This document shows positions 1-64,000 of a DNA stretch of 64,000 nucleotides, in pieces. The notes under the pieces are model-generated. The model worked only from the letters and a program-made list of their open reading frames with translations. It was not told the origin of the DNA and ran no database searches. Origin of the DNA: the human T2T-CHM13v2.0 reference genome, Homo sapiens. The translations under genes and the position numbers were made by a program. How positions within the stretch are numbered: position 1 is the first letter of the stretch; each line of letters starts with the position of its first letter. The stretch is from contig CP068257.2 of the NCBI GenBank assembly GCA_009914755.4, positions 2,912,001 to 2,976,000 of the forward strand, in the 5' to 3' direction.

Positions 1-451
1 CGAGCACCATGCAAAGCTGAGAACGGATTGGGTTTTGTGACCATTGTGCCTCCTCCTCACCTGAGAGGCCCATTTTTCCTGGTTGATTCATTAAGTGTAT
101 TAGTGCTGTCAGTCGCCTCTGGACAATTCCAATGACAAGTGGCTGTTGATTCATAAAGAAAATGAAGGCTTTAGATGTGACACCCTCGTTTTCTCTTGTC
201 CTTCTCTTAGGTGAAAGATTTTATTTTTTTCAAAAGGCTACATACTGGTATCCTAGCAGGTGGAATGTGAGAACGGGCATTTGTTAGGCTATGGTATCAG
301 TGTGGATGGGCAATTCTTCAAGATGGAAAACCAAGTCTCACTGAGTTGCTGGAGCCATAGTCACCTTTCTCCACATCCCCCACCATGGGCTTTCACTTTT
401 CTCCTGTGCTTGAATTTTTTTCACATACAAATTGTTTATACACACACAAAC

Positions 452-715
452 ACGTCACACTCTGTCAGTGCAGGGGCTGAACCTTGGTTCACTGCAGCCT
501 CAAACTCTTAGGCTCCAGTGATGCTTTCACCTCAGCCTCTCAAGTAGCTGAGACTACAGGCATGCAAAGCTACGCCCAGACAATTTTTAAATATTTTTCT
601 AGAGACTGAGCCTACTTATGTTGCGCAGACACGTCTTGAACTCCTGGGATCAAGCGATCATCCCACCTTGGCCACCCAAAGTGTTTAGATTACAGGTCTG
701 AGCTACCACTCTCAG
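452..715 (-). mobile_element. Alu SINE (minus orientation)
   Basis: Reverse complement of the Alu consensus is visible (…ctcactgcagcctcaaactc… gcctcagcctc…agtagctgagactacaggc… ctcctgggatcaagcgatc… ccaaagtgtt…gattacagg). Confidence 0.85.
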
Positions 716-760
716 CAAAAATATATTTTAAAGAACCGTTACAACCAAATTATGAGTTAT

Positions 761-848
761 GATTATACCACTGCCCTCCAGCCTGGGCACCAGAGCAAGA
801 CCTTGTATCCAAAAACTAAGCAAAACTAAACAAGAACAAAAAAAAACC
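761..848 (+). mobile_element. Alu 3' fragment with A-rich tail
   Basis: The right-arm end 'ccactgccctccagcctgggcaccagagcaagacc' is followed by an A-rich tail. Confidence 0.7.
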
Positions 849-2257
849 TTATAAACAAATTAAATTTTAAGATTATGTCATCTGTGTCCTTCCCTGCCCT
901 CCAAGCTATCAATGTTAAATATAATGGTTATTGAGAAAATGGTTAGATATTATTAAGAAATTTCTATATATCTTCCAGCTGAGAATAGGTATTCTGATGT
1001 GGCCCAAATATTTTCTCACCACTACCTTCAGGGTCTCAACTAGCAAATCAGGACACCTGCAGAGGACAGTTGGCCGTTTTCAAATAGAAAGAGAAATACC
1101 CCCGTTCATGAGAGTAATCCAGTGATTTTCAAAAAGACAAGTCAGACTGACATGCAGCGCAGTCAGGCCACAATTACCCTGGAATAATCACTTCACACAG
1201 AATGGTTGAGGAGACTTTCTAAGATGAGCAAATTTGGGCAGCATAATCCTTGCTTATTTATTCCCGGCCCCCGCTGCCCGCCTGATTCCTAATGGCCACC
1301 CTACAATGTGGTCAGCAGTGGGATGCAGCGTGGTGACAGAGGGGCTCAGGGATGGGATGAAGGTCTTTCCTGCATTATCAAAATGCAGGTTAAAAAGTTG
1401 TTAAAAAGATGTCCAAATATTCTAATTCCTACTGTTAAATAGCTGCTAAGATGCATTATACAACAGACCCAGGTAAGGGAAGGAGCATGTGCATTTCAAG
1501 TCTCAGCTCACGTCTTAATTAGCTGTGATACTCTGGGCATGTGACCCCAACTATACGAGCCTGTTTGCCTGTCAACCCAAAACAATCCTAAGCAAAAACA
1601 CCAAAGCTTGAGGCATCCTGCTACCCGACTTCAAACTATACTACAAGGCTGCAGTAACCAAAACAGCACAGCACTGATACCAAAACAGATATATAGACCA
1701 ATGGAACAGAACAGAGGCCTCAGTAATAACATCACACATCTACAACCATCTTATCTCTAACAAACCTGACAAAAACAAGCAATGGAGAAAGATTTCCTAC
1801 TTACCAAATGGTGCTGAAAGAACTGGCTAGCCACATTCAGAAAACAGAAATTGTACCCCTTCCTTACACCTTATACAAACATTATCTCAAGACGGATTAA
1901 AGTCTTAAATATAAAACACCAAACCACAAAAACCCTAGAAGAAAACCTAGGCAATACCATTCAGGACATAGGCATGAGCAAAGACTTCAGGAATAAAATA
2001 CCAAAAGCAATCACAACAAAAGCTAAAATTGACAAATGAGATCTAATTAAACTAACGAGCTTCTGCACAGCAAAAGAATGTATCATCAGAGTGACCAGGC
2101 AACCTACAGAATGACAGAAAATTTTTGCACTCTATCCATGTGTCAGAGGTCTAATATCCAGAATCTACAAGGAACTTAAATTCACACACAAACACAAAAA
2201 AAAACATCAAAAAGTGAGTAAAGAATATGAACAGACTATTCTCAAAAGAAGACATTT

Positions 2258-2735
<478 letters not shown>

Positions 2736-3559
2736 TCAAGAAACACACAAAAAGGAAAAAGAAAAAAGCTCATCATCACTGATGATTAGAGAAATGCAAA
2801 TCAAAACCACAATGGGATACCATCTCACACCATTTGGAATGGCAGTTATTAAAATGTCAGGAACAACAGATGCTGGTGAGGCTGTGGAGAAATAGAAACG
2901 CTTTTACACTGCTGGGGGCGGGGGTGTAAATTACTTCAACCATTATGGAAGACAGTGTGGTGATTCCCTAAGTATCTAGAACCAGAAATACCATTTGACC
3001 CAGCAATCTTATTACTGGGTATATACCCAAAGGAATATAAATCATTCTAGCATAAAGACACATGCACTCATATATCTATTGCAACACTGTTTACAATAAC
3101 AAAGACTTGGAACCAACTTAATGCCCATTATTGATAGACTGGAAAAAGAAAATGTGGCACATATACACCGTGAAATAATATTCAGCCATAAAAAGAATGA
3201 GTTCATGTCCTTTGCAGGGACGTGAATGACGCTGGAAACCATTCTCTTCAGCAAACTAACACGGGAACACGAAACAAAACACCATATGTTCTCACTCATA
3301 TGTGGGAGTTGAACAATGAGAACACATGGACACCGGGAACAAAACATCACACACTGGGGCCTGTTAGGGGGTTGAGGTCAAGGGGAGGGAGAAAATTAGG
3401 ACAAATACGTAATGCATATGGGGCTTAAATCCTAGACGTCAGGTTGATAGAAGCAGCAAACCACCATGGCACATGTAAACCTATGTAACAAACCTGCACG
3501 TTCTGCACATGTATTCCAGAACTTAAAGTAAAACAAACTAACAAAAATGCACTAAGGCT

Positions 3560-4210
3560 GAGGGGGAGTGGGGTAAGGGCAGGAGTCAGGCGGGGGTGGG
3601 TGCGTCCTGGAGTTTTATCCAGTCATTGACACCGATGTGGGAACCGCCCAATCAGGCGCGCAGTTGGAGAGGACAGGAGAGGAGGGCGTGCCTTCCGGCG
3701 TTTGGCGGGATCTTTGTCTCCCGCTGGTGCTGGCACAGGAACTTGGGATCCGTCTCCTCTTTCGCCTCCTCCACTTTGGGAGCCCCGGGCTACTCTCTCA
3801 CAGCCCCTGTTGCCCTGTGATCTGTAGGTCCTTGGGGACGCACAGTTAAGATGACAGGACATCCTGGAAGCTGGGAAATGGTGAGTATACGGGGTTCGGC
3901 ATCCCGAGAGGGGAGAGCAGGCTGTGAAACCGGCAGGACCGGCCTCCCCACGGTTAGCTCCGAGTCTCCCGCAGCTTGGCCCTCAGTCCCCTGTGGCTGC
4001 AAGATGGCCGCTGGGCCAGCAGCGAGGACCCCCACGTCCCGTCCGGCCCATCCGGTGCTGTCCCTGGGCAGCGCCCTGCTCTGCGCCCACAGCCATGAGT
4101 ATTTCCCAGATTGTTCAGGGAGGCCTGGTGGGTCATCAGGGAAAATCCGCGACTGGGTGTTTGCGTGGGAGGAGCTGCGGCCCGTGGGGTCCCCAGTCTC
4201 TCTTGTTAAA
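3560..4210. promoter_or_regulatory. CpG-island-like segment with CCAAT box, candidate promoter/first exon
   Basis: There is an abrupt shift to GC-rich sequence with roughly 35 CpG dinucleotides in ~650 bp, whereas the flanks are CpG-poor. It contains 'gaaccgcccaatcaggcgcgcag' (CCAAT/NF-Y-type box), 'ccttccggcg' (ETS-like) and 'aagATGacaggacatcctggaagctgggaaatgGTGAGTAtacgg', which is an ATG followed 30 nt later by a consensus 5' splice donor. Confidence 0.4.
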
Positions 4211-4789
4211 AATTAAGGGGAGTCTATGTTAAAACGTTAACCAGTTTATCTGAACAAAGAGTGATTGGTGAAATGGAAAGCACCCAGCCATGATTTCTGG
4301 TCCACCAGAGGGGCATAAAGGAAAGGCTTTCATAAGATGCATGAGAAAGCAGCCCAAATTCAAAAATTGGTTCCAGTTATGTAGTCACCTTATTTGAACT
4401 ATCCAGATGGAAATGTCCTGGTTACATATTCAGAGGTTAATTGCATGTTTGCCATTGGTTAAACGTGCATTTTGTTTCAGGCTAAGATAATGGTTTATAG
4501 GAAATGTATTTGAGTTAGGTTTTAGTTTTTTTTTTTTTTTTAACCTATGAACCCAGGACACTAGAGCCACTTTAGTCTAATTTTCTGCTCTTTAATTATT
4601 TTAACTCTCCAGAGGAGGACTGGTTTTCTCCTGTGTTTTTTTTACTATATGGCAAGTGGAACCTCTAATCGACCACCCTGTTTTTCAGCCTAACTCAGGC
4701 TTGCGGTAAAATTATCAGTTCCCACTTTCTTTGCTGCATTCTCAAATGCAACACAGGAGAACAGCTTTCCCTTGCCAATTTACAATGCT

Positions 4790-5200
4790 GTTAACTATTT
4801 GTCCTTTATTATACATTTCATTAAAGTTTTCTATTATTGGATTTCTTTCTACTTCTCCCTACAGTTCTGCCCGTATTTTCTTTTTATATTTAGAAGCCTC
4901 CCTTTTGGGTGCATAAATATATATAGCTATATTCACTTGACAAATTAACCTCTATTATTATTGTATGGTAAACTCATTTCATGCTTGTGAGAGACATTGC
5001 TAGAAAGTCTATTTTGTCTAATTTAAGCATAACTACCATTGGACTCCTTTGGCTATTATTTGCATGGAATATCATTTTCTATCCTTTCACTTTTAGCCTA
5101 TGCTCTTAATTCATAATTGAGTCTCTTGTAAGCAGCAGATTACGAGGTTTAAAAGTTTCATTTATCCACTCTATCTGCTTTAGTCTCTTTTGACTGTTAT
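4790..5200 (-). mobile_element. Old L1 fragment (minus orientation)
   Basis: Resemblance to the reverse complement of the L1 ORF2 5' region (…gggtgcataaatatatat…ctattattattgtatggtaaactc…gtctaatttaagcataactacc…ccatttgcatgg…). Confidence 0.45.
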
Positions 5201-5689
5201 AACAGAATATCACAGACTGGTAATTAATAAAGAACAGAATTTTATTTGACTCATGATTCTGGAGTCTGGGAAGGTAAAAGAACATGTTACTGGTATCTGT
5301 TGAAGGTCTAGTTGCTGGATAATAACATGGCCAAAGATGTGAGGGAGAGAGAGCTTTTTTTTTTTTTAATATATAACAGATCCATTCTTGTTAAAATTAG
5401 CCCATTCCCATAATAAGAACATTAATCCATTCATGAGGGCAGAGTGCTTATAGCTTAATTAATTTTTAAAGGTTCCACCTCTTAATTCTATCACATTGGC
5501 TATTTTATCCTAAATTTTGGAGATGACATTCAGTCTACAGAAGTATCTGTTTAGTAGATAATTTAATCTTTTTATTTGTAAGGTAGTGATAGGTAAGCAG
5601 TTACTATTGTACATTTGTAGTTTTCTGTCCATTTTAAGTTTGCTTCTTTTTTTTCTGGTTCTGTCTTTCCTGTGGTATTGTTCATTTTT

Positions 5690-5905
5690 GTTGAGACAAA
5701 GTTATGCTTTCTTGCTCAGACTGAAGTGCAGTGGCATATCACAGCTCACTGTAGCCTCAATCTCCTGGGCTCAAGCAATCCTCCCCCCTTAGCCACCCAA
5801 GTAGCTTGGACTACAGACACGTACCACAACACCCAAGGAGCTTATGATTCTTCCACCTTGGCCTCCAAAAGTGTTGGAATTATAAGCAGGAGCCACTGTA
5901 TCCAA
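5690..5905 (-). mobile_element. Alu SINE, partial (minus orientation)
   Basis: gagacaaagttatgctttcttgctcagactgaagtgcagtggcatatcacagctcactgtagcctcaatctcctgggctcaagcaatcctcc…gtagcttggactacag…ccaaaagtgttggaattataagc. Confidence 0.8.
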
Positions 5906-7158
5906 TGTGTAATTTTTGTTGTTTGTGTATGCTTTAATTACTTTCTCTTTTTCTTTACTATGTTTTTTTTTCCCCCAGTGGTTATCATGAGACTTATGTA
6001 AAACCTCTTGTATTTTAATAGTCTAGTTTAAGATGATAACAATTTAGAGTATTCTGAATTTCAGTATGTATTTACCATTTTTAGTGACATTTATACTTTA
6101 GTATTTTTCATATTGTTAGTTAGCATTTCGTCATATCAATGTGAAGATTTCTTCCAGACCATGGCTGGAGAAGGAAAGAAGGTGTGTTTTGCCTGATTCA
6201 GGGACTATAGAGAGAACCAAGTTCTGCAGGCCTGTCACCTAAGTCTCAGATGAGTATGAATTCTCTTGTGTTTTTCACAGATTTTTGCAGTGGCAGGACC
6301 AAGTTCAAACGAGTCATAGCCAAGTCTACAGTAAGATGTGGTAGTATTCTGTTTTGAACCGAGGACCATGATTGGCAAGCTTGCCACTTGGTCAAGTACT
6401 TACCCTCTAAAGATGTCTTCCTTGGTCTTTGCCTCCAGCTGGGTGTCACAAACTCTGAACTGGATTCTAAGGCTTTCATGAATGCACTTATGTTTCCTGT
6501 GGCAGCTGCATTATGTTGTGGGGGATGTGCATGCCGAACCTCCCATTCTGTCGTCTTGCTTATGTTACTCTCCTTTATGTTTCACTTTCTCAAATGAATG
6601 TCAAGCTGGTGATTTTTAGATTCAAAAATTCTAAAATAAATTGCTCAAATTTCCACATTATGTAAGCTATTAATAAAATGTCTTGTAGGTGCTACATATT
6701 CATTAAAATTTTTGGTTGTAATTTTAAGCTCACTGCAGGCAGAATGGAATCATTAACATTTATATTCTTTTTTTTAGTCTGTATCTAAATGATGGTATAT
6801 TTTAATTCCAGATATTTACTTTATACTGCAGTAATGCTCGTCATATTTTGCAAAATTTATGTTGTTCTTTTATTTGGAAATATAAGGCTTTTTTAGCTCC
6901 TGAAATCTATATTATAGTCATATAATTTTATTATGTTTTGTGGTAAGAAGTGCAGCAACATATTGAGAACATAATAAAATTATCCTGTATTTTTAATGAT
7001 TATTTATTAAATTCCTCTCATTACAGCCTGTTATTAATGATTGTAATGTATTTTCTGTATAATTTTACTGCAATTTATTAAATTCTAATGACTTAAATTG
7101 TCTGCTTTTCATGAGTGCACACAGTTGAATGCTGTAGATATCTAAAGAAATATTTTTC

Positions 7159-7470
7159 GGCCGGTTGTGGTGGCTCATGCCTGTATTCCCAGCACCTTGG
7201 GAGGCCAAGGCGGGTGGATCACGAGGTCAGGAGATCGAGACAACCCTGACTAACATGGTGAAACCCCGTCTCTACTAAATATACAAAAAATTAGCCGGGC
7301 ATAGTGGCAGGCGCCTGTATCCCCAGCTACTCAGGAGGCTGAGGCAGGAGAATGGCGTGAACTCAGTGGACAGAGTTTGCAGTGAGCCGAGATCGCGCCA
7401 CTGCACTCCAGCCTGGGCAACAGGGCAAGACTCTGTCTCAAAAAAAAAATAAAAAAAAAAACAAAACGGT
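7159..7470 (+). mobile_element. Alu SINE (S/Y-like) with A-rich tail
   Basis: ggccggttgtggtggctcatgcctgtattcccagcaccttgggaggccaaggcgggtggatcacgaggtcaggagatcgagac…gccactgcactccagcctgggcaacagggcaagactctgtctcaaaaaaaaa. Confidence 0.95.
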
Positions 7471-7809
7471 TATTTTCCATTGTAAATCTATGTTGTATTC
7501 AGGATTTTATGCATGAAAATCTCTCTTCTTATTTTCAATTCCGTGTTATTGTGTTTCTTTTCTTGGGAGTTATGTTTTCTCAGATCAGTTAAATGTATTT
7601 TTATTTTAAAACTTGATATCATCAGTTGAAAGATAATTTTTAGCTCGGTACACTTTATCTCAATGTGATGTTTAATATATGTGTGAATTAGCTGTGTTTG
7701 TTGCTTATAGATATATCTGTATGTTTTTCACTTATGTAAGTATGACATCTTTTTCCTTGTTTTTTTTTTTTTTTTTCAGTTTCAGATAGGCTTTTTTTTT
7801 TTTTTTAAG

Positions 7810-8879
7810 AGAATTTTAAAACAGAGTCGAAAGAAGAGAAATCAGTTATTTGTCCTCTTGCAGGGTGGGGAGACAACTTCCTTCCCCACAGGTTTGAGGC
7901 TATGCCTAAGTGGTGAGTCTTGAGGAGATGCAGAAAGGATCCATCCCAGGCACTTGGCTGGACTTAAGTAAGCATAGCCTTTGGGCCACAAGACCTGATG
8001 GTTTGGGTACTGGTCTGGACATAAGTCCCCATCTTCCCAGAAATATCGTCTTTTGTCTGCAACAACTGGCTGGAGAAATATTTCAGAAAGATATGTGTCT
8101 GGAACACCCAAAGGCATACTTTTCCTTTCTCCTTGGCATAGGCCTTGCAGCACTGAAGAAAGACCAGGTTTGCAATGGAGCCTTCAACAGTCTTCATCCC
8201 TATGGAACTCAGGGTCTCATAGGGTGACAGGAGAGGAGACAAAGCTAACTTGGGAAGAGTCTTTGTCCTTCAGCTTCTCCCCTACTGAAACACTATATAT
8301 TGGGCCCACAGTTCATCACAAAACACACATGCTCTCTTTCTTTCTCTCACACCCACATCTTGGGAACCCAAAAAACTTGATGGCAGGTAGCTCTGGGTAT
8401 CCTTGGTCTGGCATTCACCCACTGGGAATCTAAGCTGTCCTAAAGCTCTTTTCAATCACTTCTCACTGTTTCCAGGCCCATGTGGGTAGGTGTTCCAGGC
8501 TTCATTCTTTCAGGCTGATCATAAAGGCACAGTGTGGGAAAATCCCCTACTGTGATGGCCATTGCTGGGAAGCAGGAAAGGCTAAGGGCCCACTGCTGCC
8601 CAAGGCTAGTGTAGACACCCTCTGCTCCACTCATGTCCTCAAAGACTGATATCAGGTGCAGCAGCTGCTGTCTGGAATGTTATCAAACCAGGACTGCACA
8701 GGCACTGCATTCTCTGTGTGGAAGACATAAGAAGCAGGCGAGTTGTCCAGGATGAGAGTTTTCCTCAGGTCCCTCCCCAGATGGCTGAGGTCATTGACAT
8801 AGCAGCCCTGGTGGAACAAACGTAACTCATGCGCTAGGCAACCCGAGAACACCTCACACTGGTCCAGCACACCCATCAC
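7810..8879 (-). pseudogene. CTDSP2: Processed pseudogene of CTDSP2 (CTD small phosphatase 2), 3' portion: C-terminal coding homology 8583-8879 plus putative 3'UTR remnant down to the poly-T at ~7770-7808
   Basis: Minus-strand translation gives …[71 protein letters not shown], then a frameshift, then SGAEGVYTSLGQ. This aligns residue-for-residue with the FCP1/NIF phosphatase domain of CTDSP2 as I recall it ([75 protein letters not shown]). No introns are present, and the frame is broken by a 1-nt deletion and a lost stop. The 3'UTR extent and poly-A assignment are inference. Confidence 0.8.
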
Positions 8880-8881
8880 AA

Positions 8882-10200
8882 TGTGTCTGGAATTGGTGGG
8901 TTCTTGTTCTCACTGACTTCAAGAATGAAGCCACAGACCCTCACGGTGAGTGTTACAGTTCTTAAAGGTGGCATGTCTGGAGTTTGTTCCTTCTGACATT
9001 CGGATGTGTTGAGAGTTTCTTCCCTCTGGTGGGCTCGTGGTCTCGCTGGCTCAGGAGTGAAGCTGCAGACGTTCGCGGTGAGTGTTACAGCTCTTAAGGT
9101 GGCACATCTGGAGTTGTTCATTCCTCCAGGTGGGTTCGTGGTCTCGCTGGCTTCAGGAGTGAAGTTGTGGACCTTCACAGTGAGTGTTACAGCTCATAAA
9201 GGCATTGTGGACCCAAAGAGTGAGCAGCAGCAAGATTTATTGCAAAGAGCAAAAGAACAAAGCTTCCACAGTGTGGAAGGGGACCCGAGTGGGTTGCCAC
9301 TGCTGGCTGGGGCAGCCTACTTTTATTCCCTTATCTGGCCCCACCCACATCTTGCTGATTGTTAGAGCCGAGTGGTCTTTTTTCACAGGGCGCTGATTGG
9401 TGTGTTTACAATCCCTGAGCTAGACACAAAGGTTCTCCACATCCCCACCAGTGTAGCTAGATACAGAGTGTTGATTGGTGCATTCACAAACCCTGAGCTA
9501 GACACAGGGTGCTGGTTGGCATGTTTACAAACCTTGAGCTAGATACAGAGTGCTGATTGGTGTATTTACAATCCCTGAGCTAGACACAAAGTTTCTCCAC
9601 GTCCCCACAAGACTCAGGAGCCCAGCTGGCTTCACCCAGTGGATCCCCCACAGGGTCTGCAGGTGTAGCTGCCTGCCAGTCTGGCACTGTGCACCCGCAC
9701 TTCTCAGCCCTTGGGTGGTTGATGGGACTGGGTGCCGTGGAGCAGGGGGTGGCACTCATCCAGGAGGCTTGGGCACACAGGAGCCCACGGATGGTGGGGA
9801 GGCTCAGGCATGGCAGGCTGCAGGACCCGAGCCCTGCCCTGTGGGAAGGCAGCGAAGGCCCAGAGAGAAATTGAGCACAGCAGCTGCTGGCCGAGGTGTT
9901 AAGCCCCTCACTGCCTGGGGCCGGTGGGGCCAGCCGGCGGCTCCAAGTGCGGGGTCCGCCGAGCTCGCGCTGGCCTGCAAGCACTGCACGCCGCCCTGGT
10001 TCCCACACGCACCTCTCCCTCCACACCTCGTCGCAAGCTGAGGGAGCCGTCTCTGACCTTGGCCAGCCCTGAAAGGGGCTCCCACAGTGCAGCGACAGGC
10101 TGAAGGGCTCCTAAAGTGCCGCCAAAGTGGGAGCCCAGGCAGAGGAGGCCCCGAGAGCAAACAAGGGTTGTCAGGACTGCCAGCACGCTGTCACCTCTCA
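8882..10200 (+). mobile_element. Solo LTR12 (HERV9 LTR, LTR12C-like) inserted into the CTDSP2 pseudogene
   Basis: Diagnostic LTR12 sequence is visible (…aattggtgggttcttgttctcactgacttcaagaatgaagccacagaccctcacggtgagtgttacag…gagcagcagcaagatttattgcaaagagcaaaagaacaaagcttccacag…). There are four ~40-bp U3 tandem repeats at ~9390-9600 (ctgattggtgtgtttacaatccctgagctagacaca…), then the GC-rich R/U5 ending …cagcacgctgtcacctctca. Pseudogene sequence resumes exactly at both edges with a short ACA/CACA duplication. Confidence 0.85.
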
Positions 10201-10985
10201 ACAGGATCTGCATACTTGTTCAGGCTGGAATGAAGAGAGCAATGAAGAAAACACATTTAAACAGTTCCTCCAGTCATCTCAGGAACTCATCCATATAAGG
10301 CCTCATGGTCCCCTCAATCTTTACAGTCACTACGCAGTCAGCATTGCTGATTGGCTTAATGGAGCTATGCACAAGGGTTTCATCCATGTCAGTGACCATA
10401 CACATTGTTCCTTGATTTTTCTCTGTCACCTCTGGGAGCAGGCAGGTCCCTGGGATCTGATAAAACTGATACTGGAGACCCTGGAGCTGATCCGACTTAG
10501 CAATGGTGTTGACTCCCTCCTTATGTGTGGAGAACTCAGTGGGGGAACTTGACTTGCCAACATGCTGGGTGCAAGAACAGCAGAAAGTTACCTTCTAAGA
10601 TGTGACAAACATGAGACCTCTTCGGAGAGCACTTTGGAAACCAGGCCTTGCTTGCTAAGGACCAGGGCATCTTCCCTCCATGCCTGGGTGGTGATGGAGC
10701 CTGGTTCCATCTAACAATCCTGAGGGCTCGGCTGGCTGGGTGGGAAGACAGCGGGCACGTTGGCTGGACTGGGCTGGGGGGCATGGGCTGGGGCCTGATT
10801 CAGTTCCCGAGAGTCTGACTTCCACAGCTGTTCACATACCCCTTCTCCTTTCCATCACAGGCCGGGAAGGGAGGCGGCCTGTAGGGACGGTGGACGGCCT
10901 TGGCAGCAGCTCCCCAGGGTGCCCCCAGCCCCAAATCCCCCAGCAGGAGCTTCAGGATCCTCAGTTTGGGTCTAACATAGGGAAT
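10201..10985 (-). pseudogene. CTDSP2: Processed pseudogene of CTDSP2, 5' portion: N-terminal coding homology 10201-10710 (ATG at 10708-10710) plus putative 5'UTR remnant
   Basis: Reverse-complement translation gives MEPGSITTQAWREDALVLSKQGLVSK…FCC.CTQHVGKSSSPTEFSTHKEGVNTIAKSDQLQGLQYQFYQIPGT…ETLVHSSIKPISNADCVVTVKIEGTMRPYMDEFLR.LEELFKCVFFIALFI…LNKYADPV. This matches the CTDSP2 N-terminus (MEHGSIITQARREDALVLTKQGLVSK…IAKSDLLQCLQYQFYQIPGT…[26 protein letters not shown]…[31 protein letters not shown]). The coding homology ends exactly at the LTR12 junction. Confidence 0.8.
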
Positions 10986-13519
10986 CCACCTCATACTCAT
11001 GTTTTTTCAAGTTTTATTTTAAGTTCAGTGGTCCATATGTGATAAGCTTTTTTTTCAACTTTTATTTTAAGTTTAGGGGTCCATGTGCAGGCTATGCAGG
11101 TCTCTTACATAGATAAACGTGTGCCATTGTGGTTTACTGCACAGATCATCTCATCACCTAGGTACTAAGCCCAGCATCTGCAGCTATTCTTCCTGCTGCT
11201 CTCCTTCCCCTCCCCCATGCCATGAAACAGGTGTCCAGTGTGTGTTGTTCTTCCTGATGTGTCCATGTGTTCTCATTGATCTGCTTCTGCTAACAAGTTA
11301 GAATAATAATAGGTGGTGTTTGGTTTTCTGTTCCTGCATTAGTTTGCTGGGAGTAATGGCTTCAAATTCCAACCATGTCCCTGCAAAGGACATCATCTCA
11401 TTACATTTTATGGCTTCACAGTGTTCCATGGTGTATGTGTACCACATTTTCTTTATCCAGTATATCATTGATGGGCATGTAGATTGATTACATGACGTTG
11501 CTATTGTAAATATTGCTGCAATGAACATATGTATACATGTTTATTTAAAATAGATTTATATTCCTTTAGGTGTATGCCCAGTAATAGTATTGCTGGGTCA
11601 AATGGTATTTCTGCTTCTAGGTCTTTGAGGAATCTCTGCACTCTCTTCCACAATGCTTGAAATAATTTACAATCCCACCAACAGTGTAAAAGTGTTCCCT
11701 TTTCTCCACAACCTCACCAGCATCTGTTTTTATTTCTTTTTTACTTTTTATTAATAGATATTGTAATTGGTGTGAGATGGTATCTCATTGTTGTTTTGAT
11801 GTGTATTTATCCAGTTATCAGTGATGTTGAGCTTTCCATGTTTGTTGGGCACATGTATGTCTTCTTTTGAGATATGTCTGTTCATGTCCTTTGACCACTT
11901 TTTAATGAGGTTGTTTGTTTTTCTCTTGTAAATTTTAAGTCCCTCATAGATTCTGGGTATTACACATTTGTCAGATGAATAGGTTGCAAAATTTTTCTCC
12001 CATTCTCTAGCTTTTCTGCTCTGATGATAGCTTCTTTGGCTCTGCAGAAGCTCTTTAGTTTAATTAGACCCCATTAGTCAATTTTTGCTTTTGTTGCTAT
12101 TTCTTTTGGTCTTTTTGTCATCAAATCTTTCCTCATGCCTATATCCTGAATGGTATTATCTAGATTTTTTCTTCTAAGGTTTTTATAGTTTTGGGTTTTA
12201 CATTCAAGTCTTTAATCCATCTTGAGTCAATTTTTGTCTATGGTGTTAGGAAGGGTTCCAGTCTTAATTCTCTGCACATGACTAGCCAGTTATCCTAGCA
12301 CCATTTATTGAATAGGGAGACTTTTCCCTAATTGTTTTTTTTGTTGACTTTGTCAAATATCAGGTTGTTGAAGGTTTTTGTCTTTATTTCTATGCTCTCT
12401 ATTTTGTTTCATTTGTCTATGTGTCTGTTTCTATACCAGTACCATGCTGTTTTTGTTACTGTACTCTTCTAGTACAGTTTGAAGTTAGGCAATGACACTT
12501 TCAGCTTTTTTTTTTTTTTCTTAAGGTTGGCTTGGCCATTTGGGCTCTTTTTTGGTTCCATATGGATTTTAAAAAGTTTTTTTTTTCTAATTATCTGAAG
12601 AATGTCAGTAGTTCAATGGGAACAGCATTGAATCTATAAATTACTTAGGGCAATATGCTCATATTCGTGGTACTGATTCTTTCTCTCCATGAGCATGGAA
12701 TGTTTCTCCATTTGTTTTGTGTCCACTCTGTTTCCTCTGAGTAGTTGTTTGTAGTTCTCCTGGAAGATATCCTTCACTTTCCTTCTTAGCTGTATTCCTT
12801 GGTATTTTTTTCTCTTTATAGCAAATGTGAATGAAAGTTCATTCACGATTTGTCTCCCTGCTTGCCTGTTGCTTGTGTATGGGAATGCTTGCTACTTTTG
12901 CACATTGATTTTATATCTTGAGATTTTGCTACTGCTGCTTATCACCTTAAGAAGCTTTGGGGCTGAGACGAAGAGGCTTTCTAGATATAGGGTCAGGTCA
13001 TCTGTAAACAAAGATAATTTGACTTTCTCTCTTTCTATTTGAATACTCTTTATTTCTTCCTCTGGCCTGATTTTCGTGGACAAGGTTTCCGAATGGGAGT
13101 TGTAATGGGAGTGGTGAGAGAGAGCATATTTTTCTTGTGCCGGTTTTCAGGGGGAATGTTTCCAGCTTTTGCACATTCAGTATGATATTGGCTGTGGGTT
13201 TGTTGTATATGGCTCTTATTATTTTGAGGTATGTTTCTTCAGTTCCTAGTTTATTGAGAATTTTAAACGTGAAGGAATGTTGAATTTTATTGGGTACTTT
13301 TTCTGCATCTATTGAGGTAATCATGTGGTTTTTTTATTTAGTTTTCTTTATGTGATGAGTCACATTTGTTGATTTGCATATGTTGAATCAACCTGGCATC
13401 CTGGGGACAAAGCCAATTCCATTGTGGTGGATGCACTTTTTAATGTGCTGCTGGGTTTGGTTTGCCAGTATTTTATTGAGGATGTTTGCACAGTGTTCAT
13501 CAAAGACATTGGCATGATG

Positions 13520-13552
<33 letters not shown>

Positions 13553-13989
13553 ATCTATGTTAGGTTTTGGTATCAGGATGATGCTGGCCTGATAGAATGA
13601 GTTAGAGAGAACTTCTTTGTCTTCATTTTTTTTTGGATAGTTTTAGGAGAAAATGTACTATCTCCTCTTTACCTCAAGTCAAATTCAGCTTGCTTGGTAG
13701 GCTAGTTCTTACTGCCTCAATTTCAGAACACACTATTGATCTATTCAGGGTTCAGTCTTTTGGAGAGTTTATTTTGCAAGGAAATTGTCCATTTCTTCTA
13801 GATTTTCTGGTTTATGAGCATAGAGGTGTTTATAGTATTCTCTGATCATTGTTCTTATTTCCATGGGATCAGTGATGATATCTCCCTTATTATTTCTATT
13901 TGTGTTTGGTTCTTTCTTTTCTTATTTATTTGCCTAACTAGTGTTCCATCTAGTTTTTTAATTTTTTTTTTTTTTTTCATAAAAACAGC

Positions 13990-14002
13990 TCCTGGATTGG
14001 TT

Positions 14003-14045
<43 letters not shown>
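13990..14045. repeat. Poly-T tract (~45 T) inside the L1
   Basis: An uninterrupted T run expands the short T-stretch normally present at this position of the reverse-complemented L1. Confidence 0.9.
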
Positions 14046-14048
<3 letters not shown>

Positions 14049-14202
14049 GAAGAGTTCTCAGTGTCTCTATCTCCTTCAGCTCTACTCTGATCTTGGCTAT
14101 TTCTTATTTTCTGCTAGCTTTCAGGTTTGTTTTCACTTGGTTTTCTTGTTCTTTTAACCAAGATGTTAGGCTGTTAACTTTAGATCTTTCTAATTTTTTT
14201 TT

Positions 14203-14502
<300 letters not shown>

Positions 14503-14899
14503 TGATGTGGACATTAGTGCTATAAATTTCCCTCTTTTCTTGGTTTCTGGTGATTATTTTATTCTATCTTGGTGAGTAGTCAGGGAAATAATCTTAAATT
14601 TACAATCAACTTATAGTTTAAATCTAAATAATTATGTGAGAAGAACCCTTTGTTATTTGAAGGGGATGTTTGAAGATTTTGTAACCGTGCCTTTTAGGTA
14701 GTCCTAAATTTCTAATTGTACTTAAAAACATGCCATTTTCATTTCTAACATATTAAGTATATGGTTTAGAAGTGGTAAGTATAGTTCTATTTTTTTTTTG
14801 CAATAGGTTTTAGATAATTTTTGTCTTACAAAAGTAAAAGTGAATACTCATTAATTCTGAAACAAGTTAGTTAGCTTGCTTTAGTTAGATAGCAAGAGA

Positions 14900-16060
<1,161 letters not shown>

Positions 16061-16710
16061 CAACACTTGGTTTCTTTGAGTTTGACTAAATATTTTACAT
16101 AGGTGTAATTATACAGTTTTCCTTTTTGACTGTCTTGTTTTACTTAACAGAATGTTTTCGAGATTTGTCCTTATTGTAGTACTTTTCAAGATTTCCTTAT
16201 TTTTAAGGCTGAATGCTATCCCAGTGAATATACGTGCCCTGTTTGTTGAATCTACTCATCCTTAAAGGTACATTGGCTTCCAGGTAGTATGTTTGTGAGT
16301 AATGCTACAGTGTACATAAATGTGCATATATCTATTCCATGTTCTGCTTTGCCTGTTTGGGATATTTTTCACACACTGATTTAGTACCATGTGTATTCCC
16401 TTGCTTTTGTTGTCTGATTCGTTGATGTTACATCCCCCAAATTATTGCTGAGACCAATTGTCATGAAGCTTCACCCTTCTGTATTGTGCTAGGAATTTTA
16501 CAGCTATAGATTTTACATTATAGTCTTCATATTTTAAAATTGACACATGTAATTGTACAAAATTTGGGGAAACAATTATGTATATATGTTGTATAGCAAT
16601 AAAAATCAGAGTACTTAGTGTAATTATTGCCTCATACATTTGTTATTTTTGTGGTGAGAACATTCAAAAGCTTCTTCTCTAGCTATTTTTTATATCTTTA
16701 TATATTAACT

Positions 16711-16990
16711 TTTTTTAGAGACAGGATCTTGCTCTAACACACAGATTGGAGTGCAGTGGTGCAATCCTAGCTCACTGTAACCTCAAACAATCTTCTAACC
16801 TCAGCTTCCCAATTAGCTGAGACTACAGGAACCTGCCTCCATGCCTGGATAATGTTTTAATTTTTCATAGAGACGGGGTCACACTATGTTGTCCAGGCTC
16901 ATCTTGAACTTCTGTCTTCAAGTGATTCTCCTACCTCATTCTCCCAAAATGTATGGATGGCAGGAATGTGCCACCACAACTGGTCTCTTT
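16711..16990 (-). mobile_element. Alu SINE (older, minus orientation)
   Basis: tttttttagagacaggatcttgctctaacacacagattggagtgcagtggtgcaatcctagctcactgtaacctcaaac…ttctcccaaaatgtatggatggcaggaatgtgccaccacaactggtc. Confidence 0.85.
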
Positions 16991-17169
16991 TAGCTATTTT
17001 GTAATATGAGATAACTTTTCATTAATTATTATTATTCTGCTGTGTAACAAAAAACAAAAACTTATTTCTCCTATCTAATTGTAACACAATACTTTTGAAG
17101 CTGCCTTTTCCCATCTCCCTGCTTCAGTCTCTGGTAACCCCTGTTGTACTCTTTGCTTATATCAACCCT

Positions 17170-18700
17170 TTTTTTCAGGTTCCTCAAATGAGTGAGATAA
17201 TAAGATCATAAAGTATTTGTGTTTCTCTATGTGGCTTATTTTACTTAACATGGTATGCTCAAGGTTCATCCATGCTCTTTTAACTGACAGAATTTTATCC
17301 TTTCTTATAGCTGAATAGTATTTCACTGTGCCTATATAGTACATTTTCCTTATCCATTTATCTGTTGCTGTACATTTGAATTGATTCCATATATAAGCTA
17401 TTATAACTAGTTCTGTAACTAACATGGAAATGCAAATATCTTTTTGACACAGTGATATCCTTTCTTTTGTATATACATGCAGGAGTAAAATTGCTGGATC
17501 ATGTAATACATCTATTTTTAATTTCTTTCAGAAACCTCCATAGTATTTTCTATAGTGGCCATACTAATTTACAATTCCACCAACAATGTATACATTCACT
17601 CATTTTATATCCTCATTAGTACTTGTTTTATTTATTTATTTATTTTTATTATAGCCATTCTAAATGGGAGTGAGGCGGTACCTCATTGTGGTTCGGATTT
17701 TCATTTCCTTAGTGATTAGTAATGTAGAACATATATTTATGTTCCAGTTACCCATTTTTGTATCACTTTTTGACAAACATCTATTGAGATCTTTTGCATT
17801 TTTTAATTAGATTATAAGTGTATTTTATTTTGAGATTTTAAAGTTTCTTATTTATTCTGAATATTAGCCTTTTGTCATATGTATAGCCTGAAAGCATTTT
17901 CTTTTATTGCCTAAGCTGTCTCTTCAATCTTTTAGTTTTTTTAATATGGAAAAGCATTTTAGTTTGACATAATGTTGTTTGCTTATTTTTGATTTTGTTG
18001 CCTATGTTTTGACATGTTATTTTAATAATCCTTTCCCCGTCGAATGTTATAAAGCATTTTTTAGTTTTTCTCTAATAGTTTCATAATTGATAGCATTACA
18101 TTTAAGTCTTTAGTTTGAATTGATTTTCATATATGGCAAGGCACAGGGGTCTAGTATTATTTTTCTGAATTTAAATGTTTAAATGGCCCTGCACCATTTA
18201 TTGAAGAAATTAGCTTTTCTCTAAAGTGTGTTCTTGGCAATTTTGTTGACAATCAGTTGGCTTTAGGTGCATAAACTAACTTCTGGGCTTCTTGGGCACA
18301 TTAGTCTATGTGTTTGTTTTTATGCCAGTACAGTGCTGTTTTGGTTACTATAGCTTTGTAGCAAGTTTTGAAGTTTGATAAAGTGATGCCTTTAGCTTTG
18401 CTTATTTTGCTCAAAGTTATTTGTCTATTCAGAGTTTTTTGTGGATCCACATAAATTTAAAATATTTTTTCTATTTCTGTGAAAAAATGTCATTGATATT
18501 TTGATAAAAATCACGTTAGTCTCTAGATCACTTTGGGTAGCTATATTAACAGTATTCTTCCAGTGTATAAACACAAGATTTTTTCATTTATTCATTTGTA
18601 TTTTATATTTTTTATCCATGTTTTGTCATGTTCAGAGTAGAGATCTTGTACCTTTAAAGTTAAGTTTGTTGCTAGGTGTATTAGTCGGGCTCCCTAGAGA
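17170..18700 (-). mobile_element. Ancient L1 (L1M-like) 3' portion, minus orientation
   Basis: Diverged reverse-complement L1 3' region (…ggtatgctcaaggttcatccatg…, …gctggatcatgtaatacatctatttttaatttctttcagaaacctccatagtattttctatagtggccatactaatttacaattccaccaacaatgtataca…, …ccagtacagtgctgttttggttactatagctttgtagcaagttttgaagtttgataaagtgatgcctttagctttgcttattttgctcaaag…). Confidence 0.75.
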
Positions 18701-19075
18701 GATCACAAGATCTCACAATAGGTTGTCTGCAAGTTTTAGGAGCAAGGAGAGGCAGTCCACGTCCCAACGCTGAAGAACTTGGAGTCTGGTGTTTGAGGGC
18801 TGGAAGCGTCCAGCACAGGAGAAAGATGTAGACTGGGAGCTTAGGCCAGTCTCTCCTTTTTAAGTTTTCCTGCCTACTTTATATTCATTGGCAGCTTATT
18901 AGATGGTGCTCACCCAATTAAGAGTGGGCCTCCCTTTCCCAGCCCACTGACTCAAATGTTAATCTCGTTTGTCAACACCCTCACAGGCACACCCAGGATC
19001 AATGCTTTCTATCCTCCAATCCAATCAATTTGACTGCCAGTATAGCTTAATTGGATGAAATTCAACATTCATTAT
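18670..19075. mobile_element. Ancient interspersed repeat, LTR-like (family uncertain)
   Basis: The sequence belongs to a common old repeat family whose name I cannot recall (tgtattagtcgggctccctagagagatcacaag…cccacaataggttgtctgcaagtt…caaggagaggcagtccacgtcccaacgctgaagaacttggagtc…cccagcccactgactcaaatgttaatctc…aacaccctcacaggcacacccaggatcaatgctttc). Confidence 0.35.
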
Positions 19076-19480
19076 GATGAAAACTCTCAACAAATTAGTT
19101 CCTCAACACAATAAAGGCCATTTATGACAAAGCAATGCTAACATTATACTGAATAAGGAAAAGCTGAAAGCTTTCTTTCTGAGATCCGGAACAAGACTAA
19201 TCATCCCCACTTTCAGACCTCTTATTCAACATAGTACTGGAAGTCCTAGCCAAGGACATTATGCAAGAGGTAGAAATAAACTCATACTAATAGGAAAGGA
19301 CGAAGTCAAATGGTCTCTGATTGTGGACAAAATAATCTTATATGTGAAAAACTCTAAACACTACACCAAAACCTAATAGAACTACTAAACAAATTCTGTA
19401 ACATTGCAGAAAATCAACAGAGTAGCAGCTTTCTGTATGCTGATAGCAAAACATCTGAAAAATAAAGTTTAAAATTCCAT
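19075..19480 (+). mobile_element. L1 ORF2 internal fragment (plus orientation)
   Basis: L1 ORF2 sequence …atcatccccactttcagacctcttattcaacatagtactggaagtcctagccaaggacattatgcaagaggtagaaataaa… is visible. Confidence 0.7.
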
Positions 19481-19528
19481 TTTAAAAACTAACAAAAATT
19501 AGTTATTTTGAGTTTATTTCTTTATATG

Positions 19529-19810
19529 AGGTGGAGTCTTTCTCTGTCGCCAGGCTGAAGCACAGTGGTGTGATCTCCGCTCACTGAAACTCTTGCCTCC
19601 TGGGTTCCAGAGACTCTCCTGCCTCTGCCTACTGAGTGGCTGGAACTATAGGTGTGTGCCACCACCGCCAACTAATTTTTGTTTGTATTTTTAGTAGACA
19701 CTTGGTTTCCCCATGTTGGCTAGGATGGTCTTGATCTCCTGACCTTGTGATTCACTTGCCTCAGCCTCCCAAAGTGCTGGGATTACAGGTGTGAGCCACC
19801 GCACCCGGCC
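19529..19810 (-). mobile_element. Alu SINE (minus orientation)
   Basis: gaggtggagtctttctctgtcgccaggctgaagcacagtggtgtgatctccgctcactgaaactc…gcctcagcctcccaaagtgctgggattacaggtgtgagccaccgcacccggcc. Confidence 0.9.
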
Positions 19811-19829
19811 TTGAGCTTATGTTTTTATT

Positions 19830-20210
19830 GGTGCAAGGTAAGGTGTAAGTTTGTTATTTTTTCCTTGTAAATTTTTATTATTCCCAATACTGTTTGTTGA
19901 AGAGACTGTTCTTTCCTTATTGTGAATTCTTGGAACAGTTTTTAAAAATACATTTACTAAACCCATGAGGTCTTATGTCTGAACACTCTCATCTGTTTCA
20001 TCATTCATTTGTCTTTATGTCAGTACCAAACTGTTTTGATTACTATACCTTTATAGTATGTTTTGAAATTAGAAAGTATGAAGCCTCTATCTTTTTTTTT
20101 TCCCAATATTATTTGGCTGTTTGCGATCACTTGAAATTCCATAAAAATTATAGAATATTTTAAAACTTCTGCAAAAAGTTTCATTGGTATTTTGTTAGAA
20201 AGTATATTGA
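19830..20210 (-). mobile_element. Ancient L1 fragment (minus orientation)
   Basis: Diverged reverse-complement L1 3' region (…gtcagtaccaaactgttttgattactatacctttatagtatgttttgaaattagaaagtatgaagcctc…attccataaaaattatagaatatttta…tttcattggtattttgttagaaag). Confidence 0.5.
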
Positions 20211-20213
20211 ATC

Positions 20214-20525
<312 letters not shown>

Positions 20526-21019
20526 TCAGTAAACCACTTTCAGTAGTAGTGACATGTTAACAACATTAAGTCTATAACCTCTTGAACAAGAGTGTGTTTG
20601 AGAATTTGTTGTTTAATTTTCACTTATTCTTTGACATGCTAGTGTTTTTAACTTCTTGTTTTATTGTATCATAGTTAGCAATAATTTTGTAATTCCATCT
20701 GCTTAAATTTGCTAAGATTCATTTTTTAACTTAACAGGTGGTCTCTCTGGAATATTGTGGCATGTGTGATTAAAAGTATTGCAGATTCTACTGTTGAGTG
20801 GAGAGATATAAATGTGACTGTTAGGTCTAATTGTTCTATCGTGTTGTTGAAATCCTCTGTTTACTTATCCATCTTATGTTTGTTTTTTAATTTACATTAC
20901 TAAAAGTCAGATATAAAAGTCATTTACTGTTATCAGGTGCTGGCTACTTCATGTTTCAATTCTGTAAAATGTTGCTTCATATGTTTGGGAACTGTGATGT
21001 AAGGCACATACGTTACTGT

Positions 21020-21125
21020 TGTTGCTTTTATTGTTGTATGTTGTTTTAATGTTGTTGCTTTTATTGTTGTATGTTGCTTTATTGTTGTTGCTTTTATTGT
21101 TGTTGTTTTTATTGTCATTTTCCTC
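21020..21125. repeat. T/G-rich minisatellite of about five ~20-bp units
   Basis: Tandem copies of 'ttgttg(c)ttttattgttgtatg' variants (ttgttgcttttattgttgtatgttgttttaatgttgttgcttttattgttgtatgttgctttattgttgttgcttttattgttgttgtttttattgtc). On the reverse strand the ORF track shows this as the TTIKATTIKQHTTIKATT repeat peptide. Confidence 0.85.
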
Positions 21126-21405
21126 TTGTCTCTTGAGGAAGTTTTTGATATAATATGTATTTTGTCTACCATGACAGTATTTGATTTTGCATTTAATATT
21201 TTTTATTATTCTTTCATGTACAGGTTATATGTGTTCCAGATCATAATTTGGTTATTTGTAGGAAGCCGAGAGTTGAATCTTGTTTCATGAATTTATTTAG
21301 TGAAAGTATGTTTTTGATTGACATAATTGATTTATATAAAAAAGTTACTAAAAGGGAATGATTTCGTATTGCATTTTGTTTCTTTTTTGTTTTAGGTCCT
21401 GCAGC

Positions 21406-21714
21406 TTTTTTTTTTTTTTTTTTTTTTGAGACGGAGTCTCTCTCTGTCGCCCAGGTTGGAGTGCAGTGGTGAGATCTTGGCTCAAAGTAAGCTCTGCCTC
21501 CCGGGTTCATGCCATTCTCCTGTCTCAGATTCCCCAGCAGCTGGGATTGCAGGAGCCTGCCACCACTCCCGGCTATTTTTCTTTTTTTTTTTTTGGTAGA
21601 GACGTGGTTTCACCGTGTTAGCCAGGATGGGCTCGATCTACTGACCTCGTTGATCCACCCACCTCGGCCTCCCAAATTGCTAGGATTACAAGCGTGACCC
21701 ACCGCCCCTGGCCG
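21406..21714 (-). mobile_element. Alu SINE (minus orientation) with long poly-T
   Basis: A T run of ~21 nt followed by gagacggagtctctctctgtcgcccaggttggagtgcagtggtgagatcttggctcaaagtaagctctgcctcccgggttcatgccattctcctg…cctcccaaattgctaggattacaagcgtgacccaccgcccctggccgg. Confidence 0.9.
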
Positions 21715-21857
21715 GTCCTGTAGCTATTTCGTTCTTGTTTTTCTCTCTTGTTCTCTTTCTTAGTGTACTATTGATTTTTGTAGGGACATGTTTTAATTCT
21801 TTTCTCACTACTCTCTGTGTGTGTATGTCTTTGTGTGTGTGTACTATAGGTATTTCC

Positions 21858-22090
21858 TTTTTTTTTTTTTTTTTGACAGGGTCTTGCTCTGTCACCCAGG
21901 CTGGAGTGCAGTGGCACAATCTCTGCTTACTCAAGCTCTGCCTCTCAGGCTCAACTCAAACAATCCTCCCACCACAGCCTTCTGAGTACCTGGGACCACA
22001 GATGTGCACCACTACTCCTGGCTAACAGTTGTTATTTTGCATAGAGACAGGGTTTTGCCATGTTGCCCAGACTAGTCTCAAAATCCTAAG
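21858..22090 (-). mobile_element. Alu SINE, 5'-truncated older copy (minus orientation)
   Basis: A T run of ~17 nt followed by gacagggtcttgctctgtcacccaggctggagtgcagtggcacaatctctgcttactcaagctctgcctctcaggctcaactcaaacaatcctcc…gacagggttttgccatgttgcccagactagtctcaaaatcc. Confidence 0.8.
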
Positions 22091-23284
22091 AACTGTAGGT
22101 ATTTTCTTTGTTGTTACTATAGATATTACCAAGAATAACTACTATTGCATATAAAACCCTGCCTCTTTATGGCTCCCTATGTGTTTTATTGATGTCACAA
22201 ATTATATCATTTTGTGTTGTGAATCTATTGGCACAGATTTATAGTCATTTTTAAGTCTTTGTTATCTCAAATATATAGCAGAATTAAAGTATTCTGTGCA
22301 TCTTCATTATAATTACAAAGAATATTATGATTGTGTACATAATTTTCTCTATTAGAAAAGGTCATATTTTACATAATTTTGTGTTGCTCTCATCATTATT
22401 TCATTTTTTAATATGAATGACTATTTAGCATTTTTTAAGACAGGCCTAGTGGGTATAAATTTATACAGTTTTTGTTGATCTTGAATATTCTTTATTTTTA
22501 TTTTTTAATTCATTTGAAATGATAGTTTTGGCAGACATAGTGTTCTTGGCTGGTACTTGCCATTTTTTCAGCACTTTGAGTATGTCATCCTACAACCTCT
22601 TACCTGTAAGTTTTTTTGCTGAGACATCTGCTGGTCATCCTGCAGGGGTAAACTTGTACATGCTAAGTCACTTTTTTCTTGCTGACTTCAAGATTCTCGG
22701 TGTTTTAACTTTTGAATCTCTGATTATAATGTGTCTTGTCATGGGTCTCCCTGTGTTGTTACTAGTTAGAGTTGGTAAAGTTTCATTAAATTTTAGGTCA
22801 TTTTCTCCCTCAAATTCTGAGTTCTCTGTCACTGTTTGTTTCTTGAAATAACTTTGCTGCTCTCTTTTCTCTTTTTATTTTAGAATTCCCATTATGAGTA
22901 TATTGGCCATCTTAATGGTATCCTATAAGTCCCTTAGGCTCTCTTAATTTTTTAAATTATTTTTAGCCTCCTCACCCTATAATTTCAAATGACTTCTTAT
23001 GAGGCTTGCTGAATTTTTTCCTGCTAGATCAAACCTGTTGTTGGACCTTCTAGTGAATCTCTAAACTCAGGTATTTTACTTTTCAGCTCTACACTTTGTT
23101 TCTATTTTGCACTTTTAATCACTTCTTTGATAATCTCATTATCTTCATGCATTGTTTTCTTTTTCTGTTTAGTTTTCTATATTCTTCTTTAGCTGACTGA
23201 GCATCTTTAAGCTAGGTGTTTTAGCCAGGCACAGTGACACTTGCGTGTAACTCCAGCTACTTTGAAAGCTAAGGCAAGAGGGCT

Positions 23285-23606
23285 ACTGTATTAATCCATT
23301 ATCATGCTGATAATAAGGACATAAACAAGACTATGTAATTTATCATGAAAAAAGGTTTAATGGCCTCTCAGTTTCACATGGTTAGGGAGGTCTCACCATT
23401 ATTGGAACAAGCAAGAGACTGTTCAGGGGAACCTCCACTTATAAAACCATCAGATCACATGAGACTTATTTGTTATCATGAGAACAGCACGGGAAAATCC
23501 CACCCCCATGATTCAATTACCTCCCACAGGGTACCTCCCAGGACATATGGGGATTATTACAATTTAAGATGAGATTTGATTGGGGACACAGAGCCAAACC
23601 CTATCA
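23285..23606 (-). mobile_element. THE1/MST-type MaLR LTR (minus orientation)
   Basis: Reverse complement of the characteristic MaLR LTR (gtattaatccattatcatgctgataataaggacataaacaagactatgtaatttat…catgagaacagcacgggaaaatcccacccccatgattcaattacctcccacagggtacctcccaggacatatggggattattacaatttaagatgagatttgattggggacacagagccaaaccctatca). Confidence 0.8.
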
Positions 23607-23830
23607 ATTACTTAAAGCCAGGAGTTTGAGACTACCCCGGGCAATATTGTGAGAAGCTATTGGTAAAAAATATTTTCACATATTACTCAGGCATTGTGGA
23701 ATGTTCCTGTAGTCTCAGGAAGTTGGAGGCTGAGGTAAGATTATTCCTTGAGTTCCCCAGGAACTTGAGGCTGCATTGAGCTATAATCATGGTATTGTAT
23801 TCCTGTCTGGGTGAGAGAGTAAGACCTCTT
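23590..23830 (+). mobile_element. Alu-related monomer-like fragment (FLAM/old Alu)
   Basis: gccaggagtttgagactaccccgggcaatattgtgagaagc…tcaggcattgtggaatgttcctgtagtctcaggaagttggaggctgaggtaagattattccttgagttccccaggaacttgaggctgcattgagctataatcatggtattgtattcctgtctgggtgagagagtaagacctc. Confidence 0.5.
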
Positions 23831-24160
23831 TTTAGCATTTCAAATTTATTTTAGATTTAGGAGGTACCTACACAGGTTTTTTACATGGGTATTTTGTATA
23901 ATGCTGAGGTTTGAAGTATGAGTAATTCCATCAATCAGGTAGTGAGCATAGTACTAAGTAGACAGTTTTTCAGTTCCTGGTCCCTCCCTCTCTCCACCCT
24001 CTAAGAGTTGTCTATTATTTTTGTTTTTCTGTTCATGTGTACCCAGTGTTAATTTCCATTTATAAGTGAGAATATGCAGTATTTTCATTTTTCATTTCTG
24101 CATTAATTTGCTTTGTATAATGGCCTTTAGTTGTGTTAACGTTGCTGCAAAGGAGGTTTT
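23830..24160 (-). mobile_element. L1 3'-end fragment (minus orientation)
   Basis: Reverse-complement L1 3'UTR/ORF2 end (gttcatgtgtacccagtgttaatttccatttataagtgagaatatgcagtattttcatttttcatttctgcattaatttgctttgtataatggcctttagttgtgttaacgttgctgcaaaggag). Confidence 0.75.
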
Positions 24161-24215
24161 TTTTGTTTGTTTTTGCTAAGTAGTATTGCTGTACATGTGA
24201 CACTTTTTAAATTCA

Positions 24216-25700
<1,485 letters not shown>

Positions 25701-25753
25701 TTATTTTACTATTAATGATTTAAAGCTATTTTTTCTTAAAAGAGAAACAATTC

Positions 25754-26040
25754 CAGGTATGGTAGCTTGTGCCAGCACTTTCAGACTGAAGCAGTCGGAT
25801 TGCCTGAGACCAGGAGTTTGAGACCAGCCGAGGCAACACAGCAACATACTGTTTGTACAAATTTTTTTAAAGAAACTATACAGGAGGGGTAATGTGCACA
25901 ACTGTGGTCATATTTACTCAGGAGACATAGGAGGCATGACTGCTTGACTTCGAAATTTGAGGTTACAGTGAGCTGTGATTCCACCAGTGTACTCTGTCCC
26001 AGGAGATAAAGTAAGATCCTCTGCATAAAATGAAAAAGTA
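25754..26040 (+). mobile_element. Alu SINE (old, AluJ-like)
   Basis: ccaggtatggtagcttgtgccagcactttcagactgaagcagtcggattgcctgagaccaggagtttgagaccagccgaggcaacacagcaacatactgtttgtacaaattttttt…tgaggttacagtgagctgtgattccaccagtgtactctgtcccaggagataaagtaagatcctctgc. Confidence 0.75.
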
Positions 26041-27254
26041 AAGAAAAATAAAAAGATTTTAAGTTAAAAAAATAATTCCTAGATCTCCACTTCTTTAGGT
26101 TCACTTGAATATATATTTTTCTCCTTTGATTAGGTTATATTTCCTGGTTGCTTTTACTTACTGTAGTTTTGTTAAGGTTTTGATCAATTAAGAAACCACT
26201 ACCTATTTTATCCTTTATGAAAGAGCTTTATACATGGGAAAATTGACAACATTCAGCCACAGTAGTCATACTGGGAGCTTCTCCAATCTGTTGTCAAAAT
26301 GTGTCTTCTTTGGACTACTGTATGTATTTTCTTGTTAATAAGGTTTACCTCTGTTTCCTCTTAGGAGCCTTTAGTCTCTTCCCTTCGTCACTGTTGTAGG
26401 CACTACAGTCTCTGTTGTTGTAAGAAGCATTTATCTTTATTCTCAGTTGACCCAAGCTGTCATTTAAACTCAGTCTCTATTCTCATCAACACTAAATGTT
26501 AAAGGAAGCAATTTCCAGTCTTTAGATAACCCCGGTATAACTCAGTAAGTCAGAAGTTTGCATACGCATTTCACTCTTTTTTCTTTCCCAAAGGAGAATC
26601 ATGGAATGGACAGATTTTTATCTAACTGCGCTGTTCTGTAGTGCACAAATGTGACCAAATTTTCTTCTAAATGTGGTTATGGTTGGCTTTTTTCTCATGT
26701 GGGGTGCTACAAACTCAACTGGCTTTGTTCACCCAATTGTAGTTAAGTTCATATGTCAATGGAGAGAAACAGGATCTCAGGTTCTGCTTAAACTGTCATT
26801 GTCTTCTCAGCTGACCTCATTTTGTACATTAGATTTATAAAATATATTTACTTTAATCTCATCACCGAATTTTTAAAAAAATTATTATTTTTCAGCTCTT
26901 TTAGCAATATATCCAATCAAGACCCAGAGAAAACAGTACATAGAAGCTTCTTTTCAAAAAGTAATATTGGGAAGATATGGGAGCTCTGGCCTTGAACTTT
27001 TACACTTAGGAGAGTGGGAAATTGAAGGATAAGTGTAAACGGCACAAAGTATGCTATGATGAATATACCAGATATACAGCAATTACCTACAGCAAAAATG
27101 TCACTGCTAGAAGAGCTCAAAACCATAAAGTATTTTGGAAAAAGCATAATTAATGTTGATTCTTTTTTCTGAACTATATATTTATATAATTACATACCAA
27201 TAACAATTTTTGAAACATATCATGTTTTTGAAACAAAATTTAGAAAATCGCAAT

Positions 27255-30200
27255 AGTGGCCTAGGCCAGGAATATTTCTTCTAATGCTATCCCTCCCATA
27301 GTCCCCCACTTCCCGACAGGCTCCAGTGTGTGATGTTCCCCTTCCTGTGTCCGTGTGTTCTCTTTGTTTAACTCCCTATTATGAGTGAGAACATGCGATG
27401 TTAGCTTTTCTACTCTTGTGTTAGTTTGCTAAGAATGGTGGTTTCCAGCTTCATCCATGTCCCTGCAAAGGACATGAACTCATCCTTTTTATGACTGCAT
27501 CGTATTCCATGATGTGGACATGCCAAGTTTTCTTTATTCAGTCTATCATTGATGGTCATTTGGTTTGTTTCAAAGTTTTTGCTCTTGTGAACAGTGCCAT
27601 AATAAACATACGTATGCAGGTATCTTTATAATAGAATAATTTATAATCCTTTGGGTATATACCCAGTAATGTGATTGCTGGGTCAAATGGTATTTCTCAT
27701 TGTGGATCCTTGAGGAATCACCACACAGTCTTCCACACTGGTTGAACTAATTTACACTCTCACCAACAGTGTATAAGTCTTCCTATTTTTCCACATCCTT
27801 TGTTGTTTCCTGATTTTTTTAATGATCACCATTCTAACAGGTGTGGGATGGTTTCTCATTGTGTTTTTGATTTGCATGTGTCTAATAACCAGTGATGATG
27901 TCCTTTTCTTCATTTGTTTATTGGCTGCATAAATGTCTCCTTTTGAGAAGTGTCTGTTCAAATCCTTTGCCCATTTTCGATGTTGTTGTTTCTTTTTTTC
28001 TTGTAAATTTGTTTAAGTTCTTTGTAGATTCTACATATCAGCCCATTGTCAGATGGATAGATTGCAGAAATTTTCTCCCATTCTTTAGGTTGCCTGTTCA
28101 CTCTGATATAGTTTTTTTTGTTGTGCAGAAGCTCTTTAGTTTAATTATATCTCGTTTGTCAATTTTGGCTTTTGTTGCCATTGTTTTTGGTGTTGTAGTC
28201 ATGAAGTCTTTGCCCATGCCTATGACCTGAATGGTACTGCCTTGGTTTTCTTCTGGGGTTTTTATGGTTTTAAGTCTTATGTTTAAGTCTTTAATCCATC
28301 TTCAGTTATGTTTTGTATAACGAGTAAGGAAGAAGTCCAGTTTCAGTTTTTTGCATATGGCTAGCTAGTTTTCCAACACCATTTATTAAATAGGGAATCC
28401 TTTCCCCATTACTTGTTTTTGTCAGGTTCATCAAAGATCAGATGATTCTAGATGTTGAGTGTTATTTCTGAGGCCTCTGTTCTGTTCCATTTGTCAATAT
28501 ATCTGTTTTGGTACGAGTACCATCCTGTCTTGGTTACTGTGGCCTTTTAGTATAGTTTGAAGACAGCTAGCATGATGCCTCCACCTTTGTTCTTTTTGCT
28601 TAGTATTGTCTTGTCTATGCAAGACCTTTTTTGATTCCATATGAAATTTGAAGTAGTTTTTTTTCTAATTCTGTGAAGAAAGTCAACGGGAGCTTGATGG
28701 GGATAGCAATGAATTTTTAAATTACTTTGGGCAATATGGCCATTTTCATAATATTGATTCTTTCTATCCATGAGCATGGATTGTTTTCATTTGTTTGTGT
28801 CCTCTTTCATTTCCTTGAGCAGTGGTTTGTAGTTCTCCTTGAAGTGGTCCTTTACATCATTTTTAAGTTGGATTCCTAGGTATTTTATTCCCTTTGTAGC
28901 AATTGTGAATGAGAGTTAACACATGATTTGGCTCTCTGTTTGCCTATTATTGCGTATAGGAATGCTTGTGATTTTTGAACATTGATTTTGTATCCTGAGA
29001 CTTTGCTGAAGTTGCTTATCAGTTTAAGGAAATTTTGGGCTAAGATGGTAGGGTTTTCTAGATATACAATCATGTCATCTGCAAACAAAGACAATTTGAC
29101 TTCTCTTCCTATCTGAATACGCTTTATTTCTTTCTTTCTTTGGCTGATTGCCAGAACTTCCAATACTATAATGAATAGGAGTGGGGAGAAAGGGTGTTCT
29201 TGTCTTGTGCAGGTTTTCAAAGGGAATGCTTCCAGTTTTTGCCCATTCAGTATGATATTAGCTGTGCATTTGTCATAAATAACTCTTATTATGTTGAGAT
29301 AGGTTCCATCAATACATAATTCATTGAGAGTTTTTACCATGAAGAGGTGTGGAATTTTATTGAAGGCCTTTTTTGCATCTATTGAGATAATCATGTGGTT
29401 TTTGTCATTAGTTCTGTTTATGTGATGGATTTTATTTATTGATTTGCATATGTTGAACCAGCTTTGTATCCCAGGGATTAAGCTGACTAGATCGTGGTGG
29501 ATAAGCTTTTTGATGTGCTGCTGGATTCGGTTTGCCAGTATTTTATTGAGGATTTTCGCATCGATATTCATCAGGGATATGGGCCTGAAATTTTCTTTTT
29601 CTGGTGTGTCTTTGCCAGGTTTTGGTTTCAGGATGATGCTGGCCACATAAAATGAATTAGGGAGGAGTACCTCTTTTTCTATTGTTTGAAATAATTTCAG
29701 AAGGAATGGTACCAGCTCCTCTTTGTACCTTTGGTAGAATTCGGCTGTGAATCCGTCTGGTCCTGGACTTCTTTTTGTTGGTAGGCTACTAATTACTGCC
29801 TCAATTTTAGAACTTGTTATTGGCCTATTCAAGGATTCGACTTCCTACTGGTTTGCACTTGGGAGGGTATATGTGTCCAGGAATTTATCCATTTCATCTA
29901 GATTTTCTAGTTAATTTGTAAAGAGGTATTTATAATATTCTCTAATGATACTTTTTATTTCTGTGGGATCAATGGTTATATCCCCTTTATCATTTCCTAT
30001 TGCATGTATTTGATTCTTCTCTTCTTCCTTATTAGTCTGGCTAGAAGTTTATTTATTTTCTTGATCTTTTCAAAAAACCAGCTCCTGGATTCATTGATTT
30101 TTTTGGACGGGCTTTTTGTGTCTCTATCTCCTTCAGTTCTGCTCTGATCTTAAATCTTGTCTTCTGCTAGTTTTTGAATTTGTTTGCTCTTGCTTCCCTA

Positions 30201-30315
30201 GTTTTTTTAATTGTGATGTTACGGTGTCGATTTTAGACATTTTTCTGCTTTCTCTTGTGGGGATTTAGTGCTGTAAATTTCCCTTTCAGACTACTTTAGC
30301 TGTGTCGTATTTTAC
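27255..30315 (-). mobile_element. L1 LINE (L1PA/L1PB-like), 3'UTR through the ORF2 reverse-transcriptase domain, 5'-truncated, minus orientation
   Basis: Close match to the reverse-complemented L1 3' half (…gtgtccgtgtgttctctttgtttaactccctattatgagtgagaacatgcgatgttagcttttc…cccagtaatgtgattgctgggtcaaatggtatttctcattgtggatccttgaggaatcaccacacagtcttccacactggttgaactaatttacactctcaccaacagtgtataag…gataatcatgtggtttttgtcattagttctgtttatgtgatgg…gtggataagctttttgatgtgctgctggattcggtttgccagtattttattgaggatttt…). Confidence 0.9.
28885..29832 (-). CDS. L1 ORF2 reverse-transcriptase-domain fragment (315-aa open frame inside a truncated L1, not an autonomous gene)
   Basis: The ORF-track protein …[51 protein letters not shown]…[33 protein letters not shown]…[14 protein letters not shown]…[17 protein letters not shown]…PLSPLLF…[12 protein letters not shown]…[17 protein letters not shown] is the canonical L1 ORF2 RT region. 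It includes the F/YxDD-like 'FADD' catalytic motif. Confidence 0.9.
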
Positions 30316-33050
30316 TTTTTAAGCCCTCAATCTTTCTTTTTCATCATGATAGTCTTTACTGTTTTATGTTTATGTAATGTAAAATTGACTACACAATTTT
30401 TACAAAGATTTTATGAAAATATTTTATTGAGAATGTACAAACCTGTCAGTCAATTAGAGGAGAAGTTACACTGTCGTAATAAATAGCCACAAAGCAAAAC
30501 CCCAAAAGACATCCAAATCAGAATAAAACAAAACATTTTAACAAAAACAAAAAGAACAAACTGGCAACAAATATGTGAAGTTTATATTACAAAGATGCTC
30601 ACTTATCCACTCTAAAGAGAGCTTTTAGAATTTGATTTAAAATATGGCAAAGACATTATCCCACACTTCACAGAAAAAATAAATTTAAGCAGCTGTTAAC
30701 ACATGAATGTATTATCAAGCTCAGATATAATCAAAATTAAATATTTGACAAGAGATTCTACAGTTTGGGAGAAATAGAAGTGTTTTTTTCTTTTCCCCAG
30801 GCCCACAAGTCTAGTTTCTTGCTCTTCTTCACTATAATGGGGTTTGTCATCAGCTCCCCAAAATATGGGAAGCACAGAGCAGGTGGTGGCTGAAGGTGGG
30901 GTATCCTGTGAAACCATATTTAAGATCAGAGCCCTTGGTCCATTGTGTTGTAATCAGCTGGCTCAGGAAAGAACACCTGGCTGTCCAGAGCTCTACACCT
31001 ACTGCACTGGGTGTGAAAGGAGGCCTGAGAACCCATGGGTCCCAAACCCACCCCACTCCAAATTATCATCCAGTATTGAGAACTCTGACACCAAATTCTC
31101 ACAGAGCATATGTTTATGCAGTTTTACATTTAATTTCTCATTACATTACAATTGGGAAACTGAGGCCCCAGAAGAGGCAGAGACTGGTCCAGATCTCAGG
31201 AGGTGGGCAGGCTCCAGAGCATTAGAGAGGGCTCCAGCTTCCTAGGCCTTGGCTCCGTCCCACTTATCAGGTTTGTTTTCGAAATTAGAGTCTGTAGCTA
31301 CACATTCAGGAGCACAGAAAATGAGCAGATTCAGGGTTCTGTTCACATGGGACCTCTCCATGTCATTTTCAAGATAACAGGACTGGGGTTCTGCATCCAG
31401 CTCTGAGGGCAACTGGAAGTAAAATGAGCTATGCTCCACCTCAGCCTAATGTAGACAGTGCCTACAGGAAAGCCTGTTTTCTTCCTCATAAATAGGGGTG
31501 CCTGAAGTGGGTGACCTTGATGATTTCACATACTCATAAGTGTCTGCCAGCCTGGATTCTTGCTCTGAGACTGCAAAAATGCACCCACTCTGCAGATCCT
31601 TCAAATCAGAGGGAGGCATGGCCACTTGAGAGGCATCTTGGGTAGATGAAGATGAGACAGAGTTAAATGTGCCAGAGCACTGGACTCTGAGGCTGAGGTC
31701 CACGGAAAATCCCAGCTACTGTTGCGTTCTTAAGGTCCTCATTTGAAAGTGGTAGAAAATAATTTCACTGGATAAGGGGAGGATACCTCATGAGTAAATA
31801 GCACAACCAAAAAGGTGGAGGCAAAGAGAGGGCAAAACGGGATTCCTAGGTCACTCATTATACTTGGGGCCTTCAGATCCTGCTACTTTATCCCCTAGGA
31901 CCTTGAAGAACCAGTGTCTTGAGGACAGAAAAATCAAGGTATCAGATTTGTTCAGTAGTGCTCCTGCTTGGGGCTGTAGGGTTAGTGATGGCCAGGAGGT
32001 GGTTACAGCCTACTGTGTTTCTGATGCCCACTGAGCTTTGCTGGAGCAGCTGGAACAAGTAACAGTCACACACCTCATGTTGTTATCAGTGATGTCCACA
32101 TTATCATGTGGTCAAAAGGGGAAGGGATATTAGAGATCCCCCATATAATCACTTAGCCAGTCTTTTTTCCCTTGCGCTCACCATTTGCCAGCGACCCTGG
32201 TGGGTCCAACATGTGGTACAGAAAACTATTACATCATGTCTGCACCCCCCAACCCAGGACCAAACAGTCTGAGGACCGCTGGACAAAAGCACTAAAGCAA
32301 GTATATGTGAAAGAAAAAAGCAAGGACTATAATATAAAGTAGATTATTGAGAAGAAAACCTGGAAAATTATTGCATGGGAGGACCTCAGGCCTCACTGAG
32401 GTGACTTTTAATCCATGATGAGGATGACAGCAGGGAGGCATCTGCACAAGCATGTGTCAGGGAGAAGCCACCCTTAGTGAAAAGACTCATAGGTGTGAGT
32501 TTGGCAGAGGTAAAAAGGGACTAGTTTGGCTGCAGACAGCCTGAGAAAGAGATAAGCAGAGGGATGGAGAATCCTAGGGCCTGGGAGATGAGGTTAGATA
32601 TCTGCTCCTTTCTGACAACATTGCCCTAAAAGTCAGCACTTTTCAACAACATATAATATCTCATAATGTGTGTGGACCAGAATCTGGACACAGTTCAGCT
32701 GGCTACCTCTGCCTTCAGGTCTTTTATGAGACTGGGGGCTGTGGTCTTAACTGAAGCTGGACTGGGAAAGCATGAGCCTTTAAGCTGACTCATGTGAAAA
32801 TTGACAGGGTTTAGTGTGGCTGGAGAGCCTGACTTTCCTTCTCTCTACTCATCTGAGCACCCCCTCACCCTTTGTTATGTGGGTCTCTACATGGAGCATC
32901 TCATAGCATTGGAGCTTGCTTCCTGTGTTTGAGGAATACAATAGACAGAATTAGACAAAAAGGTTTACACAAAAAGAGACAGAAAGATCGAGGGCGCAAA
33001 CGAGAAAAACCCAGTAGGAGAAAAATTAGAGCTTTAAAAACATCTTGACA

Positions 33051-33388
<338 letters not shown>

Positions 33389-34370
33389 AGTTACTATAAT
33401 TTTTCTTCTATATTTGTGTTAAAATTGTAACCCCGGGCGTAATGCTATAAGGAGGTAGAAAGTAATTAACCCCTTAGGGTGGGACCCTCATAATACAGAT
33501 TACTGGCTTTATACAAGAAACCGCAGAGGGCTCTCATCCTCCTGCAAAATGAGGGTAAAACCTGAAGTGTGCAGGCTGAAATTCAGAAGCCAGTCATCAC
33601 CAGATCTCAACCATGCTGACACCCTGATCTCAAATTTGAACCTCTGGAGGTATGAGAAATTAAGTCCTGTTGTCTATATGCTGCCTATCTATGGTTCTTT
33701 GGCATAGCAGCCTGAACTAATACAAAAGGGATATCCTTTTCTGTGTTTCATTGTAGAGAAGCTGAATTTGTACCCCCTATACTGTTAAAAAAAAGACTTA
33801 AAAAATGGATCTTCAGAATGAAAGATAGGAAACGGCTTGTTGAAACACTAAAATTTTAACTGCTATAAGTTTTTTAAACATTGGCTGAAATTGTTGGAAC
33901 CAATATGGCCAACTGAAGTCCATGAAGCATCAGTTTGCAGACTTTGGAGCCCAAATTTCCATTGTGTGCTTCATACTAACTCTCCCTGAATTTGTATGTG
34001 ACCTGTGAGGAAACAAGAAGAGATGACTGTATATGTCTCATGACTTTCCATATTCCTACTTTCCTTCCAGCAATCCCCTACAGAACCCACCTATTAGGCC
34101 TTTTCTAATCACTGCCTTAAAGCCAGTATGACAAAACAAATTTGATTTGAACTCCTATCTCCTTGTTAGCCAACATACAAGATGATATTTTCCTCAAAAC
34201 CGAAGGGCCATAGTACTGGCATCAGGAAGTATTCCATTTTATTCAATAAAAAACTGAGTCACTCAATACCTAGTACTGGGAGACTTTGTGAAGACTTCCT
34301 CTGTCATAGATGTGATAAGGCACATGGATATGATTCTAAATATAAAGAGAAAGCACTAGAAAGTTGAATT

Positions 34371-34706
34371 CCTGTATTAGATCATTCTCATACTGCAATG
34401 ATGGAGTACCTGAGACTGGGTAACTTATAAAGTAAAGAAGTTTAATTGACTCACATTTCCACATAATTGTGGGGGCACCTCAGAAACCTTCCAATTACAG
34501 TGGCTGACAAGTGAAGTGAGTGAGAGCATGGGATGTACCAGATGCTTATGAAACTATCAGATCTCGTGAGAACTCACTATCACAAGAACAGCATGAGGAG
34601 AACCCGTCCCCATAATCCAATCATCTCCCCTCAGGTTTTCCCTTAACACCTAGGGGTTATAATACACAATGAGTTTTGGGTGGGGACGCACAGCTAAACT
34701 ATATGA
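34371..34706 (-). mobile_element. MaLR LTR (MST/THE1-related), minus orientation
   Basis: cctgtattagatcattctcatactgcaatgatggagtacctgagactgggtaacttataaagtaaagaagtttaattgactcacatttccacataattgtgggggcacctcagaaaccttccaattacagtggc…agatctcgtgagaactcactatcacaagaacagcatgaggagaacccgtccccataatccaatcatctcccctcagg…ttttgggtggggacgcacagctaaactatat. Confidence 0.8.
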
Positions 34707-34925
34707 ATGCCAGAGGACAGTATCTACATTTAATTTCAACTTCATACTGGAGCAGAATGAAAATGAGGCCCAGTGGAGAAGTGATATTTCCAAGATCACC
34801 CTGGCAGACACCAGGCCTGTTTGAGTTGTGGCCCATGCTACCTCCCACCTATTCTCCTAATGCTTCCATCTCTAAGTGTGTGCATTATCTACAGGTGACA
34901 CTACATCATTATTTTTATGTCTTAT

Positions 34926-35237
<312 letters not shown>

Positions 35238-36169
35238 ACTGTCTTATCTTATATACACCTAATACATTCCCTAGGAAGTAGATGTTAGCATCATCACCAC
35301 TGTGCATGTTAGGAGGCTGGGGAAGCCTTGAATACAGTGACTTTTACTGGGTCCCAGAGATGGTAAGAAAAACAAAGTTATGTTCCAGCTGTCTCTTCTC
35401 TCCTGGAACCCAGGTTGCATTTAGGTCTTTCCAGGGAATTAAGGGGAAGTTGTGTTTGCATAATTGTGTACAAATAAAGAGTTGACATGGAAGAGGAGAC
35501 TGAGCAATCAGTAGCATAGTGGGGCCTTTCGGTATGTCTTACAGAAACATAGGGCCCAGTAGATGGAACCTTGAAGAGTTTAACACACTTTCTTGGTGTC
35601 AGAACCCAACAGCAGTTAAGAAACCAGGAATCCACATTCTTGAGACAGCTCTGTATCCACCTCTGTTTGTGAGAGTTGCTCAAGAGAGTGAGATGCTCTT
35701 TCATTGTGCCCTGAAATTTCTGAGTTTCAGCCTTACAAAGGCTCAATGTAAAAGTCTTATCTGATAACACAGATGTCAACTGAGCCCTCATCACTGATGT
35801 CCCTGGCTATTGGCCGGGTGCACCTACAAATAACACAGGGCAGCCCAGGACAGGCCCCTCCAAGCCATCCTCTCTTGTCAACTCATCTGGGCAGTTCCAC
35901 ACCACTTCTTAGTACCATGAGTTGGATGGGGAGCAAGAGGGAGGGCACTCTTCTTGGACTGAAGTAGATTGTCGGGTGTTGGAACTCTTGTGTACCTGTC
36001 ATGTTCATACCTAGGCCATAGCTGGCAGAATAAAAAGAAGAGGGTTGGAGAATGAGTCTGTGTACTCAGATGTGAATTCCAAGACTTTAACTTGTCCTCT
36101 GGTTTCCTTCCTTCATGGAGATTTATACAGATTCTCCTTATGTGCCTAATCTGAAGAGCAGAATTTCTT

Positions 36170-36330
36170 TTATTTTCTTTTTTCTTTTTTCCTTTCTTCT
36201 TTTCTCTTTTCTTTTCTTTCTTTCTCTTTCTTTCTTTCTTCTTTCTTTCTTTTTTTTCTTTCTCTTTCTTTCTTTCCATCTCTCTCTTTCTTTCTTTCTT
36301 TCCTTCTCTCTCTCTTTCTTTTTTATTTAT
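36170..36330. repeat. Compound polypyrimidine microsatellite (CTTT/CTTTT/TCTC)n
   Basis: A ~160-bp tract containing only C and T (ttttctttttttcctttcttcttttctcttttcttttctttctttctctttctttctttcttctttctttc…tctctctttctttctttctttccttctctctctctttctttt). Immediately 3' lies a 35-bp Alu right-arm fragment (gaagtctcactctgttacccaggctggagtgcag). Confidence 0.95.
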
Positions 36331-37375
36331 CATGAAGTCTCACTCTGTTACCCAGGCTGGAGTGCAGAGAAAAGCAGAATTTCTAATGGAGGTGTCACAT
36401 ACGGTCAAAGCAAGGCAGAACACAGACTTTTCTTTGCGTGGTTTCTAGGCACATTTACAAAGCTGCATTCAGATTGATGAGGAGCTTCATCATTCAGTTT
36501 AATGTGGCCAACTCCTCCCTCTTTTTGGAAAAGAGCAGGTGCACTAAACCAGCAAACACAGCCAGCACTGGGCTGTGCTGAGAGCAGCCACATAGGGGTC
36601 TCTACAGACAGAAACCCGAGAAGACCGGGAAAGAACCAGGACCCAGACTCAAATATGAAAAATCTCTGGGCTTTGTCCTACGGCCTTCCCATGAGTAACT
36701 CATAGCCTTGTTCCAGTGGAATCTGGCCTTCACTAGTCTCAGTGGCAAGTTGGTTATGTGGAAAGTCTCTCTTCACACACTTGTGCGAATAACGATAAAG
36801 AATTTTGTATTGTTTTCACTCTACATTAGACCATGAGTATTTATGCCTGTGGCTGCAGTTTGTATTAGTTTCCGGCCCCAGGTATCTCCTGCAGCATGCA
36901 GCTTCAGTCCTATCGGACCCTCAAAACTTAAAAGCTAACACTATTACTAGGGAGGATTTCGCAGGAAAATGGTGAGAGGGTTACACACAAAAAAGGTTAA
37001 ACTACTCTATGCATGTTTCTGCAATGTGTTATCTCAGGAACTCATTTCTGTAGCCCATCAGGGCAGGAGCTGGGCTCTCACCTGTTGATAATATTCCATA
37101 AGGGAGGTTCTTCCCCACAGTGTTTAGTCTTCCAACGCTGGTACAGCCTGACATGATGACATTCTACTTTCATGTCGGTCATGCTGCAGGGAAAATTCTG
37201 TGAGTGTCCTAATAGGCTGGAATAATTTGCTAGGGTGAACCCCATCTTTGGTGCTCACTTTTCTGTTATCTTGTAATTAGCTTTATTCTCAGCAAATCCA
37301 TGTCTATTTTATTTATCTGTTTATTTACTTATTTTTATGTATGGAAAAACACTTTTTTTTATTTACTTATTTATT

Positions 37376-37645
37376 TAGAGACAGGGTCTCCGTCTGTTAC
37401 CCAAGCTGGAGTACAGTGGTAGAGTGCTGTGATCATGGCTCATTGCAGCTTCAAACTCTTGGGCTCAAATGATTCTCTCACCTCAGCCTCCTGTGCCACC
37501 ATGCCCTGCTAGTTGATTTTAATTTTTTATAAAGAAGGAGACTCATTAGGCAGCCCAGGCTGGTCTCAAACTCCTGGGCCCAAGCAATTCTCTCATCTCA
37601 GCCTCCCAAAGCACTGGGATTAAAAACATGAGCCACTGTACTGAG
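37376..37645 (-). mobile_element. Alu SINE (old, minus orientation)
   Basis: tagagacagggtctccgtctgttacccaagctggagtacagtggtagagtgctgtgatcatggctcattgcagcttcaaactcttgggctcaaatgattctctcacctcagcctcctg…ctcccaaagcactgggattaaaaacatgagccactgtactgagc. Confidence 0.8.
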
Positions 37646-37838
37646 CTGTGCCTACTTCAAAAGACTGAAAATAAAAAATCAATAAATCTTTGCCAAATTA
37701 AAAAACAAAACAATAGTTTCCAGGTCTTAGACAAAGACAATTCTGTGTCATGAAGGTGGCAAAAGGCTTATTTAGCTGTTAAAATGATTTGCTTATATTT
37801 CAAAGAAGCAGAGAAAAAAAGATACATATAAAAGTTTT

Positions 37839-38458
37839 CCAGGCCAGGCACGGCTGTTCATGCCTGTAATCCCAACATTTGGGGAGGCCAAGGCAGGAGG
37901 ATATCTTGAAGCCAAATGTTTGAGTCCAGTACAGGCAACATGGTGAAATTCTGTCACCATAAAAAAATAAATAAAATAAATATGGCTGGGCATGGTGGTT
38001 CACGCTTGTAATACCAGCACTTTGGGAGTCGGAGGCAGGTGGATAATGAGGTCAGGGGTTCGAGACCAGCCTGGCCAAAATGGTGAAACCCTTTCTCTCC
38101 TAAAAATAATAACAGTAAAAAATCAGCCAGGCATGGTGCTGTGCGCCTGTAATGCCAGCTACTCAAAAGGTTGAAGCAAGAGAATTGCTTGAACCTGGGA
38201 GGTGGAGGTTGCATTGAGCTAAGATCATGCCACTACACTCTAGCCTGACCCACAGAGCAAGACACTGTCTTGAATAAATAAATAAATAAATAAATAAATA
38301 AAGTTAGCCAGGCCTGGAGGTGCATGCCTATAGTCCTAGGTAATTAAGAGGTTGAGGCAGGAGGACTGCTCAAACCCAAGAAGTTAAGGTTATAGTGAGC
38401 TATGATTATGCCATTGCACTTCAGACTAAGCAAAAGAGTAAGATTCCATCTCAAAAAA
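37839..38458 (+). mobile_element. Cluster of three tandemly arranged Alu pieces: fragment 37839-37980, full Alu 37984-38302, right-arm fragment 38303-38458
   Basis: Fragment 1 is ccaggccaggcacggctgttcatgcctgtaatcccaacatttggggaggccaaggcaggaggat…aaaaaaataaataaaataaata. The full copy is ggctgggcatggtggttcacgcttgtaataccagcactttgggagtcggaggcaggtggataatgaggtcaggggttcgagaccagcctggccaaaatggtgaaacc…ataaataaataaataaataaataaag. Fragment 3 is ttagccaggcctggaggtgcatgcctatagtcctagg…ccattgcacttcagactaagcaaaagagtaagattccatctcaaaaaa. Confidence 0.9.
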
Positions 38459-40584
38459 TTACTAAAAAAAGTTCTCTAAATTACATTGTTTAAGAAAAGG
38501 GAAAAGAAAAAATATCTTTTTTAATTTTCAAATGGGAGGATAGAGCCTCTCATTTCTAATATGTATTTCCTTCTGCAAAAACATGGCCTAGGCCCATGGT
38601 CTTGAACTACTGGACATCTGAATTTTAGTAGGTGCTGGATTCAGGCAACTGAGGGGTGGCTTGGACACACTAAGTGCACGTAAATAAAAGGTTTGAGGTG
38701 AACTAAAAGGTAAAAGAGGGGAAGGTGCTATTAAGAACCCACAATTGGGAGACATTACAGGGTTGGTGGAAGGACTGGTTCATGCTACAGATACTGACCC
38801 AGGTGAAACTTTACTCTGACTTATTTCTGTGTCCATGCAGGAAGACGAGATTATGATCAGGTGGCACAGAAACCTGGGATGGTGAAAAAACCAGGTTGCC
38901 CCTGCAGATTCGGTGTCTGAGGTAGAGCATATGCCAGGGGTCTTGTAGGCACGTGTGTGGGTTTTTGGTGGGAAAGTCTATGAGGATAGGTAGCATGGGC
39001 CACAATCTTTATGCCGAAGCCCTGTGCTGGGAGGGGCTTGACCACGTCAACATGCAGTGTGTATGTTCAGTGGGTGAAAAACATGTGGTGGCCTCAGGTT
39101 GGCAGGAGGGTAGAAGGCATCTGTTCTCAGAACTTCTTCCCTCAGAGTCGTCGGTCCTTCTTACCATGGGAGGATGCCTGGAACCACAGGGCAGTGCATG
39201 GTGTAGCAGCCTGTGTGCAGAGCAGAGCCTACCTTCCCCGAGACACCTGGAGTCTCTCTCCAGCAGAGGCCCCCACATTGTCTTTCTTTTTATGTTTTTG
39301 ATCCTAAATGTGGAAAGTTCCCTGAAAACCCACTGATTCTCCAACACCCATTTGTTGCCTCAAAATTTAATTCTGACACAACTTAGAGTTCGCACAGACC
39401 CCACAAATTCAGGGCTCAGTCCCACATCACCTCTCTCACTGTAGAGGAGAGTTACACATCCCTGAAGCCCATCTACACTTCTGAGCTACCTCCTATAAAT
39501 CTGAGACTAGCATAAACCCCTTTTCAAGTTAAATAATTTGATAGAATTACTAAAAAGAAAACCTCAACAAATAACTGTAATTATATTTACTACTTTATTA
39601 TAAAAATATAACTCAGAAACAGCCAAATGGAAGAGATGTCTAGGGCAAGGAACAGTTGTGGGTGAAGGTAATCCTGGAAATAGCTATATTTAAAGAAATT
39701 CCCCCATTCTTTGCATTCTCAAAGAACAGCTTAGTGAAGAGAAATGTGCTTCCCGTGATGACTTTGAGGATGCTCCCTGCTGTTTTTTTAACCTATCACA
39801 AAAATGGACACAGGTTGCAAATTCCCATTTTTAAAAATCAACAACCATTCAGTAATTTAGTCTTCAGTGGTCAAAATAACATACTCTTTACAGAAACTTT
39901 GCTTGTTTCTCTTCTTCCAAACAGCCCCTGAACTTTGACTCACCCACAGCTTCAGCAAACCTACAACCCTTATTTATACATAACCCTCCTAAGAACAGGC
40001 TGAGTTCAAGGTGAAACATTATCTTATCTGGGATCTCATTTTGCTACCCTCCATCCTGTGCTTCCTTTCCAACCTTCTTTGTAAACTTGTTTTCTCCTCC
40101 CTATGAAATAAGGCACTTTTCCACCTAACCTTAGAGATACTCAAAGATCTAATCATTTGTACTTTTTCTTTGTTGCAATACTTCTTAGGTAACTTCTTAG
40201 ACCAAGTCTAGAAACAGTCTGAGGACAATAACAATTCCATTCTAAAAAGAATCTCCCAACATTTCTTCTATCTCTACCTCAACTGCATCTGCCTGTGAAC
40301 TTCCAGCTTACCAAGGCTCTATATCTTCTGGCAGTGACAAAGGCTCCTTCCATGATTGGTGTGAGTAGGCTTGGACACCTGCAGGGCAGACACCCAGGAA
40401 TAATCAACTGAGCCTTCAGTGGTCCTCTTTTGCTGGGTCAAGGTGGGCCTTAGCTTTTAGTCGATGGTCTAAGACTTCTACTTACCAGTTAGTCATTCAG
40501 TTAGTTTCCAATTCAAAAAATACTTCATGTTTGAAGAATCCAGCAAAAATTATTCAAATCTAAGGTATAAAAGAGAGGAAATTA

Positions 40585-40898
<314 letters not shown>

Positions 40899-42226
40899 TT
40901 ATAAGGGGCTTATATCTTATAATTCATCAAGAAAAGCCAAAGTATCTATCCCTTTCAGAAAATAAACATGTAATTTAATTATGTTCATAACAAATCATTT
41001 AGTAAACAATCATATGTGAACACTTCCAGGCGGTGCCAAGTCCCAGCTCCTAAAACTTAGCGTTACCCTCAAACACCCAGATGACAGCATATGAAACAGA
41101 GATATTCACTATCAGAAGTTCTCTGTTTTGAAAAAAGAATAACTGATGTGATAAATTTATGTAATTTAACAATTAATCTACCTCACGTGCTTGTAGGTAT
41201 GTATTCATTTCCTACCACCGTAGTGGAAGAGAGACTATCCCTATCTATACACCTGGTAACATTCCCAACAGTAAGCCGTGAGATTCTGCTTGAAATCACC
41301 TCTCAGACAAATAAAAAACAGTCCTGGGAAATGTACAACACTCATTCTGCTAAAGAAATAGGCAAGTAACAATTTTTAACAAGTGAAATATATTACTACT
41401 TAATTTTATTCAAAATTCACCAACTTAATGTGCTTTATAAATATTCTCATATCTTTGAAGCTCTACTGATAAAACATAATTTACAGTTAATGAAAAAGTG
41501 AAGTTAAAATAAATACAATCATATTTTCAAGGTGACAAAATTAGAAGGTGACAATGCTGATTGAAACACAGACATATCTGACCCAAGGGTCAAGTCAAGC
41601 CGTTCTATTACTTGGGATATTTTCCCTGCTCCTATCTGGTTCAGTGATGTGGGTCATGAGCGTCCTACCAGGAGCTGCTACGCTCTGCTCCACTGTGTCT
41701 GTAAGGTGCATTTTACTTTGCAGGTTTTTGCACTGCCTCACTAGGTTGGGTTTCTTTATCCTTTGAAATATTTTCTCTCCCTTCACCAATCTGAGGACAT
41801 TTTTTCCTCAATATCAGCATCCAGTTGCCTGGCCTGCAATGTGTCTCTAAGGAATGGAAACTAAGCGTTGGGGTAAGAAATTCTTAATGTCCTAAGGGGT
41901 TTGCTTTTAACGCAAAGGTATACGTGGAGATTCCTTCCAGGTATAGTGCATCCAACCACTCCAAAAAGAGGCTGCATTCCCATACCTTGGGCTGTTCCCT
42001 GAGAGGAGATGACACAAGGGATGCTATTTACTAGACACTTCAAGAGTCATGGCCAGTGTTGGTATCTTGGGGATTCTCAAGCAGTTTTGAAACCCAAAAC
42101 CAAGAAAATAACACAGGATGGCTGAGGATGTATTGCCCTGTGAGGTTTCTGAAATGAAACCTCAACCCAAAGACATTCTGATGGGGTGTCTGTGCCAAGG
42201 CAAGATTAAAGAAAGGGGCACAAATA

Positions 42227-42257
<31 letters not shown>

Positions 42258-43132
42258 ACTGTGGATTGTCAGGGGATTATTATCTGCTTTCATGTCCTGT
42301 AAAATGTTTACAAATGAAAAATATTTTTTTAAGTGCCATCCACTGCTTTTTGAAAAAATGCAGAATTAAAATACTGTGTCTAAAATGTACAATAAAGAAC
42401 AGTTGATAATGTTGTGAGTTACACAAGGTTAGTTAGTGTTGGTAAGTGTCAGGAAAGAACTGGAAATTTAAACTCTGACTGCAAGCAAGAGTTAGGCTGG
42501 GGTAACAGGGTGGTAGATTTGAGGCTCTTCTTGCCACACATTTGGAAAATGCATGAGAAAACGAATTCTTTTTTGGAGCATTAAAACAACTAAAAAACAG
42601 GCGATTGCATTGAGGTGGCTCTAGTGTACTGACCTCTGAGTGGAGAGACAGGCAAAGGCATCCCTAGATCCAAAAAGCTGTCCATTCTTCTCCAGCTGTG
42701 CACCTGATTAGATAATTTCCACTCCAGCACCCGTGACTGGATATAGTTCAATTCCCCACCAAGCCCCCTCAGGCCATGAGTGACATATGTGATTTGACAC
42801 TGGATTGAATAAAGCAAGAATTATAGGTTTTTCCTGGATCCTTTTCTGGCAGGGCTTCCTTCATGCACTGGACACTGGCCCTGCCTGTAAAATACTTGCA
42901 TTTTCATTTGTGTGTAAGATTATTTGTATTTATGAAAAATATATATGTGTTATTCATACATGGAAGCAATATAATGACAATTATTTTAAAATTTCAGATT
43001 TTTTACTTTCCTGGCACACCCAGGTTTTAGAGCAGGCAGCCTGAGATTTCAAAAATGAGGCAATTCTCTAAGAAATAATATGTGAGGCACATGTGAATTT
43101 TAAATATTCTAGTAGCTACATTTTAATAAATA

Positions 43133-43428
43133 CACCAGGCATGGTTGCCTGTGCCTGTAGGTTGAAATGTTTGGGAGACTGATGTGGGAGGATCATTTGA
43201 GGCAAGGAGTTTGAGACTAGCCCATGCAGCATAGAGAAAGCCATCTCAACAACAACAACAACAAAAAAAATTGAAAAATTAGCCACGCCTGGTGTATGCC
43301 TTCAGTCCCAGCTACTCAGAAGGCTGGAGCTGGAGGATCACCTGAGCCTGGGAGGTCAAGGCTGCAGTGAGCCATGATCACACCACTGCACTCCAGCCTC
43401 ACTGACAGAACAAAACTCTGACTCAAAA
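43133..43428 (+). mobile_element. Alu SINE (old, AluJ-like) with a (CAA)n tract in the middle A-rich linker
   Basis: caccaggcatggttgcctgtgcctgtaggttgaaatgtttgggagactgatgtgggaggatcatttgaggcaaggagtttgagactagcccatgcagcatagagaaagccatctcaacaacaacaacaacaaaaaaaattgaaaaattagccacgcctggtg…caccactgcactccagcctcactgacagaacaaaactctgactcaaaaaa. Confidence 0.85.
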
Positions 43429-44671
43429 AACTGATCTCTGGAAAGGCATTTTCTTTTTCTGCAACGTAGCCAAATAGCTAAATTTGTATTGAAGCCATCC
43501 TTTAATTTTTAACAGGGCAAGAATATTTTCTAAGACCCTGAACTCCAGATATGTGATGGGGCAAATCCTGAAGCGTACATGGCTATCTCTCACAGCTAAA
43601 GCACCCCTCACCCCTATCCTGCGCTTCTTACCCCTGGCGCAAGAGAATCACCTGCGGGGAGGAAAACTTTCAAAATCCCTTAAACCCAAGTTGTAACCGC
43701 TCAACTAAATCAGAATCCTTGGAGCTGGATCTGAAAAAAATACGGTTGAAAGTCGTGCAGGTGATTACAATGTGTAGGCAAGCCAGAAAACCATGGCTTT
43801 AACGAGCAGCTTTTGTTAGAAATGATTTCTCCAATGAATGTAAAAACGTTTGCTGCTGAATTGTGACCTTTCAATTTTACCTGCTTTTCCTGCAAAGTAT
43901 ATTTTGCAGACCCAGGCTGGCTTCTCCTTCTGTTCATGGTTCACCCAGTGCCGTGTGTGCTCAGTGCATCCTGTGCACGGGTCACTGTGCTGTGTGCGCT
44001 GGCCTGGGTGAGCATCATTCTTCGGGGAGAACCTTTCTGAAAACAAAGCTGCAATCCAAAAAGTTGAAACCATGCTACTTACTGTACTGAGGTAAAAATT
44101 AAAAGACCTAGGGGACTCTTCCAAAAGTTAAAACGTAAATAAATATCTTGGAACATTAATATACACCTGACGATGTCCTGAGTGAACACGCCCCACTTTA
44201 AAACAAAACAAAACATTACTATTATTCTAAAATATTAATTTAGGATTGTTATGCAAATATGTACTATTTAAATATTTATTGATGAATAACTTGCATACAG
44301 CAATATAGGAACAAAATATTTATGGAATGCTTGATGAATTATTACTAAATAAATACACTTGTGTATGTAAGAATCAGATTTGCTCATGCCCTTGACACTT
44401 TCTCCTTCCCAAAGGTAACCAAGACCTTAAGAGCTAAGTGTAGATAAACTTTGTCATTTTCTACACGTGTTTTATTACAGAACATTAAAAACGTATACAT
44501 AATACAAAAAAAGGATAACAGACCAGTCACCCAGATTTAACAGCTACTAGTCATGTGTCATTTTTGTTTCACCTATACTTCCAGCCATTCCCACCCCAAT
44601 TTCATTATTTTTTAGCCTTTTTGGATAAAATGTATATTCATTGCAAGGTACAATGTGAACTGTGAATAGTA

Positions 44672-44790
44672 GAGAGATGGGGTTTCACCATGTTGACCAT
44701 GCTAGTCTTGAACTCCTGTCCTCAGGTGATCCACCTGCTTCGGCTTCCCAAATTGCTGGGATTACAGGCATAAGCCAATATACTCAGCCT
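44672..44790 (-). mobile_element. Alu fragment, left-arm region only (minus orientation)
   Basis: gagagatggggtttcaccatgttgaccatgctagtcttgaactcctgtcctcaggtgatccacctgcttcggcttcccaaattgctgggattacaggcataagcc. Confidence 0.8.
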
Positions 44791-47700
44791 GAGAATTCAT
44801 ACTTCTAAGAAAGTACAAATCCATAGGGCACATGAGAACTGCAATGTCTATCTACAGTAAATACAGTTTGATAAATAAAATGAAAGGCAATTAACCTAAG
44901 GTGAAAAAAAAAACAAAAAACAATCAAAGCATGGGTACTATGTGTCATCTGTAAGAGCATTTGGTTAAGAATAACAAACAAACCAGTTTTATCGTTTTAA
45001 TAGCCGAAATTGGCAAAATTTCTAGTTTTTCTTTCATAGGAATGCTCTTTGCAAGAAAAAATTTTCATATAGTGAGAGCAAAAATGGCAACCATTTGCAA
45101 GTAAATGTCTTATGAAATTAAGTAGCAGATATCAAGCTCATGACCTTCAGATAGTTACCCCTAACTCAATCACTTACATAGCAAGTGCAGATAATTTTCA
45201 TAGCTCCCTATTAAAATTATATTTGAATGCCCTTACAAATTGTGACTGTTTTTAAATAAAGTTGACCAACTAAAATTTTGTATATGACATATGATAAATT
45301 CCCCTTCAAGTCACCTTACATTTACTTAATTTTATTAGGCAGTGTCTGTCTACCACCCAATAATACTTGACGTTTCTCCCTCCATTTGCACAGGCATCAT
45401 AGCTGGGAAACGGATTCACAAGACCCAGGCTGTTCCCTACATATGTTTCCTCCTCCGACATCAGTTCATCAGTCAATCAAGCCATGTGAGAGTGGAGGCC
45501 TTGTATTCCCTATTATTCTTGGGCACTCTACTCCAAGTAGGAAAAGGCCAGGAGGTCCTGTTAAAGGATGCACTCAGAGCCCGGGCTCCCTAACATATGA
45601 GAGTGCTAACCAGCAGGTGTAGACTTTTCAGGAGTGAAGAATGAGGCAGGCATTCCAAACCTGGACCTTCATCACCTTTTGTTTCATCTCAAGACAATTC
45701 TGAGGGACTGTTTTGGAGCGTGTCTGGAAGGTGAACCTTGAAGAAGAGTGTGGGCTTTGATGTGACTCAGTTGAGATCTTTCATGAGGAGGCAGGAATTC
45801 AATGCCCAGAATCTGGGCTGGTGTCTTTGAGGTCAGTGGGTTGCGTCTTTGTATCCAAGTCCATTGTTACTAGGTTGGAGGCTGGAGATTCTAAATGGCT
45901 TCCAGACCATCTCTCTGATTCTCTTTGGGAGATGGGGTCTGAAAGACAATATCAGTAGTTTTGGGAAATTCTAGAAAGTGTGCTTGGAAACGTGGGAAGA
46001 GCTCTTGCCTAGTGCCTAAATGCTCCATTTGCAGCTCTAGCCAAGTAGATACTTGGTAGGTATAGAGCTGGGTTTGCGTTTATATCAGCAAAACCTATAT
46101 CAGAGTTGAAGAAGTAGTCAGGAAAAAGCGTCTTGGTCGCAGGCCGGGGAACATCTTAAAAGCAAACTTCTAGCCTGCTGACTCTTGGCAATGAGTGTTG
46201 GATCCTGGCTAAAGTGCCTTGAATGCAGCATGAGGCCAATCCATGAATCCAACTTCTCATGGAGAAATGTTAATATTTTTTCAGTTTGAATCAATCAGGG
46301 TGAAACTACCATGCTATTGGTTTGCTTACTTTTTATTATTTCATGTAAAATCTAAGACAAAATACATTAAATGCTTATTGACATATGTATTTATTCTTCA
46401 CCAGGCTGATAATATCTGCCTAATTTTAAACTTTCTTCCATTTTGTAGGTTTCAACTTATTCTATTGTAAGATACTGTTAAATCTAATAGAGGCATTGTC
46501 ACTTTTACGTATAATTTTATTTTATTTCATATATTTCCTATTGGCTTTTTACATTTAAATTATGGAGCACTTCATCATATAAAAAACTTCAATTATATTT
46601 AAACAGTAAGTCTTTGGATTTTTTTGCCTTGTAATTTCCATATTACATAATAATGAGATAAACATTAATGTTTTCAGGGTACTTTAAATTTTAGATAATT
46701 ACTCATTGTATTCATGTGAAATTTGTTTTTACTGCATGTGTGGGTTGGAGGTCTGTTTTCACTTCTGATTCATCTTTACTCTTATCTCATCAGAGCTCAT
46801 ACCTCTTGTAGTTGGGGGATTGCAGTTTATAATTCCAATAAATGGGGCAAATTCAATAATAACATAATACAAATGAGTTTGAATGCAGGACAGGTCTTCA
46901 AAGCATACACAACATGGGCCTACATATGTACAACAATAATAATTTATAAGTTACTGTTTGGATGGAAAGTAAAAGTACAGAAAATTTGTTAAAGGAAATT
47001 AAAATGGAGATCATGTCTCAATAATCTCTGAGCAGACAAAATTAGTTAGGTCTCATAAGTGATCTCAACCTCGCTTGATTTGCAAATACAAACAAAACTT
47101 ACATTATTTCTTGTAGCTGCATATTGAAAAAAGAGAAATGAAGCTCAACCAGTCAGAAGTAGCCAACAACCTTATATAAATAGAAACTGTCCAACAAGGT
47201 AAACAGACAAACAAAAAACAATAAAAAAAGTTGTGCTACCACCAAATGATTTCTTTGTTTCTACATTTTTCAAATAAATACTTGCTTCTTACACTGTCAA
47301 TGAAGCACTCAATATCTTTCCGTCTGATATTTTATAATTTATCAATTGCTCTTACTCAAATAAACACTTTGCAATTTCATTGTGTCTCAAATTACTTTTT
47401 AGCAGAATAAACTAGGAATAAATATTACAAAAATATCTACGGAATATGGAAAAAACATAGAAAGTTTATGAAATATATGAATGTAGACATAAGCAAATAG
47501 ACAATTTGTATCATATTCTTAGGCAGAAAAACTCAATATTATCAACATCAATTGTCCTTATAGTTATTTATAAATTCAATTTTGTTCCTATACTGATACC
47601 ATTAAACATTGCAAGTACACGTTACTATAAAATGTTATATAGATGAAAACACAAACAAGAATAGACAAGAAAACTCTGAAAAAAAAAAAAAAAAAACCAC

Positions 47701-50700
47701 TGGCAAGCCCTGTGTAAAATCTTGATTGATTAAAAAACTCATGGATCACTGAAACTAAAAATTCAGAAATAAACCAAAGTGTCTAAGAAAGTGTCATAGT
47801 GCATCTTGGCTGCTATAACAAAATACCTTAGACTGGGTAAAGGATAAATAAGAGAAATGTATTTTTCACAGTTATGGAGTCTGGAAAGTGCAAGATCAAG
47901 GCAGCAGCAAATTTCGTATATGGTGAGAGCCCTATTCCCCATAGATGGTACCATCTCGCACATGGGACAAGGGCATTCCCTTCAACTTCCTTTGAAAGAG
48001 CACTGATTCCATTCATGAAGATGAAGAACTCTTGGCTTCACCACTTTCCCAAAGGCCTCACGCCTAAAATTATACACATGAATTTGAAAGGGGACATAAA
48101 CATTCAGGCCATAGCAATAAAAACTACATGGGTGATGGCATCATTTATACATGAGGTGTAAAAATGTGATGTTCTTATCACAAAGGAAATAAATGATTTA
48201 TTCTTCATGGCATATATCAAAATGAAGGTCCAATGAAAATATTTTTTATGAAGATAAATCTATATGGCAAAAAATTAAGTATTGATAAGTTTAACCCTAC
48301 AGGTTGCATCAGGATTTTCAAGGTTTCCAGGGATGAGCAAGGCCCTGGAGTTTCCTCCTGTGACATTTTCCTGGAAGTTGCTCATGCTGTTATTCAATTT
48401 GAAAGTAGATAATATTGTTTGTTTCTCTTCCAATATTTACTAAATTCAAAATAATATAGGGCTCTTTACTCATAATTCTCAAACAATCATTCAGTCAGTG
48501 GGGCTCTGCTGAGGAAGAGCACAGACACATCCACACAAGTATAATGTTCCTCAAATAGAGGACTTCTCCTTGTGCTGGAGCCACCTATGTTGCACTCGAT
48601 CAGAGGCTTTCCCAGGATAGCATTTCTCTGCAGCCCTACCTCAGTCTTAACCCTGAAAATCCCACTCAGAAGGCGACGGATGAACACCCACCCTAGCATT
48701 CTAATCTAATGGATCCTCTCTTAACAATCCCTTCCAGGGATCTGGGATCTTTCCTGGATTCGTCGGCCACACACACCTAGGCTCAAAAATTTGGACAGAA
48801 ACTTTGATCCTCATTGGCCCTCCTGCCCTGTCCTACCAGCTTCTCTAGAAGTATGCTTCTCTAATTGCTCCTTAGAGACACTATCTAAGGGTATCAACCT
48901 GTGCCAATATAATTGATCTCATAAAGTGAGAAGGGAAATAGGCAAGAGTCCAGCTAGCCTAGAAGCAGTGTCTAGGGTTCCTTACCTGATTTATGTCTCT
49001 GATTTACCTAAATATTGACAAATACAGATTCACCTCTAGGCAGTAGAAAAACAGAAGGAGAAATCCCAGTTCGTAGAGGAAGAAGAAAATACAATCAATG
49101 CTGTCTAGAGTCCCGCTTAAGCTCAGCCACAGGGTAATAAGTCTCTTCAGGAAAAAGCAATTGTTGTCCATCATCTGAAAAACTGTGGCCTGGAACCATG
49201 GGCACCGAGAGTGCACACTGCCCACTAGAGTTCCATGCCTACATCATGGAGAGATAGAATAGTCTCAAAGGATTCTTAAGAGTAATGTGGGGACCAAAAG
49301 GAGATGAATCCACAGCCTCTGCCTTACCGTCTGATCTAACTAATAGTATTTCCAGACCTTTCTGTGGGCTGCACCAGGGGTTGTTCAGAAAGAAAAAAAG
49401 TTGTTAATGTCCCACCGTTTCCCGTAGCTTCCGAGGTCTGTGTTGTTCATACCCCAGGTTCCAGGTTGTTCTCCCACTACTTCCACAGAATCAGTGTGTC
49501 TCATTCCGGTACCTATAATCTCATCTTTATTCTAGTCACCCTCTACTTTTTTCTAGACACTTTATCTACTAGAGGCAGGTAAAATAGAGACAAGAATATT
49601 TACATAAAACTTAGCTGCAACTAAGTTGGAGTCCCATAACTGCTACTAGGCTGAGATGCAACTCAGAGGATACAAAAGCCAGGCTTGCCTAGAATTGCAG
49701 TTATGGGAAAGAAAGTCACATTTCACCCAGGAATTATTAGCACGAAATTCGAAGTTTGTGAAATAGATTCCTAGATGATTCCTAGATCCCCCAAACATTT
49801 CATCCTTATCTTGGAGGCAATCAGGAAGAGAAAATAAACCATACCTAATCAACAAATTATCTAACCAGCATGTGTGGAAAAGGAGGGAACATCATAGAGT
49901 TGGCTTGTTTTAGTACGTGTGGTGAAAAATGCCGCGAAGTCAGAGCTCAATTGGTCTCAAAAGCCTAAAAGATGGCACAGATTAGCTTCACGGGACACAT
50001 GGTATGGATGGTGTCGGCATACTGTTATGCTGAAGATGTCAAGAGTGGTGACTGATATCTCAAGAAGTGGGCCAAAAGTCCACTTCTGGTTACTCTGCTT
50101 GGTATGGTCTAGGAATTCTTCAACCATGAGACAAATAGGTCAACTTTCACCAGCAACCCCAAGTCTGGTTTGCAGTATTAGACTCTGCGTTAGACACAGA
50201 TTTAGGTTCAATCTGCAGCTTGATTGTTGTCACTCTCTAGAAAACAAACCCTTACCATGGACTTCTAGATGAGTGATCCAGTTAGATCAGCATCTGAGAT
50301 TGTCTCCAGTTTGCAGCCCAAAAGACATTCAGACAGTCTACAGTTTCCATTGTAGATAACCAAACAGATAGAATATGTGCCATTATCCCAAACCCTGAGT
50401 TCTGACCTTTGAGAGGAGCAACCACTCATGTCAGGTTCTGTATGGCTGGCACAGGTTAAACAGCCACAGCGGCCCAGTGGACATCATGAGGTTTCACCTT
50501 CCCTGACTCATCTATGAACCAGGACCAGTCATATAGGAAACACTCAGTAAATTGGGGGCCCCACAGAGACAGCATCTTTGCTTCAGAGGATAGAAGGAGG
50601 CATAAAATTTCAACCAGCTGGGGATGCTCTAGCCCTCTATGGGTGAAACTGAGTTTGTCAGGAGTTCTGCAGCAAGCTCTTAGCTGACTTTCAAATCAGT

Positions 50701-51369
50701 GTAACCAGTAGTGTGTCACTGAGTCCAAAAGCCCAAAGAACACCTCTGGGAGGAGGCTAGTCCTTTACTAGAGGCTCCAAATGCCAAAATCAAGATTTTC
50801 TTGACCTCAGGATGAATTGATCAATGCAAATCTCCCCAAATATTTTCACTAAACCTTAATTGGAAAGTAAGACTCCAGATTTTTTAACTCTCACTCAACA
50901 TAAATATCTGATTTTTTCACCTGAGATCTATGTATGTGTGTTGGAGCATGCCTTTACCAATCAGCATAAAGTTACATCTCTCCTTGCGCCTCTACTTTCT
51001 ACTTGTGCAGAGTTTAAAATGCAGAGGTGAGAGCTTAGGGTTTTCTGGGTCTTTTGCTAAGCATGTACCTGACCTTGAGCATCCCCAATTCCCCATTTCC
51101 TTCTTGATCCCAAAGACCGTTATCACAGTCTTAATTCCCAGCAGCTTTTCCTCCTAGAGCTTTTTGACATGATTATTCTTAGACCCAACTGATATCCTTC
51201 GTTCCTGGTAGACTGCGTAGCTCATTTCCATTTAAATGCTTTTAGAAATATTAAACTATGGATTTAAGATTTATCTGCTTTTTAAATTAAGTAATGCTGC
51301 TCTTAGCCTTCCACAGGACTTGAGGGTTATAAAAAAAAAGGAAGAAAATAATTATTTTATACCAATAGT

Positions 51370-54300
51370 ATGAAAAAGAGACTGGGAATGACTATATTAA
51401 TAGCAGACAAAATAGACTTAAAAACTTAAAAGAGACAATAAGACATTATATAGTCATAGATTGTCCATTTGGCAGGAAGATAGAAATAGTTTAAACCCAT
51501 ACCTAATAATAAAACATTGAGATATAGAAAGCATAACTTGACAGAATTAAAGGGGCAAAAAGGCAGTTCTAAAATAATAGTTGAAGATGTTAATACTCCA
51601 CTCTGAGTAATGAATAGAAAAATGAGATAGATGATAAATTAGGAAATAGAGTTCTTGAATAACTCAATGAACCAAATTGATCTAACAGATATATACAATA
51701 TACTCCATCCAACAAAAGAGACTACACACACTTCTCAAATGCACATGGGGATTTCCCCACGATGGGCTGTGTAGTAGATCTCAAATTAAATCAATAACAG
51801 AAGAAACGTTAGAAAGTTTACAAAACTGTATAAATTAAACAACATACCCTTAAACAACAAATAAGTAAAGGAAGAAATCACAGAGGAAGTTGGAACATAC
51901 TTACAGAGGAAGAAAAATGAAAACAAAACACATCAAAAGTTAAGGGAAACAGCAAAAAGAGTGCTAAGATGTAAAGTTTGCAGCTAAAATACATTTAAAA
52001 AGAACAAAGATTTCAAATAAATAATAACTTTATCACCTAGTAAATTAGAAAAATAACACCAAATTAGATGCAAAGCAAAGAGAAAGAAGAACATATTAAA
52101 GCTTTTAGCAGAGATAAATGCAATGGAGATTATACAAACCACAGAATTCCAAAAAACCAAAAGTTCATTCTCACTTCTTCAAAAAATTAACAATTGGCAA
52201 ACTTTCAGCTACACACACAAAAAATTAACAGCATATTCACATACTAAAATGAGAAATGAAAGTGGGACATTACTACTAATTCAAAGAATTAAAATGTTTA
52301 AAAAACTGTACTGTGAACTATGATAGGATGATAAATTGGAAAACGTAGATAAAGTGGGCAGATTCCTAGGTATACAAGACTTGATTACAAAGAAATACAA
52401 AATCTGAATAGATACAAAACTACTAAGGAAATGGAATCAGTAATTAAAAGCCTCCTCATAAAGAAAAGCCCTTATTTTGTTGGCTTCACTAGTGATTTAG
52501 ATCAAGCATTTATAGAACAAAAATCCTTTCCAAAGTCTACCAAAAGCCTGAACAGAGCAGTTCCAAACTTATTCCATGAAGCCACCATTAGCTCATACCG
52601 AAGCCAGACAAAGATACTACAAAAACCCATAGACTAATATCCCTTATGAACACGGAGGCAAAACTAGTCAGCAACATCCTAGCTAACTACATTCAGCAGC
52701 ATACTAGCAAGATTACAACCCATGACCAAGGGGAGTTTATTATTGGAATGAAAGGAAGTTTTAGCATATGGGTGGTTTCAGTGCAGTGGTGTTTACAAAT
52801 AATTGATCACAACCAGTATAGATTTCTTTATTCTTTTTCCAGTCTCACTGGTTCACTTAGCTAGCCTTTCTTAACAAAAGTTTAAGCATATGAAAATTAA
52901 TCAATGCATATGCCACATTGACAAACTTTTTAAAAAGTATTCTCTCATTAATACAGATAACGTATTTTACAAAATTCAAAATATTTTATAATAAAAACAA
53001 TAAATTAGGAATAAAAGGAAACCAGCTTTGTAAAATTCACATATAAAAACCCACAGCAAACAACATATTCCAGAGGAAAAGATCAAAAGAGTTTCCTCTA
53101 AGCTCTGAAGACAGAGTGAATATCTGCTCTTGCCAGCCACTTTTATTCAACACTGTATTAGAAGTTTCATTCAGAGAAATTAAAAAAGACAATGAAATAA
53201 ACTGCATCAAAGTGTGTACAGAAAATATATTCTTATATGTAGAAAATCTTTAAGATTCCACACAAAAAATATTACAACTAATAAATTCAGCTGAATAGTA
53301 GCATACAAAATCAACATACAAAAACAAACTGCATTTTATGTAGTAACATGAATAATCTGAGAAGAAAACTCTGAAAACAATTCAATTTACAATAGTATCA
53401 AAAGAATAAAGTAGTTAGGAAGTAACGAAGAAGTAAAATGCCAATTACTCTTGTGTAGATATTAAAAAATCAATTTTTAAGTTTATGGGGAATCTCAAAG
53501 ATCTTTAAATTGCAAAAATAATTTTGAAAAAAATACCAAAGTTAGACAAGTCACACTTAATGATTTCAAGACTTACTACAAAATTCCAAAATAGCATGCT
53601 ACAAAGAGACTAATGGAGTAATATAGAAGGCCCATATAAATAAACCCTCATATATAAGGTCAAATGATTTTTATGGGAAATGAACTGCCTTTACAACAAT
53701 TAGTGCTGGGGAAATTGGGTGCCCACATGTAAAAGAGTGAAGCTGGGCCCTTAACTTCTACTATAAGAAAAAATTAACTAACTGGATCAAAGACCTAAAT
53801 GTAAGAGCTAAAACTACAAAATTCTTACTATAAAATGTAGGTAAAACACGTCATAAGGCTGGATTTGGCAGTGATTTCTTTTAACAGGGCACCAAAAACG
53901 CAAGAAACAAAAGAAAAATAAATAAAGAGGACTCTATCCAGAATATACAAAGAACAATTCAGCAATAATAAACTACTTGTTTAAAATATGGGCAAAATAC
54001 TTAAACAGATATTTCTCTAAAAATTATGTGAAGTGGCTTATAAGCCCATGAAAAGGTACTCAACAAAACCTTTTCATTTTCATTAGTAAAATGAAAATCT
54101 AACCCCAAATGACATATCACTTAATGCACATCAGCATAACTAGTACAAAAAGAAAAAAAAAACAGAAAATCACAAGTGTTGGTGAGGAAGTGGAGCAGTT
54201 AGAACCCTTGTACACTTGGTGGAAATGTAAAATGCTGCAGCTGCTATAAAACAACACCATAGTAACGAAATAATTTACACTCAAAATCACCGTATGATCC

Positions 54301-54890
54301 AGCAATTTCACATCTTGGTATGTTGCAAAAGATGTGAAAGCGAAGACACAAAATAATACACGTACACCTAAGCTCATAGCAGCATGACTCACTTCACTCA
54401 AAAGGTTTTTGAATTACCTGTGTTGTTTGAATTATCATCAATGAATAAATAGATAAAATGTGATTTATACATACAGTGGGATATTATTCAGTTATGAAAA
54501 ATAAGGAAATTCTGACACATGGTACGTCATGCATGAACCTTAAGGACATTGTGCAAAGTGACATGAGCCAGTCATAAAAGGACAAATACTGTATCATTCC
54601 ACTTATGAGATACTTAGAGTAGTTAAATTCTGGAAACCCACGTAGAAGAGTGGTTCCTAGGAGCTGGAGGGGGAGTAACAGGGAGCTGTTATTTAATGTG
54701 TATTGAATTTTGGTTTGGAAGTTGAAAAAAGATCCTTATGAATGGGAATAATAGTTGCAAAACAATGTGAGTGTAGTTAATTTCTCTGAGCTGAACACTT
54801 AAAATAGTTAAGATGGTTAATTTTATGTATACTTTGCCAAAATGTAAAAAATATTTTTTAAATAAACAAACTATAGCTATCTGCAATAGC
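51370..54890 (+). mobile_element. Ancient L1 (L1M-like), ORF2 endonuclease through C-terminus plus 3' end, plus orientation, with many stops
   Basis: Plus-frame translations match L1 ORF2 (ORF 52646-52864: [37 protein letters not shown] versus L1 [37 protein letters not shown]). Diverged EN-domain sequence lies upstream of that ORF and the ORF2 C-terminal region downstream (…gtgttggtgaggaagtggagcagttagaacccttgtacacttggtggaaatgtaaaatgctgcagc…). The A-rich 3' end lies near 54880. Confidence 0.8.
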
Positions 54891-55458
54891 ATGAATTAAT
54901 ATCATAAATATAAAGTTGCCTAGAAGAAAGTAGATGTAAAAGTATACATATTATATAATTTCACTTATATAAAATCCAGAAAGTGAACACAACTGAGGTT
55001 CTGGTTTCCAGTAATAATGAAGTAGACTAGTTCGTTGAATAACTATTTCACAGATAACAATAATAAAGCTTAATAAAATACTATATTTTGCTATATAGAA
55101 AGGCACACTGTTTAGAAGACTGAATGAAGATTTTATCTATGCCACTGTGGAAGAGATAAGGATTGGGGTTTGAATCTATTCAAATTAACTCCCTCTTAAA
55201 ATAATAATTTTCAAAGAAATACAACAGAATCCAGAGTCCCTGTAGTTCCTATCACACAATTTAAAAATTCATGAGATGTGTGAAGAAGCATGAAAGTGTA
55301 ATCGATTCACAAGATAAAAAGCAGACAATAGAACCTATTCTCAAGATGTGCAAGATGCTGTAATCAGTAGATAAGATTTGAAAGAAGCTATGGTAAGTAC
55401 GTTCATGGGGGTAAAAGAAAACAGTCTCATGACAAGTGAACAGAAGCGTAACTGTACA

Positions 55459-55911
55459 TTTCATGCGCGTCCGTGTGAAGAGACCACCAAACAGGCTGTG
55501 TGTGAGCAACATGGCTGTTTATTTCACCTGGGTGCACGCGGGCTGCGTCCGAAAAGAGAGTCAGCGAAGGGAGATAAGGGTGGAGCCGTTTTATAGGATT
55601 TGGGTAGGTAAAGGAAAATTACAGTCAAAGGGGGTTTGTTCTCTGGCGGGCAGGAGTGGGGGTCGCAAGATGCTCAGTGGGGGTGCTTTTTGAGCCAGGA
55701 TGAGCCAGGAAAAGGACTCTCACAAGATAATGTCATCAGTTAAGGCAAGGACCGGCCATTTACACTTCTTTTGTGGTGGAATGTCATCAGTTAAGGTGGG
55801 GCAGGGCATATTCACTTATTTTGTGATTCTTCAGTTACTTCAGGCCATCTGGGCGTATACGTGCAAGTCACGGGGGATGCGATGGCTTGGCTTGGTCTCA
55901 GAGGCCTGACA
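55459..55911 (-). mobile_element. LTR7 (HERV-H LTR) copy A, minus orientation
   Basis: The plus strand reads tttcatgcgcgtccgtgtgaagagaccaccaaacaggctgtgtgtgagcaac…ctgggtgcacgcgggctgcgtccgaaaagagagtcagcgaagggagataagggtggagccgttttataggatttgggtaggtaaaggaaaattacagtcaaagggg…ctggcgggcaggagtggggg…ggccatttacacttcttttgtg…cagaggcctgaca. This is the reverse complement of the LTR7 consensus running from TGTCAGGCCTCTGAG to CACACGGACGCGCATGAAA. Confidence 0.85.
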
Positions 55912-56502
55912 TACACTCCCAGTCTTTTGGTCACAGGGCTGTGGGACTGAGGAGGGAAATTAAAGAAAAATAAAATTAAAAAGAAAGAGAAATAAATTTT
56001 CTTGTATTGGGCTGACTTGTCCCAGAGGCTTCAACAGGCACAGCCCAGAACCAGGAATAGTCTTGATAATATTATCTAATGTGCTCTGGAGGCTCTCCCA
56101 ACGCTCCCCCAACATCGGGAAAAGAAAAACAAATTTCCTTTTTTTACGGAATGAGTTTATAGATTCTTGTTCTCTGTAACTAGTGACTTCAAGTATTCTG
56201 TTTTATCTAAGAAGTACAATGTAAGTCATGAGAAGCCTGAGTAGGCTGAACTACAGCTGTTTGGGCACCATAGTGAGGGTTATAGGATAAGCCCATGCCC
56301 AGGGAAACCTAGAAAATGGACATGTGGTTTGCTTGGCAACGGTCATGTGCAATCCTGTCTGTCCTGCCTCTGTATCCCTGCTTTCACGCCACTGTAAACT
56401 TGCTTCAAGCTAGCCCACCACCTTTTGTGAAATGTGCATAAAAGTCAGGTTCTGTCTTTGTTCCGGGCCCAGTCTTTTTGATGTGAGTTAGCTTGTCCTC
56501 AG

Positions 56503-56907
56503 TTTCATGCGCGTCCGTGTGAAGAGACCACCAAACAGGCTTCGTGTAAGCAATAAAAGCTTTTAATCACCTGGGTGCAGGCAGGCTGAGTCCGAAAAGA
56601 GAGTCAGCAAACGTAGATAGGGATGGGGCCATTTTATAGGATTTGGGTAGGTAAAGGAAAAAGGGGGATTGTTCTCTGGCGGGCAGGAGTGGGGGGGTCA
56701 CAAGGTACTCAGTTGGGGAGCTTTTGAGCCAGGATGAGCCAGGAGAAGGAATTTCACAAGACAATGTCATCAGTTAAGGCAGGAACAGGCCATTTTCACT
56801 TCTTTTGTGGTGGAATGTCATCAGTTAAAACAAGAACCGGCCATCTGGATGTGTACGTGCAGGTCACAGAAGGTACGATGGCTTAGCTTAGGCTCAGAGG
56901 CCTGACA
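56503..56907 (-). mobile_element. LTR7 (HERV-H LTR) copy B, minus orientation, slightly shorter than copy A
   Basis: Same reverse-complemented LTR7 sequence (tttcatgcgcgtccgtgtgaagagaccaccaaacaggcttcgtgtaagcaataaaagcttttaatcacctgggtgcaggcaggctgagtccgaaaagagagtcagcaaacg…ggccattttcacttcttttgtggtggaatgtcatcagttaa…ggctcagaggcctgaca). It has the same orientation as copy A and lies ~590 bp away from it. Confidence 0.85.
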
Positions 56908-56974
56908 CTGAGTGCACTCAATAAAAATTCTCCTGTTTCAACCCGGGGTCTCTCTCATCCTCCTGAATCCCGCA

Positions 56975-59870
56975 ACGGGAGAATTCCAGCATGCACCAGG
57001 TTCACGGGACAGTGCGCGGTCACTGAAAGAAGAGTGGGGCGGGGAGGGTGGTGTGCGGCTGTGAGCACCTCTTGTGCTTGCTGGGAGATGTAGTCTTATA
57101 AAGACTCCCAGCCCTTTGGTCACAGGGCTGCAGCACCCCAATTCCAGCATACACCGGAATCAGAGACAGTGCGCGCTGGCAGAGGAAGAGGTAGAGCTGT
57201 GCGTGACTCGCTGGGCTTGATGGAAAATGTAATCTCATGAACACTCCTTAATGAACAGTGCGCCTCACTGGAGGAAAAGGCGGGGCTGTGCAGGCCTTGC
57301 TTTGCTTGCTGAGAGATGCTGTCTCATAAACACTCCCAGCCCTTTGGTCACAGGGCTGCAGGACTACATTCCCATCATGCACCGGGATCAGGGATAGTGC
57401 ATGTGCCTGGGTGAAGAGACACAGTTTTGCGAGCCTCCTTTGGCTTCCTGGGAGATGTAGTTTCATAAAGACACCCAGACTTTTCATTACAGGGCAGCCG
57501 GACTACAATCCCAGTATGCACCAAGATCAAGGATAGTGCGCGTAACTGCAGAATGAGGCGGCATTGTGCACGCCTCGCTGGACTTGGTGGGATATGTATT
57601 CTCATAAACATACCCAACCCTTTGGTCATAGGGCGGGAAGACTACAATCCCAGCATGCACCTGGCTAAGAGACAGTGCCTGTCACTGGAGGAAGAGGCGG
57701 AAGACTACAATCCCAGCCAGCACCGGGCTCAGGGAAATTGTGCGTCAGTGGAGGAAGAGGCGGGGTTGTGTGCTACTCGCCAGGCTTGCTGGGAGTTGTA
57801 TTCTCATAAAACCTCCCAGCCCTTTCATCACAGGGCTGAAGGACTACACTTCCAGCCCCAGCATGCACTGGGCTCAGGGACAGCGCGCGTCACTGGAGGA
57901 AGAGGGAGGGCTTTGCGCTTCTATCTGTGATTTTTTGGGAGATGTAGTCTCATTAACGCTCCCAGCCCTTTGGTCACAGAGATCCAGGACTGCAATCCCA
58001 ACATGCACCCAGCTCAGGGATAGTGCGCTAATCACTGCAGGAAGAGGCAGGGCTGTGTGCACCTCCTGGGCGTACTGGGAGATGTATTCTCATAAACACT
58101 CCCATCCCTTTGGTCATAAGGCTGCAGGACTACAATCCTAGCATGCACCCAGCTCAGTGACAGTGCGCTAGTCTAAGGAGAAAGAGGCAGGGCAGTGTGC
58201 GCCTTGCTGGGCTTCCTGGGAGATGTAGTCCCATGGCGTCTCCCTGCCCTATGGTCACAGTGCTATAAGACTACAATCCCAGCATGCACGGGGCTCAGGG
58301 AGAGTCCACATCACTGCAGAAAGAGGGGCAGGTTGTGCGCACCTCGCTGCGTTTGCTGGGAGATGTTGTTTCATAAAGACTCTCAGACCTTTTGTCACAG
58401 GGCTACAGGACTACAATCCCAGGATGCATCGGGATCAAAGCAGTATGCGACACGGGGAAAAGATGCGGAGCTGTGTGCGTCTCCCTAGGTCTTCTGGGAG
58501 ATGTGGTCTCTTGGCCCTTTGGTCACAGGGCTGCAGGACTACAATGCCAGCATGCAGCGGGTTCATGGACAGTGTGTATCACTGGAGGAAGACGTGGAGC
58601 TGTGCGTGCCTCGCTGGGCTTGCAGGGAGATGCAGTCTCATAACTACCCCAGTCGTTTGGTCGCAGGGCTGCAGCAGTACAATTTCAGCATATCTCTGGC
58701 TCAGGGAGAGTGCACTAGTCACTGAAGGAAGAGGTAGGTCTGTGCGCACCTCTCTGGGCTTGCTGGGAGAGGTAGTCTCATAAACACTACCAGCCCTTTC
58801 ATCACATCGCTGTAGGACTACAATTCCAGCATGCACGGGGCGCCGGGGCAGTCCGCCTCACTGGAGGAAGAGAAAGGCGTGTGAGCGCCTTGCTGGGCTT
58901 TCTGGGAGATGTTGTCTCTTTATTTCTCCCAGCCCTTTGGTCACAGGGCTTCAAGACTACAATCCCAGCATGCATCCTGCTCAGGGACAACGCGCGTCAC
59001 TGTAGGAAGAGGTGGACCTGTGCTGTTCTCGCTATGCTTTTTGGGATACGTATTCTCGTAAACACTCCCAGCCCTTTGGTCACTGGGCTGCATCACTACA
59101 ATCCCAGCATACATCGGGATCAGGGAGAGTGCGCTAATCAGTGGAGAAAGGGGCCAGGCTCTGCACACCTCGCTGGTCTTGCTGGGAGATGCAGTCTCAT
59201 AAACACTCCCAGCCCTTTGGTCACTGGGCTGCAGCGCTACAATCCTAGCATGGACCGGGCGCAGGGAATGTGCGCGTCACTGGAGGAAGAGGCAGGGTTG
59301 TGCAAGCCTCTCTGGGCTTGGTGGGAGTTGCAGTCTCATAAACACTCCCAGACCTCTCATCACCGGGCTGCAGGACTACAATCCCAGCATGCACCCGGCT
59401 CAGGGAGAGTGCGCATTACTGGAGGAAAAGTCTAGGCTGTGGATGCCTCCTTCTGCTTGCTGGGAGATGTAGTTTCATAAAGACTCCCAGAACTTGTGTC
59501 ACAGGGCTGCAGGACTACCATCCCATTATGCACTGGGGTTAGGGACACGGCCCGTCAGTGGAGAAAGAGGCGGGGCTGTGTGCGTCTCCTTCGGCTTGCT
59601 GGGAGATGTATTCTTATAAACACTCCCAGCCCTTTGGTCAAAGGGCTACAGGACTACAATCCCAGCATGTGCCAGTCTCGGGGGCGAGGTACAGGCCTGG
59701 AAGAAGGGGCAGAGTGGTACACGCCCCACCTAATATGCTGGGAGCTGTAGTCTGTTAACTGCTCTCAGCCTGTTTGTCGGTAGGCTTCAGAACTATAATC
59801 ACAGCATGTACCGGGACCCGGGGTGCATAGCCCTGGAGGGAGGGGCAGAGCGGTGTGGACTTCCCGGTGT
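56975..59870. repeat. Unclassified tandem array, ~20 diverged units of ~140 bp (satellite/VNTR-like), each unit carrying inverted ACTACA-N-CCCAGCA motifs and a GC box
   Basis: The anchor 'cccagccctttggtcacagggctgcaggactacaatcccagcatgcacc' or close variants recurs at ~57110, 57340, 57476, 57612, 57816, 57961, 58101, 58243, 58384, 58514, 58650, 58799, 58929, 59068, 59208, 59348, 59488, 59627 and 59764. Spacing is mostly 130-149 bp, and two partial units lie near 57230 and 57690. Approximate unit consensus: gcttgctgggagatgtagtctcataaacactcccagccctttggtcacagggctgcaggactacaatcccagcatgcaccgggctcagggacagtgcgcgtcactggaggaagaggcggggctgtgcgcacctcgctgg. The periodic short ORFs on both strands in the ORF track are a side effect of the repetition. 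Confidence 0.9.
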
Positions 59871-60654
59871 CCAAAGCACTGCTGAGTTCTTATGCTATGC
59901 CGACTCTTTGCCAAGGAGAATGAGTACATAGGTGGACCTAGAGGACAGGTCTGCGCTGAGCATTGAGGAGGGTATTACCCTACATAGGCACCTTACCTTT
60001 GCCCAAATCGGGCGGGTTGTCCTCAACTGATTGGCCCTATCCTTCTCAAGTTCCTCTTTCAGCTGCACCCAGGGTTCTTTCCAGAGCATTGCGCCTTCTG
60101 CAGCCCAGGGCGCTGCCTTCTTTCCTAAACTGCTGTGGAAACTGTCCTGATGTCTGAGACACTGTCCATTGTGCCGCAGCCCTCTTTTTTCTCTAGCCAA
60201 GCCTCATGCTCAACAGCTTTTGAGAGAAATCTTCCACGTGGCCTGCTTATGAACAGCTTCAGAATTCTGTAGGGGGTGACAAGGTCTGTGGCTTCCTGGA
60301 AATGTCACTCTCAATGGCGCCTTTTTCACGAATGTGAAAGTTGAGGCATCAGGAAGGTTAATTATTGGGTTGCACAAAATCTGCTAAGAGCAAAGGAGAA
60401 AACCTCATTTCCGAGGCATGAGTCTTGTGAGCCATTTTCATCAACCCATTTAAGTGGACAAGCTCCAAAATGAAACCTGAAGCTGCTGACTATTTAGGCA
60501 TTTTACACTTGAAATCATCGGTCTCATCTCAAGTCACTCCTGACTTGCCAGTGTCTCAGAAACACAAATGGGACCGGATCCCTCAGGAGCAGATAGTGTT
60601 CCAGCTTTGTTGGAGCGACATTTAAGATGTGGAGCACTTGGGGTCGTTTGAAAC

Positions 60655-60990
60655 CCGCTATCTTCAGTAGGGACTTTTACTTCTAGAGAACATGTGCATT
60701 TTGATTTTATCTGTCCTCAAACTGAACTTTTGCTCATTTTAATAGTAAAAACACATTCCTAGGTGGAGACTTAAGATGCTAATGAGACATGCAATGTATG
60801 CACAAATATGTACAGTTAGTGCACATGTGCACCCAGAAGACCACTCAAAACATGCTTACACTAACACTTCTTTCCACCTTCTTATGAATAATCGTGCAAA
60901 ACCCCCAGAAGGAGGGTTTCTCCAGTAACAATTAATGGTGTCTCACTCTTATGAGCAGCCTGCCCTGGAATCTCTTTCTCAGAATGTACC
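60655..60990 (+). mobile_element. LTR-like element, candidate 5' LTR of a class-I ERV remnant (family not recognised)
   Basis: Roughly 80-85% identical by eye, in the same orientation, to 63385-64000 once the Alu there is removed (…ggactttt/ctac/gttctagagaa/gcatgtgc/tattttgattttat/cctgt/ccctcaaact…ttttgct…ttttaatag…; …acatgcaa…tgcacccagaa…ctcactcttatgagcag). Confidence 0.5.
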
Positions 60991-62579
60991 GTCTATTCTG
61001 CACTTAATTTTCAAAGTAGTCTTTTCTTTTTTTGTGTGCAATAAATTACTCTATGCTGTACTTCTTTTGCTGTGTGTTTCTTGTTTGAATTCTTTTAAAC
61101 TAAGAAAATAAGAATCAAGGTATTACATCAGCCATCAACATTTCTTTTGCCATGGCCTGGAGAGAGGTCTGTCCGCTTCACTGATTTCACTTTCCCTTTA
61201 CTTGCCGTGAATACTGTGGCACTTCCAGACTACCTGGTTAACTATCGCTGGTTCTTCCAGCACTGTTTCACTAAAGATCTGGGGAAACCCTGTCCCTTTA
61301 GGCTTTATGCATTTCCCAGCTCCTTGAAATTGTTCTTCAACAGGCTTTCTTTGCTGAACAAAAGATGCACAGTCATGGATATGCCCAGTCATAGGGATTG
61401 AATCTGAGCATTGCAGGTGTTATAATTGGGCATCATAAATGGCAAACCACTGAATTAGGGAAAGGCTTGTCAGCCAGACATCTGCTCCCCAGCGAGCAGT
61501 GGGGGTCATCTCGGCAGGGCTGGAGATGTCCAGCGCTGGTGAGAGCTAGGACGGTGCATGGCAAATGCCTATGACCTCCTAGAGCTTCAGTTAATGGGGT
61601 TTCAAGGGGATGAGTTGGACAACTTGGTGGTTCCACTTGGCTCATGGGGCTGCCCACAGCCTCCTGGACTTTAGTACATGTTCTGTCGTTTGCAGGATTC
61701 TCTCGGCACCATGGGAATCACTTCCTCTACTGTCACTGAAACACACCTGGGATGTATATTTAAAAATTGAAACAGCTTTTGGCTAAATGAAGCAAAAAAA
61801 CAATTATCTTCTTTTGTAAAACTATTTAGCCTGCATACAGATTAGCTGACAAAACATGGCTGGAGAATGAGACTGTGAAATTTAACACCATCATACAGCT
61901 AGATCTTTTCTGTAGTAATCAGGGAAAATGGTCTGAAGTATCCTATGTGCAAGACTTTCTGGCCCGACAACAAAACCCAGCTCCATGCAGCACCTGTGGG
62001 CTAAAGCCTAGTAAGCCACAAAGCCCCTCAGATCCATTAGAAGATCATTTGTTTTATGGGCAAGTGACCCCAGACCCCACAGCCTAATACCAGCTCCAGA
62101 TAGGGGCCCTCAGAGGCCTACACCTGCTTTAGAATCCCCAGCGTCCCCACACTATCAGAGTCTTCTGTAGAATCTAAGCTTGTTTCATCTCCTCCTTATG
62201 CTCCTCTATCAGCCTTTGCCAGTTACAATAGAGACCAGTCCAGCTGCAGTTACTCACAGTGGAGCTTCACACCATGCAGGGCCAGAGAATTTGATCCGCT
62301 TACAGAAAGTCTCAAATGGAGAGAGGACCATCAGAGTGCTTCTTCTCTTCCCAGTAAATGATCTAATCCAATGTAAGCAACAGCTCTGATGGCTCTCAGA
62401 CAACTTCAGTGCGTTTACTGAAGCCTTCCAGGCTGTAACTTTGACCACCATTCAACTTCACCATCCATAAATGGACCCAATGACTGCTGCCAACTCAGCT
62501 GCACAAAACTTTTTCTTATTTGCGAAAAATAGAAAAGACTTAAAACTTTTGCTGCTTTCACCATTTTAAAGCAGAATAC

Positions 62580-63150
62580 TTTTGCAGCACAAATGTCACC
62601 ATAAGGTGGAGCCTTGGGAATCCAGTATAAACTATCTCAGAAAATCTCAGTGTGTCCCCAACAGGCAGCAGAGGGCCTCAATAGACTTCAACAACATCTG
62701 GACTCCATGGCCACTGCATTCCAACAAAATCAAAGAGCCTGGGATCTTCTCCCAGCCAAGCAAAGAGGAACATGTTTATATCTAAAAGAAGAATGCTGTT
62801 TTTTGAGATCAATCATTCTGGTTTATTCCAAGAAAATATTAATAATATCATCACCCAGGCAGACAAAATTGAATCTCTAGGAACTTCCATGGGAACATGA
62901 AAGCGATGTCCATTGCCTGCCTTGCTCTCTTTAATAGTACCCGTCATTATTATATTTTCAACTTCTACTTTTGTTCCAATTTTGTTTAAAATGTTAACTG
63001 ATTTCCTGCTATGTTGCTTGTGGCAGCTCCATGTTTGCATGATGGTTTGCAAGGCTTTCAATCTTTGGCTGCCAACATCTTCCCACTGGTTCCACGAACG
63101 ACATGGTTTACACCCTGTTAGATCACACAGGAAGAAAGTTTAAGGCCCAG
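62580..63150 (+). pseudogene. Gammaretrovirus-like (class-I ERV) env transmembrane-subunit remnant, interrupted by stops
   Basis: The ORF-track frames read …LQQHLDSMATAFQQNQRAWDLLPAKQRGTCLYLKEECCF… (62614-62880) and …LLSLIVPVIIIFSTSTFVPILFKMLTDFLLCC… (62913-63143). The first contains the heptad region followed by the immunosuppressive-domain/CX6CC signature of retroviral TM (compare [27 protein letters not shown]). The second is the hydrophobic membrane anchor. Confidence 0.75.
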
Positions 63151-63384
63151 GCTAGGCAGAAGTAACACCCACTCAGCAGGAAACAGCTCCAGAAAAAGTG
63201 GTCTAACCCCTCAACCTCCAATATGGTTATTGCCCTAAAATCTCTTAGGGGGAAATTGAGGCAGAATAGATAGTACAGAAAATGACCATGATCTCGGGAT
63301 AGAGAAACCATGGTGACTGTACAGCCAAAACAATAAGCCTTAGCATTCGCATTGTAATTTGGCTTATTCGAGCAAAGCTATCCT

Positions 63385-64000
63385 CATTAAGGACTTTCTG
63401 TTCTAGAGAGCATGTGTATTTTGATTTTACCTGCCCTCAAACTTAAATTTTGCTTATTTTAATAGCAAACAATGCACCCCCTAGCCAGGGACGGTGGCTT
63501 ATACCTCTACTCTCAGCACTTTGGGAGGCTGAGGAAGATGGATCACTTCAAACTAGAAGCTCGAGACTAAACTGGCCAACATAGAGAAACCCCGTCTAAA
63601 TTAAAAATACAAAAATTAGCAGGGTATGATGGTGCATGCCTGTAATCCCAGATACTCAGGAGGCAGAGGCACGAGCATGGGTTGAACTCAGGAGGCAGAG
63701 GTTGCAGTGAGCAGAGATCACACCACTGCACCGCAGCTTGGGCAACACGGCGAGACTCTGTCTCAAACAAACAAACAAACACACAGAAATACACTCCTGG
63801 GTGGAAATATAAGATGCTAACGAGACATGCAACATATGAACAAGCATGTACAGCTACTGCGCATATGCACCCAGAATACCACAGAGAACATGTTTACTAG
63901 CAACTCCTCTTCCCTCCTCCTTATTAATAATAATGTAAAACTGCCATAAAGGGGTTTCTCCAGCGACAGTCCACGCTGTCTCACTCTTATGAGCAGTCCG
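63385..64000 (+). mobile_element. LTR-like element, candidate 3' LTR of the same ERV remnant, interrupted by an Alu and running to the window edge
   Basis: Homologous to 60655-60990 on both sides of the Alu insertion (ggactttctgttctagagagcatgtgtattttgattttacctgccctcaaacttaaattttgcttattttaatagcaaac…[Alu]…gatgctaacgagacatgcaacatatgaacaagcatgtacagctactgcgcatatgcacccagaatacc…ctcactcttatgagcag). It lies directly downstream of the env TM remnant, as expected for a 3' LTR. Confidence 0.5.
63483..63783 (+). mobile_element. Alu SINE inserted into the candidate 3' LTR, with (CAAA)n-type tail
   Basis: agccagggacggtggcttatacctctactctcagcactttgggaggctgaggaagatggatcacttcaaactagaagctcgagactaaactggccaacatagagaaaccccgtc…caccactgcaccgcagcttgggcaacacggcgagactctgtctcaaacaaacaaacaaacac. 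Confidence 0.9.

What the first reader, a model, noticed from the sequence alone, without database searches (positions are those of the whole stretch)
7810..10985. CTDSP2 processed pseudogene bisected by a solo LTR12 (HERV9 LTR) insertion
Seen directly: minus-strand coding homology to CTDSP2 is continuous across what would be several exons, with no introns. It covers the N-terminus (MEPGSITTQAWREDALVLSKQGLVSK…) through the FCP1/NIF catalytic core (…[13 protein letters not shown]…WFDN…) to the C-terminus (…SGAEGVYTSLGQ), with frameshifts. It is cut after the codons for …KYADPV by a complete LTR12, and coding homology resumes immediately on the far side. This gives an insertion order of retrocopy first, then LTR12. 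The LTR12 is in plus orientation, so its promoter points antisense to the retrocopy and into the downstream minus-strand L1. From established knowledge, LTR12C copies are strong cryptic promoters that are reactivated by HDAC/DNMT inhibitors and in testis, so antisense transcripts covering CTDSP2-like sequence are plausible. The sequence also includes the 3'UTR-homologous region where the parent gene's microRNA target sites lie.
Basis: partly seen in the sequence, partly recalled or inferred. Interest (0 to 1): 0.5.

Follow-up and report, generated by a model that had tools for sequence, protein, structure and literature searches.

The report
Dead CTDSP2 retrocopy split by LTR12
This is an old, dead processed copy of the CTDSP2 phosphatase gene later split by a single retroviral LTR (LTR12/ERV9); such nesting is ordinary in primate genomes, but the LTR points the same way as the gene copy, not against it as first claimed.

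Summary
The structure is confirmed. On the minus strand, 10987→7792 holds an intronless, polyadenylated copy of CTDSP2 mRNA: 5'UTR, all 8 coding exons, and 779 nt of 3'UTR. It is 85% identical to macaque CTDSP2 mRNA. CTDSP2 is clearly the parent (PDB 180.6 bits against 147.4 for CTDSPL and 145.8 for CTDSP1).

The copy is dead. It has 5 frameshifting indels, a 21-bp deletion and 2 premature stops, and its substitutions are spread evenly over codon positions.

A complete 1319-bp solo LTR12 (8882-10200, TG…CA) sits in exon 7, straight after KYADPV. It is flanked by a 4-bp duplication (CTGT/TTGT), and no pseudogene sequence is missing. Host-DNA contigs from metagenomes carry a paralogous copy of the same retrocopy without the LTR. 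That copy has a single CTGT, so the order was retrocopy first, then LTR.

Every strand-specific LTR12 landmark lies on the minus strand: CCAAT/GATA U3 repeats, AATAAAA, the TSS motif GCCAGCAGTGGC at 68% of the length, AATAAA, and the U5 repeats. The promoter (TSS about 9300) therefore points leftwards. It reads in sense through the pseudogene's 3' half, not antisense, not into the L1, and not from 10.0-10.2 kb.

No expression or function is shown. This is an ordinary nested repeat of low interest.

The parts
10711..10987 (-). Retrocopy: CTDSP2 5'UTR-homologous segment. The true 5' end may extend to about 11001.
   Evidence: The bat CTDSP2 upstream region L001 5712-6065 aligns to window 10987-10646 at 78% identity, E 5e-75. 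The macaque 5'UTR is mostly an assembly gap.
10201..10710 (-). Retrocopy: 5' half of the CDS. It runs from the ATG at 10710 through exons 1-6 and the first 18 nt of exon 7, ending with the codons for KYADPV.
   Evidence: The alignment to reconstructed macaque mRNA crosses junctions at mRNA 112, 261, 300, 402, 459 and 552 without introns; ungapped identity is 84.7%. Indels are +1, +1, -21 and +11. Stops fall at codons 38 and 152.
10201..10204 (-). LTR target-site duplication, 5' copy (CTGT in sense).
   Evidence: The parent reads CCCTGTGACAG. The paralogue L008 has a single CTGT.
8882..10200 (-). Solo LTR12 (ERV9 LTR), 1319 bp, complete, sense strand = minus. It reads TGAGAGGTGACAGC…CCAGACACA.
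   Evidence: An independent LTR12 in L005 starts at the same base. There is no ERV internal sequence, and retrocopy sequence abuts both ends.
9612..10200 (-). LTR U3, GC-rich 5' extension of about 590 nt (67% GC for 9620-10200).
   Evidence: PMC11853044 describes an extension of about 600 nt in LTR12C/D/E.
9385..9611 (-). LTR U3 enhancer, made of ~41-nt E repeats. It carries CCAATCA three times (5' bases at 9560, 9478, 9400), the GATA site TCTGTATCTAGCT twice (9549, 9467) and GTGGGGA twice (9608, 9448).
   Evidence: TRF reports period 41 x 3.4 at 9455-9592. Self-BLAST gives 9385-9611. All motifs lie on the minus strand.
9296..9333 (-). LTR core promoter: the TATA-like AATAAAA (9327-9321) and the TSS motif GCCAGCAGTGGC (9307-9296). 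The TSS motif sits at 67.7% of the LTR length, measured from 10200.
   Evidence: The review places the TSS in this motif at about 70% of the length, with AATAAAA about 30 nt upstream.
8882..9302 (-). LTR R-U5. It contains the poly(A) signal AATAAA (9241-9236) and three B-type repeats (8895-9202).
8878..8881 (-). LTR target-site duplication, 3' copy (TTGT in sense, one C>T difference).
   Evidence: The same flanks are seen in contigs L006 and L007.
8582..8877 (-). Retrocopy: 3' half of the CDS (rest of exon 7 plus exon 8, with the parental stop homologue TAG at 8584-8582).
   Evidence: The alignment crosses the exon 7/8 junction. Two 1-nt deletions are present.
7807..8581 (-). Retrocopy: proximal 779 nt of the CTDSP2 3'UTR.
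   Evidence: Homology ends at macaque L003 31252, while the parent gene continues.
7792..7806 (-). Retrocopy poly(A) tail (A15).
   Evidence: The tail is longer and interrupted in paralogue L008.
7785..7791 (-). Candidate 3' copy of the retrocopy's L1-type TSD (GCCTATC, directly after the A tail).
   Evidence: It matches A8-GCTTATC at 11050-11036 (15 nt, 1 mismatch). This is an inference, not a proof.
10997..11042 (-). Candidate 5' TSD copy (GCTTATC, 11042-11036) followed by a second 38-nt copy of an L1 3' terminus plus A6, lying between the old L1 and the CTDSP2 5'UTR.
   Evidence: This segment is absent from paralogue L008, which has one hybrid L1-end copy.

Best explanation
The feature is a nested pair of retroelement insertions with no demonstrated function.

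Step 1 (shown). A spliced, polyadenylated CTDSP2 mRNA with a short 3'UTR of about 780 nt was reverse-transcribed and inserted on the minus strand, next to the poly(A) end of an older minus-strand L1. This is the L1-type processed-pseudogene mechanism. The copy then decayed neutrally.

Step 2 (inferred from host-DNA contigs). The locus, flanks included, was duplicated. This gave two paralogues that now differ by about 6%.

Step 3 (shown). An ERV9 provirus integrated into the window's copy, 18 nt into exon 7 and in the same orientation as the retrocopy. It made a 4-bp target-site duplication, CTGT. LTR-LTR recombination then left a solo LTR12 of 1319 bp (recombination inferred from the solo state with an intact TSD).

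The LTR keeps an intact-looking core promoter: the AATAAAA box, the GCCAGCAGTGGC initiator motif, and three CCAAT and two GATA enhancer motifs. If it is ever derepressed, it would start transcription at about 9300 and read leftwards. It would pass through U5 and, in sense, through the 3' 1.07 kb of the pseudogene (the C-terminal NIF half plus the 3'UTR), reaching the first poly(A) signals at about 7676 and 7605. That transcript is a prediction and has not been observed.
For: Parent and intronless structure:
- PDB bit scores are 180.6 for CTDSP2, 147.4 for CTDSPL and 145.8 for CTDSP1.
- Nearly all of the 120 best database hits are CTDSP2.
- Exon blocks spread over 23 kb in macaque abut each other in the window.
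- The exact exons were reconstructed, and the alignments cross all 7 junctions.
- 5'UTR homology reaches 10987. The A15 tail follows the last homologous base.

Pseudogene status:
- Divergence is 15.1%.
- Substitutions by codon position are 46/34/49.
- CDS indels are +1, +1, -21, +11, -1 and -1, and there are 2 premature stops.

LTR identity and orientation:
- All landmarks from PMC11853044 lie on the minus strand in the expected order and spacing.
- An independent LTR12 copy has the same 5' terminus.

Insertion rather than rearrangement:
- The two retrocopy halves overlap by exactly 4 nt of parental sequence, CTGT/TTGT.
- The LTR-less copies L008-L011 read GATCCTGTGACGGG, with one CTGT, and share the retrocopy's private 11-nt insertion.
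- They also share 198 substitutions and 15 indels with the window's copy.

Paralogy:
- Contigs from five samples contain blocks of both types, with different switch points.

Timing:
- The review states that ERV9 entered primate genomes about 30 My ago, expanded in great apes and stopped about 6 My ago.
- That fits an LTR insertion after the A/B split, where each lineage has diverged by about 3%.
Against: - The 4-bp TSD has one mismatch (CTGT against TTGT).
- The retrocopy's own TSD is not clean.
- The LTR-less sequence comes from anonymous metagenome contigs whose host species is unknown. Calling it a paralogue rather than an orthologue rests on mosaic contigs and on a match to published human RNA variants.
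- The LTR12 subfamily (C, D or E) could not be assigned without Dfam or Repbase.
- No expression data were available, so promoter activity is purely predicted.
- The LTR has only 3 intact CCAAT boxes, and its CpG content is depleted (observed/expected 0.34).
- In the one human dataset looked at indirectly (A375 variants), the observed states match the other, LTR-less copy and not this one.
Confidence: 0.9

Rival explanations
1. One reading: the LTR12 lies in plus orientation, so its promoter fires antisense to the retrocopy and rightwards into the minus-strand L1, with TSSs at about 10.0-10.2 kb.
For: LTR termini (TG…CA) are symmetric and do not reveal the strand. The review notes that some LTR12 copies drive bidirectional transcription. 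GGTGAGT-like motifs occur on the plus strand in the U5 repeats.
Against: The plus strand carries no CCAAT, no GATA-site, no TSS-motif, no AATAAAA and no AATAAA. The minus strand carries 4, 2, 1, 1 and 2 of these respectively, in the canonical 5'→3' order U3 extension, E repeats, TATA, TSS (68%), poly(A) signal, U5 repeats. The 10.0-10.2 kb region is the extreme 5' end of U3.
Confidence: 0.04
2. The interruption reflects a rearrangement or deletion that brought an LTR between two CTDSP2-like fragments, rather than a simple integration into an intact retrocopy.
For: The TSD is imperfect (3 of 4 bases match, which alone has about a 5% chance expectation).
Against: Parental sequence is continuous across the junction with an exact 4-nt overlap and nothing missing. 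An LTR-less copy with the same private mutations has a single CTGT. A Colobus gene model, P0031, which shares 23 of 83 derived residues, reads YADPVTGLLDRCGVF straight through the site.
Confidence: 0.02
3. The LTR-less contigs (L008 type) are the orthologous locus of another primate, such as an Old World monkey, rather than a paralogue in the same genome as the window.
For: L008 is uniformly 5-8% diverged from the window across the retrocopy, with colinear flanks. That is the distance expected between hominoids and Old World monkeys. The review says many LTR12 copies are absent from macaques. A Colobus protein model of the retrocopy exists.
Against: Contigs from five samples and three projects are mosaics of long A-type and B-type blocks with different breakpoints, so both types occur in the same samples. 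Of the 9 CTDSP2 'RNA variants' published for the human A375 line, 8 equal the L008 state, including L008-specific C180Y and V182M. Either reading gives the same conclusion about the order of insertion.
Confidence: 0.2
4. The CTDSP2-like sequence is a functional retrogene, or encodes a truncated NIF-domain protein (the 74-aa ATG ORF at 8876-8652) expressed from the LTR.
For: An ATG ORF of 74 codons starts 2 nt from the LTR junction and matches Pfam NIF in a contig gene call.
Against: The ORF lacks the catalytic DxDxT half of the domain. Six upstream ATGs lie between the predicted TSS and this ATG. Substitutions are evenly spread over codon positions, and there are multiple frameshifts and stops. 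The paralogue carries different lesions.
Confidence: 0.02

Closest known systems
L1-mediated processed pseudogenes (retrocopies) of housekeeping genes
   Same: The copy is intronless and colinear with mRNA from the 5'UTR to a poly(A) tail. It sits at an A-rich target beside an L1 tail and has decayed neutrally with frameshifts and stops.
   Different: The TSD is not clean. The window's lineage carries an extra 38-nt L1 3'-end piece at the 5' side, which may reflect a template-switch chimera or a later 47-bp duplication. The 3' end lies at a site with no canonical poly(A) signal in the macaque gene.
Solo LTR12 (ERV9 LTR; LTR12C/D/E-like) elements of great-ape genomes
   Same: It has TG…CA termini, a GC-rich 5' extension, ~41-nt E repeats with CCAAT/GATA/GTGGGGA, the AATAAAA box, the GCCAGCAGTGGC TSS motif at about 70% of the length, an R poly(A) signal, U5 B repeats, and a 4-bp TSD as in class I ERVs.
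   Different: It has only about 4-5 E repeats and 3 intact CCAAT boxes. The subfamily could not be assigned here. No evidence of activity is available.
LTR12C-initiated cryptic transcripts induced by DNMT/HDAC inhibitors, and LTR12-derived lncRNAs or miRNA sponges (reviewed in PMC11853044)
   Same: The core promoter looks intact and is oriented towards downstream non-LTR sequence, here CTDSP2-like 3'UTR sequence in sense.
   Different: This is purely hypothetical for this copy. No CAGE or RNA-seq data were examined. The indirect human RNA evidence points to the LTR-less paralogue instead.
CTDSP2-like (CTDSP2L) copies in the CtBP2L-KRT18L-CTDSP2L cluster near the tip of chromosome 7p, and their copies in chimpanzee Y palindromes (PMC3308322)
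   Same: Both are CTDSP2-derived '-like' sequences present in more than one copy in ape genomes.
   Different: No KRT18- or CTBP2-like sequence was found in this 64-kb window. Identity with that cluster is therefore unproven, since only 7.8 kb lies to the left of the retrocopy.

Membership tests
Processed pseudogene of CTDSP2 | Colinear with spliced mRNA, with all introns absent | tested here: met
   All 7 coding exon junctions are crossed without interruption, against exons reconstructed from the macaque gene.
Processed pseudogene of CTDSP2 | Parent is CTDSP2 rather than CTDSP1 or CTDSPL | tested here: met
   PDB scores are 180.6 against 147.4 and 145.8 bits. The top database hits are CTDSP2. 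UTR homology is specific to CTDSP2.
Processed pseudogene of CTDSP2 | 3' poly(A) tail not encoded in the parent gene | tested here: met
   A15 lies at 7792-7806, where the macaque gene continues TCTAAACACGG.
Processed pseudogene of CTDSP2 | Flanking L1-type target-site duplication (7-20 bp) | tested here: inconclusive
   The best candidate is (A)nGCTTATC at 11050-11036 against (A)nGCCTATC at 7806-7785. It requires an extra L1-tail piece inside the insert.
Processed pseudogene of CTDSP2 | Loss of coding capacity and neutral evolution | tested here: met
   There are 5 frameshifting indels, a 21-bp deletion and 2 stops. Substitutions by codon position are 46/34/49.
Solo LTR12 (ERV9) | TG…CA termini and full length | tested here: met
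   The LTR spans 8882-10200 and reads TGAGAGG…GACACA in minus sense. An independent copy has the same 5' start.
Solo LTR12 (ERV9) | U3 tandem ~41-nt E repeats with CCAAT, GATA (TCTGTATCTAGCT) and GTGGGGA motifs | tested here: met
   TRF reports period 41 x 3.4. The motifs are on the minus strand only, apart from one stray plus-strand GTGGGGA.
Solo LTR12 (ERV9) | AATAAAA box upstream of the GCCAGCAGTGGC TSS motif, at about 70% of the LTR length | tested here: met
   AATAAAA starts at 9327 and the TSS motif at 9307, which is 67.7% from the 5' end. The criteria come from PMC11853044.
Solo LTR12 (ERV9) | U5 B-type repeats | tested here: met
   Three related copies lie at 8895-9202. Their spacing is 102-132 nt rather than exactly 72.
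Solo LTR12 (ERV9) | Short (4-6 bp) TSD and no internal proviral sequence | tested here: met
   The flanks are CTGT/TTGT, and the LTR-less paralogue has a single CTGT. A 4-6 bp range, with 4 bp for class I families, is reported in PMC1779541.
Solo LTR12 (ERV9) | Subfamily assignment (LTR12C as opposed to LTR12, B, D, E or F) | not testable with these tools
   No Dfam or Repbase consensus is available. The length of 1319 bp and the ~600-nt 5' extension fit C, D or E.
Active LTR12 cryptic promoter (HDACi/DNMTi- or testis-induced) | Observed transcription initiation within the LTR | not testable with these tools
   No CAGE or RNA-seq data were accessible. Only motif integrity and orientation were assessed.

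The most novel reading that the evidence does not exclude
When epigenetically derepressed, the co-oriented LTR12 may drive a sense RNA of about 1.6 kb. That RNA would carry 1.07 kb of CTDSP2-like sequence, including about 780 nt of 3'UTR-like sequence. It could act as a decoy (competing endogenous RNA) for microRNAs or RNA-binding proteins that regulate CTDSP2. It would do so alongside a transcribed LTR-less paralogue whose reads contaminate CTDSP2 'RNA editing' calls.
Probability: 0.04. Interest if true: 0.35.

Novelty: already known. Interest (0 to 1): 0.12.

Why it matters
Little is at stake biologically. Processed pseudogenes interrupted by younger solo LTRs are common in primate genomes and are found routinely by RepeatMasker and pseudogene pipelines.

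Three points have practical value:
- **Orientation.** Any LTR-driven RNA would be sense to the pseudogene's 3' half and would start near 9300, not antisense from 10.0-10.2 kb.
- **Dating.** The locus gives a clean relative dating series: retroposition, then segmental duplication, then ERV9 integration.
- **Variant calling.** A second, LTR-less copy exists whose sequence states coincide with published CTDSP2 'RNA variants' in a human cell line. This is a caution that such calls may be pseudogene mis-mapping rather than RNA editing.

Tried and rejected
- **Colobus locus.** I tried to fetch the Colobus retrocopy locus from protein P0031. It is not on record.
- **75-aa ORF look-up.** An exact look-up of the 75-aa GTG-start ORF at 8652-8879 found nothing. 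The 60-aa ORF at 8452-8634 worked.
- **L008 as a monkey orthologue.** I first read the LTR-less contigs as an Old World monkey orthologue, because divergence was about 7.5%. I revised this to a paralogue after seeing the A/B mosaic patterns and the match to human A375 variants.
- **chr7p cluster.** I tested whether the window is the chr7p CtBP2L-KRT18L-CTDSP2L cluster of PMC3308322. This is neither confirmed nor excluded.
- **Pfam on the L1 ORF.** Pfam did not recognise the degenerate L1 ORF at 12998-13324. PDB ORF2p sequences did, at 2e-26.
- **TRF on U5.** TRF missed the U5 repeats. The repeat finder found them.
- **Other LTR12 copies.** There is none elsewhere in the window or in the CTDSP2 loci for comparison, so the LTR could not be dated against a consensus.
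- **Retrocopy TSD.** A simple flank-to-flank alignment gave only a gapped, A-rich match.
- **Rfam.** The scan gave nothing in the region, and only a Y RNA hit elsewhere.
- **Absolute dating.** This was not attempted rigorously. The divergence figures support only a rough order: retroposition several-fold older than the A/B split, and the LTR younger than that split.
Full report

Yes, in nearly every detail. The region is primate DNA: an Alu lies at 7159-7466 and L1 sequence starts at about 11000.

A conceptual translation of the catalytic region matches solved CTDSP2 (2q5e) at E = 2e-52 and 180.6 bits. CTDSPL scores 147.4 bits and CTDSP1 145.8. In a search of 5.8 billion proteins, essentially all of the 120 best hits are CTDSP2 orthologues. 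Pfam assigns the NIF domain at 114 bits.

**2. Nucleotide-level anatomy**

I fetched a macaque CTDSP2 gene (L003) and reconstructed its eight GT-AG-bounded coding exons so that they reproduce the protein exactly.

BLASTN shows these exons, spread over 23 kb in macaque, as colinear blocks that abut one another on the window's minus strand. Base-by-base alignment shows the following.
- The 5' half (10756→10201) crosses six exon-exon junctions without interruption.
- The 3' half (8881→7807) crosses the seventh junction, the stop codon and 779 nt of 3'UTR.
- Homology stops where an A15 run (7806-7792) begins, whereas the parent gene continues.
- The macaque 5'UTR is an assembly gap, but the bat gene's 5'UTR aligns out to window 10987.

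Only the proximal ~780 nt of the 3'UTR are represented. I saw no canonical AAUAAA upstream of that end in the macaque gene.

**3. It is a dead copy**

Against macaque mRNA the copy differs at 15.1% of sites (K2P 0.171). About half of the parental CpG sites have changed. Substitutions are spread evenly over codon positions (46/34/49). The CDS carries indels of +1, +1, -21, +11, -1 and -1 nt, and two premature stops in the parental frame.

**4. The LTR**

The interruption is 8882-10200, 1319 bp. In minus sense it reads TGAGAGGTGACAGC…CCAGACACA.

A second, unrelated LTR12 copy was captured by chance in the chimeric contig L005. It begins at exactly the same base after an unrelated flank, so the element is complete at its 5' end. 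Retrocopy sequence abuts both ends and there is no internal proviral sequence. It is a solo LTR.

**5.

The LTR12 review PMC11853044 gives strand-specific landmarks:
- U3 tandem ~41-nt E repeats carrying CCAAT, the GATA site TCTGTATCTAGCT and GTGGGGA.
- An AATAAAA TATA-like box about 30 nt upstream of a TSS within GCCAGCAGTGGC, at about 70% of the LTR length.
- Repeats in U5.
- A ~600-nt 5' extension in LTR12C/D/E.

In the window every one of these lies on the minus strand and none on the plus strand.

| Landmark | Position (5' base, minus strand) |
|---|---|
| CCAATCA | 9560, 9478, 9400 |
| GATA site TCTGTATCTAGCT | 9549, 9467 |
| AATAAAA | 9327 |
| TSS motif GCCAGCAGTGGC | 9307 (67.7% of the length from 10200) |
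| Poly(A) signal AATAAA | 9241 |
| E repeats | 9385-9611 |
| Three U5 repeats | 8895-9202 |
| GC-rich 5' extension | 9612-10200 |

The LTR is therefore co-oriented with the retrocopy. Its canonical promoter points leftwards and reads in sense through the 3' half of the pseudogene. It does not point antisense, and it does not point into the L1 on the right. That neighbour is indeed a minus-strand L1, with an ORF2p RT match at 2e-26. The review notes that LTR12C initiation is mainly unidirectional, although some copies are bidirectional. Antisense RNA is therefore unlikely but not formally excluded.

**6. Insertion, not rearrangement**

The 5' half ends …GATCCTGT and the 3' half begins TTGTGATGG…. 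The parent reads GACCCTGTGACAG. The two halves overlap by exactly four parental bases, CTGT/TTGT with one later substitution, and nothing is missing. This is the 4-bp TSD expected of a class I ERV. PMC1779541 reports 4-6 bp in general and 4 bp for the class I families it describes.

An exact look-up of the 60-aa ORF at 8452-8634 then retrieved host-DNA contigs from metagenomes.
- L006 and L007 carry the same 1319-bp LTR with the same flanks.
- L008-L011 join the two halves directly, …GATCCTGTGACGGGTG…, with a single CTGT. They share the retrocopy's private 11-nt insertion.

Relative to the parent, the LTR-less copy (B) shares 198 substitutions and 15 indels with the window's copy (A). Each has only about 3% private change. 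A Colobus gene model (P0031) shares 23 of the 83 retrocopy-specific residues and reads straight through the site.

**7. Paralogue or orthologue?**

I first took L008 for a monkey orthologue, since it is about 5-8% from the window with colinear flanks. Two results argue for a paralogue in the same genome.
- Contigs from five samples are mosaics of long A-type and B-type blocks with different switch points, which suggests assembler chimeras of co-occurring sequences.
- Of nine CTDSP2 'RNA variants' reported in human A375 cells (PMC8632122), eight equal the L008 state, including L008-specific C180Y and V182M. Only four equal the window's state.

This suggests that the LTR-less copy exists and is transcribed in humans, and that those 'variants' are mis-mapped pseudogene reads. 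It gives no sign that the LTR-bearing copy is expressed. I hold paralogy at about 0.8. The order of insertion events is the same on either reading.

PMC3308322 describes a CtBP2L-KRT18L-CTDSP2L cluster at the tip of 7p that was copied into chimpanzee Y palindromes. I found no KRT18- or CTBP2-like sequence in this window, so the link is open. L006 and L007 share 7 differences from the window's LTR. The window's individual or species, or a further close copy, therefore differs slightly.

**8. Ends of the retrocopy**

In the window's lineage, the old L1's A8 tail is followed by GCTTATC. Next comes a second 38-nt copy of an L1 3' terminus plus A6, and then the CTDSP2 5'UTR. After the retrocopy's A15 tail comes GCCTATC. 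Copy B has a single, hybrid L1-end copy.

The most economical reading is an L1-type TSD, (A)nGCYTATC, flanking a chimeric insert made of an L1 tail plus CTDSP2 cDNA, produced by RT template switching, with a later 47-bp recombinational deletion in B. A 47-bp duplication in A cannot be excluded. This point is inferred, not shown.

**9. What an LTR-initiated RNA would look like (prediction only)**

The TSS would be at about 9302. The RNA would contain 420 nt of R-U5 with six upstream ATGs, followed by a 74-codon ATG ORF at 8876 encoding only the non-catalytic C-terminal half of the NIF domain. The 3'UTR-like sequence comes next. The first poly(A) signals past the retrocopy are at 7676 and 7605. 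Translation is improbable. A regulatory-RNA role is speculative.

**10. Verdict**

This is an ordinary nested repeat of a well-known kind: a processed pseudogene of CTDSP2 that was later hit by ERV9 and reduced to a solo LTR12. The LTR orientation is wrong, and so is everything derived from it (antisense transcripts, direction into the L1, TSS location). Interest is low. The side observations in sections 7 and 8 are minor but useful.

Noticed in passing
L008 (whole contig); mosaics L009-L012; corresponds to window 11235-10201 plus 8877-7479: A second copy of the same retrocopy locus exists, with flanks but without the LTR12, about 6% diverged. It occurs in the same metagenome samples as the window-type copy, and assembler mosaics show different A/B switch points. 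It is probably a paralogue from an old segmental duplication.
   Followed up: partly
window 10201-10710 and 8582-8877, compared with L008 and PMC8632122: Eight of the nine CTDSP2 'RNA variants' reported for human A375 cells (R33H, L41P, F45S, A47T, L74Q, C77R, C180Y, V182M) equal the LTR-less copy's states. Only four equal the window copy. Those calls look like mis-mapped pseudogene transcripts rather than RNA editing.
   Followed up: partly
window 10997-11090 and 7785-7806: The 3' terminus of the neighbouring minus-strand L1 is present twice in tandem (11043-11085 and 11003-11042), separated by GCTTAT. A8-GCTTATC upstream matches A15-GCCTATC after the retrocopy tail. This suggests an L1-type TSD around a chimeric insert of an L1 tail plus CTDSP2 cDNA. 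The LTR-less copy has a single hybrid L1 end.
   Followed up: partly
window 7807-7850, compared with L003 31200-31260: The retrocopy ends only 779 nt into the 3'UTR, at a point with no canonical AAUAAA or AUUAAA upstream in the macaque gene. The source transcript's 3' end is unexplained. It could be a weak proximal site or an artefact of priming.
   Followed up: no
window 10286-10308 (mRNA positions 450-470): The 21-bp in-frame deletion spanning the exon 5/6 junction (it removes HQVYVLK) is private to the window's copy. It is absent from the LTR-less copy and from the Colobus model.
   Followed up: partly
window 52770-52870 (+): Rfam Y_RNA match (RF00019) at 42.2 bits, against a gathering threshold of 38, covering the full model length. 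It is most likely one of the many Y RNA retropseudogenes.
   Followed up: no
window 57265-59669: A tandem array with a 139-bp period, about 17 copies at ~72% identity, and a 419-bp higher-order period. It gives rise to spurious long ORFs at 57740-59435.
   Followed up: no
window 12998-13324 (-) and 28885-29832 (-): Degenerate L1 ORF2 reverse-transcriptase fragments lie on the minus strand. The first belongs to the L1 that abuts the retrocopy's 5' end.
   Followed up: partly
window 8882-10200, compared with L006 1052-2370 and L007 737-2055: Two LTR-bearing contigs from different projects share the same 7 differences from the window's LTR (about 0.5%) and a few B-type patches. The window therefore comes from a slightly different haplotype or species, or a third close copy exists.
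   Followed up: no
L005 1-5090: Contig L005 is chimeric. Its LTR 3' part and downstream sequence match the window at 99%. Upstream of about LTR position 580 it switches to a different LTR12 copy (72% identity) with an unrelated flank. That copy was useful only as an independent marker of the LTR12 5' terminus.
   Followed up: yes
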